From assembly GCA_963674965.2 (NCBI GenBank), contig CAXXFL010000002.1:160001-224000 (forward strand): a stretch of DNA of 64,000 nucleotides. The letters are read 5' to 3'. Below, in pieces: positions 1 to 64,000 of this stretch. A program made the position numbers and the translations under genes. This DNA comes from a bacterium. GTDB lineage: Bacteria; RBG-13-61-14; DATKZS01. The notes beneath the pieces are model-generated. The model was not told the DNA's origin. It saw nothing but the letters and a program-made list of their open reading frames with translations, and searched no databases. Each line of letters starts with the position of its first letter. Position 1 is the stretch's first letter.

Positions 1-74
1 TCCGTCAAAAGGGACGGCCTGGAGGGCTCGGCCGCCGGTTCCGCTTTGTCGCTTTTCTTTTTCTTTTCCTTCAT
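1..74 (-). CDS. 5' end of a gene running off the window edge (MKEKKKKSDKAEPAAEPSRPSLLT...)
   Basis: ATG at 74 on the minus strand, frame open to the window edge; function unknown. Confidence 0.4.
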   Translation of the reverse strand, partial: MKEKKKKSDKAEPAAEPSRPSLLT

Positions 75-393
75 AAGCTACGATTATAAACCCCGGCGGC
101 CCGATTGGAAAGCCCCGTTCCCGATCTCTCCCGTTTGCCGTGCATGAAAAAAAGCCGCCTTCCCGCGCCAAAGGGCTTGGCAAAAGAGATCACGCCGGAC
201 ATGACGCCCCGCGGGGCCCGGCCCTCCGGCCCAAGATGTTTTACAATTGCAATGGCTTGGACTTGCCCCGCCGCAAGTCGCGTCTTCTGTCCGCGCCGAG
301 CGCGGATTCTTTGGCCTCATTCTCGATCTTGCACGGCCGCTTGATCCACGCCGCCGCGGCCGGCGAGCGAAGAGAGTAGCTCGACTTATCCCG

Positions 394-3300
394 TTACTCT
401 CCCTTAACGGTGAAAATGCGTTTTTTGTAGATGGGGTCGTGGTAGCGGCCTTTGCCGTCGTTGCCGCATTGGGGGAGGGAGACGTCGATGAGTATGGTAC
501 CGGGAGAATCGACGCGCAGGACCACGCTCGATCTTCCTCCCGAGGCCATGGTCCAGGACACGTCGTAGCGCCCGCCGCCGCTTTGTCCTTCTCCACCCAG
601 GATGGTGGCCGATCCGGACGACGAGTCCCCGTCGATCTCGAAGACCACGCCGAAGCCGGCCGAGAAGGTCGAGTCCTCGTTGAGTACCGCCACCGTGAGT
701 CCGGCGGTCGAGCCTACCGCGGCGGTCACGGAGTCCTGTCCTATAACCACCAGGTCCACGGGCCGGGCGGGCACGCTCGAGACGGTCTGCATGGATACCA
801 TTTGTTTGAGCAGGGAAATATCGAGAGGGGAGACCGCCCCGTCCATGTCCATCTCCTGGGTGTCGCCGTTCGGGGGCAGGACGCCCTCGTATGAAACGGA
901 TTTGAGCGCCACGCGCTGGCTGAGGGCCGACAGGTCCAGGGGCGAGACGACCCCGTCCGCGGCGGCCTTGTCTCCGGCCTCTCCCCAGAAGTAGCAACCG
1001 GCCGCGCCCGCGGGCTCGGGCGACCAGGGGTCGGAGCCGTTCCAGTACTCGTGAGAGTTGGAGTTGCCGTCGCCGTCGAAGTCGGCGGCCATGCCGTCGT
1101 CCGGGTCCATGGCGTCGAGGTTTTGTGAGTGCCCGGTGGCGTTGGCGACCTCGAAGGGATCGGGCATGGCGTCGCCGTCCGAGTCCCAGGCGAGGGCGCT
1201 GGTTCCGTGGACCGATATCTCGTCCCCATCGCCGAGCCCGTCGGAGTCGGTATCGGGGTTGGTGGGGACCGTGCCATAGGTATCGACCTCGGCCCCGTCT
1301 TCGAGTCCGTCCCCATCCGAGTCGGGCTCGCAGGCGTCGGTCGAGTGGTTGTACTCGGCCAGGTTGGCCAGGCCGTCCAGGTCGTTGTCCATGGCCGAGT
1401 CGCCGACTAAAAGGTCCAGGCCGCAGGACTCGTGGGCGTCCTCCCACCCGTCGGGCATGAGGTCGCCGTCGGTGTCGTCCGAGCAGGGGGCCGAGGAGTG
1501 GACGTACTCGGCCATGTTGTTCAAGCCGTCGGCGTCGGGGTCCAGGACGGTGTCCGCGCCCAGCGGGTCGAGGCAGACGTCGTTGGCGACCTCGAAGGCG
1601 TCGTCCATGCCGTCGCCGTCAGTGTCCGGGTCAAGGGGATTGGTGGAGAAGAGGATGACCTCGTCGCCGTCGAGCAGTCCCTCCATGTCCGTGTCGGCCA
1701 TGCAGGGGCTGGTCCCCTCCAGTAACTCCTCCATGTTGGTGAAGCCGTCCGCGTCATCGTCGGCCAGGGTGTCGGCCTCGAGCGGGTCCACCCCGCAGGC
1801 GGAATAAGCCACCTCCCAGGCGTCGCCAATCCCGTCGTCGTCCGTGTCCGGATCGCAGGGGTCGGTGTCCGCGTAAAACTCGTAAAGGCTGGCCAGGCTG
1901 TCGCCGTCCTGGTCCAGGGCCGAGTCGGGCACGAGGTAATCGAGGCAGTAATGAGAGTCCTCCCAGACGTCGCACATGCCGTCGCCGTCCGAGTCCTCGG
2001 GAGTGCAGGGGTCGGTCGAGTTGCCGTATTCCACAATGTTCGGGCAGTAATCCCCGTCCTCGTTCTCGTCGCCGTCGTCAACGGTCGCGTCCAGGCAGGA
2101 GTAGTAAACCTCCCAGCCGTCGTCCATGGTGTCGCCGTCCGTGTCCGGGTCGCACGGGTCCATGTAGAGGGAGTACTCGTACTCCTCGAGGCTGGCCAGT
2201 CCGTCCGCGTCGGGGTCGAGGTCCGAGTCCGCCGAGTCCGCGTTCAGACAGCCGTGCAGGTTTTCCCAGTGGTCCCTGATTCCGTCGGCGTCGCGGTCAC
2301 CGTTAAGAGCGTAATAATACTCGACGATCTCGTTGTTTTTCCGGCCGACCAGATACATGCCCGAGTAGGTCAAGATGGGCTTCCCATATTTAAGCCCGCT
2401 CGCGTCCTGTGGCGGAAGGGGCTCGGAACCGAGAGTGGCGGCAGGAAAGACCCGGGTCATTCCCGCCTCTCCCGAGTTGTCGTTCCACGACGCCGCTCCA
2501 TAGCCGAAGTGTCCGTCAATCAGCCCGAAGTCGTACAAGGTGGGCATGTTCGACTCGTCCAGACAAGGGGAAGAACCCGAGCAGAAGTTCCTGACCGACC
2601 GCCATTCGCCTTCCTCATACATGTGGACCTCGGCGAAATGCTGGTTCGGCGTGTATGGATCCGTAAAATGGGCCTCGAGCACCCCGAAGACGATCGGCTC
2701 GCCCTGGTTGTTCACCCGTATGCGGGTTTGGCCGAACTCACATCCGCTGTAGATTCTTTCGCCCGCGCCCTCCCAGGTATTGTAGTCCACGGTCTCTTCA
2801 TCCCACCCGCCGCCGGGCGTATAAATATAGTGACTCAGGGAGTAAGTATATCCGTCGGTCTGGTTATGGGAAATATGGATTTTGCCGTCCGGTCCCTCCG
2901 CCAGGTCGGTCACGCCGCAAAGTCCTTCCTGGTAAGAACCGTCAAGTCTCCAACTCTTGCCGGACACCTCGCTCCAGGAGTCGTTTTGCCAGGCGTAGAG
3001 TCGCGAGTAAATCCCGTCCTCGCAAAGCGCGTAGACCGTCCCGTCCCGGGCCGCCTCGAGGCCCATGCAAAAACGCTGTTCCTGAGGGGTTATTTGCTGG
3101 ACCCACTGGCCGCCGACGCGGGTTGCAAACCTGGAGCGGTAACCGACCTCGTACCACATGACGTGAACGGCGCCGTCGCCGCCCGCGGCGATCCTCACGT
3201 TGTCGACGGGGGCCGTCGAGCAGGCGGCGATCATCTCGGGCTCGGTCCAGCCCGACTCGTCCCGGAAGGCGTAATAGATTTCGTGGGGGGCCTCGGGGTA

Positions 3301-4923
3301 AACGCTGTTGCCGTTCATGATCCAGGCCGCGTGAAAGTTGTAGTCGTCGTCCCGGTCCACGTCCATCATCGGGAACATGTCCGCGCCTTCGCCGGCGGGT
3401 CTTCCCTCCCATACCTCATGGGGCCCGTCCCAAACGGGATGGTTCCATTCGCACGGGTCGAGGCCCAGGTTGTATTCGTCGAGGCTGCTCAGGACGTCGA
3501 GGTCCGGACTGTACTGGGAATCGAACGCGACGGCGTCGATGCAGGGGTGGGTGGACTCGAAGTTGTCGTCCATGCCGTCTCCGTCCGTGTCCGGGTTACA
3601 AGGGTCGGTGGAAAAGCCATATTCCTCGAGGTTGTCCAGGTTGTCCGAGTCGTAATCCGAGCCACAGTCGGCCTGGCCGATCATCATGCACGGATAGGCG
3701 GCCTCCCAGGCGTCGGGCAGCCCGTCTGCGTCCGTGTCGGAGAGGCATGGGTTCGAAAGCTTTTGGAACTCTTCCAGGTTGGAAAGACCGTCCGAGTCAT
3801 AGTCGCCTCCGGAGTCGGACGAGTCGCCGTCCACGCAGGGGTACAAGTCCTCCCAGTAGTCGGAGGCCCCGTCGCCGTCTCGGTCCTCGAAAAGGCACGG
3901 GTCGGTCGAGGCCCCGTACTCGATGGAGTTTGAAGCCCCGTCGCCGTCGTAGTCCATCTGGGCGTCGGCCGTTCCCGAGGCCATGCAGCCGTGAGTATCT
4001 TCCCAGACGTCAGGTAAACCGTCGCCGTCGGAGTCGTTCTGGGCGCAGGGGTCGGACGAGATAAGCCATTCCTCCAGGTTGAGGACCAGGTCGGCGTCAG
4101 GGTCGGCAAGGGAGTCGCCCACCAAAAGGGCGACGCAGGAATATGAATGCTCCCAGCCGTCGGGCATGCCGTCGCCGTCGGTGTCGCTTTGGCAAGGATG
4201 GGCCGAGCTTGCGTACTCGAGGGAATTGGCGAGCAGGTCGCCGTCCGGGTCCAGGTCGCCGTCGGCCGTGTCGCCCATCATGCAGGGATAGGAGTCTTCC
4301 CACTCGTCGGAGATCAAGTCCCCGTCCCGGTCGTTTATAACCTGGAGGGGAACGCCAAGCTCGGCGTCGTTATAGACCATGCAGCCGTCGTCGTAACCCA
4401 CGCGGTAGTCAATCTGAAAATCCCCGGACGTGTCGCCGACCGCAAGGGACACGGTAACGACGAAGGAGCCGCAGGTCGAGTCTCCCGAGAGCGAGCCCGT
4501 CCACCAGTAGTAGCCGGGACCGGACGGATAGTCGGACTCGACCAGGGCGGCGCGAGCCGAGTCGTCGTCAAGAAGGGTCGAGCCCCAATAGGCGCCGGTG
4601 ACGGAAAAGCCCTCGGGCAGCTTGATGGCGCCAAATCGCGTCGATCCCCGGGCCGCTTCCTCCTCGTTCGACGAGAGGGTCACGTCATATTCCACGGTCG
4701 TAAGTCGTCCGGCCCTCTCGGGTTGGGCGACCTCGACTATCTCGAGACAGCCGGAAAGGAAAAAAACCATAAAGGAAATAAAAATTATGAGGAAGACGCC
4801 GGGGCTAAAGTCGGCTGGGGATGACTTGATTCGGCGGCAATTTCCTGAAAACAACCTATAAAGACTCGCGTTTGCAACCTTACGTGACATTGGATAAATA
4901 AAGTTCATAAAGCCACTACTCAT
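394..4923 (-). CDS. Large surface (lipo)protein with Asp-rich Ca-binding (thrombospondin type-3-like) repeats, a central beta-propeller-like region and a C-terminal dockerin-like duplication
   Basis: Hydrophobic stretch ending in lipobox-like FLSGC; many DxDxDG(M/L)xDxWE...DPC repeats; C-terminal DGVVSPLDLSAL / DMDGAVSPLDISLL pair; true start may be downstream of 4923. Confidence 0.8.
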   Translation of the reverse strand: MSSGFMNFIYPMSRKVANASLYRLFSGNCRRIKSSPADFSPGVFLIIFISFMVFFLSGCLEIVEVAQPERAGRLTTVEYDVTLSSNEEEAARGSTRFGAIKLPEGFSVTGAYWGSTLLDDDSARAALVESDYPSGPGYYWWTGSLSGDSTCGSFVVTVSLAVGDTSGDFQIDYRVGYDDGCMVYNDAELGVPLQVINDRDGDLISDEWEDSYPCMMGDTADGDLDPDGDLLANSLEYASSAHPCQSDTDGDGMPDGWEHSYSCVALLVGDSLADPDADLVLNLEEWLISSDPCAQNDSDGDGLPDVWEDTHGCMASGTADAQMDYDGDGASNSIEYGASTDPCLFEDRDGDGASDYWEDLYPCVDGDSSDSGGDYDSDGLSNLEEFQKLSNPCLSDTDADGLPDAWEAAYPCMMIGQADCGSDYDSDNLDNLEEYGFSTDPCNPDTDGDGMDDNFESTHPCIDAVAFDSQYSPDLDVLSSLDEYNLGLDPCEWNHPVWDGPHEVWEGRPAGEGADMFPMMDVDRDDDYNFHAAWIMNGNSVYPEAPHEIYYAFRDESGWTEPEMIAACSTAPVDNVRIAAGGDGAVHVMWYEVGYRSRFATRVGGQWVQQITPQEQRFCMGLEAARDGTVYALCEDGIYSRLYAWQNDSWSEVSGKSWRLDGSYQEGLCGVTDLAEGPDGKIHISHNQTDGYTYSLSHYIYTPGGGWDEETVDYNTWEGAGERIYSGCEFGQTRIRVNNQGEPIVFGVLEAHFTDPYTPNQHFAEVHMYEEGEWRSVRNFCSGSSPCLDESNMPTLYDFGLIDGHFGYGAASWNDNSGEAGMTRVFPAATLGSEPLPPQDASGLKYGKPILTYSGMYLVGRKNNEIVEYYYALNGDRDADGIRDHWENLHGCLNADSADSDLDPDADGLASLEEYEYSLYMDPCDPDTDGDTMDDGWEVYYSCLDATVDDGDENEDGDYCPNIVEYGNSTDPCTPEDSDGDGMCDVWEDSHYCLDYLVPDSALDQDGDSLASLYEFYADTDPCDPDTDDDGIGDAWEVAYSACGVDPLEADTLADDDADGFTNMEELLEGTSPCMADTDMEGLLDGDEVILFSTNPLDPDTDGDGMDDAFEVANDVCLDPLGADTVLDPDADGLNNMAEYVHSSAPCSDDTDGDLMPDGWEDAHESCGLDLLVGDSAMDNDLDGLANLAEYNHSTDACEPDSDGDGLEDGAEVDTYGTVPTNPDTDSDGLGDGDEISVHGTSALAWDSDGDAMPDPFEVANATGHSQNLDAMDPDDGMAADFDGDGNSNSHEYWNGSDPWSPEPAGAAGCYFWGEAGDKAAADGVVSPLDLSALSQRVALKSVSYEGVLPPNGDTQEMDMDGAVSPLDISLLKQMVSMQTVSSVPARPVDLVVIGQDSVTAAVGSTAGLTVAVLNEDSTFSAGFGVVFEIDGDSSSGSATILGGEGQSGGGRYDVSWTMASGGRSSVVLRVDSPGTILIDVSLPQCGNDGKGRYHDPIYKKRIFTVKGE

Positions 4924-5013
4924 TATAATCGACGAAATTCTTAATATCTTTAGATATGACTCTCCTTCGAAAGCCGAAACCCATCCTCGAAATCTAAAAT
5001 TTCTCTAATATTA

Positions 5014-5042
5014 GTTATAGTTGCGATTTAGGCGATTGTCAA
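5014..5042 (-). promoter_or_regulatory. Sigma70-type promoter for the surface protein gene
   Basis: TTGACA-17 nt-TATAAC on the minus strand in an AT-rich intergenic region. Confidence 0.55.
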
Positions 5043-5249
5043 TCCGGCCAAGAAAAAATCCCTGTTATTTCGGTATATTAAAGATATGAATCAGTTTGTC
5101 CAAGGACGGGGAACGGGCACTTGCGCGGTTGTACAACATGTCGATTTTACATGGGAAACCTTTGCCCGGTCCATCTCGACTTTGGCCGTACCCGGCTTAT
5201 TCGGCTTCTTCCGCGCTGAAGAAGGCATGAGCAGGAAAATGAAACGAGA

Positions 5250-6368
5250 TTACCAGGAGCCGGATTTGACGGCGCCGCTCCCGTCGCAATACATGGGTCT
5301 TACCTTGACCTCGCCGTCCGCGCCGACCTCGATCTCGATAAAGGTAGCCGGTTTTCCCGCTCGCTCGTAAAAGGCCCCCGCGTTGTAGACCTTTATATCG
5401 CGGTCCTTGTATATTCTCGAGTCCGTCGGAAGAAGACGGGTGTTCGAGGCGTGCTGCACGTGAGTGTGACCGAAGATAAAGTAGTCAGGGGGCGAGTCAT
5501 AACCCCGGAAGTATTTGATATAGGCCTCGATGGCCCGAAGCCGCTCCCTGTATATCTTTTTTCCCTTCATTTCTTCCAGGGGAAACAGTAGCTTGACGAG
5601 ATTGAAACCGACGGCCGGAATAAGCTTTCTTATCCTGCTCGCGATGTTTCCCGGTCCCACCAGGTCGTCGACCAGGTCGCGGGTGGTCCTGGTAAAGGAC
5701 ACGGCGTTGGCAACGGTCTGATACTGGGCGGTCTCGATGAAGATTTTTTTGCGCGCCCCCAGGATCGCCTTTTCGTCCTTGGCCTTCTCGAACTTATCCT
5801 CCAGGCGGTTGAAAAGGGTCTGCTTCTCGTCCAGGTAATGGCCGTGAGTAAAAAGCATGGTCCATGACGGGCCTTTTACCTCGTGGTCCGGGTATTTTAC
5901 CGTCACCTTCGGCCGGGCCGGCTCGGGGAATATGCCGGAGATAAAAGACGCTCCATTTGCCCACGCGTCCTCCTCGTGGGGGGACTCCACGCTTCCCATT
6001 CTTTCTCCCGCGGCCAGAACGTCAACGCAGACCACCTGGGTGGAGAGCATGTCCCATATTTTATAGTCGTGGTTGCCCGGAAGATATATCCATTGCCCGG
6101 CCAACTCGCCTATCGACCGGTCCTTGTCAAGGCCCTCCAAAAAGGAGCGGAAGCCAAACAGCCCTCTTCCTCCCTCGATGGATTTGGTGAACGTGGAAAG
6201 GTTGACGTCGAGGAGGTCGCCGGTAAAGATGATCTCCTTGTACGGGCCATGGGATAAAAGGTATTCCGTCACCCCGTCCGAGACGGCCTTCCTGTTGATG
6301 GAAGACTCCTTTGTCCCGAAATGGACGTCGGACAATACAAGGTACTTGGCCGGGGCCGAGTCGTTCAC
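5250..6368 (-). CDS. Calcineurin-like metallophosphoesterase
   Basis: Motifs SDVHFG, GDLLD, PGNHD, THGH, FGHTH, NAG; GTG start after AGGAGG. Confidence 0.85.
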   Translation of the reverse strand: MNDSAPAKYLVLSDVHFGTKESSINRKAVSDGVTEYLLSHGPYKEIIFTGDLLDVNLSTFTKSIEGGRGLFGFRSFLEGLDKDRSIGELAGQWIYLPGNHDYKIWDMLSTQVVCVDVLAAGERMGSVESPHEEDAWANGASFISGIFPEPARPKVTVKYPDHEVKGPSWTMLFTHGHYLDEKQTLFNRLEDKFEKAKDEKAILGARKKIFIETAQYQTVANAVSFTRTTRDLVDDLVGPGNIASRIRKLIPAVGFNLVKLLFPLEEMKGKKIYRERLRAIEAYIKYFRGYDSPPDYFIFGHTHVQHASNTRLLPTDSRIYKDRDIKVYNAGAFYERAGKPATFIEIEVGADGEVKVRPMYCDGSGAVKSGSW

Positions 6369-6495
6369 GCGATCATCCTCCTTTTAAGTATATAATGCCA
6401 GTTTATCGGTTATTGAATATACCCTGGCCATGAAAATGTCAAGAAAAATAGTTAATCCAAGGCCATAAGTGACAAAAGGTCATTATTTCTGTAGA

Positions 6496-9111
6496 ATGTC
6501 CGGGATGAATACATTGGATAATATTCTGGACCTCGTTCAAACACCCGGGCGCTACCTGCCCATGGAGATGAACGCCGTAAAAAAGGACCTTGGATCGGCT
6601 CGGGTAAAAATAGCCCTTTGTTTCCCCGACGCCTATGAAGTCGGTTTCAGTCACCTGGGCGTAAGGATACTGTACCATCTGATCAACGATATGGAGGGCA
6701 TGGCCTGCGACAGGGCCTACGCTCCCTGGACCGACATGGAAAATCTGATGCGGCGCGAGGGCATTCCCCTTTGCTCCCACGAGAGCGGCCTCCCTTTGCG
6801 CGATTTCGACGTGGTCGGTTTTTCCCTCACCTACGAGCTTTGCTACACCAACGTCCTTAACATACTAGACCTTTCGGGCGTGCCTCTCAAGGCGGCCGAC
6901 AGGGAGGAAGGCGATTGGCCCCTTGTCCTGGGGGGAGGTCCCTGCGCCTCCAACCCCGAGCCGGTGGCGCCCTTTTTCGACGCTTTCCTTTTTGGAGACG
7001 GCGAGGAGGCGGTGCCCCAGATACTGGAGACGGTCGCCAGGTGGAAGGAAAAGGCCGGGAAAAAACGCGATCTGCTCGAGGAACTCTCAGGCGTCGAGGG
7101 CGTTTACATACCCTCCTTTTTCGAGCCCGAGTATAACGCCGACGGGACCGTCAAGGAGATAAGGGCCCTTAAAAAAGGATACGAGAGCGTTAAAAGGCGG
7201 ATCGTCTCCGACCTCGACTCGGCTTACTTCCCGGAGAAACCCATGGTCCCGGTGATCGAGCCCGTCCATGACCGCTTGGCGGTGGAGATAGCCCGGGGCT
7301 GCTCGAGGGGATGCAGGTTCTGCCACGCGGGCGTGGTCTGCCGCCCGGTGAGGGAGCGCTCGCCGGAGAGGATCAAGGAAATAATCAGGAATGGCCTCGC
7401 CTCCACGGGCTATGAGGAATGTTCGCTGCTCAGCCTTTCCGTCGGCGACTACTCCTGCGTTTCCAGCCTTCTGGCCGACGTCATCAAGGAGCATTTCGAG
7501 GACCGCGTCTCGATCAGCCTTCCCAGCCTGAGGGTAAAGGGTCTGTCGGACGAGGCCATCGACGCCATCGAGAGCGTGAAGAAAACGGGTTTCACCCTGG
7601 CGCCCGAGGCCGGCACGGAAAGGCTGCGCCGGGTCATCAACAAGGACTTTACCGAGGAGGAGCTGATCGACACGGCCGAGCGGGTGTTCGCTCGAGGCTG
7701 GCTGGGCATGAAGCTTTATTTCATGGTCGGTCTTCCCACGGAGACCGATGAAGACGTGGACCGGATAGCCCGCCTGGCCAACCGGATCGCCTCGATCAAG
7801 GGGGTCAGGGGAAAACCCAGGGTGACCCTTAGCTTGAGCGGCTTCGTGCCCAAGCCCCATACGCCCTTCCAGTGGGAGGGACAGCTCGATGAGGAGGGAA
7901 TAATCAAGGCGCGGGACAGGGTAAGGGACGGCTTTCGCGGCAGAAGCAAAAAGCTCAAGTGGCACGACCCCGCCATGACCGCTCTGGAGGGGGTCTTCAG
8001 CCGGGGGGACAGAAGACTGGCCCGGGTCCTTTTGCTGGCCCATGAAAAAGGGCGCAAGTTTGACGGCTGGAGCGACGGCTTCGATAAAGAGGCCTGGGCC
8101 GAGATTTTTTCCGAGGCCGGCGTCGATCCCACCTTTTACAACGTCCGCGAGCGCGGCCTGGGCGAGGTTTTTCCCTGGGACCGACTCGACGCGCGCGTGG
8201 ATAAGGAGTGGCTTTTAGCGGAAAGGGAAAAAGCCCGCCGCGAGGAGAGGACACCCGATTGCGCCGAGACGGGATGCGTGAATTCATGCGGCGTGTGCGA
8301 TCACCGGGGAATCAGGCCCGAGCGCGACAACGCGGGCTCCACCCCGGCCCGGACCCTGGCCGCCAGGCGCGGCAAGGACGATACGGACGTTTTTTTCGTG
8401 TACCGTTTACGCTACGCCCGCCGCGGCCCCATGCGGTTCATGGGCCAGCTCGAGGTTATACGGCTTTACTCGAGGGCCGTAAGGAGGGCTGGTATTCCCA
8501 TCCGCTACAGCCAGGGATTTACCCCGCTTCCCCGGATCAAGTTCGGGCCTTCCCCCCCGGTGGGCGTGGCCAGCGAGGCCGAGTACGTGGACCTAGACCT
8601 GACGCGGTCCCTCCCCGAGGAGGAGGTCAAAAGAAGAATGGGCTCGGCCTTGCCCGAGGGAATCGAGGTCTTGTCGGTCGAGTCCATACCCGCGAAATCT
8701 ACCCCCATTACGGCCGCGGTCACTGGTTTCGACTACGTGGTAATAATTCCTCCCGGCGTGGAGGCGGTTTTTATGGAGGACGACGCGGATAAGTTCATGG
8801 CCCTCGATGAGGCCCCTCTGGTACAAAAGCGCGAAAAAGGCGAGCGCGAGGTGGATATAAGATCGAGAGTGAAGTATATAAATGTAGAGGACCAAAAAAC
8901 GGTTAAGCTTGGGTTGAAAGTGGTCGAGGGGCCCGGAGTCAAGCCGCTCGAGCTTATCGAGTACGTTTTCGGCGTGGCCGGCGACGACCTGAAGCGGCTT
9001 CAAGTGACCAGGCTGGACGCGAAGTTCATGCGGGCGAGCCCGATCAGGTACTCGGGAAAACCCGACCGGACCAGGCGGGGCCCCTCCCGGGGAAAAAGGA
9101 GGACGCGTTGA
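6496..9111 (+). CDS. TIGR03960-type B12-binding radical SAM protein fused to a TIGR03936/DUF2344 radical SAM-linked domain
   Basis: FPDAYEVGFSHLG, RGCSRGCRFC, TLAPEAGTERLR, FVPKPHTPFQW; C-terminal RRAGIPIRYSQGFTPLPRIKFG; start could be 6496 or 6505. Confidence 0.9.
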   Translation: MSGMNTLDNILDLVQTPGRYLPMEMNAVKKDLGSARVKIALCFPDAYEVGFSHLGVRILYHLINDMEGMACDRAYAPWTDMENLMRREGIPLCSHESGLPLRDFDVVGFSLTYELCYTNVLNILDLSGVPLKAADREEGDWPLVLGGGPCASNPEPVAPFFDAFLFGDGEEAVPQILETVARWKEKAGKKRDLLEELSGVEGVYIPSFFEPEYNADGTVKEIRALKKGYESVKRRIVSDLDSAYFPEKPMVPVIEPVHDRLAVEIARGCSRGCRFCHAGVVCRPVRERSPERIKEIIRNGLASTGYEECSLLSLSVGDYSCVSSLLADVIKEHFEDRVSISLPSLRVKGLSDEAIDAIESVKKTGFTLAPEAGTERLRRVINKDFTEEELIDTAERVFARGWLGMKLYFMVGLPTETDEDVDRIARLANRIASIKGVRGKPRVTLSLSGFVPKPHTPFQWEGQLDEEGIIKARDRVRDGFRGRSKKLKWHDPAMTALEGVFSRGDRRLARVLLLAHEKGRKFDGWSDGFDKEAWAEIFSEAGVDPTFYNVRERGLGEVFPWDRLDARVDKEWLLAEREKARREERTPDCAETGCVNSCGVCDHRGIRPERDNAGSTPARTLAARRGKDDTDVFFVYRLRYARRGPMRFMGQLEVIRLYSRAVRRAGIPIRYSQGFTPLPRIKFGPSPPVGVASEAEYVDLDLTRSLPEEEVKRRMGSALPEGIEVLSVESIPAKSTPITAAVTGFDYVVIIPPGVEAVFMEDDADKFMALDEAPLVQKREKGEREVDIRSRVKYINVEDQKTVKLGLKVVEGPGVKPLELIEYVFGVAGDDLKRLQVTRLDAKFMRASPIRYSGKPDRTRRGPSRGKRRTR

Positions 9112-9139
9112 AAGAACTCTCAGGTTATTACGGCGGAAG

Positions 9140-10672
9140 ATGATGAGAGACGAAATACTTATTAACGTGACCTTACAGGAGACTCGAGTCGCCGTCATCG
9201 AGAACGGGGTCCTGGCGGAGTTGTACATCGAGAGGAACGCCGACCGGGGCATCGTGGGCAACATTTACAAGGGCAGGGTGGTAAGGGTCCTGCCCGGCAT
9301 GCAGGCCGCCTTCGTGGACATAGGCATGGACCGCGCCGCTTTCCTTTACGTTTCCGAGGTGATACCCCATTGGCGAAGCGGCATGCAGGACGGGTTCGAC
9401 GGACTGGGCCCGGGGGTTGATCCTTCCTCGCCCAAGGGGGCAAGCCCGCCCGCCATCGAGGAACTACTCCAGGACGGCCAGGACGTTCTGGTGCAGGTGA
9501 CCAAGGAGCCTCTCGGCACCAAGGGCGCGCAGATCACCACTCACGTCACCTTGCCCGGCAGGTACCTGGTTTATATGCCCACTTTCCACCATATAGGAGT
9601 CAGCCGCCGGATTGAGGACGAGAAGAAAAGGGCCCAGCTCCGCAAGATGGTGGAGGACATGAGGCCGAGCGATTCGGGAGGTTTCATCGTCCGGACCGCC
9701 AGCGTGGACTACGCGGAAAAGGCCCTCAAGGCGGACATGGATTACCTGATGAAGGAATGGGACGCCATCTGCCAGAGGTCGGCGAGCGCCGGCTCTCCCA
9801 ATATTATTCATCGCGAGTTGTCCCTCGACCTCAAGGTCATAAGGGACCTCCTGAACGAGAACGTGAGAAAAGTCATCGTGGACTGCGAGTCCCAATACGC
9901 CGAGATTCTTTCCTTTATGGAAAGGTTCATGGGGGACAGGGTCGACGCGGTCGAGCTTTACCGCTCCGAGACCCCGCTTTTCGAGAGCGCCGGCATCGAG
10001 ATCGAGATCGCCAGGGCCCTCGAGCGCAGGGTCTGGCTCAAGAGCGGAGGCTATATAGTGATCGATCAGACCGAGGCCCTTAACGCCATCGACGTGAACA
10101 CCGGCCGCTACGTGGGCAAGAGGAATTTCGAGGAGACCATCCTCAAGACGAATCTCGAGGCGGTCAAGGAGATAGTCTACCAGCTTCGTCTCAGGAACAT
10201 AGGGGGCCTGATAATAATCGACTTCATCGACATGGCCAACACCCAGAACCGTGAGAGGGTCTACCAGTCCCTCGAGGAGGAACTGAAAAAGGACAAGACC
10301 AAGACGACCATCCTCAAGATGAGCGAGCTGGGCCTGGTCGAGATGACCCGGAAGAGGGCTCGGGAAAACCTCTACCAGGTCCTTTGCGAGCCCTGCCCCT
10401 ATTGTGAGGGCAAGGGATATCTTAAATCCAGGACCACCGTGTGCCACGAGATTTTCCGGGAGGTTAGAAAGGGCGCCGGCATATACATGGGCAAACAGGT
10501 CAACCTTTACGTGAACCCGGAGGTGGCGGACCTCCTCTTCAACGAGGAAAGGGACGGGATCACGGAACTGGAGCGCGAACTGGAGATCATGGTCGAGATA
10601 ATGGTTAACAACTCCTTCCACCAGGAACAGTTCGAGGTGGAGGCCATGGCGCGAATAGCGTCGGAGGATTGA
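9140..10672 (+). CDS. rng: Ribonuclease G (Rne/Rng family)
   Basis: S1 domain GNIYKGRVVRVLPGMQAAFVDIG; IDVNTG; IIIDFIDM; CPYCEG zinc link. Confidence 0.93.
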   Translation: MMRDEILINVTLQETRVAVIENGVLAELYIERNADRGIVGNIYKGRVVRVLPGMQAAFVDIGMDRAAFLYVSEVIPHWRSGMQDGFDGLGPGVDPSSPKGASPPAIEELLQDGQDVLVQVTKEPLGTKGAQITTHVTLPGRYLVYMPTFHHIGVSRRIEDEKKRAQLRKMVEDMRPSDSGGFIVRTASVDYAEKALKADMDYLMKEWDAICQRSASAGSPNIIHRELSLDLKVIRDLLNENVRKVIVDCESQYAEILSFMERFMGDRVDAVELYRSETPLFESAGIEIEIARALERRVWLKSGGYIVIDQTEALNAIDVNTGRYVGKRNFEETILKTNLEAVKEIVYQLRLRNIGGLIIIDFIDMANTQNRERVYQSLEEELKKDKTKTTILKMSELGLVEMTRKRARENLYQVLCEPCPYCEGKGYLKSRTTVCHEIFREVRKGAGIYMGKQVNLYVNPEVADLLFNEERDGITELERELEIMVEIMVNNSFHQEQFEVEAMARIASED

Positions 10673-13600
10673 TTATGGCCAAGGACGAAAGGATCGGCGA
10701 TCTTCTCGTGAAGGCGGGAATGATCGATGACATGCAGCTGAAATCCGCTCTGGGCCATCAGAAGAGGTGGGGCGGAAAGATCGGAAAGGCCCTCGTGGAC
10801 CTGGGGTTCATCGAGGAGGACACCATGCTCAAGTTCCTTTCCGAGCACTTCAAGATGAAGGCCGTCAATCTCCTGAGATCGAGGATCGCTCCCCATACCT
10901 TCGAGGCCGTGCCCCTCGACCTGGCCAGGAAATATTCCGTGGTGCCGGTGATTGTAAAGGGACAGGGAACCAAAAAAAGCATCGTCCTGGCCATGAGCGA
11001 GCCCGCCGACCTTTCAGCCATCGACGACATCCAGTTCTCCACCGGCGCCAAGGTCGAGCCCGTCCTGGCCACCGAGTCGGCCATTCACAAGGTAATTCAG
11101 AACTACGGTAACTACTCGCCCGAGATGGCCAGGGAATATAACTTTCAGGAGTCGGCCGCTCCTCATACTTTACGTAAAATGTCCGCGCAAAAACCCGCTC
11201 CGGCCCCTCCCCAAAGGGTGGCCAAGCCCGCCCCGCCCCCTCCGAAAAAATCATCTTCCCGGGCCACGCCCGAGGAGGAGGACATCTTCTTCAAGGAGGA
11301 AAATCTCGAGCCCGGCGTGGACGACGCGGAACTCTCCGCGGGGGACGGCCTCGAGGTGGTAAAGGGCGACGTGATCATGCTTAAGGCCACGAAGGCGGCG
11401 CCTAAAAAGCCGGTCGCCCGTCCCGCGCCTTCTCAGCCACCCCCCGCCCAGGACGCCGACGTGCTGCTTGGGGCCAAGAAAAAGGGGACCGAGGACTCGC
11501 CTTTCCTTATGGATGGTTTTTCGGACGAGGATTCCGAGGAAATCCTCACTCCCGAGATTATCAGGGAGGCGAGCGACCCGGGGGGCGGCGTGGCCATGCC
11601 TCCCCCCCCGGACAACTCCAACGCCATATCCCAGCCCCCCCTCGAGCTCGGAGAAGAGATGGGCAAGCCGAACGTGACGCCGGCCCCCCTCGACGTCCCT
11701 CCTCCATTCGAGCCCCTTGAAGAAAAAGGCCCCGGCGAGCCGCCCGAGGATGAATCGAGCGACCTGGACGATCTGCCCAGCTTCGAGGCCCCCCCTCTCC
11801 TCGATGAGAAGAAGGCGGCCATGGAGGAACCCTACGGACAGCCCGGTCCTCCTCCTCCCCCCGGCATGGTGGAAGAGGAAATCGCCGTCAGGGCCGAGCC
11901 CAAGTTCGACGTTCCCTCCGTCTTCGACGACCCGTCCAGGGACATGGGCGTGCCCGGCCTTTTCTCCGAGGCTGACGACCTCGCCCCGCCATCCTTTGAA
12001 GGACCCGGCGGAGGCTCGGTGCCGGGTCTTATCACCGAGGAAACGCCGGCCGATCTGATCGACGAAATCTCCGCCGGCGCCTCCGATCGCGGCGGGGTCC
12101 CGACCATCGACGTGCCGCCGGTTTTCGAGGATTTTCCCGACGGGCCTATTTCCGAGCCGGAGCCGGAACCGCCCGTAATGGCCGGGGGGCTGGCCCCGCC
12201 CGAGATGGACCTGCCCCCTATCGACGAGCCCTCGTCGGGTCTTGACCTTCCGCCCATGATGGGGGACGGTGACGGCGGGGTAGGGGACTTTGTGGCCCCC
12301 GCCCACGAGCTTCAGACCGAGGCATTCTCCGAGGAGAAGGAGGAGGACGCGCCGGTCGTGCCCATCGATCTGCCCGATTATGAACCGGCCGAGATAGAAT
12401 TCGCCGCGGCCCATGAGTTCGTTTCCATGACCACGACCGAGACCGAGTTTTCTCCCGACGGCGAATCCGGGTTGGATATCGGCGGTGGATCGGAGGACCT
12501 GGGAGACGATTTTATTTCCAGGATCGGCGACGACGATTATAATGAAATGTCCATGGCGGAGGCCGGCCCCGCCGAAGATGATGAGGAACCGCCCGAACTC
12601 GAGATGGAAGTGCCCGCCCTGGATAACTCGGCCGCGCCCGACCTCGGGAAGATGGCCCCCGAATCACCGGGCCTGCCCTCGCTGGACCTGCCTCCCATAG
12701 ACGATTCGCCTCCGCCGATGGGCGAGGCGCCGATATTCAAAACCCAGGAGGAGGAAGAGGATTTGTTTTCCGCTCCTCCCATGACCGAGCCGGACGGCTT
12801 TGGTGAAGGATCGGACTTATGGGGGGGGAAAGCCGCGCCCTCTCAAAGCGAGGACCTCGAGTGGAGCCAGGGAGGAGACTCGGGCGAACAGGATATATGG
12901 GGGAGCGATGGAATAGGCGACGAGTCCTTGCCCGGAGGGTCCGAAGGCGAGGCCGAGCCGCCACCACCCCCGCCGTCCTTCGAGGCCGGGCCGCCGCCGG
13001 GATTTGAAGATCACGTGCCCGACTTTTTGAAAGACGATCCCCCCGCGCCGGAAGAGGAAGGTCCCGATGAAGAAACGGTGGGATTGAAAGCCTCCGAGCC
13101 GGAAGAGAAAAAAGTCGGTCCCTTGTCCTCGCTTCCCTTCGAGGGACCTCCCCCCATGGACGATCCCGGCCTGGCGGGACCGGACCTGGCCCCGCCTCCA
13201 GCCGAGCCCAAACCAGCGGCCGAGGAGGGACCGGCGATCAAAGAGTCTCCTCTTGACTTGCCCCCGCCCCCACCACCCGAGGCGGATACGGCAAAGCCCA
13301 AGCCGATCGATAACGTGGAAGAGATCGACCTGGGAGGAGACGACCCCATTTCCAGTTTCGATCTGGGGTCCCCCGCCGGCTCGGGAGACGTTTTCGCCAA
13401 GGAGGAGCCTGTCCCGCCGCCCGCGCCGGAAATCGAGGAGCCGAAGGAGGAGCTGAAAACGGAGCCCCCACCGGCGGCGGCAAAAGAGATTGCCCCCAAA
13501 CCGGTGGAACCGGAAGTCGGAGACAGCCCCGAGCTTCTGGGCGAGTTCAAACAGGTGGCAGTGGCCGCCGACGATGAGCCGGAGTCCGAATCGACCCTTG

Positions 13601-13851
13601 ACCAGATAGAAAAAATGATGGACATGGGCGACGCCTTTTTGGACACAAGCGAGGTCAAGATGCGTCTTCAGCAGGTGGCCAGGCTGGAAGTTGACGTAAA
13701 GGAAAGAGAATATCAGTTCGACGAGCTTTTGAACCTTATGATGAAAAAGGAGATGGGCGAGATAACCCAGGAGCTTTTTATGAAGGAACTTAAGGTCCTG
13801 AAAGCAAAAGTGGACGAAACCAGGGAAAGTAAAAAAGATAATAAGAGCTAA
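10669..13851 (+). CDS. MshEN (GspE N-terminal) domain protein with a very long acidic Pro-rich low-complexity region and a helical C-terminus; no ATPase domain
   Basis: RIGDLLVKAGMIDDMQLKSALGHQ-x5-KIGKALVDLGFI; LAMSEP; then roughly 800 aa rich in P/E/D/G. Confidence 0.8.
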   Translation: MIMAKDERIGDLLVKAGMIDDMQLKSALGHQKRWGGKIGKALVDLGFIEEDTMLKFLSEHFKMKAVNLLRSRIAPHTFEAVPLDLARKYSVVPVIVKGQGTKKSIVLAMSEPADLSAIDDIQFSTGAKVEPVLATESAIHKVIQNYGNYSPEMAREYNFQESAAPHTLRKMSAQKPAPAPPQRVAKPAPPPPKKSSSRATPEEEDIFFKEENLEPGVDDAELSAGDGLEVVKGDVIMLKATKAAPKKPVARPAPSQPPPAQDADVLLGAKKKGTEDSPFLMDGFSDEDSEEILTPEIIREASDPGGGVAMPPPPDNSNAISQPPLELGEEMGKPNVTPAPLDVPPPFEPLEEKGPGEPPEDESSDLDDLPSFEAPPLLDEKKAAMEEPYGQPGPPPPPGMVEEEIAVRAEPKFDVPSVFDDPSRDMGVPGLFSEADDLAPPSFEGPGGGSVPGLITEETPADLIDEISAGASDRGGVPTIDVPPVFEDFPDGPISEPEPEPPVMAGGLAPPEMDLPPIDEPSSGLDLPPMMGDGDGGVGDFVAPAHELQTEAFSEEKEEDAPVVPIDLPDYEPAEIEFAAAHEFVSMTTTETEFSPDGESGLDIGGGSEDLGDDFISRIGDDDYNEMSMAEAGPAEDDEEPPELEMEVPALDNSAAPDLGKMAPESPGLPSLDLPPIDDSPPPMGEAPIFKTQEEEEDLFSAPPMTEPDGFGEGSDLWGGKAAPSQSEDLEWSQGGDSGEQDIWGSDGIGDESLPGGSEGEAEPPPPPPSFEAGPPPGFEDHVPDFLKDDPPAPEEEGPDEETVGLKASEPEEKKVGPLSSLPFEGPPPMDDPGLAGPDLAPPPAEPKPAAEEGPAIKESPLDLPPPPPPEADTAKPKPIDNVEEIDLGGDDPISSFDLGSPAGSGDVFAKEEPVPPPAPEIEEPKEELKTEPPPAAAKEIAPKPVEPEVGDSPELLGEFKQVAVAADDEPESESTLDQIEKMMDMGDAFLDTSEVKMRLQQVARLEVDVKEREYQFDELLNLMMKKEMGEITQELFMKELKVLKAKVDETRESKKDNKS

Positions 13852-13964
13852 GTGGGCGCGAGGCGCCCGGCGTCCATGACCGCTATCCGCCCTTTATCCG
13901 CGTCAATAATGGCGCGAATGTCTTTTAAATCTCATTTCCGAGATTAAAACGTGTCGATCGCGTC

Positions 13965-14177
13965 TTAAACCTGGGGCAACACGAAGTCCTTATGGTCTTT
14001 CGTGTACTCGTAGAGCGGCAGCTTGGACCCTCTTTTCATGCATTTCTTGTAGATGGGACAATTGACGCAATTGGCCCCGTTGCATTTGGAATCCAATTCC
14101 TCTGAACTTAGCACGAGCGCGCCGTTGAAGGCGCCGCACATTTTAATCTGCCGGCCGATTAAAAATTGACAACTCAT
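13965..14177 (-). CDS. Small Cys-rich hypothetical protein (70 aa)
   Basis: Six Cys including CxxCPIY; upstream AAAGGGA RBS-like sequence and a promoter. Confidence 0.65.
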   Translation of the reverse strand: MSCQFLIGRQIKMCGAFNGALVLSSEELDSKCNGANCVNCPIYKKCMKRGSKLPLYEYTKDHKDFVLPQV

Positions 14178-14282
14178 TGGTTCGTCCCTTTCGTAAGATT
14201 GCAGTCAAGGCGTTAAGGGCCGGCAACGGGAGCGTGGAGCTTTTACGGCGGCGAGCGGAGCATACATTTATCCTTAATGTAG

Positions 14283-14311
14283 AATATAAATAAATAATTG
14301 TCTTTTGTCAA
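14283..14311 (-). promoter_or_regulatory. Sigma70-type promoter for the small Cys-rich gene
   Basis: TTGACA-17 nt-TATATT on the minus strand. Confidence 0.55.
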
Positions 14312-14692
14312 TCTTTTTATTAATTTTTTCTAAAAAATCTTTTTCGAGACTTTGCCTCCCTTTTGCAGTATGACCAGTAACTACCAGATATCAAAAGTTA
14401 ATTGGTGGCTGGACCTTTCGTGGAAAAACAAAGCTTATCTGGAAAATAAGGAATGAACCTCCATCCAAGATCAGCCCCCAAAGCGTCGGATAATATCGGG
14501 CAACGATTACCCATTTTAATCGTCAGAATCCCGAGAGGAATATATGGGGGCCAAAAAGCGATTTGTCATTTATTCCCAATTTGATAACATACAAGCCAAG
14601 CGGGACTTTGGTTCCTGGATCGCCAATTTATCCGAGGCCGTTTTGCAGCTGATTTACAAATTCGGCGCCACTTCGGCCAGGGGAGGAAGTTC

Positions 14693-15454
14693 ATGACCGA
14701 CGGTTTGTCCGGATTTAAATGCCTCGTCACCGGCGCGGGCGGCGGAATTGGCTCGGCCATCTGCCTGAGGCTGGCGGAAAAAGGGGCCATGGTGGCGGCG
14801 GCCGACGTTAACGAGGAAAAAGCCGCCCTGACCGCGAAGAAAATAGAAGACAAAGGCGGGCGCTGCTTTGCTCTCGTGGCTGACGTCTCCCGGCGGGAGG
14901 ACGCTGACCGCATGGTAAGCCTGGCCGTCGAGAAAATGAAAGGGCTGGACGTGCTGGTCAACAACGCCGGCGTGGCCACGGCCTCCTTTATCGAGTCCGT
15001 CACCGACGAGGAGATCGCGAGGGTATTGGGCGTGAACCTTATCGGCGCGCTCATGGTCACCAGGGCGGCGAGTCCCCATCTTCGAAAAAGCCAAAACGGC
15101 CGGATCATAAACGTGTCCAGCGTCGAGGGCATCCGGGGGTCCGGCCTGGTTCCGGTTTACAGCTCGAGCAAGGCCGGGCTTATCGGCCTGACCAGGTCCA
15201 ACGCCATCGAGTTCGCCCGGTTCGGGGTCACGGTCAACGCCGTGTGTCCGGGACCGATCGACACGGACATGCTGGCGCCCATGATGGCCAACGAGAAGTT
15301 CAGGGAGAAGGTTATGAAGGGCGTTCCCCTCCGGCGGGTGGGAAAGCCCGAGGACGTGGCCGGCGTGGTGGCCTTTTTGGCGTCGCCCGAGGCGTCCTTT
15401 TTAACCGGCAACGAGATAGTGATCGACGGCGGCATGACCTTGAAGGCGCTGTAA
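14693..15454 (+). CDS. Short-chain dehydrogenase/reductase (FabG-like)
   Basis: TGAGGGIG, NNAG, YSSSK, PG motifs; GGAGG RBS. Confidence 0.9.
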   Translation: MTDGLSGFKCLVTGAGGGIGSAICLRLAEKGAMVAAADVNEEKAALTAKKIEDKGGRCFALVADVSRREDADRMVSLAVEKMKGLDVLVNNAGVATASFIESVTDEEIARVLGVNLIGALMVTRAASPHLRKSQNGRIINVSSVEGIRGSGLVPVYSSSKAGLIGLTRSNAIEFARFGVTVNAVCPGPIDTDMLAPMMANEKFREKVMKGVPLRRVGKPEDVAGVVAFLASPEASFLTGNEIVIDGGMTLKAL

Positions 15455-15483
15455 AAGAAAAGGTCCCCTTTTTGGAGGCTCTC

Positions 15484-16740
15484 ATGCGTGACGTTTACGT
15501 AATCGGCGTTGGAATGACTCGGTTCGGAAAGTACCCGGAGGAGACGATCAAGACCCTATCCCGCAAGGCCGTGAACGCGGCTTGCGAGCACGCGGGGATC
15601 AAGACCTCGGATATTAGGATCGCCTCGGTGGGCAACGCCTTTCAAGGCATAGCCACCGGCCAGGAGTCCATCCGCGGGCAGGTGGTGCTCCGGGCCATGG
15701 GGATAGGAGACATTCCCGTGTTCAACCTCGAGAACGCCTGCGCCAGCTCGGCCACGGCCTTTCAAGTCTGCTGGATGGACCTGGCCCTGGGCATACACGA
15801 CGTGGGCCTGGCCTTGGGCTTCGAGAAGATGTACCTCGACGACCGGGACAAGCGCCTCAGCCTTTTCTCGGCCGCCATGGACCAGGACGTGGTGGCCATG
15901 ATCCTGAAAATGGCCAGAAGCCACGAGGCCTCGGTCAAGGAAAAGGAAAAGAAAGCCGGCGGCGAGGCAAAGGACAAGGTTGGCAAGAAAAGCGCCTTCA
16001 TGGAGCTTTACGCCATGGCCGCCCGCATGCACATGGACAAATATGGGACCACCCAGCGCCAGTTCGCGGCCATCAGCGCCAAGAACCACACCAACAGTCA
16101 ACATAATCCCTACGCCCAGTACCGGGAGCCCATGACCGTCGAGGAGGTGCTGGCGGCGCCGGAGGTGTCATATCCTCTGACTCGGCCCATGTGCTCGCCC
16201 GTGGGCGACGGCGCGGCGGCGGCCATCTTGGCCACCCGGGAGGGAGTGAAGAAGCTGGGCGCGGCCAAGCCGGTGAAAATCCTGGCCGCGGTCCTGGGCT
16301 CGGGCAAGGACAGGGGCCTTAACGACCCGGACCTGGGCGAGCGCCTGGCCCAGGTGGCCTACGAGACGGCCGGCGTGGGTCCCACGGACGTGGACCTCCT
16401 CGAGGTACACGACGCCACGGCCTATGGGGAACTCAGGGCCATCGAGGGACTGGGCTTTTGTCCGCTCGGGGAGGGAGGGCCCTTTTCCGAGGCCGGCCAC
16501 ACGGCCATCGGCGGCAAGATAGCGGTGAACCCGTCGGGCGGCCTCGAGAGCAAGGGCCATCCCGTCGGCGCCACGGGCGTGGGCCAGATAGCGGAGATCG
16601 TCTGGCAGCTCCGGGGCGAGGCGGGCAAGAGACAGGTCGGGGGCGCGCGGATCGGTATGACGGAGAACGGGGGAGGCAACATAGGCCTCGAGGAGGCGGC
16701 CATGAACATAACTCTTCTCGAGGCGGTGGACTCGGTTTAG
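15484..16740 (+). CDS. Thiolase-family protein (SCP2-thiolase/lipid-transfer-protein type)
   Basis: Start at ATG 15484 after GGAGG (MRDVYVIGVGMTRFGK); ENACASS, EVHDA, NPSGG, GHPVGATG, ENGGG. Confidence 0.88.
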   Translation: MRDVYVIGVGMTRFGKYPEETIKTLSRKAVNAACEHAGIKTSDIRIASVGNAFQGIATGQESIRGQVVLRAMGIGDIPVFNLENACASSATAFQVCWMDLALGIHDVGLALGFEKMYLDDRDKRLSLFSAAMDQDVVAMILKMARSHEASVKEKEKKAGGEAKDKVGKKSAFMELYAMAARMHMDKYGTTQRQFAAISAKNHTNSQHNPYAQYREPMTVEEVLAAPEVSYPLTRPMCSPVGDGAAAAILATREGVKKLGAAKPVKILAAVLGSGKDRGLNDPDLGERLAQVAYETAGVGPTDVDLLEVHDATAYGELRAIEGLGFCPLGEGGPFSEAGHTAIGGKIAVNPSGGLESKGHPVGATGVGQIAEIVWQLRGEAGKRQVGGARIGMTENGGGNIGLEEAAMNITLLEAVDSV

Positions 16741-16752
16741 CCATTTCATCCA

Positions 16753-17922
16753 ATGGAGGCGAAGATGCAACTTACACCTGAGGAATTTTCGGCGTTTCGG
16801 GACATGGCCCGCTCCTTCGCCAGGAGGAGCGTGGCGCCCATGCTCGATCACGAGTCGCCCGATGGAGACCTTGAACGGACGCGCTCCATACTCGATGAGG
16901 CCATGGCCACGGGCGTGATGGCCTCGGCCGACCCCGAGTCGCCCGGACACGAGACCGGGGCCTGGGGAAGACAAGCCATCGAGAACGGACCCCGTTCGAG
17001 CCTCATGCTTTTGTCCGAGCTGGCCTCGGTCTGCGCCGGCGTGGCCATGAACGTTCACGCCGCGGGGCTGGCGGCGCTTGTTTTGAACATGGCCGACAAG
17101 GCCCCGGCCAGGGTCCCGGCCCGGGCCGCGGTGGCTCTCTTCGAGGGAGGATATTTGCCGGGTCCGTCCGCCATTGTCAACCCATCGGGCGCGGCGCCGC
17201 CCATAGCGGCGAGGGCGCGCGGGGAAAAGGGAGGCTACGTCCTGTCCGGCGGCAAGGACTACGTCTTCGCCCCTTTCGGGCTCGAGGCCTTCCTGGTTTT
17301 CGCCCTGGAGGCCGATGACTGGGCGTGCTTCGTCGTGCCCCGCGAAGCGCCGGGCCTCGAGGAGGCGGACTCGGGAATCAGGATGGGACTTCGGGCTTGT
17401 CCGTGTTTGAACCTCAAGTTCAAGGACCTTGTCCTTCCGGCCGAGTCCAGGCTTTCCTTTTCCACGAAAACGGCCCACCTGGTACTGGAATACATGCGGC
17501 TTAACTGGCTGGGCATGGTGGCCATGAGCCACGGCATGGCGAGGGGGGCCCTCGAGCGGGCCAGGGAATACGCCGAGGAAAGGTATCAGGGATGTTGCCT
17601 TATTATCAACCATCCGGCCATGGGCATGCTTTTGAGTGACGCGTCGTCCCGCCTTCTGGTGCTCGAGTCGCTCATGGAAAAGGCGTCGCTCGAGGAGGGC
17701 ACGGCGTGGAGGAAATTCATCCTGGCGGCCGAGGCCAAACTGGCGGGCCTTCGGGCCGCGGCCGACGCCGTGACCGACTCCCTCCAGGTGTTCGGCGGCT
17801 ACGGATACATGGAGGACTACCGCATGGAAAAAAGATACCGCGACGTCAACTCGCTCAAATGCGCCGGCGGGTCCCCCCGCGACCTCCGCGCCATTATCGC
17901 CGAGACGATAGGGGAGAAGTAA
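16753..17922 (+). CDS. Acyl-CoA dehydrogenase family protein (divergent, probably a non-catalytic subunit)
   Basis: GKDYV, MGLRA, QVFGGYGYMEDYRMEKRYRD; lacks TEPxxGSD and IYEG motifs. Confidence 0.85.
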   Translation: MEAKMQLTPEEFSAFRDMARSFARRSVAPMLDHESPDGDLERTRSILDEAMATGVMASADPESPGHETGAWGRQAIENGPRSSLMLLSELASVCAGVAMNVHAAGLAALVLNMADKAPARVPARAAVALFEGGYLPGPSAIVNPSGAAPPIAARARGEKGGYVLSGGKDYVFAPFGLEAFLVFALEADDWACFVVPREAPGLEEADSGIRMGLRACPCLNLKFKDLVLPAESRLSFSTKTAHLVLEYMRLNWLGMVAMSHGMARGALERAREYAEERYQGCCLIINHPAMGMLLSDASSRLLVLESLMEKASLEEGTAWRKFILAAEAKLAGLRAAADAVTDSLQVFGGYGYMEDYRMEKRYRDVNSLKCAGGSPRDLRAIIAETIGEK

Positions 17923-17923
17923 A

Positions 17924-19225
17924 ATGAAACCACCGACCCATCCGGACGAGGCCAAAAAGAACCTTCCCCTTTTCGGACGGCTTTTCCTGCGCGAGCACAA
18001 GGGGGACCTCTGGGAAGACGAGACCATGACCCTGCCCTGGACCCTGAGGCGGATGAGAAGGAAATACAAGGCCTTCGCCGACGAGCGCATCCGTCCCCTC
18101 GAGCTGGAGGTGGACCTGGACGTAAGCAAGCTGGACAAGGACGGGCTCTTCAAGGACTACGCCAAACTGGGCTACGCCACCGAGCTTCTGCCCTGGCCCA
18201 TCGGGACCCTTCCCTTGCCGTGCGTGCTGGGCTGGTACGGCGTGCCGCTGGCCCTCAAGATCGAGGAAATAACCGCGGCCTGCGGGGGGATCGGCCTGAT
18301 GCTGGGCGCTCATGAGCTGGGCTTCGCGCCCCTCGTGCTTTCCGGTTCCCCCTCGGTCCTGACGAAATGGGTGATCCCCACCTACGCGGCCCTGAAAAGG
18401 GGAGAGAAGAAACTCTTCGCCTTCGCCATTACCGAGCCCGGCGCCGGGTCCGACGTGGAGGAAACCGAGGGCGCCATGAAGGCCAAGGTGGTGACCCGAG
18501 CGAAAAAGGTCTCGGGCGGCTACGTGATCAACGGCAGGAAGGTCTTTATTTCCGACGGCGGCATAGCCGACTACGTGACCCTCTTCGCCTGCCTCGGAAA
18601 CGAGGGCGTCGAGAGCTGGACCTGTTTCCTTCTCGAGCGGGGCATGAAGGGCTTCACCCTCGGCCGCAAGGAAAAGAAGATGGGACAGAAGGCCGGTGAC
18701 GCCACCGAGCTCGTTCTGGAAGACGTTTTCGTGCCCGACGACCACAGGATAGGTCCCGAGAAATCTGGATGGGCCCTGAACCGAAGCGTGCTTAACACCT
18801 CGAGGCCGGGCGTGGGCGCCATCGCCCTTGGCATTTCCAGGAGCGCCTTCGAGCATTGCCTGGATTTCTGCCGGACCACGAGGCTGGGAAATAAGCGACT
18901 GGTCGAATACCAGGACATACAGATCGAGCTGGCCGACATGCTGATCAAGATTTTCGCCGCCCGCGCCCTTGTCTGGAGCACGGTCAAGCGCTTCATCCCG
19001 CCCATGGCCGCGGCCTCGGCCGTGACCAAGGTGTTCGCCTCCGACGCCTCCGTGGCCGTGTGCGAAAAGGCCATGGAGATCATGGGAGACCACGGGTACA
19101 TGCACGGGCGAGGAGTCGAGAAGGCCCTGCGCGACGCCAGGCTGACGCAAATTTACGAGGGAACCAACCAGATTAACCGCCTCGGAATAATCGAGGACTT
19201 GTGGGACAACGACATAGGGGTCTGA
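17924..19225 (+). CDS. Acyl-CoA dehydrogenase
   Basis: ITEPGAGSD, NGRKVFIS, KKMGQ, GDHGY, RDARLTQIYEGTNQI. Confidence 0.92.
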   Translation: MKPPTHPDEAKKNLPLFGRLFLREHKGDLWEDETMTLPWTLRRMRRKYKAFADERIRPLELEVDLDVSKLDKDGLFKDYAKLGYATELLPWPIGTLPLPCVLGWYGVPLALKIEEITAACGGIGLMLGAHELGFAPLVLSGSPSVLTKWVIPTYAALKRGEKKLFAFAITEPGAGSDVEETEGAMKAKVVTRAKKVSGGYVINGRKVFISDGGIADYVTLFACLGNEGVESWTCFLLERGMKGFTLGRKEKKMGQKAGDATELVLEDVFVPDDHRIGPEKSGWALNRSVLNTSRPGVGAIALGISRSAFEHCLDFCRTTRLGNKRLVEYQDIQIELADMLIKIFAARALVWSTVKRFIPPMAAASAVTKVFASDASVAVCEKAMEIMGDHGYMHGRGVEKALRDARLTQIYEGTNQINRLGIIEDLWDNDIGV

Positions 19226-19341
19226 AAGAATTTTTCCCCAGGACCGATCCATCGGCTATAATATAAGCGGACTGATCGCCGGGGCGGCGGGAAACCAGGC
19301 CCCGCCCCGGCGCGTAAAATCAAATCGATCAAGCGATAAGC

Positions 19342-20175
19342 ATGAAAAACTTTAAAACGTCCATCGTCGCGTCCATATCCCCCACGTCCTTCGAAGCCCT
19401 CGCCTTGTCCGGCGACGTCGAGAGGGCGTTTCAACTAGCCAAAGAAGAAGGTTTTGACGCCGTCGAGATAGCGGTCCGGGACCCGTCTTTAGTCAAGGCG
19501 GGGGATATCCTCGAGCTGGCCGAATCGGCGGGCCTGGCCATAGCGGCCATCGGGACCGGCCAAGCTTACCTCGAGGAGGGGCTCAGCCTCACGAGTCCGG
19601 ACGAGCATGTCCGGCGGTCGGCCCTGGACAGGATGAGGCGCCAGGTTGACTTGTCCGTCCAGCTTGGAGCTCGGGTGATAGTGGGCCTCATACGCGGGAC
19701 GGTTAAGTCGAGGGACGAGGTCGAGGAGGCCCTGGACCTTCTTGGACTCTCCATGTTCGAGATAGGCGCCTACGCCCAGGAAGTGGGGGCGCCGGGACTT
19801 CTGATCGAGCCTATCAACCGTTACGAGACGAGGCTGATAAACTCGGTCGGTGAGGGCGTGGAGTTCCTGGAGAAACTCAGTGACCTTCCCGTCAGGCTTC
19901 TGGCCGACGTCTTCCACATGAACATCGAGGACACGGACATGGCGGGGGCCATCAAAGCGGCGGGCGATAAGATTGGACACGTGCACCTGGCCGATTCCAA
20001 CCGTCACGCTCCCGGCCGGGGCCACATAGATTTTTCATTTATCCTTCAGGCGCTTGAGGAATCGGGATATTCGGGCTATCTTTCCTGCGAGATACTTCCC
20101 GAGCCCTCGCCGGAGGAGGCGCTTAGATTGGCCGCCGCATTTTTCCGGGACCTAAGCGGAGGAGGAAATAGATAA
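19342..20175 (+). CDS. Sugar phosphate isomerase/epimerase (IolO/tagatose-epimerase-like TIM barrel)
   Basis: IEPINRYE, DVFHMNIE, HVHLADSNRHAPGRGH. Confidence 0.85.
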   Translation: MKNFKTSIVASISPTSFEALALSGDVERAFQLAKEEGFDAVEIAVRDPSLVKAGDILELAESAGLAIAAIGTGQAYLEEGLSLTSPDEHVRRSALDRMRRQVDLSVQLGARVIVGLIRGTVKSRDEVEEALDLLGLSMFEIGAYAQEVGAPGLLIEPINRYETRLINSVGEGVEFLEKLSDLPVRLLADVFHMNIEDTDMAGAIKAAGDKIGHVHLADSNRHAPGRGHIDFSFILQALEESGYSGYLSCEILPEPSPEEALRLAAAFFRDLSGGGNR

Positions 20176-20374
20176 TATTGCCCTTTTCATCGGGCGGCGG
20201 GTTGAACCGAAATCTTACATGGGGGTATTGACTTCGGACGCGGTTGGTAAATAATTGACAAAGAGATATAAGGACCGTCCAAGGCTTATTAACGACGCCA
20301 GAACGTTTTCCCATGGCGGAAAAGCCTGATTCAGGTAAACAACAAAGTACAATCGATCATCCCAGGGAGAGACC

Positions 20375-23300
20375 ATGGGCATTGAATCGGCCCCGAGACG
20401 GCACATACCTAACCCTTTTAACAATCCCGAAGCCGGGTTGGCCACGGCCTACGTAATATTCGCCGTTATTTGGTTTCTTCTTTCCGACGTTATTTTGGTA
20501 TCCCTGGGGTTTTCCCACGCGACGGCTTCGTTCGTCAAGAATTTCATCTTCGTTCTTGTCTCCGTGTTTTTCGCTTACAGGACCATCCTCAGGCTGATCG
20601 TGACCGAGGGGGACGGCCTTTCCCCTATCCAGGCCGGCGCCGCTTCCGGTATTTCTCCCGGCGAGGCCTACGCGGGCGAGGACATTATCGAGGCGATCTT
20701 CGAGTCCACCGCCGACGGGATGCTGGTGGTGGACAAGGCGGGCAAAATCATCAGGTTCAACTCCAAGCTGCTCCAGATGTGGGGAATGCCGACGAGCGTG
20801 GCCGAGGAGGGCGAGTCGGACAAAATATTCGACTATGCCTCCCAACTTATGCAAAACCCGGTCATGGGAGAGCGGGACTTCAAGTCGGCGAATAATAGCG
20901 ATGAGATTTTTTCGGACTCCGTGAGACTCAAGGACGGGCGCGTTTTCAACGTTTACAGTTGTCCCCTTTGGCACGAGTCCAGGGTGGAGGGAAGGGTCTG
21001 GAGCTTCCGGGACATTACGGAAAGAAAAAAAGTCGAGTGGGCCCTGGCCGACAGCGAGAGAAAAAACCGGGCCATCGTCTCCGCCCTTCCCGACCTCATG
21101 TTCCGGATATCGGCGGAGGGCGAGTTCCTGGACTACCACGCGCCCTCCGAGGACATGCTCTTCGTGCCGCCAGATAAAATCATCGGGGGAAACCTTCGGG
21201 ACATGGGCTTTCCTCCCGAGGCGGTGGACATATTCGAGAAAACCATCGAGGCAAGCCTGAAAACCGGGGAAGTGCAAATAAACGAGTACCAGTTGCCGAC
21301 CCCCTCCGGCTCGGCCTATTTCGAGGAACGCATCATTCCCTCCGGCCCCAATGAGGTCATCAGCCTGGTCAGGGACGTGTCGGACCGAAAAAAATGGGAA
21401 GAATCTCTCCAGCTTACCCAGATGTTTATCGACCGGGCCTCGGTCTCCGCCTTCATGGCCCAACCCGACGGCCGTTTCATCTACGTTAACGATGAGGCTT
21501 GCCGCTCTCTTGGTTACTCCAAGGATGAACTCCTCGATAAAAGCGTTTTCGATATCAACGTCCAGACCGACGAGGAGGTCTGGAGCAATTTGAAGCTCGA
21601 GCTAAAGGAGCGTCCCTCCCTGGGCTTCGAGTTCGAGCACGTTACCAAGGAGGGCGAGGTCTTTCCCGTCGACCTTACTCTGACCTATCTGGAATATAGC
21701 GGCCACGAGTATTACTTCGCCTTCGCCCGCGACGTTACCGAGAAGAGAAGGGCGGAAAAGGCGCTTCGAGACAGTGAGGAAAGATACAGACTGCTGGCCG
21801 AAAACACCGACGACGTCATCTGGACCATGAACATCGACCTTAACGAGACGACCTATATAAGCCCCGCCATCGAGCGCCTCCGGGGCTACACGGTGGAGGA
21901 GCATTTAAGCCAGCCCCTGGATAAGATCATTACCCCCTATTCCATGCAAAAGGTATTGGAGATACTGGCGCTGGCCAGGGAAGTCCAATCGAGCGATCGG
22001 CCCCCCGTCCCCATTTCCCGGACCTTCGAGATCGATTACATCCACAAGGACGGCTCGATCGTTCCCTGCGAGGTAAGGGCGACCTTCATGCTTGACGAGT
22101 CTGGAAAGCCCGTGGCCATTCACGGCGTGAGCCGCGACATTTCGCGCAGGCGCAAGGCGGAGGAAAGGACCCGCGTCCAGCGGGACCTCGGGCTGGCGCT
22201 TAGCGCCAACCTGGGCATGGACAAGGCCCTCAGTTACGGGCTGGACGCGGCCATCCGCATGGCGGACATGGACTGCGGGGGCATATACATCATCGATGAA
22301 AGGACCGGTGACCTGGAGCTAAAAAAGCACATTGGTCTCTCCGACGAGTTCGTGAAATCGACTTACCACCTGGGGTCCGACTCTCCCCACGTCCGGATAA
22401 TCATGTCGGGCAGGACCATCTATAAGGCCTACGGGGACCTTGACCTGCCCAAGGACGAGGTGAGGAAAAAGGAAGGTCTCAAGGCGATGGCCGTCATTCC
22501 TCTCCACTATCTTGACAGCGTCGTCGGATGTCTGAACATATCCTCCCATACCCTCAATGAAGTCCCGCCCGATTGCCGCGATACTCTCGAGGTCACGGCC
22601 GCTCACATCGGCAGCGTGGCGGCCAGGATCATGGCCGAGGAGGCCCTGCGCGAGAGCGAGAGAAGACTCGAACTGGCGGTATGGGGGGCCGAACTGGGAA
22701 TATGGGACGCTGATCTGGAAAAAAATGAGATAGTAATCAGCGGGAGGTTAAGCGAGACGCTCGGCTATGAAAAAGACGAGATCGGAAAAGACCCGGAGAA
22801 ATGGCTCGATCTGGTCCATCCCGACGACAGGGAAAATCTGGAGGAAATTTTCTTTCTTCACGCGGACGGCGACGTTCCTTATTTTCAGGCGGAATTCAGG
22901 ATTCGCGCCAAAAACGGGGAATACCGGTGGATGCAGGTCCGAGGCGCCGTGGTCGCGGTCGGAAAAAAAGGACAGGCGACCAGGGCCACTGGCGTGCATC
23001 TGGACGTGACGGAAAGAAAGAGAGCGGAGGAAGCCCTGAGGCATAGCGAGGAAAGGTTCAGGGCCTTGTCCGAACAGAACCTCCTCGCCATCGGCATCCT
23101 CCAGGACGGGATATTCAAGTACGTCAACGAGGCGGGGGCGGGCATCGCGGAGGAACCGGCGGATGAAATAATGACCTGGAGCGCCATGGACTTCCTCGAT
23201 ATCGTGCATCCCGATTATCGCGGCTTTGTCCTTGACCAGGCCCGGCGCAAGCAGGAGGGACTGGACGGCCAGGTGGCCAATTACGTCTTGAAGAGCGTGA

Positions 23301-24949
23301 CGAAAACGGGCAAGGAAAAATGGATTGACCTTTACTCGAAGACCATCACCTTCGACGGGCGCCCGGCGGATTTCGTCACCATGATCGACGTAACCGACAA
23401 GAAGAAGGCCGAGGACGACCTGGAGGCGGAAAAGGAAAGGCTGGCGGTAACGCTTCGTTCCATCGGCGACGGCGTGATCACGACCGACGTGGAGGGCACG
23501 ATTATCCTCATGAACCGGGTGGCCGAGGAATTGACCGGCTATTCCCAGCGTGACGCCGAGGGCAAGAACCTGGGCAAGGTCTTCAAGATAGTGAACGAGA
23601 TAACCCGGAAGCCCGCCGAGGACCCGGTGCGAAAAGTGATGGAGACGGGCGGCATAATCGGCCTGCCCCACCACACGGTCCTGGTGGCGAGGGACGGCGT
23701 TGAAAGGGTGATCGCCGACAGCGGCGCGCCCATTCGGGACCGTGACAGCAAGATAATAGGCGTGGTCCTGGTTTTTCGAGACGTCACGGAGAAGCGCAAA
23801 ATGGAGGAGGAGCTTTTAAAGGCCGAGAAGCTCGAGTCCCTGGGGGTCCTGGCCGGCGGCATAGCGCACGACTTCAACAATATCCTTACCGGGGTCCTGG
23901 GTAACATTTCCATGGCCCGGCTTCAGACGGCGAACAAGGAAAAAACCGTCATGCGGCTGGAGGAGGCCGAGAAAGCCTGCGTCAGGGCCAAGGAGCTTAC
24001 CCGGCAGCTATTGACCTACGCCCGGGGCGGGGCGCCCATAAAAACCATTTCCTCTTTAAAGTCCATGGTCCTGGAATCGGCCTGGTTCGCCCTCCGCGGG
24101 TCCAACGTCAGCCTCGAGTACGAGATGCCCGAGGACCTGTGGCCCGCCGAGGTGGACGAGGGGCAAATAGGCCAGGTCATCCAGAACCTTATAATCAACG
24201 CCGACCAGGCCATGCCGGAGGGCGGCAACGTCCGGGTCAAGGCGAGCAATTTCGTCCTCGATGAAGACAACGCGCTTCTTCTTCCTGGGTCCAAGCACTC
24301 GGAATACGTAAAAATCGAGGTCATCGACCAGGGGATCGGGATCCCGGAGGAACACCTATCGGGGATTTTCGATCCCTTTTTCACCACCAAACAAAGGGGA
24401 AGCGGACTCGGGTTGGCCACGGCCTACTCGATCGTCAAGCGTCACGAAGGGCACATTCTGGTCGATTCCCAAATCGGGCGCGGCACGACCTTCTCGATTT
24501 ACCTGCCGGCCTCACCTCATCACGAGCACAAAATAGAACAGGATAAGCAGGAAATGGTCAAGGGAAAAGGAAAGGTCCTGGTTATGGACGACGAGGAAAC
24601 CATCCTCGAGCTTTTGGGCGTGGAGATACCCGAGCTGGGCTACGAGGTCGAACTGGCGGCCAGCGGAGAGGAAGCAATAAAATTATACAGGGAGTCCATG
24701 GAAAACAATGACAAGTTCGACGCCGTCATTCTCGACCTGACCGTTCGCGGGGGAATGGGCGGCAAGGAAGCGCTCGAGAAAATGCTCGCCTTCGACCCCG
24801 AGGTCAAGGGCATTGTCTCAAGCGGGTACTCGACGGACGCGATCATGAGCAACTATAAGCAATACGGCTTCAAGGGAGTCATCGCCAAGCCCTATCGGCC
24901 AGAGGAACTAAGCTTGATACTTATGTCCGTAATAAATGGAGAAGACTGA
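20375..24949 (+). CDS. Membrane-anchored multi-PAS/GAF hybrid sensor histidine kinase with a C-terminal receiver
   Basis: Two N-terminal TM helices; repeated RDITE PAS/PAC ends; GAF-like segment; AGGIAHDFNN, DPFFTTK, GSGLGL; VMDDE...ILDL receiver. Confidence 0.92.
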   Translation: MGIESAPRRHIPNPFNNPEAGLATAYVIFAVIWFLLSDVILVSLGFSHATASFVKNFIFVLVSVFFAYRTILRLIVTEGDGLSPIQAGAASGISPGEAYAGEDIIEAIFESTADGMLVVDKAGKIIRFNSKLLQMWGMPTSVAEEGESDKIFDYASQLMQNPVMGERDFKSANNSDEIFSDSVRLKDGRVFNVYSCPLWHESRVEGRVWSFRDITERKKVEWALADSERKNRAIVSALPDLMFRISAEGEFLDYHAPSEDMLFVPPDKIIGGNLRDMGFPPEAVDIFEKTIEASLKTGEVQINEYQLPTPSGSAYFEERIIPSGPNEVISLVRDVSDRKKWEESLQLTQMFIDRASVSAFMAQPDGRFIYVNDEACRSLGYSKDELLDKSVFDINVQTDEEVWSNLKLELKERPSLGFEFEHVTKEGEVFPVDLTLTYLEYSGHEYYFAFARDVTEKRRAEKALRDSEERYRLLAENTDDVIWTMNIDLNETTYISPAIERLRGYTVEEHLSQPLDKIITPYSMQKVLEILALAREVQSSDRPPVPISRTFEIDYIHKDGSIVPCEVRATFMLDESGKPVAIHGVSRDISRRRKAEERTRVQRDLGLALSANLGMDKALSYGLDAAIRMADMDCGGIYIIDERTGDLELKKHIGLSDEFVKSTYHLGSDSPHVRIIMSGRTIYKAYGDLDLPKDEVRKKEGLKAMAVIPLHYLDSVVGCLNISSHTLNEVPPDCRDTLEVTAAHIGSVAARIMAEEALRESERRLELAVWGAELGIWDADLEKNEIVISGRLSETLGYEKDEIGKDPEKWLDLVHPDDRENLEEIFFLHADGDVPYFQAEFRIRAKNGEYRWMQVRGAVVAVGKKGQATRATGVHLDVTERKRAEEALRHSEERFRALSEQNLLAIGILQDGIFKYVNEAGAGIAEEPADEIMTWSAMDFLDIVHPDYRGFVLDQARRKQEGLDGQVANYVLKSVTKTGKEKWIDLYSKTITFDGRPADFVTMIDVTDKKKAEDDLEAEKERLAVTLRSIGDGVITTDVEGTIILMNRVAEELTGYSQRDAEGKNLGKVFKIVNEITRKPAEDPVRKVMETGGIIGLPHHTVLVARDGVERVIADSGAPIRDRDSKIIGVVLVFRDVTEKRKMEEELLKAEKLESLGVLAGGIAHDFNNILTGVLGNISMARLQTANKEKTVMRLEEAEKACVRAKELTRQLLTYARGGAPIKTISSLKSMVLESAWFALRGSNVSLEYEMPEDLWPAEVDEGQIGQVIQNLIINADQAMPEGGNVRVKASNFVLDEDNALLLPGSKHSEYVKIEVIDQGIGIPEEHLSGIFDPFFTTKQRGSGLGLATAYSIVKRHEGHILVDSQIGRGTTFSIYLPASPHHEHKIEQDKQEMVKGKGKVLVMDDEETILELLGVEIPELGYEVELAASGEEAIKLYRESMENNDKFDAVILDLTVRGGMGGKEALEKMLAFDPEVKGIVSSGYSTDAIMSNYKQYGFKGVIAKPYRPEELSLILMSVINGED

Positions 24950-25066
24950 AAAGCGGAGTATAATATAGGTCCATTAGCGTAACCTGAAACCCGAAACCTT
25001 GAACTTTGGACGCCCGAGGGCCCATCTCGAAAGCCCTTCGGGTTTGATTTTTTCGCGGAGGTAGCT

Positions 25067-26425
25067 ATGAGCCCCAAAAAAATAGTCGTTATCGGAGCGG
25101 TGGCCGCGGGAATGAGCGCGGCCAGCCAGGCGAAAAGGCGGATGAAGGACGCCGAGATAATCGTGTTCGAAAAGGGAAACGACGTAAGCTACGGCGCCTG
25201 CGGCATGCCCTATAACGTGGGAGACCCCGATCGAGATATCTACGACCTTAACGTTATCAGCGCCAAGGATTTTCGGGAAAAACGCGGGATCGACCTCCGG
25301 ACCGAGAGCGAGGTGACCTCCATTGGCCGGGAAAACAAAACGGTCAAGGGCGTTGACAAAAGGGGAGGGGAGTTCGAGGAAACCTACGACCTCCTGGTGA
25401 TCGCCACCGGAAGCCGCGCCGTCTACCCGCCCGTCCCCGGTATCGACTCGGAAGGAGTATTTCCGCTCAGGACCCTCCAGCACGGCGCCGCCATGAAGGA
25501 AAAACTGGCCTCGGGCAAAGTCAGGGAGGCCGCGGTCTTGGGAGGCAGCTACCTCGGTCTCGAGCTGGCCGAGGCCCTTTGCCACCGGGGCGTCAAGACC
25601 ACCATCGTCAAGAGAAAACCCCGGATGCTGAAATTCCTGCCCGTTGAATTCGACGAGATGATAAAGGAGGAGTTGGCCAAAAACGACGTGCCCATAGTTC
25701 ACGGCCAGTCCATCCAGGAAATCCAAACCTCGGGCAGGGTCAAGATGATACTGTCGGAAAGCGAGATCGAGTGCGACATGATAACGCTGGGGACCGGCTT
25801 CGCTCCCCGCTCCGAGCTGGCCAGGGACGCCGGACTCGAGCTGGGACCGGCGGGGGCCATCGCGGTTGATGAATACGGACTTACTTCCGACCCGAATATC
25901 TACGCCATCGGGGACTGCTCGGACAATTTTCATCACCTTACCGGCAAAAGGGTCTGGGTCCCGCTCGCTCTTCACGCCAACCGGGCGGGAAGGATCGTGG
26001 GGGCCAACGTCTCGGGAGACCACGAGAAGCTCCCTCCCGTGCTCGGGACCTCGGCGGTGAGGGTGTTCGGTCTGGAGGCCGCCGGGACGGGACTGACGGA
26101 AAAAGAGGCTAAAGACGAGGGATTCTCGCCGGTTAGCTCGACCATCAAGTCCAGGACCAGGGCCCATGCCTTTCCCGGAGCCGGGACTATCCACGTGCAT
26201 CTGACGGTTGACGGGGAAACGGGGAGGATGCTGGGCGGGGCCATAGTTGGGTCGGAATACGCCGCCATCCGGATTAACGTACTGGCTGCGGCCGTGCAGA
26301 GCAATATGACGGTCCTGGACTTCTCGAATCTTGACCTAATGTACTCTCCGCCTTTCTCACCGGCGTGGGACCCCCTCCTGGTTTGCGCTAATCAACTGGT
26401 CAAGAAAGCGGGAACGGCAAAATAA
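25067..26425 (+). CDS. CoA-disulfide reductase / NADH oxidase family flavoprotein
   Basis: IGAVAAG, SYGACGMPY (redox Cys), TSDPNIYAIGDC, LDLMYSPPFSP. Confidence 0.9.
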   Translation: MSPKKIVVIGAVAAGMSAASQAKRRMKDAEIIVFEKGNDVSYGACGMPYNVGDPDRDIYDLNVISAKDFREKRGIDLRTESEVTSIGRENKTVKGVDKRGGEFEETYDLLVIATGSRAVYPPVPGIDSEGVFPLRTLQHGAAMKEKLASGKVREAAVLGGSYLGLELAEALCHRGVKTTIVKRKPRMLKFLPVEFDEMIKEELAKNDVPIVHGQSIQEIQTSGRVKMILSESEIECDMITLGTGFAPRSELARDAGLELGPAGAIAVDEYGLTSDPNIYAIGDCSDNFHHLTGKRVWVPLALHANRAGRIVGANVSGDHEKLPPVLGTSAVRVFGLEAAGTGLTEKEAKDEGFSPVSSTIKSRTRAHAFPGAGTIHVHLTVDGETGRMLGGAIVGSEYAAIRINVLAAAVQSNMTVLDFSNLDLMYSPPFSPAWDPLLVCANQLVKKAGTAK

Positions 26426-26584
26426 AGCCATACGCTAATAATTCAATAATAATGGGATGATACACTTTCAATCGGCAAAAGATGAAAAGGAAATGAAAAG
26501 CCTGACGACCGGCCCGTTATACCCGTATGTATAACGGGCGTTACCCTTTAACTTGACAGATTATTAGGAGATTCTAAATTTAAG

Positions 26585-26614
26585 TTGACAAAAAGGGGTA
26601 TATGGTGGTATAAT
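26585..26614 (+). promoter_or_regulatory. Near-consensus sigma70 promoter upstream of carD
   Basis: TTGACA-18 nt-TATAAT with a TGn extended -10. Confidence 0.65.
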
Positions 26615-27020
26615 TAAAATAAGATTAAAAAACCAGGCATAAATATTTAATAAGTTCCTCGCTGAATCAGACGCTCCTTTTACCATGCTCGCTTTGCGAG
26701 ATTGATAAAGCCGTAGCCCACGCTCCAATGCTCTCGTTCCCAAATGCCGGGTTTTCTGGGGAAAGATCATAACTAATGACCGAGACCATTGCAATAAAAT
26801 GATAATTATTCCTTTGTTAGACACATTGGCGCCATCGATGGCCAGACCGCCCGCAAGGCGGAAACCGTACCTTTCTATTCTCGCGTGCTCTCTTTTTCGT
26901 ATTCCTAAGCATGAAGCCAAGCTCTGTCCAGCGCAACTGACTAGTGGCTGGAGTAGACACAGTTTGGTCTTTTGGAACTCGCTTTTCATTAACGCTACTA
27001 ATCGTTAAAGGAGGTCAGGC

Positions 27021-27503
27021 ATGTTCAAACAAGGAGACGTCGCTGTATACCCGGCTCATGGGGTCGCGATGGTCGAGGGAATCGAGAACAAGGAAATCTC
27101 CGGCAGCAAGCAGACATTTTACGTTTTACGGCTGCTTGACAACAACATGACCATCATGGTGCCGCAAGACAACGCCGAGATCGTGGGCCTTCGAGGCGTT
27201 ATCCAGAAAAAGGAAGTTACTCAGGTCTATAAGATACTTAGAAAGAAAAAAGGCAGGGCCTGCTCTCAGACCTGGAACAGAAGGCACAGGCAATACATGG
27301 AAAAAATCAAAACCGGCTCCCTTTACGAAATCGCCGAGGTCTTAAGAGACCTATATCTTCTCAAGCTCGACAAGGAGCTTTCCTTTGGAGAAAGAAAAGT
27401 ACTCGATACGGCCAGGAGTCTCCTGATCAAGGAACTGTCCATCGCCAAGGACATGGAGGAGGCGAAAATCGAAAAGGAAATCGAAAAAATCTTCCACGCC
27501 TGA
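27021..27503 (+). CDS. carD: CarD/CdnL family RNA-polymerase-binding regulator
   Basis: FKQGDVAVYPAHGV, TWNRR, AEVLRDL, LSFGE; AAGGAGG RBS. Confidence 0.93.
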   Translation: MFKQGDVAVYPAHGVAMVEGIENKEISGSKQTFYVLRLLDNNMTIMVPQDNAEIVGLRGVIQKKEVTQVYKILRKKKGRACSQTWNRRHRQYMEKIKTGSLYEIAEVLRDLYLLKLDKELSFGERKVLDTARSLLIKELSIAKDMEEAKIEKEIEKIFHA

Positions 27504-27522
27504 CCGCGCGAAGAATTACCAC

Positions 27523-27559
27523 GAGGCCCGGACTATAAGAAAGCTCCGGGCCTTTTTTT
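27523..27559 (+). terminator. Intrinsic terminator after carD
   Basis: AGGCCCGGA...TCCGGGCCT stem followed by a T tract. Confidence 0.7.
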
Positions 27560-27561
27560 CC

Positions 27562-29556
27562 TCACTTTTCCCGGCCCTCTTCTTGCTCGGGGAAGTAATC
27601 GACAATCAATGGATTGCCGGGTGAAGGGGCCTCGGACCCCGCTGGCAGGGTGATCCAGATGGTCCTCTCCCGGCTGTAATATTGAAATGGAGCCAAGCCA
27701 TCTCCCTCGCTCATGGCCGGATTGAAAACAAAGGGCCGTTCGTTGAAGAGCACTTTCGTGGTAAGGGGTACTTCCACCGACCAGACAAAAAGCATGGGCT
27801 TTGCCAGCTTGGACCGGTAAATCGAAATTCCTTCCCCCTCGACGTTTTCTGCAAGCTCGAAAGAGGAAAGAGCGTCGCGCACGCGGGTGGACTCCAGTTT
27901 ATCAAGTAGCTCGGCAGCCTTGGAGGAACCGTATAAGCTCGAGGCCGACGCGTAGAAAAAGGAAGCCGCGCCGGGCATGGGGGCATCCATGAAGCGGTCT
28001 CCCGCGAAGATCAGGTCATCGGCGGAGAGCGAGTCTTTTCTTTCGCGAATGAACCGGCCAAGCTCGTGGTGCATTAGGTCCCACGTTCCGGCTTTTCTGT
28101 AACCCTCGGCCGCGATGATCAGGAAAAGGCGCTTCTCGCTGGACGGCGGTCCTTGTCCTATCTCCACGTTTTTCCAGGATGAAGCCTTAAAAATGCCTCG
28201 TTTAAAAAAAGGCGAGACGGCGGAAAAGAGTAAAAGGACGCAAATAATATACACGGCCAGGGCGATTTGAGGCCCCCTGCTTTTTAATCGTTCAGGAAGA
28301 GACGAGACCCCGGCGGCGGCAATGATCGCGAAGGCGGGAAGGACCGCCATCCGGAAGCGGCCAAGGTAAAAGACGGTGGCGTAAAAAAACAAAAACCAGA
28401 TAATGGAACACGCCATGGGCCAGGCCCCGCGTTTTTTGAATAGCGCGATCATGCCCGGTCCCAGCGCCAGGATGATGAAGTAATCCAGGAAAAGATTAAG
28501 GGCCCCTATTGACTGGACGGCCGCTGGGGACCAGGAATGACCGAAATCTCCTCGAGTTATCCAAGACGGCGCGGCGTTGTCTATTCTGAACAGACCCGCA
28601 AGGAAGCGGTTCGCGTACATCAAGGCCGCCTTTTTCGGATTTTCCCCGATACACTCGAGGGCCTTGTCCATAAGAAGACTATCGCGATCGCCGTAAGGGA
28701 TTTCGGGGCTGGATAAAAACATAACGTTTCTGGCGAACTCGTTGTACTGGTCGTAACGCCTGGAATCGGAATTCTGGAACTCTCTTATCGATGGCAGTCC
28801 GCCAGGCGATTCGTAATCGCCGCAGTAAGAGACGCTATAGTTATAGCCTTTATAAGTATTGATAAAAATCCATTCTCCAAAATGAGCGCGGGCCGCGGTT
28901 ATGGCCGGAAAAACCGTGAGCAGGGCGGCGGCGCCGCAGAGAATCCATGGGAACGCGTGAGTCTTGAGGTCCCTTGCCTTAACGGCCTTTACTCCGCCCA
29001 CGACGGCCAGCAGGGCGAACATGGAACTGAACTCGGGTTTGAGAAGGCAAAGAAGCCCGGCGGCGACTCCCGCTATAAAGGCCTTAACTTTTTCGTCGGG
29101 CCGTAAAAGCATGAGATGGACGAGGTTTAAGGACAATATAAAAAGAAAAGCCGCCATGGCCTCCCGGTAAAATTTGAAAAAGAAGAATAAAAAGTCCGGG
29201 AAGAAAACCAGAATGGAAGCCGAGGCCAAGGCCGCCCGCCGGCCCATGGTTTTAAGCGCCAGCCTGTAAGTGAGCGCGGTGGTGGGAATGATAAAAAGGG
29301 CCTGCAAGAAAAGAATCAGGAAAGGCTTGAAACCCAAGAGCTTCATGGCAAGAGAAAGGAGGAAAGGATAAAAAACCGGCCGGCACGGGTTGGACGGAAA
29401 GCCTCCAAGAAAAAGCTCGATACCCTGTCCCACGTAGGTTATCGAGTCGTCGCCGGGCCAGGCCCCCCGGGTTGACGGAAACAAGAGGATAATAAACGCG
29501 GACTGGACCGCGAGAAGAAAGATTATTCCTCGCTCTCTTTTAATAAAGTCGATCAT
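27562..29556 (-). CDS. GT-C fold (ArnT/PMT-like, GT39-type) polytopic membrane glycosyltransferase
   Basis: DDSITY, RPVFYP, E-x-M/L, LLKPE, RFRM motifs; many TM segments; ATG at 29556. Confidence 0.75.
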   Translation of the reverse strand: MIDFIKRERGIIFLLAVQSAFIILLFPSTRGAWPGDDSITYVGQGIELFLGGFPSNPCRPVFYPFLLSLAMKLLGFKPFLILFLQALFIIPTTALTYRLALKTMGRRAALASASILVFFPDFLFFFFKFYREAMAAFLFILSLNLVHLMLLRPDEKVKAFIAGVAAGLLCLLKPEFSSMFALLAVVGGVKAVKARDLKTHAFPWILCGAAALLTVFPAITAARAHFGEWIFINTYKGYNYSVSYCGDYESPGGLPSIREFQNSDSRRYDQYNEFARNVMFLSSPEIPYGDRDSLLMDKALECIGENPKKAALMYANRFLAGLFRIDNAAPSWITRGDFGHSWSPAAVQSIGALNLFLDYFIILALGPGMIALFKKRGAWPMACSIIWFLFFYATVFYLGRFRMAVLPAFAIIAAAGVSSLPERLKSRGPQIALAVYIICVLLLFSAVSPFFKRGIFKASSWKNVEIGQGPPSSEKRLFLIIAAEGYRKAGTWDLMHHELGRFIRERKDSLSADDLIFAGDRFMDAPMPGAASFFYASASSLYGSSKAAELLDKLESTRVRDALSSFELAENVEGEGISIYRSKLAKPMLFVWSVEVPLTTKVLFNERPFVFNPAMSEGDGLAPFQYYSRERTIWITLPAGSEAPSPGNPLIVDYFPEQEEGREK

Positions 29557-29600
29557 ATTTACAGGCCTTGCCTTAGCGCCCAAGATGGAAGAACTTCACC

Positions 29601-29778
29601 GAGCTTCTTGTAAAAGTCCTTTTCTTGGCGGCATAGCCGCTTTGGAGCGCGGTCGCTTGAGACCGCTTTTGATGGCCTTGGCTTGACAAGGCCTAATAAT
29701 ACAGCGGCTAGCCTCGCGTCAAGCCGCTCGGAAGAAAAGCGGCGTCGAGCCGCCGCACTCCAAAACGGGACTTTTTAG
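29601..29778 (+). repeat. Repeat family A, copy 1 (about 180-bp MITE-like element with internal REP-like palindromes)
   Basis: Closely similar to 43427-43611 and to the reverse complement of 41350-41535. Confidence 0.85.
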
Positions 29779-29942
29779 GTCATACATCTTCCGGCAACCA
29801 GTATGTAACCTTGCCATATATTGTGCAAATGATTCGGCTTTCATGGCCTGGAGATGAGAGTGAGATAATTTTGCCGACTTATGATTCCAATAGTGTTATA
29901 ATGGCGTACACTTCGGGAGTATTTTCCCGCAAGGAGACGATC

Positions 29943-31028
29943 GTGGCGTACGAAAAGCTTCTGATATATTTCATGAGCGGCACGGGCAACAGCTTCCGCG
30001 TGGCCAACTGGGCGGCCGAGGCCGCGAAGGGGCGGGGCATGGAGGCGGAGGTGGTCCCGGTGAACCGGGGCAATCCCGAGGAGGAGATCGAGGACTCGGA
30101 ACGTCTGCTCCTGGGGTTATTCATGCCCACCCATGGATTCACCGCTCCCTGGCTGGTGATCAAGACCGCGCTGGGCTTCCCGAGGAGGACTAAAGTCAGG
30201 GCCTTCGTCGTGGCCACGCGGGCGGGCTGCAAGTTCGGGGCGCTCTTTACGCCCGGCATCTCCGCCACGGCCTGTTTCCTTATCTCCTTCATTCTGGCCC
30301 TCAAGGGATACAAGGTGATGGGCATAAGGGGCGTGGACATGCCCTCCAACTGGATCGCGGTCCATCCCGGATTCAGCGCCCAGTCGGCCGAGGCCATCAA
30401 GGCACGCTCCCGCCCCAAGTTCGAGAGGTTTGTCGCGTCCATACTCGAGGGCCGGCGGGCATGGCTTTCCTGGAACGTCCTTTACGAGGTCATCTGGGCC
30501 TTAGTCCTCTGGCCCATCTCGCTTGGATACCTCCTCATAGGACGGATATATCTGCCCAAGTTCTTCTTCGCCAACGCCAACTGCAACGGGTGCGAGATAT
30601 GCGCCCGGGAGTGTCCCGTCGGCGCCATCACCATGGTGGGCAAGGAGAACAAGCGCCCCTATTGGTCATATCACTGCGAGAGCTGCATGAGGTGCATGGC
30701 CTTCTGTCCGCGATCGGCCATCGAGGCCAGCCACGCCTGGGCCGCCATCCTGATCTGGTTTTACGGGCCTTTCGCGGTCCTGCTTATCGGGGGCGTCCTC
30801 TGGCTCTGGCCTTCCTTGAATGAGGCTACCTTGCGCTCTTTTTTCTCGATCCTGGGCTGGTTCGTATTTTATCCAGTGGTCATTGCGCTTTATTACCTTT
30901 TCATCAGGGTTACGGGCTGGCGTCCCCTGAACCTCGTCTTCACCTATCTGACATTCACCCACTACTGGAAGCGCTACCACGAGCCCGAGACGAGGGTAAA
31001 GGACGTCTCGAGGAAAGACTCGAACTGA
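29943..31028 (+). CDS. EFR1-family flavodoxin-ferredoxin protein with C-terminal TM helices
   Basis: YFMSGTGNS; CNGCEICARECP and CESCMRCMAFCP; GTG start after AAGGAG. Confidence 0.85.
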   Translation: MAYEKLLIYFMSGTGNSFRVANWAAEAAKGRGMEAEVVPVNRGNPEEEIEDSERLLLGLFMPTHGFTAPWLVIKTALGFPRRTKVRAFVVATRAGCKFGALFTPGISATACFLISFILALKGYKVMGIRGVDMPSNWIAVHPGFSAQSAEAIKARSRPKFERFVASILEGRRAWLSWNVLYEVIWALVLWPISLGYLLIGRIYLPKFFFANANCNGCEICARECPVGAITMVGKENKRPYWSYHCESCMRCMAFCPRSAIEASHAWAAILIWFYGPFAVLLIGGVLWLWPSLNEATLRSFFSILGWFVFYPVVIALYYLFIRVTGWRPLNLVFTYLTFTHYWKRYHEPETRVKDVSRKDSN

Positions 31029-31107
31029 AAGGGAATCAAGCGCGGGCTTGAGAATCCCGGCCTCCTTTGCGATGATAAACGCTTAGCATTCCAAGCGAGG
31101 GGGGACC

Positions 31108-32160
31108 ATGACGTTCGGACGAAGACATTTTTTTCTTTTCACAATAGCCGCGTTTTTTATTTCTCTTCCTTGCTACGCGGACAAGATTCATGACGCGGCC
31201 TTCTCCGGCGACGTGGAGAAGGTGAAAAAAATACTCGACAAGAAGCCGGAAAAGGCCAATGAAGTGGAGAAAAGCTGCGGCTGCACGCCCCTTCATATAG
31301 CCGCGGAGGGAGGCTACTCCGGCGTGGTGAACGCCCTTCTCCAGGCGGGCGCGGACCTCGAGGCCAGAAAGGAGGGCAACGAACAGACGCCGCTCCACTT
31401 CGCGTCCATCAAAGGAAGGCTGGACGTGGTGAAGATTCTGGTGGAAAAAGGCGCGGCCCTGGAGGCGAGGAACTACGTCGGCTACACTCCGCTGCACCTG
31501 GCGGCCTACGAGGGCCAGGCCGAGGTGGCCGAGTATCTTCTTAATAATGGGGCCAACGCCAACGCCAAGTGTAACGACGGCAAGACGCCGCTTCGGATAG
31601 CCGTCGAGCGCGACAAGCCCAAGGCCGCGGCCGTCCTGGCCCGCTCGGACAAGGTGGACCTTAACGCGGCCGGCTATAACGACTTGACCCCCCTTGCCTT
31701 CGCGGCGGCTTCCTCCTCGGCCGAGATGGTAAGGACGCTTATCGATAATGGGGCCGACGTGAACGGAAGATGGCGGGAGGGTTTCACGCCTCTTCACTCG
31801 GCGGCGTTCAAGGGAAACAAGGAAAACGCCTCCGTCTTAATCGAGAAAGGCGCGGAGGTGAACGCCGTCACCAAGACGGGCGTCACGCCTCTTCACCTGG
31901 CGGCGGAAGAGGGCAAGATCGAGGTGGTCGAGTTTCTCGCGTCCAAGGGCGCGAGCGTCAACGCGGCAAACCGGGACGGCAACTCCGCCCTCCACGTGGC
32001 GGCCCATAAAGGGGACAAGGATACCTGCGAGTTGCTCCTTAAACTGGGGGCCGACGTCAACGCCAGGAACAAAAAAGGCCAGACGCCCGTCACCATAGCC
32101 CTCCTGGCCGACAAGAAAAACGTGGCCAGGTTTCTCGAAAAACAGGGCGGGACCGAATAG
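31108..32160 (+). CDS. Secreted ankyrin-repeat protein
   Basis: Signal peptide followed by repeated TPLHxAA...GADVNA units. Confidence 0.92.
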   Translation: MTFGRRHFFLFTIAAFFISLPCYADKIHDAAFSGDVEKVKKILDKKPEKANEVEKSCGCTPLHIAAEGGYSGVVNALLQAGADLEARKEGNEQTPLHFASIKGRLDVVKILVEKGAALEARNYVGYTPLHLAAYEGQAEVAEYLLNNGANANAKCNDGKTPLRIAVERDKPKAAAVLARSDKVDLNAAGYNDLTPLAFAAASSSAEMVRTLIDNGADVNGRWREGFTPLHSAAFKGNKENASVLIEKGAEVNAVTKTGVTPLHLAAEEGKIEVVEFLASKGASVNAANRDGNSALHVAAHKGDKDTCELLLKLGADVNARNKKGQTPVTIALLADKKNVARFLEKQGGTE

Positions 32161-32201
32161 GGAGATCGGATTGACGGCGCTCATCTTGGAAAGGGATTCC
32201 G

Positions 32202-33695
32202 ATGCATAAGAAGTTCGGCTGGCCCATGGCCGCCACCATTATCGCCCTGGCTGTCCTGGTGGTTTCCCACTGCGGCGGCAAGATACCGAGCGGTCCGGGC
32301 AAGAAAAAGGCGCCGGCCTACGTGGGCGGTCCTTTCCAGGCCAGGCCGCTTCCGGCCAAGGACGTGGCGCCTCATCCATGTCTTTCGCCCACGAGCTGCA
32401 TTCACTCGGACTCGTACAACTCCGACGTTGACGACCTGATGGGACCGCTTGGGGTGGACCCCTTCGTCAAGACGGGCTTTATCGGCATGTGTCCGATTAC
32501 CATGTTCGACGGGAAGGGCCGGATGGCGTCCGTCTGCCTCGATAAAGAGGTCATCGGCATGGGCATCACGGCCATTGACCCGGACACGCTCGAGGTGATT
32601 GACCGCTACGCCATTCCCATAGATTTCCGGAAGCTTTTCACGGGAGGGGAGGGCGACCAGGGGGTTTCTGTCAACGGTGGCTATTTCCATCTTGACGCGG
32701 ACGGCCGGGCCATAGTGGGCACGCAGGACAACCGCTTCCTGGTGCTCGAGCTTCGGCCGGGCAAAGGCGGGGCCCCGAGATGGACGAAGATGAGGGAAGT
32801 CGACTTGAACCCTCACCTTCCCAAGGGCCAGGTGCTGATCGACACGGTCCCCGATTGGGAGGGCCATATCTGGTTCGCCTCCTCGGGCGCGGCGATCGGA
32901 TACCTGGACGAGCAAGACCGTGTCCGTAAGATGGACCTTCCGGGAGAGTTCATCGAGAACGGACTGGCCGTGGCCGAGGACGGGGTGTTCGTCCTGACCA
33001 GCGACGCCGCCTATCGGTTCGAGATCGGGCCGGACGGCGAGCCTCGCCCTACCTGGCGGGAGGGCTACGAGAGGAGCGCAACGGTAAAGCCCGGCACCTT
33101 CGCCCTGGGTTCGGGATCGACGCCCACCTTGCTCGGCGACGATCTCATTACCTTTACCGACAACGCCGACTCGCGCGTGAACCTCCTGGTCATGAGGAGG
33201 GGGAACGAGGTTGAAGGCTCCCGTACGATATGCAAGGTCCCTCTTTTCGAGGAGGGCAAGAGCGCGGTGGACGTGTCGATGATAGGATACGGCCGCTCGA
33301 TCATTGTGGAAAACATTTACAACGCGGGCGGTTTCCTTTCCGATTATCGCGGTCTCGAGCCGGGCCTCATTCGGATCGACGTGAGGGATGATCTCGGCGG
33401 ATGCGAAGAAGTCTGGGAGGCGCCTATACGGTCCACCACCGTACCCAAGCTTTCCACCAGGAACGGCCTGATCTACACCTATACTCAGGACGTCGATATC
33501 GAGGACCCGGTGGACGCATGGTATTTCACCGCCGTCGACTTCGAGACGGGCCAGGTGGCGTATCGGGTCCTGGCGGGAACGGGAAAAATGTTCGCCAACG
33601 CCTTCGGGGGAGTGGCTATCGGCCCGAACGGGGCCGTCTACCAGGGCGTGGCCGGCGGAGTGGTCTACATGAAGGACGGCAAAAACGGGCAATAG
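32202..33695 (+). CDS. Exported (lipo)protein, probable beta-propeller
   Basis: N-terminal hydrophobic helix with Cys; HSDSY, IENG, GSGSTPTL motifs; function unknown. Confidence 0.7.
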   Translation: MHKKFGWPMAATIIALAVLVVSHCGGKIPSGPGKKKAPAYVGGPFQARPLPAKDVAPHPCLSPTSCIHSDSYNSDVDDLMGPLGVDPFVKTGFIGMCPITMFDGKGRMASVCLDKEVIGMGITAIDPDTLEVIDRYAIPIDFRKLFTGGEGDQGVSVNGGYFHLDADGRAIVGTQDNRFLVLELRPGKGGAPRWTKMREVDLNPHLPKGQVLIDTVPDWEGHIWFASSGAAIGYLDEQDRVRKMDLPGEFIENGLAVAEDGVFVLTSDAAYRFEIGPDGEPRPTWREGYERSATVKPGTFALGSGSTPTLLGDDLITFTDNADSRVNLLVMRRGNEVEGSRTICKVPLFEEGKSAVDVSMIGYGRSIIVENIYNAGGFLSDYRGLEPGLIRIDVRDDLGGCEEVWEAPIRSTTVPKLSTRNGLIYTYTQDVDIEDPVDAWYFTAVDFETGQVAYRVLAGTGKMFANAFGGVAIGPNGAVYQGVAGGVVYMKDGKNGQ

Positions 33696-33712
33696 GCGCG
33701 GTGAAGGAATTG

Positions 33713-34555
33713 ATGAAGGAAAGGAATAGAATGGGACGGTTTGGGAAAGCGGCGGTTGTTTTACTGGCGGTTGTTTTACTGGGCGCGGCGCCCGAGATCA
33801 AAAAGGTCGAGTCCCTGCAAGGGCCCTTTTTAAAAAGAGGCTACGCGGGATGCGTTCTTATTTGCGACCTCGAGAAGGACGAGTACATGAGCGGCGATCC
33901 CGACAGATGCACGCGCCGCTTTTGTCCCGCCTCCACCTTCAAGATTTTCAACTCCCTGGTTGCCCTGGAAACTGACGTGGCCCTTGGTCCGGATTTCGTC
34001 ATTCAATGGGACGGCAGGAATCGGGGCAGACCTGAGGCCGACAAGGACCTGACCATGCGTGAGGCCATGGACCTTTCCGCCGTGTGGTACTACCAGGAAC
34101 TGGCGAGGCGGATCGGCAAGGAGAGGATGCATAAATACGTTGACCTCTACGGCTACGGCAACCGGGACCTGGCCTGCGGCATAGATACTTTCTGGCTGAA
34201 GGGGTGCCTCGAGATAAGCCCGCTCGAGCAGGTCGAGCTGTTGAAGTCCCTTTATCGTCGCGAGCTTCCCTTTAAAAAGGAAAACCAGGACGCGGTCTAT
34301 TCCATTCTTCCCGAGTACAAGGGCGATGGGTTCAGGATCAAGGCCAAGACCGGGACGTCGAGAAAAGAAAGATTCGTTAACTGCTGGTACGTGGGTTATC
34401 TCGAACTGGAGAAGGGAAAGACCTACGCCTTCGCCACCAACTTCGAGAGCGACTCGAGGGACTTCGAGGCCCTGGCCGAGGCGAGGCTGGGAATTTCCCT
34501 CGAGGCCTTCCAGGCGCTTGGTCTTATCGGACCGCCCGGTGACTCGCGGAAGTAG
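33713..34555 (+). CDS. Class D beta-lactamase (OXA-like) / BlaR-type penicillin-binding domain
   Basis: PASTFK, SAV, YGN, FWL, KTG motifs; signal peptide; start 33713 or 33731. Confidence 0.85.
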   Translation: MKERNRMGRFGKAAVVLLAVVLLGAAPEIKKVESLQGPFLKRGYAGCVLICDLEKDEYMSGDPDRCTRRFCPASTFKIFNSLVALETDVALGPDFVIQWDGRNRGRPEADKDLTMREAMDLSAVWYYQELARRIGKERMHKYVDLYGYGNRDLACGIDTFWLKGCLEISPLEQVELLKSLYRRELPFKKENQDAVYSILPEYKGDGFRIKAKTGTSRKERFVNCWYVGYLELEKGKTYAFATNFESDSRDFEALAEARLGISLEAFQALGLIGPPGDSRK

Positions 34556-34639
34556 GCCACCCGCGAACGGCCGGATGGAGGAGACCCATCCGGCGTGGGG
34601 CCTGGTTCCCGAGCGGTCTTTCGGACTTCATGGGCAATC

Positions 34640-35047
34640 TCAGCCGAGTATCTGATTGATCCTGGCCAGGAACTCCTCACGATCGATGGGCTTGGCGATG
34701 AAACCGTCGGGCGGCGGGACGTGTTTTCTGCTCGAGATGAATTTCTCGAACTCCTCGGATTTGTCTCCAAAGCCGGTTACAGCCGTGACCACCAGCACGG
34801 GCGTGTCCTTCAGCGCGTCGCTTTCCTTGACCTCCCGATAGACCTTGACTCCCGACTTCTCGGGCATGGACATGTCAAGCGTGATAAGGTCGGGCTTTTT
34901 CTGCTTGATTATGTCCATGGCCTCGTTTCCGTTGGAGGCCGCCATCGTCTCGTACCCATTGTCCTTTAAAAGGGTCGTCAGGTAAGTCCTCACGTCTCCC
35001 TCGTCGTCCACTACAAGAATAAGCTTTTTCGCGGCGTCTGCTGCCAT
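34640..35047 (-). CDS. Stand-alone response regulator receiver
   Basis: VVDDE, ITLDMSMP, KP; ATG at 35047 after GGAGG. Confidence 0.9.
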   Translation of the reverse strand: MAADAAKKLILVVDDEGDVRTYLTTLLKDNGYETMAASNGNEAMDIIKQKKPDLITLDMSMPEKSGVKVYREVKESDALKDTPVLVVTAVTGFGDKSEEFEKFISSRKHVPPPDGFIAKPIDREEFLARINQILG

Positions 35048-35147
35048 GGTTAAACTCCTCCCTAATATTTCCTTCAAAGCGGGACTGGACCCCGACGCTC
35101 GCCGGCGGTCCCGCGCCTCGACTCGACGATCTTCTCCCGGGCGAGTC

Positions 35148-35657
35148 CTATTCGCCCTTCAATACCTTCAGCGCCTTGGCCAGTTTCTCCGGGTCGGCGT
35201 TATCCAGGAGGTCCTTGACCTCGTCCTTCATCTCGTCCGGCGACTCGGAGACCTCCATCTTCAAGGCCCGCTTGAGAGCGTTCACGTAGGTGTTAGCCTT
35301 GACGGGCTTCTCGAGATAGGACTCGGGGCCCACGATGGCCTTGCCGCTCATGACGTCCTCGAAGTCCTTCTGGCCCAGGTCGTCCTTGGCGTGGGCCGTG
35401 ACCAGCACCACCGGTATCTTCTGCCAGTCCTTGTTCTTGCGCATCTCATAGAGGAACTTGGCCCCCGATTTCTTCGGCATCACCAGGTCCAAAGAAATGG
35501 CGTCGGGAGCGCTCGTCTTCACCTTCTCGATGGCCTCGACGCCGTCCGCCGCCGTCTCGACCTTGAAGCCCGCGTCCTCGAGCGCGGTCTGAAGAAAAAG
35601 CCTCACGTTCTCCTCGTCGTCGACCACCAACACGGTTTTTTCAGCGGGTGTAGCCAT
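35148..35657 (-). CDS. Response regulator receiver with a short C-terminal helical extension
   Basis: VVDDE, ISLDLVMP, KP; ATG at 35657 after AAGGAG. Confidence 0.9.
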   Translation of the reverse strand: MATPAEKTVLVVDDEENVRLFLQTALEDAGFKVETAADGVEAIEKVKTSAPDAISLDLVMPKKSGAKFLYEMRKNKDWQKIPVVLVTAHAKDDLGQKDFEDVMSGKAIVGPESYLEKPVKANTYVNALKRALKMEVSESPDEMKDEVKDLLDNADPEKLAKALKVLKGE

Positions 35658-35698
35658 TTTAATCTCCTTCCTGCCATTGGTTATGGTTGATAAGCCCA

Positions 35699-37519
35699 TT
35701 AAGCCTTCTTGTTTTCGCCCGAGCCGGTAAGCTCGGGAAGCCGCGACCTTTTGAACTCGAGACGGAAAGTCGAGCCCTCGCCCTCCGCCGAGCTGAGGTT
35801 GACCCGGCCCCCGTGCTCCTGGGTGATCCTTCTCGTCACCAGAAGTCCCAGGCCCGTGCCCTTGCCCGAGCCCTTGGTCGAGAAAAAGGTGGTGAACACC
35901 TTCTTCTTGACCTCGTAATCCATGCCGCAGCCGTCGTCCCTAACCTCGAAGTAAAGCCAGTCGCCCTCCTCATAGGTCCGCATATGAACGCCGCAGTCCT
36001 TCTTGTCGCTCATCTCGCAGGCGTCAATGGCGTTCGAGACGAGGTTGACCAGGCAAGTGTGAATCCCCTCGTGGTCGAGGTTGGCCGGGGCTACGCCCTC
36101 CTGGAAGTCGGCCGTAAGCCTGACGCCCGACTGGGCCGCCACGTCCTTGTAGAGGTCGTACACCTCGCGCGCGATCAGGCTCGGGTCCTCCACCGTGACC
36201 GACGGGGCCCTGCCGCGGGCGAAGTTCAGAAAATCCTTCACGTAGGTGGTGATGCGCTCGATGTTGTTCTGAAGCATCTCCCAGCCCTTGCGGGTCAGTT
36301 CCCTGTCGTCCTTTTTCATGCCCGAGTTGACCACGTACATGCCGCCCTCGAGGCCGGTCAAAACGTTCTTGATCCCGTGAGCCAGGCCCGCCACGGTCTG
36401 GCCCACCGCGGCCAGCCGCTCGGCCTCCAGCATCTCCCGCTCGAGCTGCTTGATCTCGGAGAGGTCCTGGAAAAAGCCGGCCGCCCCCAGGTATTTGCCC
36501 TCGCTGGTCAGGCTGGTCCCGGTGAAGCGGGCGGGTATCTCGGTCCCCTCCTTGTCCGTGATCCTGGTCTCGATCTGAAAGCCTTCGTCGTTGCCCTCGG
36601 CCAGGGCCTTGACGAACTCGTGGGGAGCGAAGTTCTCGAGCGCTCTTAGGCCGATGACCTCCCTCGATCCGTATTTGAAAAGGCGCTCGGCCGAGGGGTT
36701 GAAGATCATGATCTTGCCCTCCTCGTCGGCCCCAATGATGCCGTCCATGGCCGAGTTGATAAGGCTTTCCTGAAAGTCGAAGGCCTCCTTTAGCCTCTCC
36801 TCCAGTATCTTGGTCTGGGTCACGTCAAGGGCCATCTCGATGACGTGGGTGGGCTTGTCGCCTCCCCGGCTCAAGGGGGCCGTGGTCACGATGTAATGCA
36901 CGGTCCTCCCGTGCTTGTCCGTGCCCACCTGGTAGGTCGTGTGCAGCCCGCCGTCCTCGAAGGTCCTCCGGGCCGGGCAGTCGCCGCAAACGTGGTCCTG
37001 CTGCTTATAGATATGGAAACAGCGCTTGCCGAGTGAGTCGCCGAAGGTCTTCCGGAAAAGCTCGTTGTTCCTCACGATGGTCATTTCCCTGTCGAGCACC
37101 ACCACGTAACAGGGAACGCGGTCGAAAAGGAGGTCGTACTCCCTTTGCAGCCGTCGCGACTCGGTCACGTCGCTGGACATCTCGATCACGTAGGCGACCT
37201 TGCCCTCCTCGTCCTTGATGGGCTCGAGGTGGACCACGTAATAGGAGTCGCGGCCGTCCTTGTTGAGGCGCCATTCCTCGGTTACGCGTCCTTTCCCGTC
37301 GTCGAAAGTAAGCTGGGCCTTGCAGCCCTGGCAGGGGGCCTCCCGGTTCTTGAAGACCTTGAAGCAAAGATGGTCGGGGCCCTCGCCGAACTCCCGGATG
37401 AAACTCTCGTTCGCCTCGACTATGCGGAAGTCGCGGTCGATAATCGCGATGTTCGCGGGTATCCGCTCGAACAGCTCGTTACGGAGCCAGTTTTTAAGTT
37501 CCCCGTCCCGCATGTTCAT
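35699..37519 (-). CDS. Cytoplasmic multi-PAS sensor histidine kinase
   Basis: Three PAS domains, two with C-x10-C-x2-C; AGLAHGIKN, FFSTK, GTGLGL. Confidence 0.9.
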   Translation of the reverse strand: MNMRDGELKNWLRNELFERIPANIAIIDRDFRIVEANESFIREFGEGPDHLCFKVFKNREAPCQGCKAQLTFDDGKGRVTEEWRLNKDGRDSYYVVHLEPIKDEEGKVAYVIEMSSDVTESRRLQREYDLLFDRVPCYVVVLDREMTIVRNNELFRKTFGDSLGKRCFHIYKQQDHVCGDCPARRTFEDGGLHTTYQVGTDKHGRTVHYIVTTAPLSRGGDKPTHVIEMALDVTQTKILEERLKEAFDFQESLINSAMDGIIGADEEGKIMIFNPSAERLFKYGSREVIGLRALENFAPHEFVKALAEGNDEGFQIETRITDKEGTEIPARFTGTSLTSEGKYLGAAGFFQDLSEIKQLEREMLEAERLAAVGQTVAGLAHGIKNVLTGLEGGMYVVNSGMKKDDRELTRKGWEMLQNNIERITTYVKDFLNFARGRAPSVTVEDPSLIAREVYDLYKDVAAQSGVRLTADFQEGVAPANLDHEGIHTCLVNLVSNAIDACEMSDKKDCGVHMRTYEEGDWLYFEVRDDGCGMDYEVKKKVFTTFFSTKGSGKGTGLGLLVTRRITQEHGGRVNLSSAEGEGSTFRLEFKRSRLPELTGSGENKKA

Positions 37520-37917
37520 TCCTCGCCCAGGGCGCGCCCGACCGCCTCCAAGAGCCTCGAGGCGCCGACCGGCTTCTCGATGAAGGCCGCCGGCTCGGGC
37601 ACGCGCTTGTCGGGTATCAGCTTGCGGAAGCCCCGGCCGTCGAAATCACGCGCCAGGCTGAAGGCGCTGATGATGATGGCGGGCACGTCCTTGTAGCGCT
37701 CGTCCAGCTTGAGGTCCTTGTAAAAGGCTATGCCCGAGCGCCTGGGCATCATGACGTCCAGGGTGACGAGGTCGGGAACGGACTCCTCGAGCCTCGCCCA
37801 GGCCTCGTCGGCGTCGCCCGCCGAGACGACCTCGTAGCCGTTGTCCGAGAGCACCGCGCAAAAATAGGTGACTATATCGGGCTCGTCGTCAACGATCATT
37901 ATTTTTTTCCCAGGCAT
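37516..37917 (-). CDS. Stand-alone response regulator receiver
   Basis: IVDDE, VTLDVMMP, KP. Confidence 0.9.
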   Translation of the reverse strand: MPGKKIMIVDDEPDIVTYFCAVLSDNGYEVVSAGDADEAWARLEESVPDLVTLDVMMPRRSGIAFYKDLKLDERYKDVPAIIISAFSLARDFDGRGFRKLIPDKRVPEPAAFIEKPVGASRLLEAVGRALGEE

Positions 37918-37980
37918 CTTATGTTCCCATCAACCGTTTGGATTCCATCGCTTATATTAGCATGGCCGCCGAGCGGGCCG

Positions 37981-39594
37981 TCAATGCATTTCCCACTCGA
38001 TAAAGCCGGGCTTGGCGTCCTCCATGCAGTTGACGATAAGCTCGACCAGGCCGCCGTAGCTTATATGGCTCTTGTTCCACATGTCGTAATATTTTATCAG
38101 GTCCCGAATCTGGCCCTTGCAGTTGGAGCAGGGAGCGCAAACGTACTTGTCGATCGAGGGGTCGAGCTCGTCCTTGAAGGCCCCCAGAATCTGCTCCATT
38201 TTCTTCCTGCCGCTGACCTGGGCCCTCCAGTCCTCGAAGTTGTGGCCGCTCATGATGGCGAAGCCCGAGCCGCCTCCGCAGCAGTAGTTCTCGACCCCGT
38301 GGGGCGTCATCTCGCGGAACCGGGGCGCGATGCGGTTGAGGATTCGTCTTTGCGGCTGGACGATTCCCATGTTCCGGACCATGTTGCACGGGTCGTGGAG
38401 AGTGACGGGGAAGTCGTTCCGGGACGGATCGAACTTGAGGTTGCCCCTGAACACGATCTCCTCCATGAGGGTCATCGAGCTTTCGCGCCGTATGTTGAGG
38501 TCGCCCGTCAGCACCCGGTCGGCTATGACCGTGAGCGCCTTGTGGGCGTGTCCGCACTCGCCCAGGACCATCTTCTTGACGCCCAGCTTCTGGGCGGCCT
38601 TGGCGTGCTTGATGGCGACCTTGGCCAGCATGAAGTCGTCGTAGAAGAGCCCGTAGTTGATGTTGTCGTAGCCCAGGGCGTCCATGGACTCGCTCGAGAG
38701 GGTCCAGCTTATGCCCGCCGCCTGGAACAGGGCCGCGAAGGCGCCGTGGTTCTCGGGCCAGGCCAGTATCTCGCCCGCGTTATGGATGAGCAGGATATCC
38801 GCTCCTTTCACGTCCCAGGGGGTCTTGATATCCATGCCCGTTTTTTCCGAGGTGTCCTCATCGATGAACTCGATGTTGTCCTTGACCACCTCCGGGTTCA
38901 TGCCGGTGGATGACCCCACCTTGAGCTGAAGCATGGCCCCCCGGTCGTGAAGCTCCTTGGCGTGAATGCCAAGCTCCTGGCTGAAGAGCTTTCTTAGGTC
39001 GTGGGCGATGAGGGCGTTGTCCACCCCGATGGGGCAGGTCTGGGCGCAGCGGCGGCACAGGTTGCACCGGTAGGCCAGCTCGGCCAGGCGCGTGACCGTC
39101 CGCCAGTTGAGGTCGATGTCGCCGTGGCGCCACTTGGCGAAGTACTTGCCGCCGGGCTTGAAGTACTTGAAGTAGACGCGGCGAAGAATCTCGGAGCGGT
39201 AGGTCGGGCGGTAAAGGTCGTTCTTGCCCGAGCTGGTGTAAATGTGGCACGCGTCCGAGCAGGTCTGGCACTTGGCGCAGTTCTCCATCGAGAGGGTCAG
39301 GGGCTGGAGAAAGGTCCAGTTGTTCTCCTTGCTGAAAAGCTTCTCCAGGCCGGATAAAAATTTCCGAACCAGGGCGTCCTCCTCCTCCTTGCTCTTGGGC
39401 TTGGGTATGTTGAGGACCAGGGTGTCGTCAAGAGAAGCGCAGTAATTGCTCCTGGCGTCATCGCTGAGCTTTTTCCAGTCCGGCATGGTCTCGAGACCGT
39501 AAGGCTCGGGAAGAGGAGTGCATTCCATTTTATTAACGTGAGATACCTGATCGACGTCCTTGCTTATGTCCTCTATTTTTAGTTTGTCGGCCAT
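37981..39594 (-). CDS. DsrK/HmeD/HdrD-like Fe-S oxidoreductase
   Basis: CAKCQTCSDAC, CNLCRRCAQTCP, GECGH, HDPCN, CCGGGSG, CAPCSNC. Confidence 0.88.
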   Translation of the reverse strand: MADKLKIEDISKDVDQVSHVNKMECTPLPEPYGLETMPDWKKLSDDARSNYCASLDDTLVLNIPKPKSKEEEDALVRKFLSGLEKLFSKENNWTFLQPLTLSMENCAKCQTCSDACHIYTSSGKNDLYRPTYRSEILRRVYFKYFKPGGKYFAKWRHGDIDLNWRTVTRLAELAYRCNLCRRCAQTCPIGVDNALIAHDLRKLFSQELGIHAKELHDRGAMLQLKVGSSTGMNPEVVKDNIEFIDEDTSEKTGMDIKTPWDVKGADILLIHNAGEILAWPENHGAFAALFQAAGISWTLSSESMDALGYDNINYGLFYDDFMLAKVAIKHAKAAQKLGVKKMVLGECGHAHKALTVIADRVLTGDLNIRRESSMTLMEEIVFRGNLKFDPSRNDFPVTLHDPCNMVRNMGIVQPQRRILNRIAPRFREMTPHGVENYCCGGGSGFAIMSGHNFEDWRAQVSGRKKMEQILGAFKDELDPSIDKYVCAPCSNCKGQIRDLIKYYDMWNKSHISYGGLVELIVNCMEDAKPGFIEWEMH

Positions 39595-39599
39595 TTTTA

Positions 39600-40532
39600 T
39601 TACTCCATTTCCTCGGTCGCTATGTCAACCCAGTTCTTTCTGCCATCGCCCTTTATGTGGTCGGCGGCCCAGCTCACGGGGTATTGGACCTGCTCGATTA
39701 TCTTCTTCTCGACGTCGCTTCCCACCTCGTTGGGCTCGTCGTCCCACCTGATCTTGTGGTAGGTGAACCATTTGAGGAAAAAATGGGACATGTGGGTCAT
39801 GGGAATATAGGCCATCAAAAGGGTCGCCAGAACCACCTCGAGTCCAACCAGGAAGGACCCCACTGGACGGTTGAGGTCGAAGGTAATTAGGCCGCCCACG
39901 AAACCGCGCGTCAACTCGAAGTCGCCGTCGGCAAAGGCAAAGGCGAGCCAGGCCACGCCCAGAACGGCCATGAAGGCCACCAGGTTGAACATGGTCCCGA
40001 AAGAGGCGAACTCGCGAAGACCATGGTCGGTCTTCCTTAAAATATAAAGGCCGAAGGCCCCGGCGAAGGCCAGGGTCAAACCAACGAAGGCCAACGCGAT
40101 GGTGGCGTAGTAAACCGCCGCGCCAAGAAAGCCGGCCTGGGCCGAGACGTCCATCCCGATCAGTTCCATCAAGGCCCCGAGCACGATGAGGCCGATCAGG
40201 CCGGCCAGGCAGTACAGCCCGAAGTGGAAAGGGAAGGACCGGTACCAGAGCTTTCGATTGTGCTCGAAAAGGGCGACCAAAAGGGTCATCTCGGGAATCA
40301 TGACCCTAAGCTCTCCCATGAGGGACTTGTCTCTTTCCTTGGTCCACCAGTCGATCTCCTCGAGTATGGAGCCGCCGTAACGGGCTTTTGCGTACTCGTG
40401 GGCGACGGGATAGAGCTCCCACCTAAGATGCATGGGCATCCTCCACATCTTGAAGAAGCGGTAGGCCACCACTCCTCCAAAGGTCGCCACCGCCGCGTAG
40501 ATTATAAGGTGGATTAATACGGTACCGCTCAT
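39600..40532 (-). CDS. DsrM/HmeC/NarI-like membrane cytochrome b subunit
   Basis: Multiple TM helices; HLRWELYP, FHFG, PMTHMSH heme-ligand motifs. Confidence 0.85.
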   Translation of the reverse strand: MSGTVLIHLIIYAAVATFGGVVAYRFFKMWRMPMHLRWELYPVAHEYAKARYGGSILEEIDWWTKERDKSLMGELRVMIPEMTLLVALFEHNRKLWYRSFPFHFGLYCLAGLIGLIVLGALMELIGMDVSAQAGFLGAAVYYATIALAFVGLTLAFAGAFGLYILRKTDHGLREFASFGTMFNLVAFMAVLGVAWLAFAFADGDFELTRGFVGGLITFDLNRPVGSFLVGLEVVLATLLMAYIPMTHMSHFFLKWFTYHKIRWDDEPNEVGSDVEKKIIEQVQYPVSWAADHIKGDGRKNWVDIATEEME

Positions 40533-40598
40533 TATGTCCCTCCTTGAAGTCCTTTTTATTTTTCATGCCCGGCCCGGAGGCGCGGCCATAGTCATAGT

Positions 40599-41060
40599 TC
40601 AGCAGGGCAAGGATTCGCCCCTCTCCTCGTGGGATTCTCCCACCATCTCCATCATCTTGGTCTCGGACAGGTCGTCGAGGCTGTAATCGTAGAGCACGTC
40701 CGTAATCCGGGTATTGATGAGACCCCACATGCGGCGTGATCCGCATACGTCCTTGAACTGGCAGTCCGAGTCGCCGTCAAGGCAGTCCAGGAGCTTGATG
40801 GGTCCAATGGACGCCTCGACGATTTCCCCGATTTTAATGTCTTTAGGTTCCCGGGCCAGGAAGTAACCGCCGTGCTTTCCGATAATGCTTTTGATAAGCG
40901 AGGCATTCTTGAGAGGTACCACGAGCTGTTCGAGGTATCTCATTGAAAGGCCTTGCATTTTGGCGATTTCTTTCAGTCCGATGGGTTTTTCGGCAGAGGC
41001 GTGATCGGCCAGATAGATAAGCATTCTGACCGAGTATCTTGCCCTGGTTGATAGTTTCAT
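40599..41060 (-). CDS. Rrf2-family transcriptional regulator (IscR-like, three Cys)
   Basis: MKLSTRARY, YLEQL, GKHGGYFLA, C-x6-C-x5-C. Confidence 0.92.
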   Translation of the reverse strand: MKLSTRARYSVRMLIYLADHASAEKPIGLKEIAKMQGLSMRYLEQLVVPLKNASLIKSIIGKHGGYFLAREPKDIKIGEIVEASIGPIKLLDCLDGDSDCQFKDVCGSRRMWGLINTRITDVLYDYSLDDLSETKMMEMVGESHEERGESLPC

Positions 41061-41074
41061 CTCGCCGCCTTTAG

Positions 41075-41200
41075 TCCTGGTATTCCTATAGGAAAACTAA
41101 TTCGAGGAGCAAAAAAAATTTCGCCCCTTGTCTTTACGGCCTTCCTTTCCATGTCTTTGTCCGCTGTGTTCTTCATCATTCTCCTACCATTCCTATAGGA
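41075..41200. promoter_or_regulatory. Two copies of a candidate Rrf2 operator, TCCTR-N9-TAGGA
   Basis: TCCTGGTATTCCTATAGGA at 41075-41093 and TCCTACCATTCCTATAGGA at 41182-41200, both upstream of rrf2. Confidence 0.55.
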
Positions 41201-41349
41201 TTAATATGTAGTAAAGAACGGATTACGTCAAATGTCAAGAAAAAAATGAAAACCAAATTAAAAAAAATTGCTTCTTAAATAAAATCAGTCGTTTGTAAAA
41301 GAATTGAGATGGATATAATCTTCTGAAGAGAGTATAAACACGATCTAAA

Positions 41350-41535
41350 TGGCCTTTTGCAAAAGCCCCGATTTGGAGTGCGGCGGCTTGACGCCGCTTT
41401 TCCACCGAGCGGCTTGACGCGAGGAAAGGCTTTGAATTGATTGGCCTTGTTAAGCCAAGGACATCGAAAGCGGTCTCAAGCGACCGTACTCCAAAGCAAA
41501 TATGCCTCCAAGAAAACAGGCTATAACAGAGGCTT
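41350..41535 (-). repeat. Repeat family A, copy 2 (inverted)
   Basis: Reverse-complement similarity to 29601-29778 and 43427-43611. Confidence 0.8.
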
Positions 41536-43400
41536 CAAAGTCTGGTGATTTCGAGCCGCGTCACTTCCAGATACCCATACCCCGTGAAAAGCACCCGGGT
41601 TTCGACATAAGATGGCCACACGTGTCCTTCTACAGTGAAAGTGTCTGTAATTGTAGATAACTCTCCGCCAATGTCGGGAAGGGCTTTTTTCTCCGTCCTT
41701 TTTTTGCCCACTATAACGTCCCACTTTCCGGCCGGCTCGCTATTTTCCCCCAGGCTTGAATATTCAATCTTCAGCATGTAATCGCCAGGTTCGAGGAACC
41801 GGTAGGGGCCATAAATAAGATGCCCCTTTACATGCCGGCCGCTCTGGGCGTAACGGGCCGTTCCTTTAAGTTCACCCACGTTGGAGGGGAGGTCTGCGGC
41901 ATGATAGCCCAGAGGGCCTTTGTCCGGAGTGGCGAAGAAAAGCATAATAAAACAACAAAGCATGATGGCGGCCCGGACGCGGTTTATCCACCTTGCGCGG
42001 TTTAACCCGTTTATGCCAAAGGTGATCAAAACGATCGAAAAGATAAAGAAAGCATAGTTGGGCGGATGATGGAGAAAGGCGGGATTGAAGGTGAAGTTCG
42101 GCATATAGCTCGTGATGATGGGATAAAAAGTGGCGCGGGCGTAATCGGGACTCAGGGCCTCGGCTTTTAACAGGAACTGATCCCGATACCAGCCGGGGAC
42201 AAGCAAAAGCTGGAACAATAAAGCCATGGCAAAGAGCGCGTATATCGCCTTTTCATGTCGGTCCTTTATAGAACCAAGTGCAAAGGAAACGGGATAAATA
42301 AGCAAGGGATAGGAACTCCAGCCATAGCGCCCGGGAAAACAAAAGCCTCCGAATTTAACGTGGTGAAGGGAGTTTACGCCCAGGAGACTCATGTAGACCA
42401 TGAAAGCGAAAAGGAAAAATGTAAGGTTTTTTCTCGCCATGGGAACAATGCCGACAAGGGCGAGGAAGAACAGTGGGTCCATCATGAATATGCCCGAGAC
42501 CTGGTCCAGGTGATGGCCGAGAAACCCCATCACAAATGGCCAGAATTCTAAAACCAAAGAGCCCTTGCCGTAATGTCCTAAGATACTCCCGGTGTAGTGG
42601 TAATGGTAGAGCGGATAAAGCCCGATGGACGCGGCCAGCATGACGGGAGCGGCCAGAAGATATATGGGCCTCTTGAGAAGGTCGGCCGCGCCCTTTTTGC
42701 CCTCACCCAGAAAAGCAAAGCCCAGTATGACCAGGGCCGCGAGGCAGTTCTTGAAATGCAGCCAGGGCAAAAAGGCCAGGGCCAAGCCCAAAGCCAGGGC
42801 CCTGGCCGGACCTTTTTGCGGTTTTCCCCAGCCTTTCCGGCAGGCCTCGACGCAAAGGAGCGCCAGAACGCCGGTGGGTAAATCGGGAAAAATCTGGTTG
42901 GCCGCGGGCAAGAAGGGCAGGGCAAGGCAAAGGGCCAGCGCGCCAAAGACTGCCATCTTCGGCTTCCCCGTTTCCTCCAGCAGAACGCGATAGAAAATAA
43001 GGGGCAGGGCCGAGGCGAGAATGGCCATGAAGACCCTGGCGCCCGCGGTCCCGAAAAGCGCGTAGGGTACGAGAATAAGGAGTGGCACGCCCAGGTTGTG
43101 GTGGCTGAAGGTCCTTCCGTCGGGCAGGATTTCCTGGGGCTGGGGTTTAAGTCCCCTCAGGATATAGCCGTGCTCCATCTCGTCCTTAAAGTTATTGGTC
43201 AGGTCGAGGTCGAAGTCCTTCCATATACTTCTGGCGATCACCAGGTAATGCGGCTCGTCCCCCGTGATCTCATATCTCTTCTTCTTTTCCCAATCGAGCG
43301 GAATAAAGATATAGGCCACGATCGGGATAATGAGGAGCCATTCGACTCGAAAGGCAAGCGCTTGTTTCAGCGCGACCGCTGATTTGGATGGGAGAGGCAA
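41535..43400 (-). CDS. Polytopic membrane protein, probable GT-C glycosyltransferase, with a C-terminal beta-sandwich
   Basis: GDEPHY...DLDL.N, FPD, LPWLHFK, FPGRY motifs; C-terminal YGPY...LEPG; start uncertain. Confidence 0.7.
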   Translation of the reverse strand: MPLPSKSAVALKQALAFRVEWLLIIPIVAYIFIPLDWEKKKRYEITGDEPHYLVIARSIWKDFDLDLTNNFKDEMEHGYILRGLKPQPQEILPDGRTFSHHNLGVPLLILVPYALFGTAGARVFMAILASALPLIFYRVLLEETGKPKMAVFGALALCLALPFLPAANQIFPDLPTGVLALLCVEACRKGWGKPQKGPARALALGLALAFLPWLHFKNCLAALVILGFAFLGEGKKGAADLLKRPIYLLAAPVMLAASIGLYPLYHYHYTGSILGHYGKGSLVLEFWPFVMGFLGHHLDQVSGIFMMDPLFFLALVGIVPMARKNLTFFLFAFMVYMSLLGVNSLHHVKFGGFCFPGRYGWSSYPLLIYPVSFALGSIKDRHEKAIYALFAMALLFQLLLVPGWYRDQFLLKAEALSPDYARATFYPIITSYMPNFTFNPAFLHHPPNYAFFIFSIVLITFGINGLNRARWINRVRAAIMLCCFIMLFFATPDKGPLGYHAADLPSNVGELKGTARYAQSGRHVKGHLIYGPYRFLEPGDYMLKIEYSSLGENSEPAGKWDVIVGKKRTEKKALPDIGGELSTITDTFTVEGHVWPSYVETRVLFTGYGYLEVTRLEITRL

Positions 43401-43426
43401 ATGGTTTTCCTTGAAGCTTTACGGCG

Positions 43427-43611
43427 GAGCCGTTGTAAAAGTCCTTTTCTTGGCGGCATAGCCGCTTTGGAGTGCTCTCGCTTGAGACCGCTTTCTATGG
43501 CCTTGGCTTGACAAGGCCAAAAAATACAAAGCCTTTCCTAGCGTCAAGCCACTCGGAAGAAAAGCGGCGTCGGGCCGCCGCGCTCCAAAGCGGGACATTT
43601 GCAAGAGGCTC
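43427..43611 (+). repeat. Repeat family A, copy 3
   Basis: Imperfect terminal inverted repeats GAGCCGTTGTAAAAGTCC / GGACATTTGCAAGAGGCTC; internal palindromes. Confidence 0.85.
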
Positions 43612-43788
43612 TGGTATTTCCTTATTTCCTCGCGAACTCTTAATCAAAGAAACTGGAACCATCATATATCAGGATATCCTTGCCCTTCAAACCGCATATG
43701 AGGAAAGCAATCTTTCATCTCGCCGTTTTCGGCTCTTGTCTTTCCGGCCTCTGGTCACTTTCCCTTTTTGCGTATACAATCATTATCC

Positions 43789-45141
43789 GTGGCTAAGAGG
43801 GGACATGGAACGGGCGCTCCCGTTATCGCGCTGGTGGGACGGCCCAACGTGGGCAAGTCCACGCTGTTCAACAAGCTCACCGGGGCCAGGAAAGCCCTGG
43901 TGGACGACATGCCCGGCGTGACTCGCGACCGCAACTACGGGACCATGGACTGGCTGGGCCAGAAGTGGACCCTGGTGGACACGGGCGGTCTCGATCCCAG
44001 CGCGGAGGGCGACGTGCTGGCCGAGATGCGCGTGCAGACGGAGGTGGCCATACTCGAGGCCGACGCCGTGGTCCTCATGCTGGACGGAAAGGACGGCGTG
44101 ACCCCCGGCGACCACGAGGTCTGCGGCATGCTGCGGAAGTCGGCAAAGCCCGTCTTCTACGCGGTCAATAAAATAGACGGGCCGCGCCACGAGGAGAGGG
44201 TGGCCGAATTCTACGAGCTGGGGGTCGATCTCCTGACCGGTATTTCCGCGGAGCACGGCTACGGCCTTGACGACCTTCTCGACCTGATCAAAGACAAGCT
44301 GCCCGGCGCTCCCGAGTTCGAGGAGGAGGACGAGGCTGACCTGGTCCCCCGCGTGGCCGTGGTGGGAAGGCCCAACGTGGGCAAGTCCACCTTGATCAAC
44401 TCACTCCTCGGGGAGCAAAGGCACCTGGTACACGACGAGGCCGGCACCACTCGGGACGCCGTGGACAGCCTGGTCAACCTGGGCGGTGAAAAGTTCCTCT
44501 TTATCGACACCGCCGGCATGAGAAGGAAAAGCCGGATCGACACCAGGCTCGAAAGGTACTCGGTCATGAGGACCCTGAAGAGCATCGAGCGCTGCCACCT
44601 GGCCCTCCTCCTCATGGACGCCCAGGGCGGGATCGTCGATCAGGACGCCAAGATAGCCGGACTGGCCCACGAAAGGGGAAGGGCCCTGGCCATACTCTTC
44701 AACAAGTGGGACCTCATCGAGGACAAGGAAGCCGCCAGGCAAAGGCTCGAGAGGGAAATCAAGGAAAAACTTCCCCACGTGGATTACGCCCCCGTGCTCA
44801 CCCTTTCCGCCAAGGAGGGAAAGCGGGTGGGAAAGATCGGGGACCTGGTAAGGCGGGTTATGGGGAACTTCAACCATCGGGTCACCACCGGCGAGCTAAA
44901 CCGGAACCTCGAGACCTGGGTCGAGGCACATCACCCGCCGGCCAGGGGGAAAAGGCCGCTCACCTTTTATTACGCCACCCAAAGCGGGGTGCGGCCCCCC
45001 ACCTTCGTCTTCTTCGTCAACCGGCCCGACCAGGTGCCGGCCTCATACGAGCGCTACCTGGTCAACAGGATACGCGAAACCTACGGCTTCGAGGGCTGCC
45101 CCCTCAAGACCCGCTTCCGGGCGAGGAAAAGGAAGGGATAA
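43789..45141 (+). CDS. der: Ribosome biogenesis GTPase Der (EngA)
   Basis: Two G domains (GRPNVGKST twice, DTGG/DTAG, NKID/NKWD) and a KH-like C-terminus; probable GTG start at 43789. Confidence 0.95.
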   Translation: MAKRGHGTGAPVIALVGRPNVGKSTLFNKLTGARKALVDDMPGVTRDRNYGTMDWLGQKWTLVDTGGLDPSAEGDVLAEMRVQTEVAILEADAVVLMLDGKDGVTPGDHEVCGMLRKSAKPVFYAVNKIDGPRHEERVAEFYELGVDLLTGISAEHGYGLDDLLDLIKDKLPGAPEFEEEDEADLVPRVAVVGRPNVGKSTLINSLLGEQRHLVHDEAGTTRDAVDSLVNLGGEKFLFIDTAGMRRKSRIDTRLERYSVMRTLKSIERCHLALLLMDAQGGIVDQDAKIAGLAHERGRALAILFNKWDLIEDKEAARQRLEREIKEKLPHVDYAPVLTLSAKEGKRVGKIGDLVRRVMGNFNHRVTTGELNRNLETWVEAHHPPARGKRPLTFYYATQSGVRPPTFVFFVNRPDQVPASYERYLVNRIRETYGFEGCPLKTRFRARKRKG

Positions 45142-45283
45142 ATTTTTGGGCCTCTTGCCCGCTACTCCTAAAGTCTAAAGACGTCGTTAAACCTATCGTT
45201 TTCAGTAATTTCCTTTTAACGCGGAAATAATGGGCCGTAATTATGCGGGTGAAGTAAGCGAAGAGCGGTGATGATTCCCGGCA

Positions 45284-45413
45284 AGCCCGCGGCTTACGCC
45301 GCCCATGCATGATGCATGGGCGAGCCAGGCTTGTGGATCGTTGCAGAACTTTCAGTCATATTTAATTCAGGGTCGCCCACGCATTTTGCGTGGGTGAGCG
45401 TGGCGAACCGGCT
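45284..45413 (-). repeat. Repeat family B (REP-like), two half-elements
   Basis: GCCCATGCATGATGCATGGGC and GGGTCGCCCACGCATTTTGCGTGGGTGAGCG; reverse orientation relative to the 48.6-kb and 53.6-kb copies. Confidence 0.8.
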
Positions 45414-45484
45414 TAATGCCTCGGCATGGAGGGCGCTTGGCGGCGGTTTTGGTTTCCGCCCGCGCGTTTGGCCGGTAAGTTCGT

Positions 45485-46273
45485 CTATCTTCTTTTCGCG
45501 CCGACGTTCCTCATGTCCTTTAAGAACGGGAACCTGGACCTTACGCTCCGCGTCTCGTCGGGATCGATCTCGATGGCAACGTACTCGAGGCCGGACCCCG
45601 CGAGGAGCAGCTCTTTGCCGAGGGGACAGTACGCGGCCGAGCCGCCGGCGTATTGGATTCCGTTGCCGTCCCGGCCCGTCCGGTTTACTCCGATCGTAAA
45701 GCACTGGTTCTCGATGGCCCGGGCCTTGAGCAGGGCATGGAAGTGATCGGCCCGGGACTCGGGCCAGTTGGCGATGACCAGGATCAGGCTTACGTCCCTG
45801 GCCACGCGGCGGAAGACCTCGGGGAAGCGGAGGTCGTAGCAGATGAAAACGGCCGCCGGAACGCCCGCCAGCAGGAATGGCCCCAACTCGTCGCCGGGAA
45901 CGAATACCTTGTCCTCCCCCGCCAGGCTGAAAGGATGTATCTTCTCGGCCTTCATGAGGATCGAGCCGTCCGGGCCAATGGCCGCCGCCAGGTTCCGGGC
46001 CTTGTCGCTCGAGGCCTTCTCCGCGTAGCCCGCCACCACCGTTATCTTGTGGCGCCCGGCCATCTCCTTCAGGCCCCGCTCGGTGGGCCCGTCCCAGTCC
46101 TCGGCCACTTTCGCCACGTTCATGGAGAAGCCCGTCGAGAACGTCTCGGGAAAGATTATCGCGTCCATCCCCTCGTCGGCCGCCCTCTTGATGAAGACCT
46201 CCGCCCGGGCAAGGTTGGCCTCCTTGTCCTCCCACCTGGCGTCGAACTGTATCAATGCAAGCTTCATGGCCAT
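45485..46273 (-). CDS. Carbon-nitrogen hydrolase (nitrilase superfamily, omega-amidase-like)
   Basis: FPE, KIH, ICYDLRFPE catalytic triad motifs; ARAIENQ. Confidence 0.9.
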   Translation of the reverse strand: MAMKLALIQFDARWEDKEANLARAEVFIKRAADEGMDAIIFPETFSTGFSMNVAKVAEDWDGPTERGLKEMAGRHKITVVAGYAEKASSDKARNLAAAIGPDGSILMKAEKIHPFSLAGEDKVFVPGDELGPFLLAGVPAAVFICYDLRFPEVFRRVARDVSLILVIANWPESRADHFHALLKARAIENQCFTIGVNRTGRDGNGIQYAGGSAAYCPLGKELLLAGSGLEYVAIEIDPDETRSVRSRFPFLKDMRNVGAKRR

Positions 46274-46392
46274 CGAAAATTATAGCGGCCGAACGCGAGC
46301 GGGTCCAGTGGCGGCGGGCTGAACTCTTCTGACGCCAACCGTATTGATCGGTCCATTATAAAGTGGATAAGCAAAAAATCGCTTAATCAGGA

Positions 46393-47198
46393 CACTGCTG
46401 TCCAAAATAGGACGGACCTTGCCTTTGCCCCATTATAAAACGGGGATTCAGATGGTCAGACTATGGGTTTCCAGGTTGAGGTTATCCCTTTTTTTCCCGC
46501 CGGGGCTGTCCAAGACCGCTGATGGGAAGATATAGTTGCTCGGGTTTGGGCACGATCGGCTCCACGCCGAAGGGATTGTGCAGCCATTCCGTCAAATCCC
46601 GATAAGTAAAGAGGTTCAGCCGCGGCATGGAGGCCAGGTTCGAGAACGACCAGCCGGCCATGGATATGTAATGGAGCCACTTTAAAATAAGGATGGCGAT
46701 CAAGGCTGTCCAAATCTGGATGAGCGGCGCGTTCTCGCTCGTGCCCACGAAGGACTTGATTTTGAGGTTTTGTTTCAGGGCCTTGAAGAATATCTCGATC
46801 TCCCACCGGTCCTAATAAAGCGCGGCGGGCCGGTTTTTGTTGGCGTAGGCGAGGGTCGACTTGTTGGGGTCCTTTTTGACGCCGAGGTGGACGAGCTCGC
46901 CCATGCAGCACTTGAGTCCGTTGCAGATTTCACGCGGGGAGTCGGCCCTCGCGAGTTGGCGGAACATCATGGCCACGAACTGGTCCCAGCAGGTGAAGCC
47001 CTTGGCCTTGTACTCGGCGTTGTTTTTCCTGACCAGGGCCGCGAACTCGGAGCGGGGAAAATGTTTCAATACTTGACTGAACAGGCTGGATACGCGTACC
47101 ATAGTATAGTCCTCCTTGTTGCCATGGATTTTTGTGTAATAAAAGTATCCCACGGCATGGAGGACTTTTCATTTGAAAAGCTATCTTGGACAAGAGTG
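46393..47198 (-). mobile_element. Internally deleted IS4-family insertion sequence (806 bp)
   Basis: Terminal inverted repeats CACTGCTGTCCAAAATAG (46393-46410) and CTATCTTGGACAAGAGTG (47181-47198), 15/18 match; encloses transposase fragments. Confidence 0.85.
46482..47102 (-). pseudogene. IS4-family transposase pseudogene (DUF4372-like N-terminus joined to the C-terminus)
   Basis: MVRVSSLFSQ...FTCWDQF...NRPAALY*DRWEIEIFFKALKQNLKIKSF; in-frame TAG at 46812-46814; most of the DDE core is missing. Confidence 0.85.
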
Positions 47199-47320
47199 TT
47201 CTTTCCTTGTCTTTCATTTCATCCTCTCCGCCCGCGCGCATTGGCGATCAGATTCTCTATCCAACTCCACTTTTAAATACGACCGGCTTTATTTTTCAAG
47301 CCGCCACCCACCCGGCCAAG

Positions 47321-47354
47321 AAAAAGCGCGAGGGCTTTTGGTCCCCCGCGCTTT
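47321..47354 (-). terminator. Intrinsic terminator after ilvE
   Basis: Minus strand AAAGCGCGGGGGACCAAAAGCCCTCGCGCTTTTT, a stem-loop plus T tract. Confidence 0.65.
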
Positions 47355-47374
47355 GGGTTTGGTTATTTTGATCT

Positions 47375-48445
47375 TCAGGTCTCGATGACCACGGTCCATC
47401 CGTGGGGGTCGTCGAGCTTGCCGTACTGGATGCCGGTGATGGTATCGTAGAGCTTCTGGGCGAGGGGACCCACCTTTCCGCCGCCGATGGTGACGGTCTT
47501 TTCCTTGAAGGCAAGGGAACCCACGGCGGAAATGACCGCTGCCGTGCCCGTGCCGAAGCTCTCCTTTAACTCCCCGCTCTGGGCGGCGTCCATTACCTCG
47601 CCGATCGATAGCCTCCGCTCGCTCACCTTCATGCCCCAGTCCCTGGCCAGCTGGATCACGCTGTCGCGGGTCACGCCGGGCAGGATGGTGCCGGTAAGGG
47701 GCGATGTAACCAACTCGTCGCCTATAAGGAAGAAAATGTTCGAGGTCCCCACCTCCTCGATCCACTTGCGCTCGTTGCCGTCCAGCCACAGGACCTGGGT
47801 AAAGCCCTTGGCCGCGGCGCGCTGGGCGGCGAGCAGGCTGGCGGCGTAGTTGGCGGGGGTCTTGGCCTCGCCCAGGCCGCCGATGGCCGCCCGGATGAAC
47901 TCGTCCTCCACCAGTATCTTCACCGGCGCGAAGCCCTCCTTGTAGTAGGCCCCAACCGGGGACAGGATGATGAAGAAGATGTACCTGTCCGACACGTGGA
48001 CCCCGAGGAAGGGCTCGGTGGCGATCACCGTGGGCCGGATGTAAAGGGCCGTGCCCGCGCTTTTGGGCACCCACCTCGAGTCGGCCGCCACCAGCTCGGT
48101 GATGGCCTGAAGGTGGTCGGCCTCGTCCAGCCTGGGTATGCAGAGCCGGTCGTTGGACCTGTTCATCCTGTCGATGTTGGCCTGGGGCCGAAAGAGGATG
48201 ATCCTGTCGCCCGCGTGGAAAGCCTTCAGCCCCTCGAAGGTGGCCTGGCCGTAATGGAGCATGATGGTGGCCGGGTCCAGCGTGAAGGGCCCGTAAGGTA
48301 CAATCCTTGGGTCATACCATCCTTTGTCCTTTTGATAGTCCATGATGAACATGTGGTCGGTGAACGCCTGGCCGAACCCGAGCTTGTCCTCGGGGGGCAT
48401 GACGCCCTGTTTTCCGGACTTGGTGATGGAAATCTCCAGGGTCAT
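47375..48445 (-). CDS. ilvE: Branched-chain amino acid aminotransferase
   Basis: LGFG..FTDHM, LHYGQATFEGLKA, LYIRP, KTPANYA, EEVGTSN, ILPGVTR, GTGTAAV. Confidence 0.94.
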   Translation of the reverse strand: MTLEISITKSGKQGVMPPEDKLGFGQAFTDHMFIMDYQKDKGWYDPRIVPYGPFTLDPATIMLHYGQATFEGLKAFHAGDRIILFRPQANIDRMNRSNDRLCIPRLDEADHLQAITELVAADSRWVPKSAGTALYIRPTVIATEPFLGVHVSDRYIFFIILSPVGAYYKEGFAPVKILVEDEFIRAAIGGLGEAKTPANYAASLLAAQRAAAKGFTQVLWLDGNERKWIEEVGTSNIFFLIGDELVTSPLTGTILPGVTRDSVIQLARDWGMKVSERRLSIGEVMDAAQSGELKESFGTGTAAVISAVGSLAFKEKTVTIGGGKVGPLAQKLYDTITGIQYGKLDDPHGWTVVIET

Positions 48446-48588
48446 TACAATTGTACCTCCTTAAATTAAGCTAAATAAATATGTATACTCCCAAACGGCC
48501 ACGAGGTCAAAAGCGGACCGGTTTGGGAAAACAAATAAATTAGGAAGCCGAAAAAACGTTGGCTAACGCCATCGATTCCGAGGCCAAA

Positions 48589-48951
48589 AGCCCGTTCGCT
48601 TCGCTCACCCACGCAATATGCGTGGGCGACCCGGAATGGTGGAGGCTGGAGGTTGTTTACAAGACCCATGAGCATGGGTCGATATTACAATCAGGGTCGC
48701 CCATGCATCATGCATGGGCGGCGCAAGCCGCGGGCTGATTTCCTCACGCCTCCATTATTCTCTTACTAAGAACGAATATTAGTCTCTTTATAATCTTCTA
48801 ACCCCGCGTCCACAGCCCGTTCGCTTCGCTCACCCACGCAATATGCGTGGGCGACCCTGATTCGTGCCGTGGTTGGAAATCAGGCAATGAGCTTCAAGCC
48901 AGGGTCGCCCATGCATCATGCATGGGCGGCGCAAGCCGCGGGCTGATTTCC
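48589..48951 (+). repeat. Repeat family B cluster (four half-elements; one complete 170-bp unit at 48691-48860)
   Basis: Right arm 48589-48632, left arm 48691-48743, right arm 48814-48860, left arm 48901-48951. Confidence 0.88.
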
Positions 48952-48976
48952 TATACCATGGGGCCGGGAATTTTGA

Positions 48977-49891
48977 TTACGTCCGGGCCAGGAAGTCCAG
49001 GATATGGCCGGCGATCTCCTCGCCCTTGTCCTCCTGGAGGAAGTGGCCGGCGCCCTTGATGGCAATCTCCGGCTGCTCTTTGGCCGTTGGAATGATGAAG
49101 CGAAAATATACGTCGCCCATCCTGGTGATGGGGTCCCCATCCGAGAAAAGGGGAATGGCCGGCTTGTTCCAGGTCTTGAGGAACTCCTGGGCCGCCTTCA
49201 GCTCGGGCGCGGCCTCGTACTCGGGCGTGACCGGGACCATGAGCGGCCAGGCCCTGGCGCCGGCCTTGTACTCGGGGCCGGGGAAAGGCGCCTCGTAGGC
49301 GGCCATCACCTCGGGCGCCATCGCGAGGCCCTTGCCTATGGGATGTTCCTCGTCCAGCTCGAGGAATCCTCCCTTTAATATCTCGCCGATGGGAAGCTCG
49401 TCGGTTGCCTTGACGTAATTGATCCACGTGGTCAGGGCCGGCGGAAGCGGTCCCTCCCCGGTGGGAAGGCCCGTGTTCATGATGACCAGACGGGAGAAGC
49501 GCTCGGGCATGAGGCTGACCACCCGGAGGCCGATCAGTCCGCCCCAGTCCTGGCACGCGAGCGTGATATCCTTGAGGTCCAGCTTCTCGATAAGGGACAT
49601 GATCGTGTCCCGGTGCATCTTGTAGGAATACTCGCCCACCTCGGTGAACTTGTCCGAGCGCCCGAACCCGATGAAGTCCGGCGCGAGGACCCGGTGGTCT
49701 TTGGAGAGGGCCGGGACCATCTTCCGGTAAAGATAGCTCCAGCTCGGCTCGCCGTGCAGGCAGAGGATGGGCTCGCCCGACCCCTCGTCCACGTAATGGA
49801 CGCGCGTCTGGCCTAGCTGGGCGTAGTTGGGCCTATACGGATATCCCGGCAGGTCCTTGAATCTATCGTCAGGCGTTCTGATGACGGCCAT
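48977..49891 (-). CDS. Haloalkane dehalogenase (alpha/beta hydrolase, DhlA-like subfamily)
   Basis: RTPDDRF, HGEPSWSYLYR, QDWGG (Asp nucleophile), GAGHFLQED. Confidence 0.88.
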   Translation of the reverse strand: MAVIRTPDDRFKDLPGYPYRPNYAQLGQTRVHYVDEGSGEPILCLHGEPSWSYLYRKMVPALSKDHRVLAPDFIGFGRSDKFTEVGEYSYKMHRDTIMSLIEKLDLKDITLACQDWGGLIGLRVVSLMPERFSRLVIMNTGLPTGEGPLPPALTTWINYVKATDELPIGEILKGGFLELDEEHPIGKGLAMAPEVMAAYEAPFPGPEYKAGARAWPLMVPVTPEYEAAPELKAAQEFLKTWNKPAIPLFSDGDPITRMGDVYFRFIIPTAKEQPEIAIKGAGHFLQEDKGEEIAGHILDFLART

Positions 49892-49914
49892 GGTCCCTCT
49901 CCTTGTAAGTCCGA

Positions 49915-51735
49915 TTACTTGGCCAGGTTCTCGAGGAAGCTTAGCCTTTTGCCGCCCTTGCCGATAAACTCGGTGACTTTATCCAGGCCGGCGCCCGCCA
50001 CGATGCTTCCATCCTTGATCGGCTCCGGGCGATGCATGCCTCTTCCCTTTTTGACCAGCACCTCGTCGCCGTAGGTATTGTAGTAGGTCCAGCGGACCGG
50101 AGTCTCGTGGGACTTGGGCCCTCCGTTATTAAGCTTGGCTTTCTTCTTGACGCCGTGGGTAATATACCTGGCCATGCCCCTGGTCAGAAGGGTGGGCGGT
50201 CCGATCTCCTTTTTATAGCGGTCCTCCAGGGCGGCCGCCTTCCTTCGTACCTCGTCGCTCGGGTGATGGGTCTTGATCGAGTGCATGAACGAGTAAAAGC
50301 CCGAGGCGATGAGCTTGTCGCGCTTGGCCAGGGCCTGGCGGAAGGGGTCCTGGTCGTTTTTATATTTGGCGTAGGCGTCCATCACGCTTTCCATCATCTG
50401 CATGGTGGGCGGCCCGTTCACGTCTCTCAGCCGGTCGTGGGCGTACTCGAACATCTCGCTGACCTCTTCCCGCGTGATGTTCTTGTAGGAGAACAACTGA
50501 TCGCCCCAGAAGTGGGCGTCCTCCCACCGGTAGGAATCGAGAATCCGCTCCTCCTCCAACATGCGGTCGTATAGCTCCGTTCCCGGGCAGGGAAGGATAT
50601 GCGATATCTGGTAGAACATGGGCTTCAATTGCACGAACTGCTCGATGTCCTCCTTCAAGTTCTCCTTGGTGTGGAAGTCGAACCCAACCACCATGGAACC
50701 GGTGGGCTGAATCCCGTGGGTACGCAAGCCCTCGAAGACCTCCTTGACCTGGTTGCCCTGGCGTTTCTGGTAGGTGTCCGAGGTCTCGTTCTCGCCCGCG
50801 AGAAAACTCTCGACCCCGATCCATACCATCTGGCAGCCGTTGTCCCTTATCTCCTCGGGCGTGAACTGGGAAAGGGACCTGATCGAGCCGAAGGTGTAAT
50901 ACCTCACTCCCCAGGTGCTCTTGTGAGAGCGAAGGAGCCTTCCCAGTTCGTGGACGTATTCCTTGTTGATGAAAAAATCCTCGTCCCAGAGCATGATAAG
51001 AAGTTCCCTAAAGCCCATGCGGCGCTGGAAGTTCCGGATAAAGCGGTAGACCTGCTCGGGCTCGGCCACGTAGATTTTATTCCTCTTGAAGAAGGCGCTG
51101 GTGTTGCAGAAGTCGCAGCCGCTGGGGCATCCCAGGCTGACGAGTATGGAGGGAATTCGAAGGCGGGCGCCGTCCGATTTAATCCCGCCCGAGTGTCCGA
51201 GGAACCCGCTTATGGAGAACATGGGCATGTTGTACTGGGTGATCTCCCTGTCGATGGGCTCGTCGCCCAGGACCCGGCGCAGGAAGCGCACTCCTTCCTC
51301 GCGGCAGAGGAAGTCGGCGTTCTCGCGGATGTAGTCGGCGTCGCCCTCGACGTCGCCGGGAACGGGCGTGGACAGGGCCGAGACCCCGTATCCGCCCACG
51401 ATGATCTTTGTGTCGGGACACTTCTCCCGCGTCAGTTTGATCATCCGGGCTATCTTGGCGGTGTGAAGGCTTTTGAGCTGGAAGCCCACGTAATCGTAGC
51501 CGTTCTCGAGTTCGGCCTCGAAGTCCTCCCAGGTGGGGTTCTCGAGCACCGTGGTCGGGTTGGTGACGTTTTCCGCCAAAAGATAAAGCGCGAAGTAATG
51601 GCCATACATGTCGAGCTGGAAATCCCCGTGCTTTCTGGTCCACCTGGTACTCATAAGGTTGAGGGGGTCCTCGCCCCGGAGGGGGGCGTTGGGGCAGTAG
51701 CTCGCCGTTAAAAGAACTCTCGGTTTGTTATTCAA
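49915..51735 (-). CDS. Radical SAM protein with an N-terminal B12-binding-like domain
   Basis: GCPSGCDFC, DEDF, IGVES, PCPGTELY; TTG start. Confidence 0.85.
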   Translation of the reverse strand: MNNKPRVLLTASYCPNAPLRGEDPLNLMSTRWTRKHGDFQLDMYGHYFALYLLAENVTNPTTVLENPTWEDFEAELENGYDYVGFQLKSLHTAKIARMIKLTREKCPDTKIIVGGYGVSALSTPVPGDVEGDADYIRENADFLCREEGVRFLRRVLGDEPIDREITQYNMPMFSISGFLGHSGGIKSDGARLRIPSILVSLGCPSGCDFCNTSAFFKRNKIYVAEPEQVYRFIRNFQRRMGFRELLIMLWDEDFFINKEYVHELGRLLRSHKSTWGVRYYTFGSIRSLSQFTPEEIRDNGCQMVWIGVESFLAGENETSDTYQKRQGNQVKEVFEGLRTHGIQPTGSMVVGFDFHTKENLKEDIEQFVQLKPMFYQISHILPCPGTELYDRMLEEERILDSYRWEDAHFWGDQLFSYKNITREEVSEMFEYAHDRLRDVNGPPTMQMMESVMDAYAKYKNDQDPFRQALAKRDKLIASGFYSFMHSIKTHHPSDEVRRKAAALEDRYKKEIGPPTLLTRGMARYITHGVKKKAKLNNGGPKSHETPVRWTYYNTYGDEVLVKKGRGMHRPEPIKDGSIVAGAGLDKVTEFIGKGGKRLSFLENLAK

Positions 51736-52155
51736 TTTATTTTCCTTATCCGCGCGAGGCGCGTTTTCGCGCGAGCGTCTCCATAAAGAGCGGACGCCCG
51801 CGTCCGGTTAGACTGAGGTTATTTGGATTTCACTCCCCAAGTCGGCCGGCAAAGGGGGGGCCGGATTTCCGTTATTCCCTCTCACGCGGGAAGTCCCCAC
51901 ACGGACGGGCCCTTTGGATATTTCCCTTCCAACCGACAATCAAGTCTAATGAGAAAAACTCGATTTGTCAAATTCTTTGTTCAAATATAAAATGGCCCCC
52001 AAACGCGGGAAACCCGCTTGTTGAGCAGGTGGTAAAGAATATACACCAGTCGGTAAACCGGATAATATTGACGAAATATTATCATTCAATAGTATCCATG
52101 ACGCCAGGACATGGCAATAAAATACGGCCGGCGCCAACGCTTTTGGGGCGCTTGT

Positions 52156-53559
52156 TCACCGGTCGGGTCCGAAGTCCACGTCCGCTGCGGGCAGGTCTAG
52201 GTAGCGCCCGCTTTCGAGGGCCATCCTTACCGCTATGCCCAGGGCGTCGACCAGGTCGTCGTGTCCGGACTCGGGGAAGGCCAGCATCTCCTCGATCAAG
52301 TCGCCCGCCCCGGTCTCGGGAAAAGTAATCCTTCCCGTCTGCACCAGTCCCTGCAGCCTCATGGCCCGGGCCACCTTGTCCCTGGTCTGCACCACCGACG
52401 AGACCGGGACCCGGCCGTCGCCGCGCAGTCTCTGGACCAGGGCCTCCTGGTAGGAGTTGGACTCGATACCCACCGTCACCACGGGAAAGTCGGTCGAGTC
52501 GTGGGCCGCGAACAAGGTCTTCACCGTCTCGAACTGTTCCTCAAAGGTCAGGCGCGAGCGGTAGATCGAGACCAGGTGAATAGATTTGCCCGACGAGGCC
52601 ACGGTGACGTGGGCGAAGTAGTCGTTGTGGTCCGCCAGGCCGATGGCCAGGTCCACGCCCTGGAACTTCCGGCCCGCCGGCGGGGCCGGGCCGAAACGTA
52701 TCCACTCGGGACGGAATATCTTGCCCTGCATCAGGCTCACGTCGTTTTGATACTGGGAGTTGAATATGGCCGGGCCCGCCTCCTCCCGTTTTTTCCGCAG
52801 GGCCTTAAGAGGGAACTTCTCCTCCCACAGGGCCTTCTCCGATTCTCCGCTTCCCGTAATGGCCTTCTCGATATAAACGGGGACACCCCTTTTAATAAGC
52901 CGCCCGTAAAGGTCGTCGTAATGGTAGCGGGTGCCGATGACCCGAAGCTTGCCTCCGGGCTCGAGGGTGGGTAAAAGTACCTTGTAGTACCAGTTGAAGA
53001 GCCGCTCCCTGCCGCTCCTGGACCTGGCCGACTCCTCGTCCACCACGTCGTCCAGGATGATGAGGTCGTAATGCTTGCTGATGACGGGTCCCAGCGCGCC
53101 CAGGGCGGTGACGGTCGGCTCCTTGGCCGTTTTCGTTCGGGACGCGAGGCATATCTCGGTCTCGGTCCAGGGGGTCCCCTTCAGGCCTCCGGCGATCCGG
53201 ACCACCTCGGGGTTGGACTCGAGGTGGCTCTTGATCTCGCGCAGGAAACCCGAGGCCTGGGCCTGGGTGCTCGAGGCGATGAGCACCCTCACGTCGGGGT
53301 CATCGAGCGCCCGCCGCAGGGTATAGGCCACGGTCATGACGGTCGACTTCCCGTGCCCGCGAGGGGCGAGAAGGAGGGACGTCTCGCGGTCGGCGGCGAA
53401 CCTCCACCATCTCGAGTGGAAGTCGAGGAACTGGTAATTGAGGGTCTTGGTAACGAACTCTTCGTCGTCCTCCAAGGCCTCGGGCTGATCCCGGTTCTCG
53501 AGGAAGTCGATCCAGTTTTCAATCATCTCTCGCCTTTGCTTCCCACTGGCCTTACTCAT
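52156..53559 (-). CDS. Phage terminase large subunit
   Basis: Walker A APRGHGKST, Walker B IILDD, GTRY coupling motif, nuclease GVDLA...DYFA...HDDLVDAL; GGAGG RBS. Confidence 0.9.
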   Translation of the reverse strand: MSKASGKQRREMIENWIDFLENRDQPEALEDDEEFVTKTLNYQFLDFHSRWWRFAADRETSLLLAPRGHGKSTVMTVAYTLRRALDDPDVRVLIASSTQAQASGFLREIKSHLESNPEVVRIAGGLKGTPWTETEICLASRTKTAKEPTVTALGALGPVISKHYDLIILDDVVDEESARSRSGRERLFNWYYKVLLPTLEPGGKLRVIGTRYHYDDLYGRLIKRGVPVYIEKAITGSGESEKALWEEKFPLKALRKKREEAGPAIFNSQYQNDVSLMQGKIFRPEWIRFGPAPPAGRKFQGVDLAIGLADHNDYFAHVTVASSGKSIHLVSIYRSRLTFEEQFETVKTLFAAHDSTDFPVVTVGIESNSYQEALVQRLRGDGRVPVSSVVQTRDKVARAMRLQGLVQTGRITFPETGAGDLIEEMLAFPESGHDDLVDALGIAVRMALESGRYLDLPAADVDFGPDR

Positions 53560-53605
53560 TTTTTCCTCCCTTCTATCCTGGTTGAAAGCTTTGCGCCGCC
53601 GCGAT

Positions 53606-54076
53606 TAGCCTGGGTCGCCCATGCATGATGCATGGGCGGCGCAAGCCGCGGGCTGATTTCCAATCTCCTTCGGGACCCCTTCCGGCCCTATCGGTCGCGA
53701 TTAATTACTTCGTCAAAATCTTCCACCCCCGCGTCCCCAGACCGTTCGCTTCGCTCACCCACGCATGATGCGTGGGCGACCCTTCGTGCCGGCGGAGTCA
53801 CCCCGCCCAGCGCGGGTGGCGCGGATAGCTCGCCTATCCGCGCGGCGAAGCCGTTGGATTTTCATGTACTAGCCTGGGTCGCCCATGCATCATGCATGGG
53901 CGGCGCAAGCCGCGGGCTGATTTCCAATCTTCTTCGCGACTTCTTCCGGCCCTATCGGTCGCGATTAATTACTTCGTCAAAATCTTCCACCCCCGCGTCC
54001 CCAGCCCGTTCGCTTCGCTCACCCACGCATGATGCGTGGGCGACCCTTCGTGCCGGCGGAGTCACCCCGCCCAGCG
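53606..54076 (+). repeat. Direct duplication of a 207-bp unit (53606-53812 and 53870-54076), each containing a complete family B element
   Basis: Near-identical copies with a 264-bp period; GCGCGGATAG/CTATCCGCGC hairpin between them. Confidence 0.92.
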
Positions 54077-54704
54077 ATAAACCCGCGCAGATGGCGGCCA
54101 GGGCCTCGCCGTCCTCCTCGGTGCCGGTCTCCATTTTGACTTGCTCGATCCTTTGCTCGATGACTCTTTTTTCGTCGGGTGAGACGACGGCGGCGAAGAG
54201 CTCGAACTCGGGCTGAGGAACGCTCTCTGCTGCCGCGGCCTGGAGGGCTCCTTCCGCCTCCCCGGCGCTTTGGATGACCGACTCGATCATGCACTCGATC
54301 TCGCGGTCGGACCAGGGCAAGAGTGACGCCATCTCGGCGGCGCTCATCTCATGGCTCAGCTTTTCGAGGAGGGCGGCCAGAAGCTCGGGATCGTTTTCTC
54401 CATGGAGCTCGTTCATCTGGAGGGTCTTAAGCATGGCCTGGGCGTCGTCCAGTTCGGCCACCACCACCGGGACCCGGTCCAGTCCGGCCATATGGGCCGC
54501 CATAAGACGGTGTTCTCCGTCCACCACCTCGAGGCCGCGGCCTTTCCTTCTGGCCAGGATGGGCGCGGAAAAGCCTCGTTGTTCTATCTCCCGCGCCAGC
54601 TTGGCCAGCTTGACCGGACCCATGCGGTTGGGGTTCCATGGGTTGGGCGCGAGGTCCCCGGTGGGTACCCACTCGATCTCAATTCGGCTCGATCCACAGT
54701 CCAT
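53952..54704 (-). CDS. ParB/Srx N-terminal-domain protein (phage type)
   Basis: LAPNPWNPNRM, GFSAPIL, VVDGEHR, MNELHGE; last ~40 codons are encoded by repeat DNA. Confidence 0.85.
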   Translation of the reverse strand: MDCGSSRIEIEWVPTGDLAPNPWNPNRMGPVKLAKLAREIEQRGFSAPILARRKGRGLEVVDGEHRLMAAHMAGLDRVPVVVAELDDAQAMLKTLQMNELHGENDPELLAALLEKLSHEMSAAEMASLLPWSDREIECMIESVIQSAGEAEGALQAAAAESVPQPEFELFAAVVSPDEKRVIEQRIEQVKMETGTEEDGEALAAICAGLSLGGVTPPARRVAHASCVGERSERAGDAGVEDFDEVINRDR

Positions 54705-55326
54705 AGTAATAAACCATCCTTCCCCTTTTCCAGGCGTCAATGAATCCCTTGATCGCGAACCCTTTCCTTTCGGCCAGGTCGCGCCAGTACGCTTTCACGG
54801 CCAACTCGTGGTTGGCGGCCAGGACCGGTCCCGGCTTGGCCCATTGGCCGCCTCTTCGGCCCCCCGGCCTTCCCGGCCAGAGGGCCTCCGCCTTGACTTT
54901 TCCTCCCCTGGCCATGGCCAGCCTCGAGCCGTCGGTAACGGCGACGGCCACTCTCTCCCTTGGTCTCCAGTCCCGGAAAAACGCCTCGATCGTGGGCGCG
55001 GGATTTCCATAGGCGTCGAAGTCGAGGTAACAAATTCCCCCCAGCCTCGGGGCGATCTCCCGAGCGAACCGGAGGTTGTTCATCCTGAGGGGAATGACGT
55101 TCGAGACCGACTCCGCCTCGAGCCTCGAGAGGAGGGCCGAGAATTTTTTAGGGCTTCTCTCGACGGCAAAAACCCTCTCGAAGCCGCCCAGGACGCCGGC
55201 GGCCAGGGAACCGTCGCCCGCGTAAAGGTCGGCGGCCTCGCCGGGACGGACGCCCGCCGCGAGCCTCCTCCTGAGTATCCACTTGATCTCACGGAAACCG
55301 TGGTCCTTTTTTCGTCTCCCGCTCAT
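54679..55326 (-). CDS. Class I SAM-dependent methyltransferase, Trm1/TcmP-like
   Basis: Motif I DLYAGDG, acidic VE after strand 2, motif IV LDFDAYGNP, VTDG; GGAGG RBS. Confidence 0.7.
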   Translation of the reverse strand: MSGRRKKDHGFREIKWILRRRLAAGVRPGEAADLYAGDGSLAAGVLGGFERVFAVERSPKKFSALLSRLEAESVSNVIPLRMNNLRFAREIAPRLGGICYLDFDAYGNPAPTIEAFFRDWRPRERVAVAVTDGSRLAMARGGKVKAEALWPGRPGGRRGGQWAKPGPVLAANHELAVKAYWRDLAERKGFAIKGFIDAWKRGRMVYYYGLWIEPN

Positions 55327-55360
55327 GGCGCTTCCTCCCGAGGAGCGCGTTGACTCGCGC

Positions 55361-55388
55361 TTGACAATACTCGCCAGAATGCCATAAT
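55361..55388 (+). promoter_or_regulatory. Sigma70-type promoter in the 92-bp divergent gap
   Basis: TTGACA-16 nt-CATAAT with TGn; an overlapping TATAAT on the opposite strand; AGGAG RBS before 55419. Confidence 0.5.
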
Positions 55389-55418
55389 TATAAGTATGGA
55401 ATATTCAGGAGAATCGAC

Positions 55419-56666
55419 ATGAGTCTTGACAAGGAAAAACCCGGGACCGTGAAAGAGGAATGCATCGAGGACCACGAGGCCGAGACCGCGGCCCACGAGG
55501 CCTTCCAGGAGATGAAATCGGAGTCGGCCAAGCAAAGCGAGCGCGAGTACCAACGCATGGCCCTCGACCTCCGCTGGGAGGTCCTCGAGTACGTGGACGC
55601 CCATCCCGAGAAGTCGGTCGTCGAGATCGCCAGGCTCTTTGGCATCAAGGAGGGGTCCATACGGGCCTGGAAGGCGCACAGGACCATGGGAACCTATCGC
55701 GAAAATATGGCGGGCAAGGAAAAAACTACCCACCGGGCAAGACAGGCCCCGCTCTTCAAGAGCGAGGCGACGCCCAAGAACAATACGAGGAATTTCATCG
55801 AGAGGAAGCGCTACTCGAACTTCATCCACTTTTTCGACAAGACGCCTCCGGGCGTGGTGTGCCCCCATTTTTATATCCTGGCCCACGCCAACGGCTGCCC
55901 TTATTTCTGCGACTACTGCTACCTTCGGCTCACGCTCCGCCATTACCCCGAGCCCACGGTCTTCTCGAACACGGCCCGCATGTTCCAGGAGATTCGGGAC
56001 TGGCTCCTTTCCAACGAGAGGCCATCCATGCTCAACGCCGGAGAGCTTAGCGACGCCCTGGCCTGGGACCATGAAACCGGGCTCTCGGCCAATCTCATCT
56101 CGCTTTTCTCGGGGCAGTCGAGGCACAAGCTTCTGCTTTTGACCAAGTCCACCAACGTGGAGGGCATCCTTGGTCTCGAGCCCACGCCCCAGGCCGTGAT
56201 CAGCTTCTCCATCAACGCGGCCAAGGTCGCCCGCGCCTATGAAAGGGGGGCGCCCCCGCCGGAGAAAAGGCTCGAGTCCGCGGCGCGCCTGGCCGAGGCG
56301 GGGTGGGAGGTCCGGCTCCGGCTCGATCCCCTCATTCCCATCGAGGGATGGCGAGACGAGTACGCCTCCATGATCGACAAGATCAACGCCGTCGGACCCG
56401 GCGCGGTCACCCTCGGGTCCCTCAGGTTCTTTCGGGCCCTCCTCAGTCACGCTCCCCGCGGAACGGACGTCTTCGAGCATGGGGTCAACCATCAGGACCC
56501 GGACAACCGCCTTCGGGTACCGCTCGAGAAAAGACTCGAGATGTACCGATTCTGTCTCGAGAGGATCGAGGCCCCCCGCCTGGGCCTTTGCAAGGAAACC
56601 GAGCCGGTCCACCGGGAACTGGGACTTCCCGGCATGGGCCAGTCCTGCAACTGCACGGTCGAGTGA
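55419..56666 (+). CDS. Spore photoproduct lyase-like radical SAM protein with an N-terminal helix-turn-helix
   Basis: HTH SVVEIARLFGIKEGSIRAWK; NGCPYFCDYCYL; GELSD, LLTKS, SFSIN, RLDP, LCKE. Confidence 0.82.
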   Translation: MSLDKEKPGTVKEECIEDHEAETAAHEAFQEMKSESAKQSEREYQRMALDLRWEVLEYVDAHPEKSVVEIARLFGIKEGSIRAWKAHRTMGTYRENMAGKEKTTHRARQAPLFKSEATPKNNTRNFIERKRYSNFIHFFDKTPPGVVCPHFYILAHANGCPYFCDYCYLRLTLRHYPEPTVFSNTARMFQEIRDWLLSNERPSMLNAGELSDALAWDHETGLSANLISLFSGQSRHKLLLLTKSTNVEGILGLEPTPQAVISFSINAAKVARAYERGAPPPEKRLESAARLAEAGWEVRLRLDPLIPIEGWRDEYASMIDKINAVGPGAVTLGSLRFFRALLSHAPRGTDVFEHGVNHQDPDNRLRVPLEKRLEMYRFCLERIEAPRLGLCKETEPVHRELGLPGMGQSCNCTVE

Positions 56667-56673
56667 GTTTGGT

Positions 56674-57063
56674 CTATTCATCTTCCATCTTCTCCCGCAA
56701 GGCCTCGATGATTTTTTTCTTCACGTCCTTGCGACGGATAATCGGACCCAAAGAGGGCACTTCCTCCATGGCCTCCCAGAGGACCTTCAGCTCGGTCATG
56801 GGTCCCGCGTCCTCCCCCTTGTCCGACTGGGCCAGGATGCGCATCTGGACCTCGATGGACTTGAGGGCGATCTGGGAGAGCTTGATCCTGTCGGCGCCTG
56901 TTTTGTCCTCGTCCTTTTCCGACATCAGTTCCTTGATGCTTATCATTTTCACGCCCTGGGTCTCGATGAACAGGTCTTCCAATTTGGCGGAACGCCTATC
57001 GAGTTTCGCCTTGGAACGAGCCGGTTTTTTTAGCCTTGCCGTCTTTTTTACCGTCTTTTTCAT
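56674..57063 (-). CDS. Hypothetical helical protein with a basic N-terminus (possible terminase small subunit)
   Basis: AAGGAGG RBS; same strand as terL; function suggested by context only. Confidence 0.7.
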   Translation of the reverse strand: MKKTVKKTARLKKPARSKAKLDRRSAKLEDLFIETQGVKMISIKELMSEKDEDKTGADRIKLSQIALKSIEVQMRILAQSDKGEDAGPMTELKVLWEAMEEVPSLGPIIRRKDVKKKIIEALREKMEDE

Positions 57064-57110
57064 GGTCCCTCCTTTGCCATTTTCAAGAAGCGCCGATTTC
57101 GGGTGGCCAC

Positions 57111-57152
57111 AGCCTTGCTAATTGCCTTGGTTTTAGCTTGGCAAATTGCCTT
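57111..57152. promoter_or_regulatory. Tandem 18-bp repeat with a palindromic core (candidate operator pair)
   Basis: AGCCTTGCTAATTGCCTT and AGCTTGGCAAATTGCCTT, 15/18 identical, 24-bp period. Confidence 0.45.
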
Positions 57153-57528
57153 CCTACTATAGGGAATTGGGGCGCACCAGAGATTACTTTTTTACATCAT
57201 CATATTGGTGGAAGTTGCTCGAATTACCTGAACCGAGTGGTACATCCTATGGCCCATCATGGAAAAAGGCTTGTAAATCAGCGGTTTACGATTGACTGAT
57301 ATTTACCGACATTTTAAATGGCGGACTTTGGCGCAAAATGGCATTATATTGCTTATATGTCTGGAATTGTTGCATAATATTAAATATGTACTTATATATC
57401 ACAGATCGGTTGCACGAGCTTTATCCATTCCAATATTTAATGGCGTCAAAAAATGATTTTTCAGGTCCCGGGCCAATTGTCAATATATCTCTTCGATTTT
57501 AATAGAGAAATATTTTTTATTGTCAAAG

Positions 57529-57545
57529 TTGGCCCGCGAATTGCT
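57529..57545 (+). promoter_or_regulatory. Candidate sigma54 promoter
   Basis: TTGGCCCGCGAATTGCT has the GG-N10-GC spacing; lies 35 nt before the ATG at 57580. Confidence 0.5.
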
Positions 57546-57579
57546 ATTTAGGCGTGTATAATATGAAAGGAGCGATAAA

Positions 57580-57849
57580 ATGGAACGGTCCCGTAAAGTA
57601 AGAATAGTTATGATGAGTTCCGACGTGATGAAGCTTTATGACGTCATGGGTACCCGAGACGACTTCGAGTTTCAGCCCATCACCTTCTACGATCCCCAGG
57701 AATGCCTGGACATGCTCATCGACGTCGACCCCGAGGAAGAGGACTATGGCGGGTCGATCGAGAGGACCAACGCCGAGAAACTGGAAAAGCAGTGGGGCGA
57801 ACTCGAGCTTCGGCTTTCCTTCTTCACCGACGCCCAAAGGTGGCAGTAA
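57580..57849 (+). CDS. Small acidic hypothetical protein (89 aa)
   Basis: AAGGAG RBS; host-like codon usage. Confidence 0.65.
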   Translation: MERSRKVRIVMMSSDVMKLYDVMGTRDDFEFQPITFYDPQECLDMLIDVDPEEEDYGGSIERTNAEKLEKQWGELELRLSFFTDAQRWQ

Positions 57850-58162
57850 TTGGATCGGCCGACCCCGTTCGCGGCCATGCGGCCTTTCGGACCGAGCTTC
57901 GGCCCGAAGCCGGAGCCCATCGCTCAGATATTGCCCCAGCCCGACAATTCCCGGCGCCGTTATATCAATCCGTTCTAATTTACCCGACATAACCGATCCC
58001 TTGTCCGTCCGAAGCGAAGCCGTACCTTGCCCGGAGTGAGGCCTCCCGATTTCCGCCGGCGTGACACTAACCGCAAAATATGATACCCTGTATAAATATA
58101 AACGGAGGCGCCGTGCCCTTATGCCGGGACCCTGGGCCGCCGCGATCTCCGGGGATTGAAAA

Positions 58163-58699
58163 ATGAAGATTGGAGTCATATCGGATACCCACGTGTCGGG
58201 CGCAAGCCTTCACCCCAAGAAACTCGCCAGCCGCGTCATCAATAAAGTGAACGAGTCGGCCTCCGTCCTGTGCGAAACCGTGCGGCCCTACTTCGGCGAC
58301 GTGGACCTGATCCTTCACGCCGGCGACTTCGTGTGCATCGACGTGATGACGGCCCTCGAGGAGTTCGCTCCCGTCGAGGCGGTGGCCGGAAACATGGACC
58401 CCTACGAGATCAGCTCGAGGCTCGAGACCAAAAGGGTGGTGAGCGCGGGCGGCATGAAGATCGGCATGATGCACGGGTGGGGCCCTCCCGCCGGGCTCGA
58501 GAAGAAAATCAGGAAACACTTCGACGACGTGGACCTGATCGTTTTCGGACACACCCATTACCCCTTTGATAAAGAGGTGGCCGGCGTCCATATGTTCAAC
58601 CCCGGCTCTCCCACCGACCGAAGATGGGCCCCCTCCCACTCGATAGGAATCATCGAGGTGGACAAGGAATTGAAGACCAGCCACGTTCAACTGGACTGA
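58163..58699 (+). CDS. YfcE/MJ0936-family metallophosphoesterase
   Basis: ISDTH, HAGD, AGNMD, HG, FGHTH, FNPGS. Confidence 0.9.
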   Translation: MKIGVISDTHVSGASLHPKKLASRVINKVNESASVLCETVRPYFGDVDLILHAGDFVCIDVMTALEEFAPVEAVAGNMDPYEISSRLETKRVVSAGGMKIGMMHGWGPPAGLEKKIRKHFDDVDLIVFGHTHYPFDKEVAGVHMFNPGSPTDRRWAPSHSIGIIEVDKELKTSHVQLD

Positions 58700-58712
58700 A
58701 AATTTTCGCCTG

Positions 58713-58736
58713 GGCCCTTTTTCTGGGCCTTTTTTC
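58713..58736 (+). terminator. Possible intrinsic terminator
   Basis: GGCCC-loop-GGGCC followed by a T tract. Confidence 0.45.
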
Positions 58737-58768
58737 ATTCGGGGATTTCTCTTGCCGGCATATTTCTC

Positions 58769-58802
58769 TTGACAACGCTTCTTTTAGTTAGTATTAACTA
58801 AA
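58769..58802 (+). promoter_or_regulatory. Promoter with an overlapping palindromic TetR-type operator
   Basis: TTGACA at 58769; perfect inverted repeat TTTAGTTA-GTAT-TAACTAAA at 58783-58802. Confidence 0.65.
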
Positions 58803-58858
58803 TAGACCGGCGGGTATATCCTATTCGCCGGTCTTAAAGGAAGGAGAAAAGGCGGCGC

Positions 58859-59494
58859 ATGGCGAAAAACCGGATGAAGGCCGAGGACAGGAGGCGGGAG
58901 ATACTCGAGGCGGCGGTGAGGACCATCGCGGCCAACAACTTCGAGAAGGCCACCACCGCCATGATCGCGAGGGAGGCGGGGGTCACGGAGCCGCTTATCT
59001 ATCACCACTTCAAGAACAAGCGGGGCCTGCAACTGGCGGTGCTGGAGGCGGTCAAGGAGAACGTGCTCTCCAGGTCCGAGGAGATGAAGGAACTGGATTC
59101 CGTCTCCATGAGCCGTCTTCGCTCTTACGGCAAACAAAGGCAGCGCGAGATAAGGCGCAACCCGGAGCACGTCAAGATCATGATCAAGGCCCTGGCGGTG
59201 GAGGACAAGAAGATCAAGGAGAAGGCCTGGGAGATCATGGAGTCGGGCCAGTCGCTGGTCCGGATGCTTCTCTCGAGGGCGGTCCGGCAAGGCGAGTTGG
59301 ACGACAAGGTGGACGTCGAGATGGGCGCCTGGCTGATCGTCGCCTGGGCCGGGCTATTATCCATCGTCAATATCCTGGGCAAGGCCGAACGGATTCCGGA
59401 GGAGCGGATCGACCGGTTCGTCGCCCTGATGGACTCGTACATGACCCTGGGCATGGCGCCCGAGGGCAAAAGCGCGTCCACAAGAAAGAAGTAA
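58859..59494 (+). CDS. TetR/AcrR-family transcriptional regulator
   Basis: RREILEAA...IAREAGVTEPLIYHHFKNK. Confidence 0.92.
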   Translation: MAKNRMKAEDRRREILEAAVRTIAANNFEKATTAMIAREAGVTEPLIYHHFKNKRGLQLAVLEAVKENVLSRSEEMKELDSVSMSRLRSYGKQRQREIRRNPEHVKIMIKALAVEDKKIKEKAWEIMESGQSLVRMLLSRAVRQGELDDKVDVEMGAWLIVAWAGLLSIVNILGKAERIPEERIDRFVALMDSYMTLGMAPEGKSASTRKK

Positions 59495-59514
59495 TTATCG
59501 CCAATGAGGAGGGA

Positions 59515-60990
59515 TTGATGAAAAAAACGTTTTTAGTTTTCGGAGCGGGCGCGGCGGTCGGCGTTTTCCTGGCCCTGGCGGCGGGGTGTCTTTCCTCGAA
59601 AAAGGGCGGACCCATAATCAGGGAACCGGACAGGCCGGGAGAGTCCACCCTCGAGTACGAGCCGCCGGGACCGCCCCAGATACCCTCGGAGATGGTGACC
59701 AACTACCTTCCCATGATCAGGCGCATGATAAGCCCCACGGTCAAGGAGGTCGCGGACGACGTGTTCCTGGCCATGGGCTATGGGCTGGGCAACGTCATCG
59801 TTATCGTCACGGACGAGGGTCTGGTCGCGCTCGACTCGAGCGACTCGCAACAGGTGGCGAGCGAGATCATGCGGGACATGAGGAAACAAAGGAAGATAGG
59901 GGACAAGCCGGTCAAATACCTCATCTATACCCACTTCCATCCCGACCATACCAACGGGTCGCGCTCGATCTGCCAGGAGGGGACCGAGGTCATAGCCGCG
60001 GAGGAGTTCCTCTACTGGATCGACTATCAGAACCGCTTCCTGGCCGAGCATCACCAGCGGGCCAGGACCAACCAGTCGGGGGGCGCCGCCCCGGACTATG
60101 CCTTCGAGATTCCCCTTCTCGGGCAAAGCCCGGTCAGGATCGACCGCGACAAGGCCCCGGACGTGGTCATGCCCACCATCACCTTCAAGGAGAAGTACGC
60201 CTTTACATGCGGGGGCAAGAAGTTCGAGCTTTACCACGCGCCGGGCGAGACGGAGGACCACCTTATCGTCTGGATGCCGGAGGAGAGGATCGTGTTTCCC
60301 GCGGACCTTTATTACCACTCCTTCCCCAACCTCTCGACGCCCATGCTCGAGAGCCGGCCGGTTCGGGGCTGGATTAACTCCCTGGAAAAAATCATGGCCC
60401 TCCGGCCGCGCCTGATGGTCCCCCACCACACCTGGCCCATCGAGGGGGAGGACGAGGTAATGGAACACCTCACCAATTACCGCGACGCGGTGAAGCTCGT
60501 GCACGACGAGACGGTGCGCTGCATCAACGAGGGCAAGACGGTTGACGAGGCGGTCAAGGAGGTCGCGCTTCCCGAGCGGCTGGCCTCGCTTCCCTACTTA
60601 AAGGAGAACTACGGCCGGGTCGAGTGGTCTGTCCGCGGCATCTACCACGGCTATAAGGGCTGGTACGACGGGACGGGCTCGACCCTTTATCCTCTCCCGC
60701 CGGAGTACGCGGCCCGGGAGCTGATCGAGCTGAGCGGGGGAGCGAACCACGTGTTAAAGCGGGCCATCGAGCTTCAAAGGCAAGGCGAGCATCAGCTTTG
60801 CATGGAGCTTTGCGACGTGGTGATCAAGGCCAACCCGAGGGACTCGCTGGCGCACAGGGTCAAGGCCGAGTCTCTGCATCAGAACGCTTACGTTTACGCC
60901 AACCTCAACACCTTCGGGTTCTTCCGCTCCGCCTATTCCCTGGAGATGAAGGCGGCCGAGGAGGGAGAAAAGGTATCCAGACTGGACTGA
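59515..60990 (+). CDS. Alkyl/aryl sulfatase (SdsA-like MBL-fold) lipoprotein
   Basis: Lipobox LAAGC; THFHPDH, PGET, dimerisation-domain YGRVEW...YKGWYDG. Confidence 0.85.
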   Translation: MMKKTFLVFGAGAAVGVFLALAAGCLSSKKGGPIIREPDRPGESTLEYEPPGPPQIPSEMVTNYLPMIRRMISPTVKEVADDVFLAMGYGLGNVIVIVTDEGLVALDSSDSQQVASEIMRDMRKQRKIGDKPVKYLIYTHFHPDHTNGSRSICQEGTEVIAAEEFLYWIDYQNRFLAEHHQRARTNQSGGAAPDYAFEIPLLGQSPVRIDRDKAPDVVMPTITFKEKYAFTCGGKKFELYHAPGETEDHLIVWMPEERIVFPADLYYHSFPNLSTPMLESRPVRGWINSLEKIMALRPRLMVPHHTWPIEGEDEVMEHLTNYRDAVKLVHDETVRCINEGKTVDEAVKEVALPERLASLPYLKENYGRVEWSVRGIYHGYKGWYDGTGSTLYPLPPEYAARELIELSGGANHVLKRAIELQRQGEHQLCMELCDVVIKANPRDSLAHRVKAESLHQNAYVYANLNTFGFFRSAYSLEMKAAEEGEKVSRLD

Positions 60991-61012
60991 CTAACGCGAG
61001 GGGGAAGGGACA

Positions 61013-63733
61013 ATGAAAGAGAATCGCAAAAAGGACAATAACGCTGAGCCGGTTTTAAAGGGACCGAAAGGTCAAGGCGCGGGTTTTTCCCGGCGCGTGT
61101 TCATCAACCGGGGCCTGGCCACGGCCGGAGGGGCGGCGATCCTGGCCAACGCCAAGAGCTGGCCGGCCTGGGCCGACGTGATGGAGTTCGAGGGGACCCA
61201 CACGAGGATGGGCCAATTGGCCTATGACCCCGAGACCAAGAGCACCTGGCAAAGCTACGTGAAGATCGAGGTCGAGGTCGAGGAGATAGACACTGAATGG
61301 GGACCGACCAAGGCGACCTCCGCCTCGGACTCGGTGATGGTCAAAGGCAAGGAGGGCCGCGGGTACGGCTCGCCCGTGAATCTGAGCTCGGGCCTTGCCC
61401 ACGCCAAGCTCGAGCCCCGCCTGGACGCGAGGGCCGGCCGAGTAGCCGTGGTCTGGTGCGGCTCGGACCCGGATACGAGAGAGTGGAGCGTTCACGCGTC
61501 CTATTTTGACGACCAGGGCTGGACCGGTCCCATGGAGGTCGCCGGCGGCATGGCGCTTCATCCGGACGTGGCCCTGGACCCCGCCTCCGGCCGGGCCTTT
61601 GTGGCCTACGAGGACTGGAAGGACAAGTCCATCAAGCTCGCGGCCTTTGACGGAAAGAAATGGGGGACCCCGGTGAAGATCAGTGAGGCCGGCTATAATT
61701 ATCGTCCCCATTTGATCGTGACCGACGGAAGCGGCAAGCACGGCGGGAAAATAGCGGTGGTATGGGACTCCTACCGGGACCTCCAGTACGATATCCATAT
61801 GCGGCTAATAAGCCAGGACGGAAGCATGGGCGAGGAGATGAGGGTCACCAGGTGCGCCCGCTGGGACTCGATGGCCGACGTTATCGAGGACAAGGACCAC
61901 AACATCTGGGTGGCCTGGGTGAGGGCCTCGAACGAGCTCAGCGAGTTTAACGCCATGCGCAACGTGCACGCCAGGTTCTGGGACGGCGAGCGCTGGCTTG
62001 TCCCGTCCGTTCCCGAGAAGCTCTATAACGGCTCGGAATTTATCCATCCCACCTACCTGAGCGACCATGGCGCCAAGGACAATAAAGAGTTGAGAAGGGC
62101 CCTTGGCGGAGAGGGCCGCGAGGAGGGAGACGGCCGCGTTTCCTGGTATTCCGTCTGCTGGTTCCCCACCCTCCAGGTGGACGACAAAAACAGGGTTTAC
62201 GTTTTCTATCGAGAGTCGGACCCGCTTATTTTTCCGCTTTACTCTCACCTTGACTACCGGGTCTACGAGGGCGACAAGTGGAGCGGTCCCCGGCGCCTCA
62301 AGCTGGGCAGGGGCGCCAACATCACCAGGATGATGTGGGGGCTGTCCGTCGCCGTCAAGGCAAAGGAGATCGAGGCCATCTGGGAACAAGGCTTCGTGAA
62401 CAATCCGCGCGTGATCAAGCGGGCGCCCAGGAAACTTTTAGCCGGTCTTTCCGGTCCCATGTTCCATCCCTGGGGAGAGGATAGCGAGGAGACCCTCTAT
62501 CCCGGCTGGAAGCCAAGGGAAACCATGAGGCCAGCGCCGGAGATGGAGGTGGACGGCGAGCGGCATTTCCTCATCTTCGGCGACACTCACGCCCATTCCT
62601 GGACAAGCGACGGGGCGGACCCCGCGGATTACTACTACCATTACGCCCGGGACTTCGCCCGGCTCGATTACTTCGGTCTTTCGGACCACGACTTCCGTAT
62701 TTCCAATACCCCCGGCATCGAGGCTTATATCGCCTTTTTGCCGAAGGTCTTCTCGGAGGACGACTTCATCTGCTTCCAGGGTTACGAGTTCACCTCGGGG
62801 GCGAAGGGGCACCGGTGCGTGGTCTTCGAGGGAGACGACAAGCCCACCTTGCCCCACCGCGTTTTCACTCCCGGCAAGGGGGACAAGGTCGTCAGCGTGG
62901 GGGACCTGAGCGGCTTTATCCACAAATTCGGACTCTCGCCCGACTCGAGGGTCATGGTCAGCGCCCATAACATGTTCGACCTGGGAAACGACTTCACCGA
63001 GTACGACGAGTCCATCGAGCCTCTCTACGACGTCATGAGCCAGCATATAGCGGCGGAGAAGACGCTCGAGGAGTACGTCAAGGAGGGAGTGATAGGCTCG
63101 GCCGGGTCCAAGGCCGCCAGCGTGCTTATGAAACTGAACCAGGTTGTCTCGGGAGACGCCGTAACCCGGGACCCGGCGAACGGTTGGTACTCGTGCTGGA
63201 GGCACTGTCTGGACGCCTCCCTTCCGCTGGGGGCCTACGGCAACTCGGATACCCACGCGGTGTGCGGCCTGGGCTGGATCACCAGCGGGCTGTGGGTCCG
63301 GGCCAAAAACCGGAAGGCCATTTTCGACGCCATGTTCGAGAGGCGCTCGATCGCGCTTGACAACCTGGTCCGTAACTTCGACGTGTTCAACACCTTCCCC
63401 TTCCGCGAGGAAAGGGTCAAGGACACGCCCGTCCTTCGCATGGACGTCCGTTTCTGGGCGGACGATCACTTCATGGGGGCCAGGCCCAAACTGGCCGAGG
63501 CCCCCCTGCTTCGGGCCAGCGTGAAGGGCCATAACCCGGACGACGCGGTCAGGAGCGTAACCTTCGTCAAGAACGGTCGCGAGGTCCACGTGGCGCGTGG
63601 AGGCGGCGATTCGTCCCTCCAGGCCTCGTGGAAGGACGACCACTTCCTGGCGGGAAAAAATTACTATTACGCCCGGGTCGAGTTCGAGAGCGGCAACCAG
63701 GGTTACTCTTCGCCCGTGTTCGTTAACTACTGA
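61013..63733 (+). CDS. Tat-exported protein with a beta-propeller-like N-terminus and a PHP-type (CehA/McbA, DUF3604-like) metallohydrolase domain
   Basis: SRRVFI twin-arginine signal; GDTHAHS..SDG, SDHD, GYEF..GHR, NSDTH; YYYARVE...SSPVFV terminus. Confidence 0.78.
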   Translation: MKENRKKDNNAEPVLKGPKGQGAGFSRRVFINRGLATAGGAAILANAKSWPAWADVMEFEGTHTRMGQLAYDPETKSTWQSYVKIEVEVEEIDTEWGPTKATSASDSVMVKGKEGRGYGSPVNLSSGLAHAKLEPRLDARAGRVAVVWCGSDPDTREWSVHASYFDDQGWTGPMEVAGGMALHPDVALDPASGRAFVAYEDWKDKSIKLAAFDGKKWGTPVKISEAGYNYRPHLIVTDGSGKHGGKIAVVWDSYRDLQYDIHMRLISQDGSMGEEMRVTRCARWDSMADVIEDKDHNIWVAWVRASNELSEFNAMRNVHARFWDGERWLVPSVPEKLYNGSEFIHPTYLSDHGAKDNKELRRALGGEGREEGDGRVSWYSVCWFPTLQVDDKNRVYVFYRESDPLIFPLYSHLDYRVYEGDKWSGPRRLKLGRGANITRMMWGLSVAVKAKEIEAIWEQGFVNNPRVIKRAPRKLLAGLSGPMFHPWGEDSEETLYPGWKPRETMRPAPEMEVDGERHFLIFGDTHAHSWTSDGADPADYYYHYARDFARLDYFGLSDHDFRISNTPGIEAYIAFLPKVFSEDDFICFQGYEFTSGAKGHRCVVFEGDDKPTLPHRVFTPGKGDKVVSVGDLSGFIHKFGLSPDSRVMVSAHNMFDLGNDFTEYDESIEPLYDVMSQHIAAEKTLEEYVKEGVIGSAGSKAASVLMKLNQVVSGDAVTRDPANGWYSCWRHCLDASLPLGAYGNSDTHAVCGLGWITSGLWVRAKNRKAIFDAMFERRSIALDNLVRNFDVFNTFPFREERVKDTPVLRMDVRFWADDHFMGARPKLAEAPLLRASVKGHNPDDAVRSVTFVKNGREVHVARGGGDSSLQASWKDDHFLAGKNYYYARVEFESGNQGYSSPVFVNY

Positions 63734-63756
63734 AGCCGGGACCCGAGGGAGGAAGG

Positions 63757-64000
63757 ATGAAGACTTTAAGGGGAAAGGTCGTCGCCCTCACCGGCGCGGC
63801 CTCGGGTATTGGAAGGTGTCTGGCCGTCGAGTTGGCCGGACAGGGCGCTCATCTGGCCCTGGCGGACGTGAACGAGGAGGGACTTCTCAATACGCTAAAA
63901 ATGATTGAGGACAGGGGCGTCAAGGTGACCACTCACCTGGTGGACGTGGCCGACCGGGCCCGTGTATTCGAGTACGCGGAGGAGGCCGCGGCGGCCCACG
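63757..64000 (+). CDS. SDR family oxidoreductase (5' part, runs off the window)
   Basis: MKTLRGKVVALTGAASGIG...LALADVN; GGAGG RBS. Confidence 0.85.
   Translation, partial: MKTLRGKVVALTGAASGIGRCLAVELAGQGAHLALADVNEEGLLNTLKMIEDRGVKVTTHLVDVADRARVFEYAEEAAAAH

Follow-up and report, generated by a model that had tools for sequence, protein, structure and literature searches.

A terminase cassette separated from its head-tail genes in an uncultured bacterial phylum: probable packaging module of a domesticated element resembling gene transfer agents

PBSX-type defective prophages have a contractile tail, occupy one locus and carry their own regulators. For gene transfer agents (GTAs), the criteria used here are those listed in Kogay et al. 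(2022; PMC9662315). The locus described here is a terminase cassette in a 64-kb window, the whole stretch of DNA that was analysed, from genome G000. Based on its gene content and its relatives, the cassette is probably the module that packages DNA for a domesticated head-tail element passed on vertically, which four genomic criteria mark as GTA-like. In G000, the cassette has been split from the structural operon. The five genes named in the original prediction, namely TerL, a ParB-like gene, a methyltransferase (MTase)-like gene, a radical SAM gene on the opposite strand, and a small basic ORF, all lie intact where they had been placed (Table 1).

Table 1. Features of the terminase cassette, with positions in the window
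Feature	Position	Strand	Remarks
Non-coding gap after TerL, 420 nt	51736..52155	.	site of portal gene in 6 relatives
TerL (large terminase, ATPase + RNaseH-like nuclease), 467 aa, intact	52156..53559	-	phrog_38, Terminase_6C
Repeat, two tandem copies (264 + 207 nt, 97% alike)	53606..54076	.	between ParB and TerL
ParB/Noc-like protein	53952..54704	-	ParB_N + region aligning with DNA-binding part of Noc/Spo0J
Class-I methyltransferase-like protein, lineage-specific, 215 aa	54679..55326	-	conserved blocks, PDB profile matches
Divergent intergenic region, AT-rich, 92 nt	55327..55418	.	between MTase-ParB-TerL genes and radical SAM gene; putative divergent promoters
HTH-SPL-family radical SAM protein, 415 aa	55419..56666	+	PF20903, HTH_28 weak
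Small helical protein, basic N-terminus, 129 aa	56674..57063	-	conserved at cassette end
AT-rich non-coding region	57064..57579	.	upstream of small ORF; putative promoter region
Acidic ORF, 89 aa	57580..57849	+	common to G000 and closest relative G003 only

TerL matches phrog_38 (E 1.5e-95) and Terminase_6C (E 7.2e-11), has GGGAGG about 8 nt ahead of its ATG, and is the single TerL copy in the genome by tblastn. Its Walker A (G68, K71, S72) and Walker B (D165, D170, D171) residues are unchanged in all 10 aligned relatives, and so are the nuclease acidic residues D303, E366, and D434/D435/D438. As predicted, a non-coding gap and then a host metabolic gene follow TerL, the latter encoding a B12-binding radical SAM protein. 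The gap contains no ORF with a family match and no Rfam match, and a short-read contig crosses its junction with 0 differences. We interpret it as one side of a rearrangement breakpoint. The corresponding spacer between TerL and the portal gene in relatives is AT-rich and measures about 500 nt in G001, G002, and G011, 230 nt in G004, and 95 nt in G005. No small terminase was recognised.

The ParB-like protein contains a ParB_N domain (E 5.9e-12) and matches phrog_723, phrog_620, and phrog_498 (E 6e-25 to 4e-21). Positions 1–192 of its profile align with Noc/Spo0J/ParB structures (E 7e-20). The ParB motif is GERR, and the cassette protein carries DGEHR at this place. Between ParB and TerL is a 264-bp unit present 1.8 times, which the original prediction did not mention. 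It belongs to a dispersed genomic family, for which blastn gives 105 HSPs spread over all 7 contigs; 25 of these are 140 nt or longer. The repeat codes for the final ~40 residues of ParB and keeps ParB 392 nt apart from TerL in G000. Of 10 relatives, 8 have projected ParB-TerL distances between −14 and +149 nt. Replacement of the ParB tail together with this separation may disturb operon expression. Short-read contigs break at the repeat, where depth rises 6–10 fold, and the ParB-TerL join runs across it unbridged by such contigs. In one relative, extra ParB-like and SPL-like genes are inserted at the same junction.

The MTase-like ORF overlaps the ATG of ParB by the 26 nt noted earlier, and the two genes are probably translationally coupled. 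It is under the Pfam cut-off (16.9 bits vs 28), and when a profile of 11 relatives is compared with the PDB, it matches RNA methyltransferases of class I (E 2.3e-6). The protein has the conserved blocks DLFAGxGE, VEKD, and DFDAYGSP. Only 27 relatives, all at E ≤ 1.3e-61, emerged when 8000 candidates out of 5.8 billion clusters were scored. The radical SAM protein matches PF20903 (E 2.8e-24) and weakly HTH_28. Its CX3CX2C cysteines C160, C164, and C167 are unchanged in 14 of 14 sequences, and its N-terminal extension is confined to long forms. The small basic ORF, without family or PDB match, has homologues in 8 genomes, G000 counted. GC is 0.468 in 57001–58000. The acidic ORF, also without a family match, is 52% identical to its G003 copy (L013/L025), which occupies the same position adjoining the small ORF.

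The radical SAM, MTase-like, and ParB trio is kept with TerL as a cassette in 11/11 genomes of families f1–f4, even where it is apart from the structural genes. This association, and the ParB-like and SPL-like insertion mentioned above, would suit the original prediction's second option, a stand-alone DNA-marking, cutting, or defence system of TerL, ParB, methyltransferase, and radical SAM that works independently of a particle. We find this option hardly credible, as PADLOC reports no defence system, with only generic methyltransferase or unrelated models matching ParB and, weakly, the MTase-like ORF. TerL always occurs with structural genes, and no genome has TerL but lacks the capsid gene. 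Moreover, family f5 has TerL and structural genes without the trio; hence, the conserved partner of TerL is the structural module rather than the trio. The trio is a lineage-specific addition, with the two enzymes, MTase-like and radical SAM, being specific to one order.

The description of TerL as an orphan without virion genes holds inside the window, where tblastn with the structural proteins of relatives found none and matched contig C1 alone, but it fails genome-wide. The proposed search for unlinked portal, capsid, and tail genes located them on C1. There, a 13-kb cluster (G000:C1:111053-124360) encodes a portal-like protein, a cement protein (PF09956, E 4.6e-16), a Mu-GpT-like capsid, a gp36-like adaptor (Mu gp36, 28.1 bits, over its cut-off), a tail fibre (phrog_11439, E 3.4e-49), and an SLT domain. 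Searched with the structural proteins that neighbour TerL in relatives, G000 gives matches only at G000:C1:116079-124399. The portal-like protein and the capsid are 69% and 75% identical to those of G001, respectively. Their assignments are weak or transitive: the portal-like gene matches Portal_Mu weakly; the capsid matches PF25209 weakly, its ESM-Atlas neighbours (0.97–0.98) are in Phage_capsid_4/Mu GpT clusters, and 39 of its 86 profile-found relatives match PF25209 and no other family. PDB profile searches with portal and capsid found nothing. As the element has no tape-measure, tube, or sheath gene, its tail is apparently short.

The unlinked structural genes on C1 favour the first option of the original prediction, in which the cassette would be the packaging locus of a dispersed GTA-like particle. 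The same genomic evidence would also fit a domesticated particle that serves not gene transfer but PBSX-like killing (a phage-like bacteriocin), DNA export, or another host function, with the cassette still its packaging arm; the computed data do not tell transfer from killing. The tail end of the element, with its SLT and M15 cell-wall hydrolases and receptor-binding-like fibres, is compatible with a killer. We nevertheless consider a non-transfer particle unlikely. The retention of TerL, the portal-like gene, and intact nuclease motifs argues that DNA packaging matters, and the flanks examined yielded no recognisable toxin or immunity genes.

We then compared 13 species genomes of this uncultured phylum, nearly all of them fragmented MAGs. 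Every genome has one TerL and one capsid gene. The layout of TerL and portal could be assigned in 12: directly contiguous in six, inverted nearby in two (with a gap of 5–8 kb), and not adjacent in four, including G000. This variety indicates that packaging of the element as a unit is not required. Both parts are intact in every genome assessable, and other families again show the split with its genes intact. The element gene set spans ~18 kb and is flanked by host genes. None of 70 PF00589 (tyrosine integrase) matches is within 336 kb of the element; three are on element contigs, all in G000 and each at least 336 kb away. None of the 12 matches of G000 falls in the window, in a search that covered tyrosine integrases.

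The original prediction had reasoned that a full prophage at this place in relatives would make the cassette a simple remnant. Relatives do carry a head-tail cluster beside TerL, but no integrase, replication, or lysogeny/repressor genes were seen in the flanks examined. A functional temperate phage or satellite lineage co-speciating with its hosts would account for a TerL of a true phage terminase family, for the contiguous element in six genomes, and for IMG/VR contigs of up to 42% identity, with a ParB-like gene upstream in 29 of the 80 closest loci. Such a lineage is extremely improbable given the small gene set, the single copy per genome, the host genes between the two halves in at least six genomes, and the CutA1-TrpA-hydrolase flank common to G000 and G001, which are of two genera. 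Besides, no viral contig is close, and portal-like, capsid, radical SAM, and MTase-like genes each have 0 matches in those 80 loci.

The trees agree with the proposed vertical inheritance, as the prediction's comparison of TerL with host phylogeny had sought. The element tree, built from six genes, agrees with the RpoB tree on all well-supported clades, and identity gradients are parallel. The 11 full-length TerLs of the phylum form one clade (SH-aLRT 99) against 28 outgroup TerLs. All 14 element genes have dN/dS of 0.10–0.27 between G002 and G004, the closest species pair, which is of a sister genus; these values are approximate because dS is near saturation (0.57–1.3 for element genes, 0.69 for RpoB). 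The element is host-like in composition, with GC3 of 0.75–0.89 against 0.83–0.84 in neighbouring host genes. The claim of a phage-derived, domesticated unit is borne out. Presence in all 13 genomes, co-divergence with RpoB, and purifying selection favour, with the unlinked genes on C1, the packaging-locus option.

In G000, the structural genes have diverged further than those of sister genomes, by 3–8 identity points, and the terminal branch is about twice as long, which could reflect relaxed constraint after the split. This faster evolution, the separation of TerL from the portal gene, and the repeat that invaded the ParB-TerL junction and rewrote the ParB tail would fit a decaying prophage remnant, its structural half lost or moved, without present function in G000. 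We judge such decay very unlikely. The cassette genes show no acceleration, neither its five ORFs nor any structural ORF is interrupted, and the catalytic residues of TerL are kept. The presence of the element across the phylum, the recurrence of the split with intact genes, and the dN/dS of the sister genus also speak against it. Since G000 keeps the structural genes, the cassette is not a simple remnant.

For the packaging module that we favour, a gene set for a head-and-short-tail particle, derived from a phage, would have become fixed in the ancestor that the 13 genomes share and then inherited vertically. In G000, a rearrangement would have parted the packaging arm on C2 (window 52156-57063) from the structural operon, which runs from portal to tail fibre/SLT, and left the two intact. 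The C1 operon would produce procapsids with portal, on which TerL from the C2 locus would dock to cut and pump DNA, probably by the headful mechanism that its terminase family uses; short tails and fibres would attach last. For DNA recognition, or as a small-terminase-like partner, the best candidate is the ParB/Noc-like protein, encoded immediately ahead of TerL in most relatives. The MTase-like and HTH-SPL-like radical SAM proteins probably mark or repair DNA destined for packaging, or regulate the locus. Because its parts would act in trans and need no joint packaging, the element would work in the manner of a gene transfer agent (viriform), not of a virus.

The element resembles GTAs and viriforms (RcGTA-type Rhodogtaviriformidae, BaGTA, VSH-1/BhGTA) in that its head, portal, terminase, and tail genes are caudovirus-like and no genes for replication or lysogeny were seen with them. 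Like GTAs, it is endogenised, in several genomes over more than one locus, single-copy, vertically inherited, co-diverging with the host, and small. Different from GTAs, it comes from an uncultured candidate phylum, with the likeness being one of gene content; its tail is apparently short, its head module is Mu-like (weak Portal_Mu match, GpT-like capsid, gp36), and its packaging arm carries the trio. With PBSX-type prophages and phage-like bacteriocins it shares chromosomally fixed, non-replicating, phage-derived particle genes including a terminase, while its tail seems short, its gene set is split, and no killing function is indicated. Tailed phages also have ParB-like and methyltransferase genes upstream of terminase, the ParB-like gene in the 29 IMG/VR loci being 4–5 kb upstream of TerL. 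In the cassette, by contrast, ParB is a separate Noc/Spo0J-like protein directly abutting TerL, the methyltransferase is separate, lineage-restricted, and Trm1/RsmD-like rather than the usual fused N6A/N4C DNA methylase, and the radical SAM partner is one that none of the 80 loci has. That protein has the fold signature and CX3CX2C cluster of the SPL family (PF20903; TIGR04070) and is 45–54% identical to widespread stand-alone SPL-family proteins of ~295 aa. It differs from them in scoring far under the NCBIfam SPL equivalog cut-off (97.5 vs 400 bits), in its lineage-specific N-terminal HTH extension of ~130 aa, and in its location within a terminase cassette.

The TerL gene in the window belongs to a cassette of five genes (small ORF, radical SAM, MTase-like ORF, ParB and TerL), which keep the same order in relatives. 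The original prediction had located these ORFs with intact TerL motifs, and had noted that a non-coding gap and a host metabolic gene occupy the place after terL where a portal gene would normally stand. Both observations hold, the gap being 420 nt long and the gene 3' of it encoding a B12-binding radical SAM protein. The cassette had also been described as an orphan terminase without virion genes. This is true of the 64-kb window, but not of the genome (G000), which carries an unlinked structural block on another contig, C1; the proposed search for unlinked portal, capsid and tail genes thus located them. Structural proteins of relatives, used as tblastn queries, match a single place in G000, C1:116079-124399, and the block reaches C1:111053. 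The portal-like protein and the capsid of G000 are 69% and 75% identical, respectively, to those of G001, another genome of phylum RBG-13-61-14. In six relatives, a conserved block of ~13 kb directly follows TerL. As the matching block is present on C1 of G000, TerL is an orphan in the window only. We refer to the cassette and the structural operon together as the element.

Genes of the cassette, copies of the neighbouring repeat, and genes of the structural operon in G000
Feature	Position	Strand	Remarks
Small basic/helical ORF, 129 aa	56674-57063	-	Conserved in relatives
HTH + SPL-family radical SAM gene	55419-56666	+	Between small ORF and MTase-like ORF
MTase-like ORF	54679-55326	-	SAM-MTase-like blocks; PDB profile match
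ParB_N protein	53952-54704	-	ATG overlaps MTase-like ORF by 26 nt
TerL	52156-53559	-	phrog_38, E 1.5e-95; Terminase_6C above cut-off
Repeat, 264-bp unit x 1.8	53606-54076		Between ParB and TerL
Repeat, further window copy	45284-45408
Repeat, further window copy	48589-48954
Structural operon	C1:111053-124360		Portal-like to tail fibre/SLT genes
Portal-like protein	Structural operon		Weak Portal_Mu match; ESM-Atlas neighbours are viral portal clusters at 0.97
Cement/decoration protein	Structural operon		PF09956, E 4.6e-16
Capsid candidate, 339 aa	Structural operon		Weak PF25209 match and transitive evidence
Mu gp36-like adaptor	Structural operon		PF07030, above cut-off
'Minor tail' protein	Structural operon
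Tail fibre	Structural operon		phrog_11439, E 3.4e-49
SLT transglycosylase	Structural operon

TerL is predicted to be a large terminase of the Terminase_6/phrog_38 type that has kept the catalytic residues of both activities. The Walker A/B residues G68, K71, S72, D165, D170 and D171 and the acidic residues D303, E366 and D434/D435/D438 of the RNaseH-like nuclease are invariant in 10/10 aligned sequences. An apparent split of TerL in G007 was produced by runs of N in the record, and does not demonstrate a frameshift. The small protein matches no family and no PDB entry. Its candidacy as a small terminase was unsupported, the hhalign probability being 0.1 against the helical protein that precedes TerL in f5, the other family of the class. 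No Rfam match was found at positions 49000-59000 with E <= 0.1.

The other three cassette genes form a trio that accompanies TerL in 11/11 genomes of families f1-f4 (f1 being that of G000). The ParB_N domain scores above the cut-off, and the ParB profile aligns over positions 1-192 to Noc/Spo0J/ParB structures in PDB (E 7e-20). The CTP-dependent DNA clamps of the ParB/Noc type combine a ParB_N domain, in which GERR is the CTP-binding box, with a DNA-binding HTH domain; at the place of this box the ParB-like protein has DGEHR. The MTase-like ORF stays below the cut-off for every Pfam and NCBIfam match, and its profile matches class-I RNA methyltransferases in PDB (E 2.3e-6). Its alignment shows conserved SAM-MTase-like blocks, which may correspond to class I motif I (acidic-x-F-x-G-x-G), the acidic residue after strand 2, and the motif IV loop. 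Among 8000 candidates sharing most words with the query, the family has 27 detectable members, all with E <= 1.3e-61. The radical SAM protein keeps CX3CX2C. It scores above the cut-off for PF20903 and reaches 97.5 bits against a cut-off of 400 for the spore photoproduct lyase equivalog TIGR04070, and these profiles place it in the SPL superfamily but outside the lyase equivalog. The catalytic domain is 45-54% identical to widespread stand-alone SPL-family proteins of ~295 aa in other phyla. Among the 120 proteins listed, the conserved HTH extension of ~130 aa at the N-terminus is confined to the long forms, which make up the first 43 entries. A second, stand-alone SPL-family paralogue lies elsewhere in the genome (G000:C6:150672-151298) and is 31% identical to the cassette enzyme over residues 145-343. 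The trio is missing from the f5 element, where the genes ahead of TerL encode a sigma-70 region-4 protein and an unrelated helical one (G011, L018 8070-9033). Given that ParB adjoins TerL and shows translational coupling to the MTase-like ORF, the most economical guess would be that it acts like a small terminase or in the marking of DNA.

The tandem repeat between ParB and TerL had been overlooked in the original prediction. It belongs to a dispersed family with a unit of ~180-264 nt, which gives 105 blastn HSPs on all 7 contigs of G000 and carries 25-nt palindromic arms of the type GGGTCGCCCATGCATGATGCATGGG. The ParB ORF owes its last ~40 residues, and with them a rewritten C-terminus, to the repeat pair; in 9/10 relatives, ParB ends 5-17 residues past the conserved core. 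TerL starts about -14 to +149 nt after ParB in 8/10 relatives, and the insertion may affect TerL expression in G000. Short-read depth over the repeat is up 6-10 fold. At the same junction, G010 has a 4.6-kb insertion (L022 1969-6524) that contains another ParB-like ORF and two more radical SAM ORFs of SPL-like type, which are 25-28% identical to that of the cassette. Accessory genes may thus accumulate preferentially between ParB and TerL.

We then inspected the structural operon. The Atlas neighbours of the capsid candidate, at 0.97-0.98, lie in Phage_capsid_4/Mu-GpT clusters. Its profile retrieved 345 matches at E <= 1e-3 from 1.84 billion representatives, and 39 of 86 sampled relatives matched PF25209 and no other family. 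The one GenBank phage that matches the capsid, Microcystis phage MACPNOA1, does so with 28% identity, and its gene lies in a head module where neighbouring genes follow the same local size order. PDB profile searches with the capsid and the portal-like protein gave chance-level matches only, and the AF2 models of the capsid (13-row alignment, mean pLDDT 41.9) and the portal-like protein (mean pLDDT 51.3) were too poor for a fold search. The operon revealed no gene for a tape measure, tube or sheath, hence the tail is probably short. At the tail end of the f5 element (G011, L061 1779-7718), a CBM-containing protein, a 1103-aa Kelch-repeat protein and an M15 peptidase replace the SLT protein.

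The phylum sample is small and fragmentary, comprising 13 species genomes, each of which (13/13) has one capsid match, TerL and RpoB. A TerL search of 40 other genomes found the gene in all 12 other phylum members, and weak matches in 5 of the 28 from elsewhere. Compared with G000, TerL is 57-62% identical within the family, 49-54% within the order and 48% in f5. Across same family, same order and f5, the identities are 79-83%, 68-75% and 65-66% for RpoB, 74-76%, 62-70% and 53-54% for the capsid, and 68-71%, 59-64% and 57% for the portal-like protein. Hence, the element proteins diverge from G000 in parallel with RpoB. A maximum-likelihood tree of six concatenated element genes contains every clade starred in the RpoB tree, namely f5, f3 with both its genera, genus g3, and f1. 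The sole difference is inside f1, with G001+G003 (96/97) in the element tree and G000+G003 (94/97, not starred) in the RpoB tree. In a tree with 28 outgroup TerLs from MAGs of other phyla and IMG/VR contigs (partial sequences and three loci duplicating genomes of the set dropped), the 11 full-length TerLs of the phylum form one clade with an SH-aLRT of 99. For the closest pair, G002-G004, dN/dS is 0.10-0.27 in all 14 element genes measured and 0.078 in RpoB. The element dS values of 0.57-1.3, though near saturation, lie on either side of the RpoB value of 0.69, which fits equal age rather than recent transfer. The GC3 of the element genes (0.75-0.89) is similar to that of adjacent host genes. 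Of the checks suggested at the outset, dN/dS points to purifying selection, and the comparison of element and host trees to congruence at the starred clades. Compared with its sister genomes, G000 has structural genes that lie 3-8 identity points further from outgroups, and a terminal branch of 0.53 against 0.24-0.30. Its cassette genes are not accelerated.

The two halves of the element are arranged differently among the genomes. TerL is contiguous with the portal gene in six (G001, G002, G004, G005, G011 and G012). In G003 and G007 the halves are on the same contig but inverted, with 5-8 kb of host-like genes between them. The cassette is not beside the portal gene in G000, G006, G008 and G009, the last three having 5.6, 10.7 and 3.2 kb of portal-upstream sequence without it. 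Hence, the halves are separated in at least 6 of the 12 assessable genomes (G010 left out). In G000 they lie far from the ends of their contigs (769 kb and 1.61 Mb), and would be at least ~323 kb apart even if the contigs adjoin. Short-read contigs match the junction of TerL with the host gene with 0 differences, although the read runs may be the window's own source. The C1 locus is flanked by CutA1, TrpA, an alpha/beta hydrolase and an AMP-binding enzyme. The CutA1-TrpA-hydrolase flank is common to G000 and G001, which belong to different genera; this places the structural operon at an old chromosomal position and makes the cassette the half that moved in G000. Other flanking genes are an ABC ATPase, a sulphur transporter and Fic in G001, and TPR and HGD-D genes in G011. 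Between the SLT end and the shared flank, G001 has a Fic/DOC gene and two uncharacterized ORFs of ~275 aa (L057 12377-14828), all absent from the corresponding place in G000. Nucleotide comparison of the relatives' TerL-portal spacers and the two breakpoint regions of G000 revealed no similarity except between G002 and G004, leaving the breakpoint unmapped; homologues of the gap genes of G003 and G007 are scattered over G000 and give no synteny clue. A virus genome must stay one packageable piece, and a host-owned particle factory need not. Being split over two loci, the element of G000 would be unable to package itself as one unit. As the element is contiguous in some genomes, inverted in others and fully split in yet others, the phylum would offer a natural experiment.

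Two alternatives were weighed against these data. One is an integrated functional prophage, which would have integrase, lysogeny and replication modules next to its structural genes, as well as att repeats. The 13 genomes contain 70 tyrosine-recombinase (PF00589) matches, of which only three are on element contigs, all in G000 and at least 336 kb away, and host genes flank the element in G000, G001 and G011; this argues against a prophage as far as tyrosine recombinases and flanks tell. The other alternative, one of two options in the original prediction, is a stand-alone DNA-marking and cutting or defence system. It was not borne out, as PADLOC-DB 2.0 gave no defence-system match: TerL, the radical SAM protein, the small ORF and orf89 had 0 hits, ParB matched generic MTase_II models alone, via the ParB domain of these models, and the MTase-like ORF weakly matched mad2 (E 2.9e-4). 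The closest viral TerLs in IMG/VR are at most 42% identical, and those of GenBank phages at most 29%. Among the 80 closest IMG/VR loci, 29 have a ParB-like gene and none (0/80) has the radical SAM, MTase-like or portal-like gene or the capsid. Related TerLs from Planctomycetota MAGs (L042, L043, L044, L047, L050 and L052; 45-51% identity) match the N-terminal ATPase half alone, despite kilobases of downstream sequence. In one of these MAGs the C-terminal nuclease half is on another contig (L053 versus L043), and the halves may represent a split terminase.

We consider it likely that the cassette serves as the packaging arm of a GTA-like head-tail element, domesticated and inherited vertically, which is split in G000. 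The GTA option of the original prediction gains support from the unlinked structural genes, the presence in 13/13 genomes, the co-divergence and the purifying selection. In annotation practice, an 'orphan terminase' should be called a remnant or a defence gene only after the entire genome and those of relatives have been considered. The trio, tied to TerL and found in none of the closest viral relatives, points to an unstudied step of DNA selection or modification before packaging; our literature search found no paper joining SPL, terminase, ParB and prophage. A bolder and rather improbable proposal is that the element is an independently domesticated, phylum-wide GTA whose head is Mu-like and whose tail is short, and that in one order its packaging arm recruited the trio as cargo-modifying DNA-handling genes. 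The Noc/ParB-like DNA clamp would then stand in for the small terminase, and the Trm1/RsmD-like methyltransferase and the HTH-fused SPL-like radical SAM enzyme would mark or repair the host DNA loaded into particles. If so, the element would represent a cargo-modifying GTA.

Demonstrated GTA lineages are few, every one of them domesticated independently, and nearly all that is known of them comes from Alphaproteobacteria. The literature search found nothing on gene transfer agents in RBG-13-61-14, and six of the nine papers naming the phylum are, to judge from titles and the beginnings of abstracts, not on phage elements. A GTA-like element throughout an uncultured phylum would be a further, deep-rooted instance of virus exaptation. 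An account of GTAs and viriforms (PMC9662315) characterizes them by caudovirus-like structural and packaging proteins, by a genome fully endogenised in the host, often over multiple loci, by vertical inheritance with co-diversification and congruent phylogenies, and by particles that package mostly random host DNA, cannot package their own full gene set, and deliver DNA. The present element encodes predicted caudovirus-like proteins, is endogenised at two loci (C2 and C1) in G000, and appears to be vertically inherited, with congruent trees and a monophyletic TerL. Compared with GTAs as outlined in that account, the element agrees in four features discernible in silico: it is caudovirus-like, it is endogenised over multiple loci, it is found in each of the 13 genomes of the phylum, and it co-diverges with its hosts under purifying selection.
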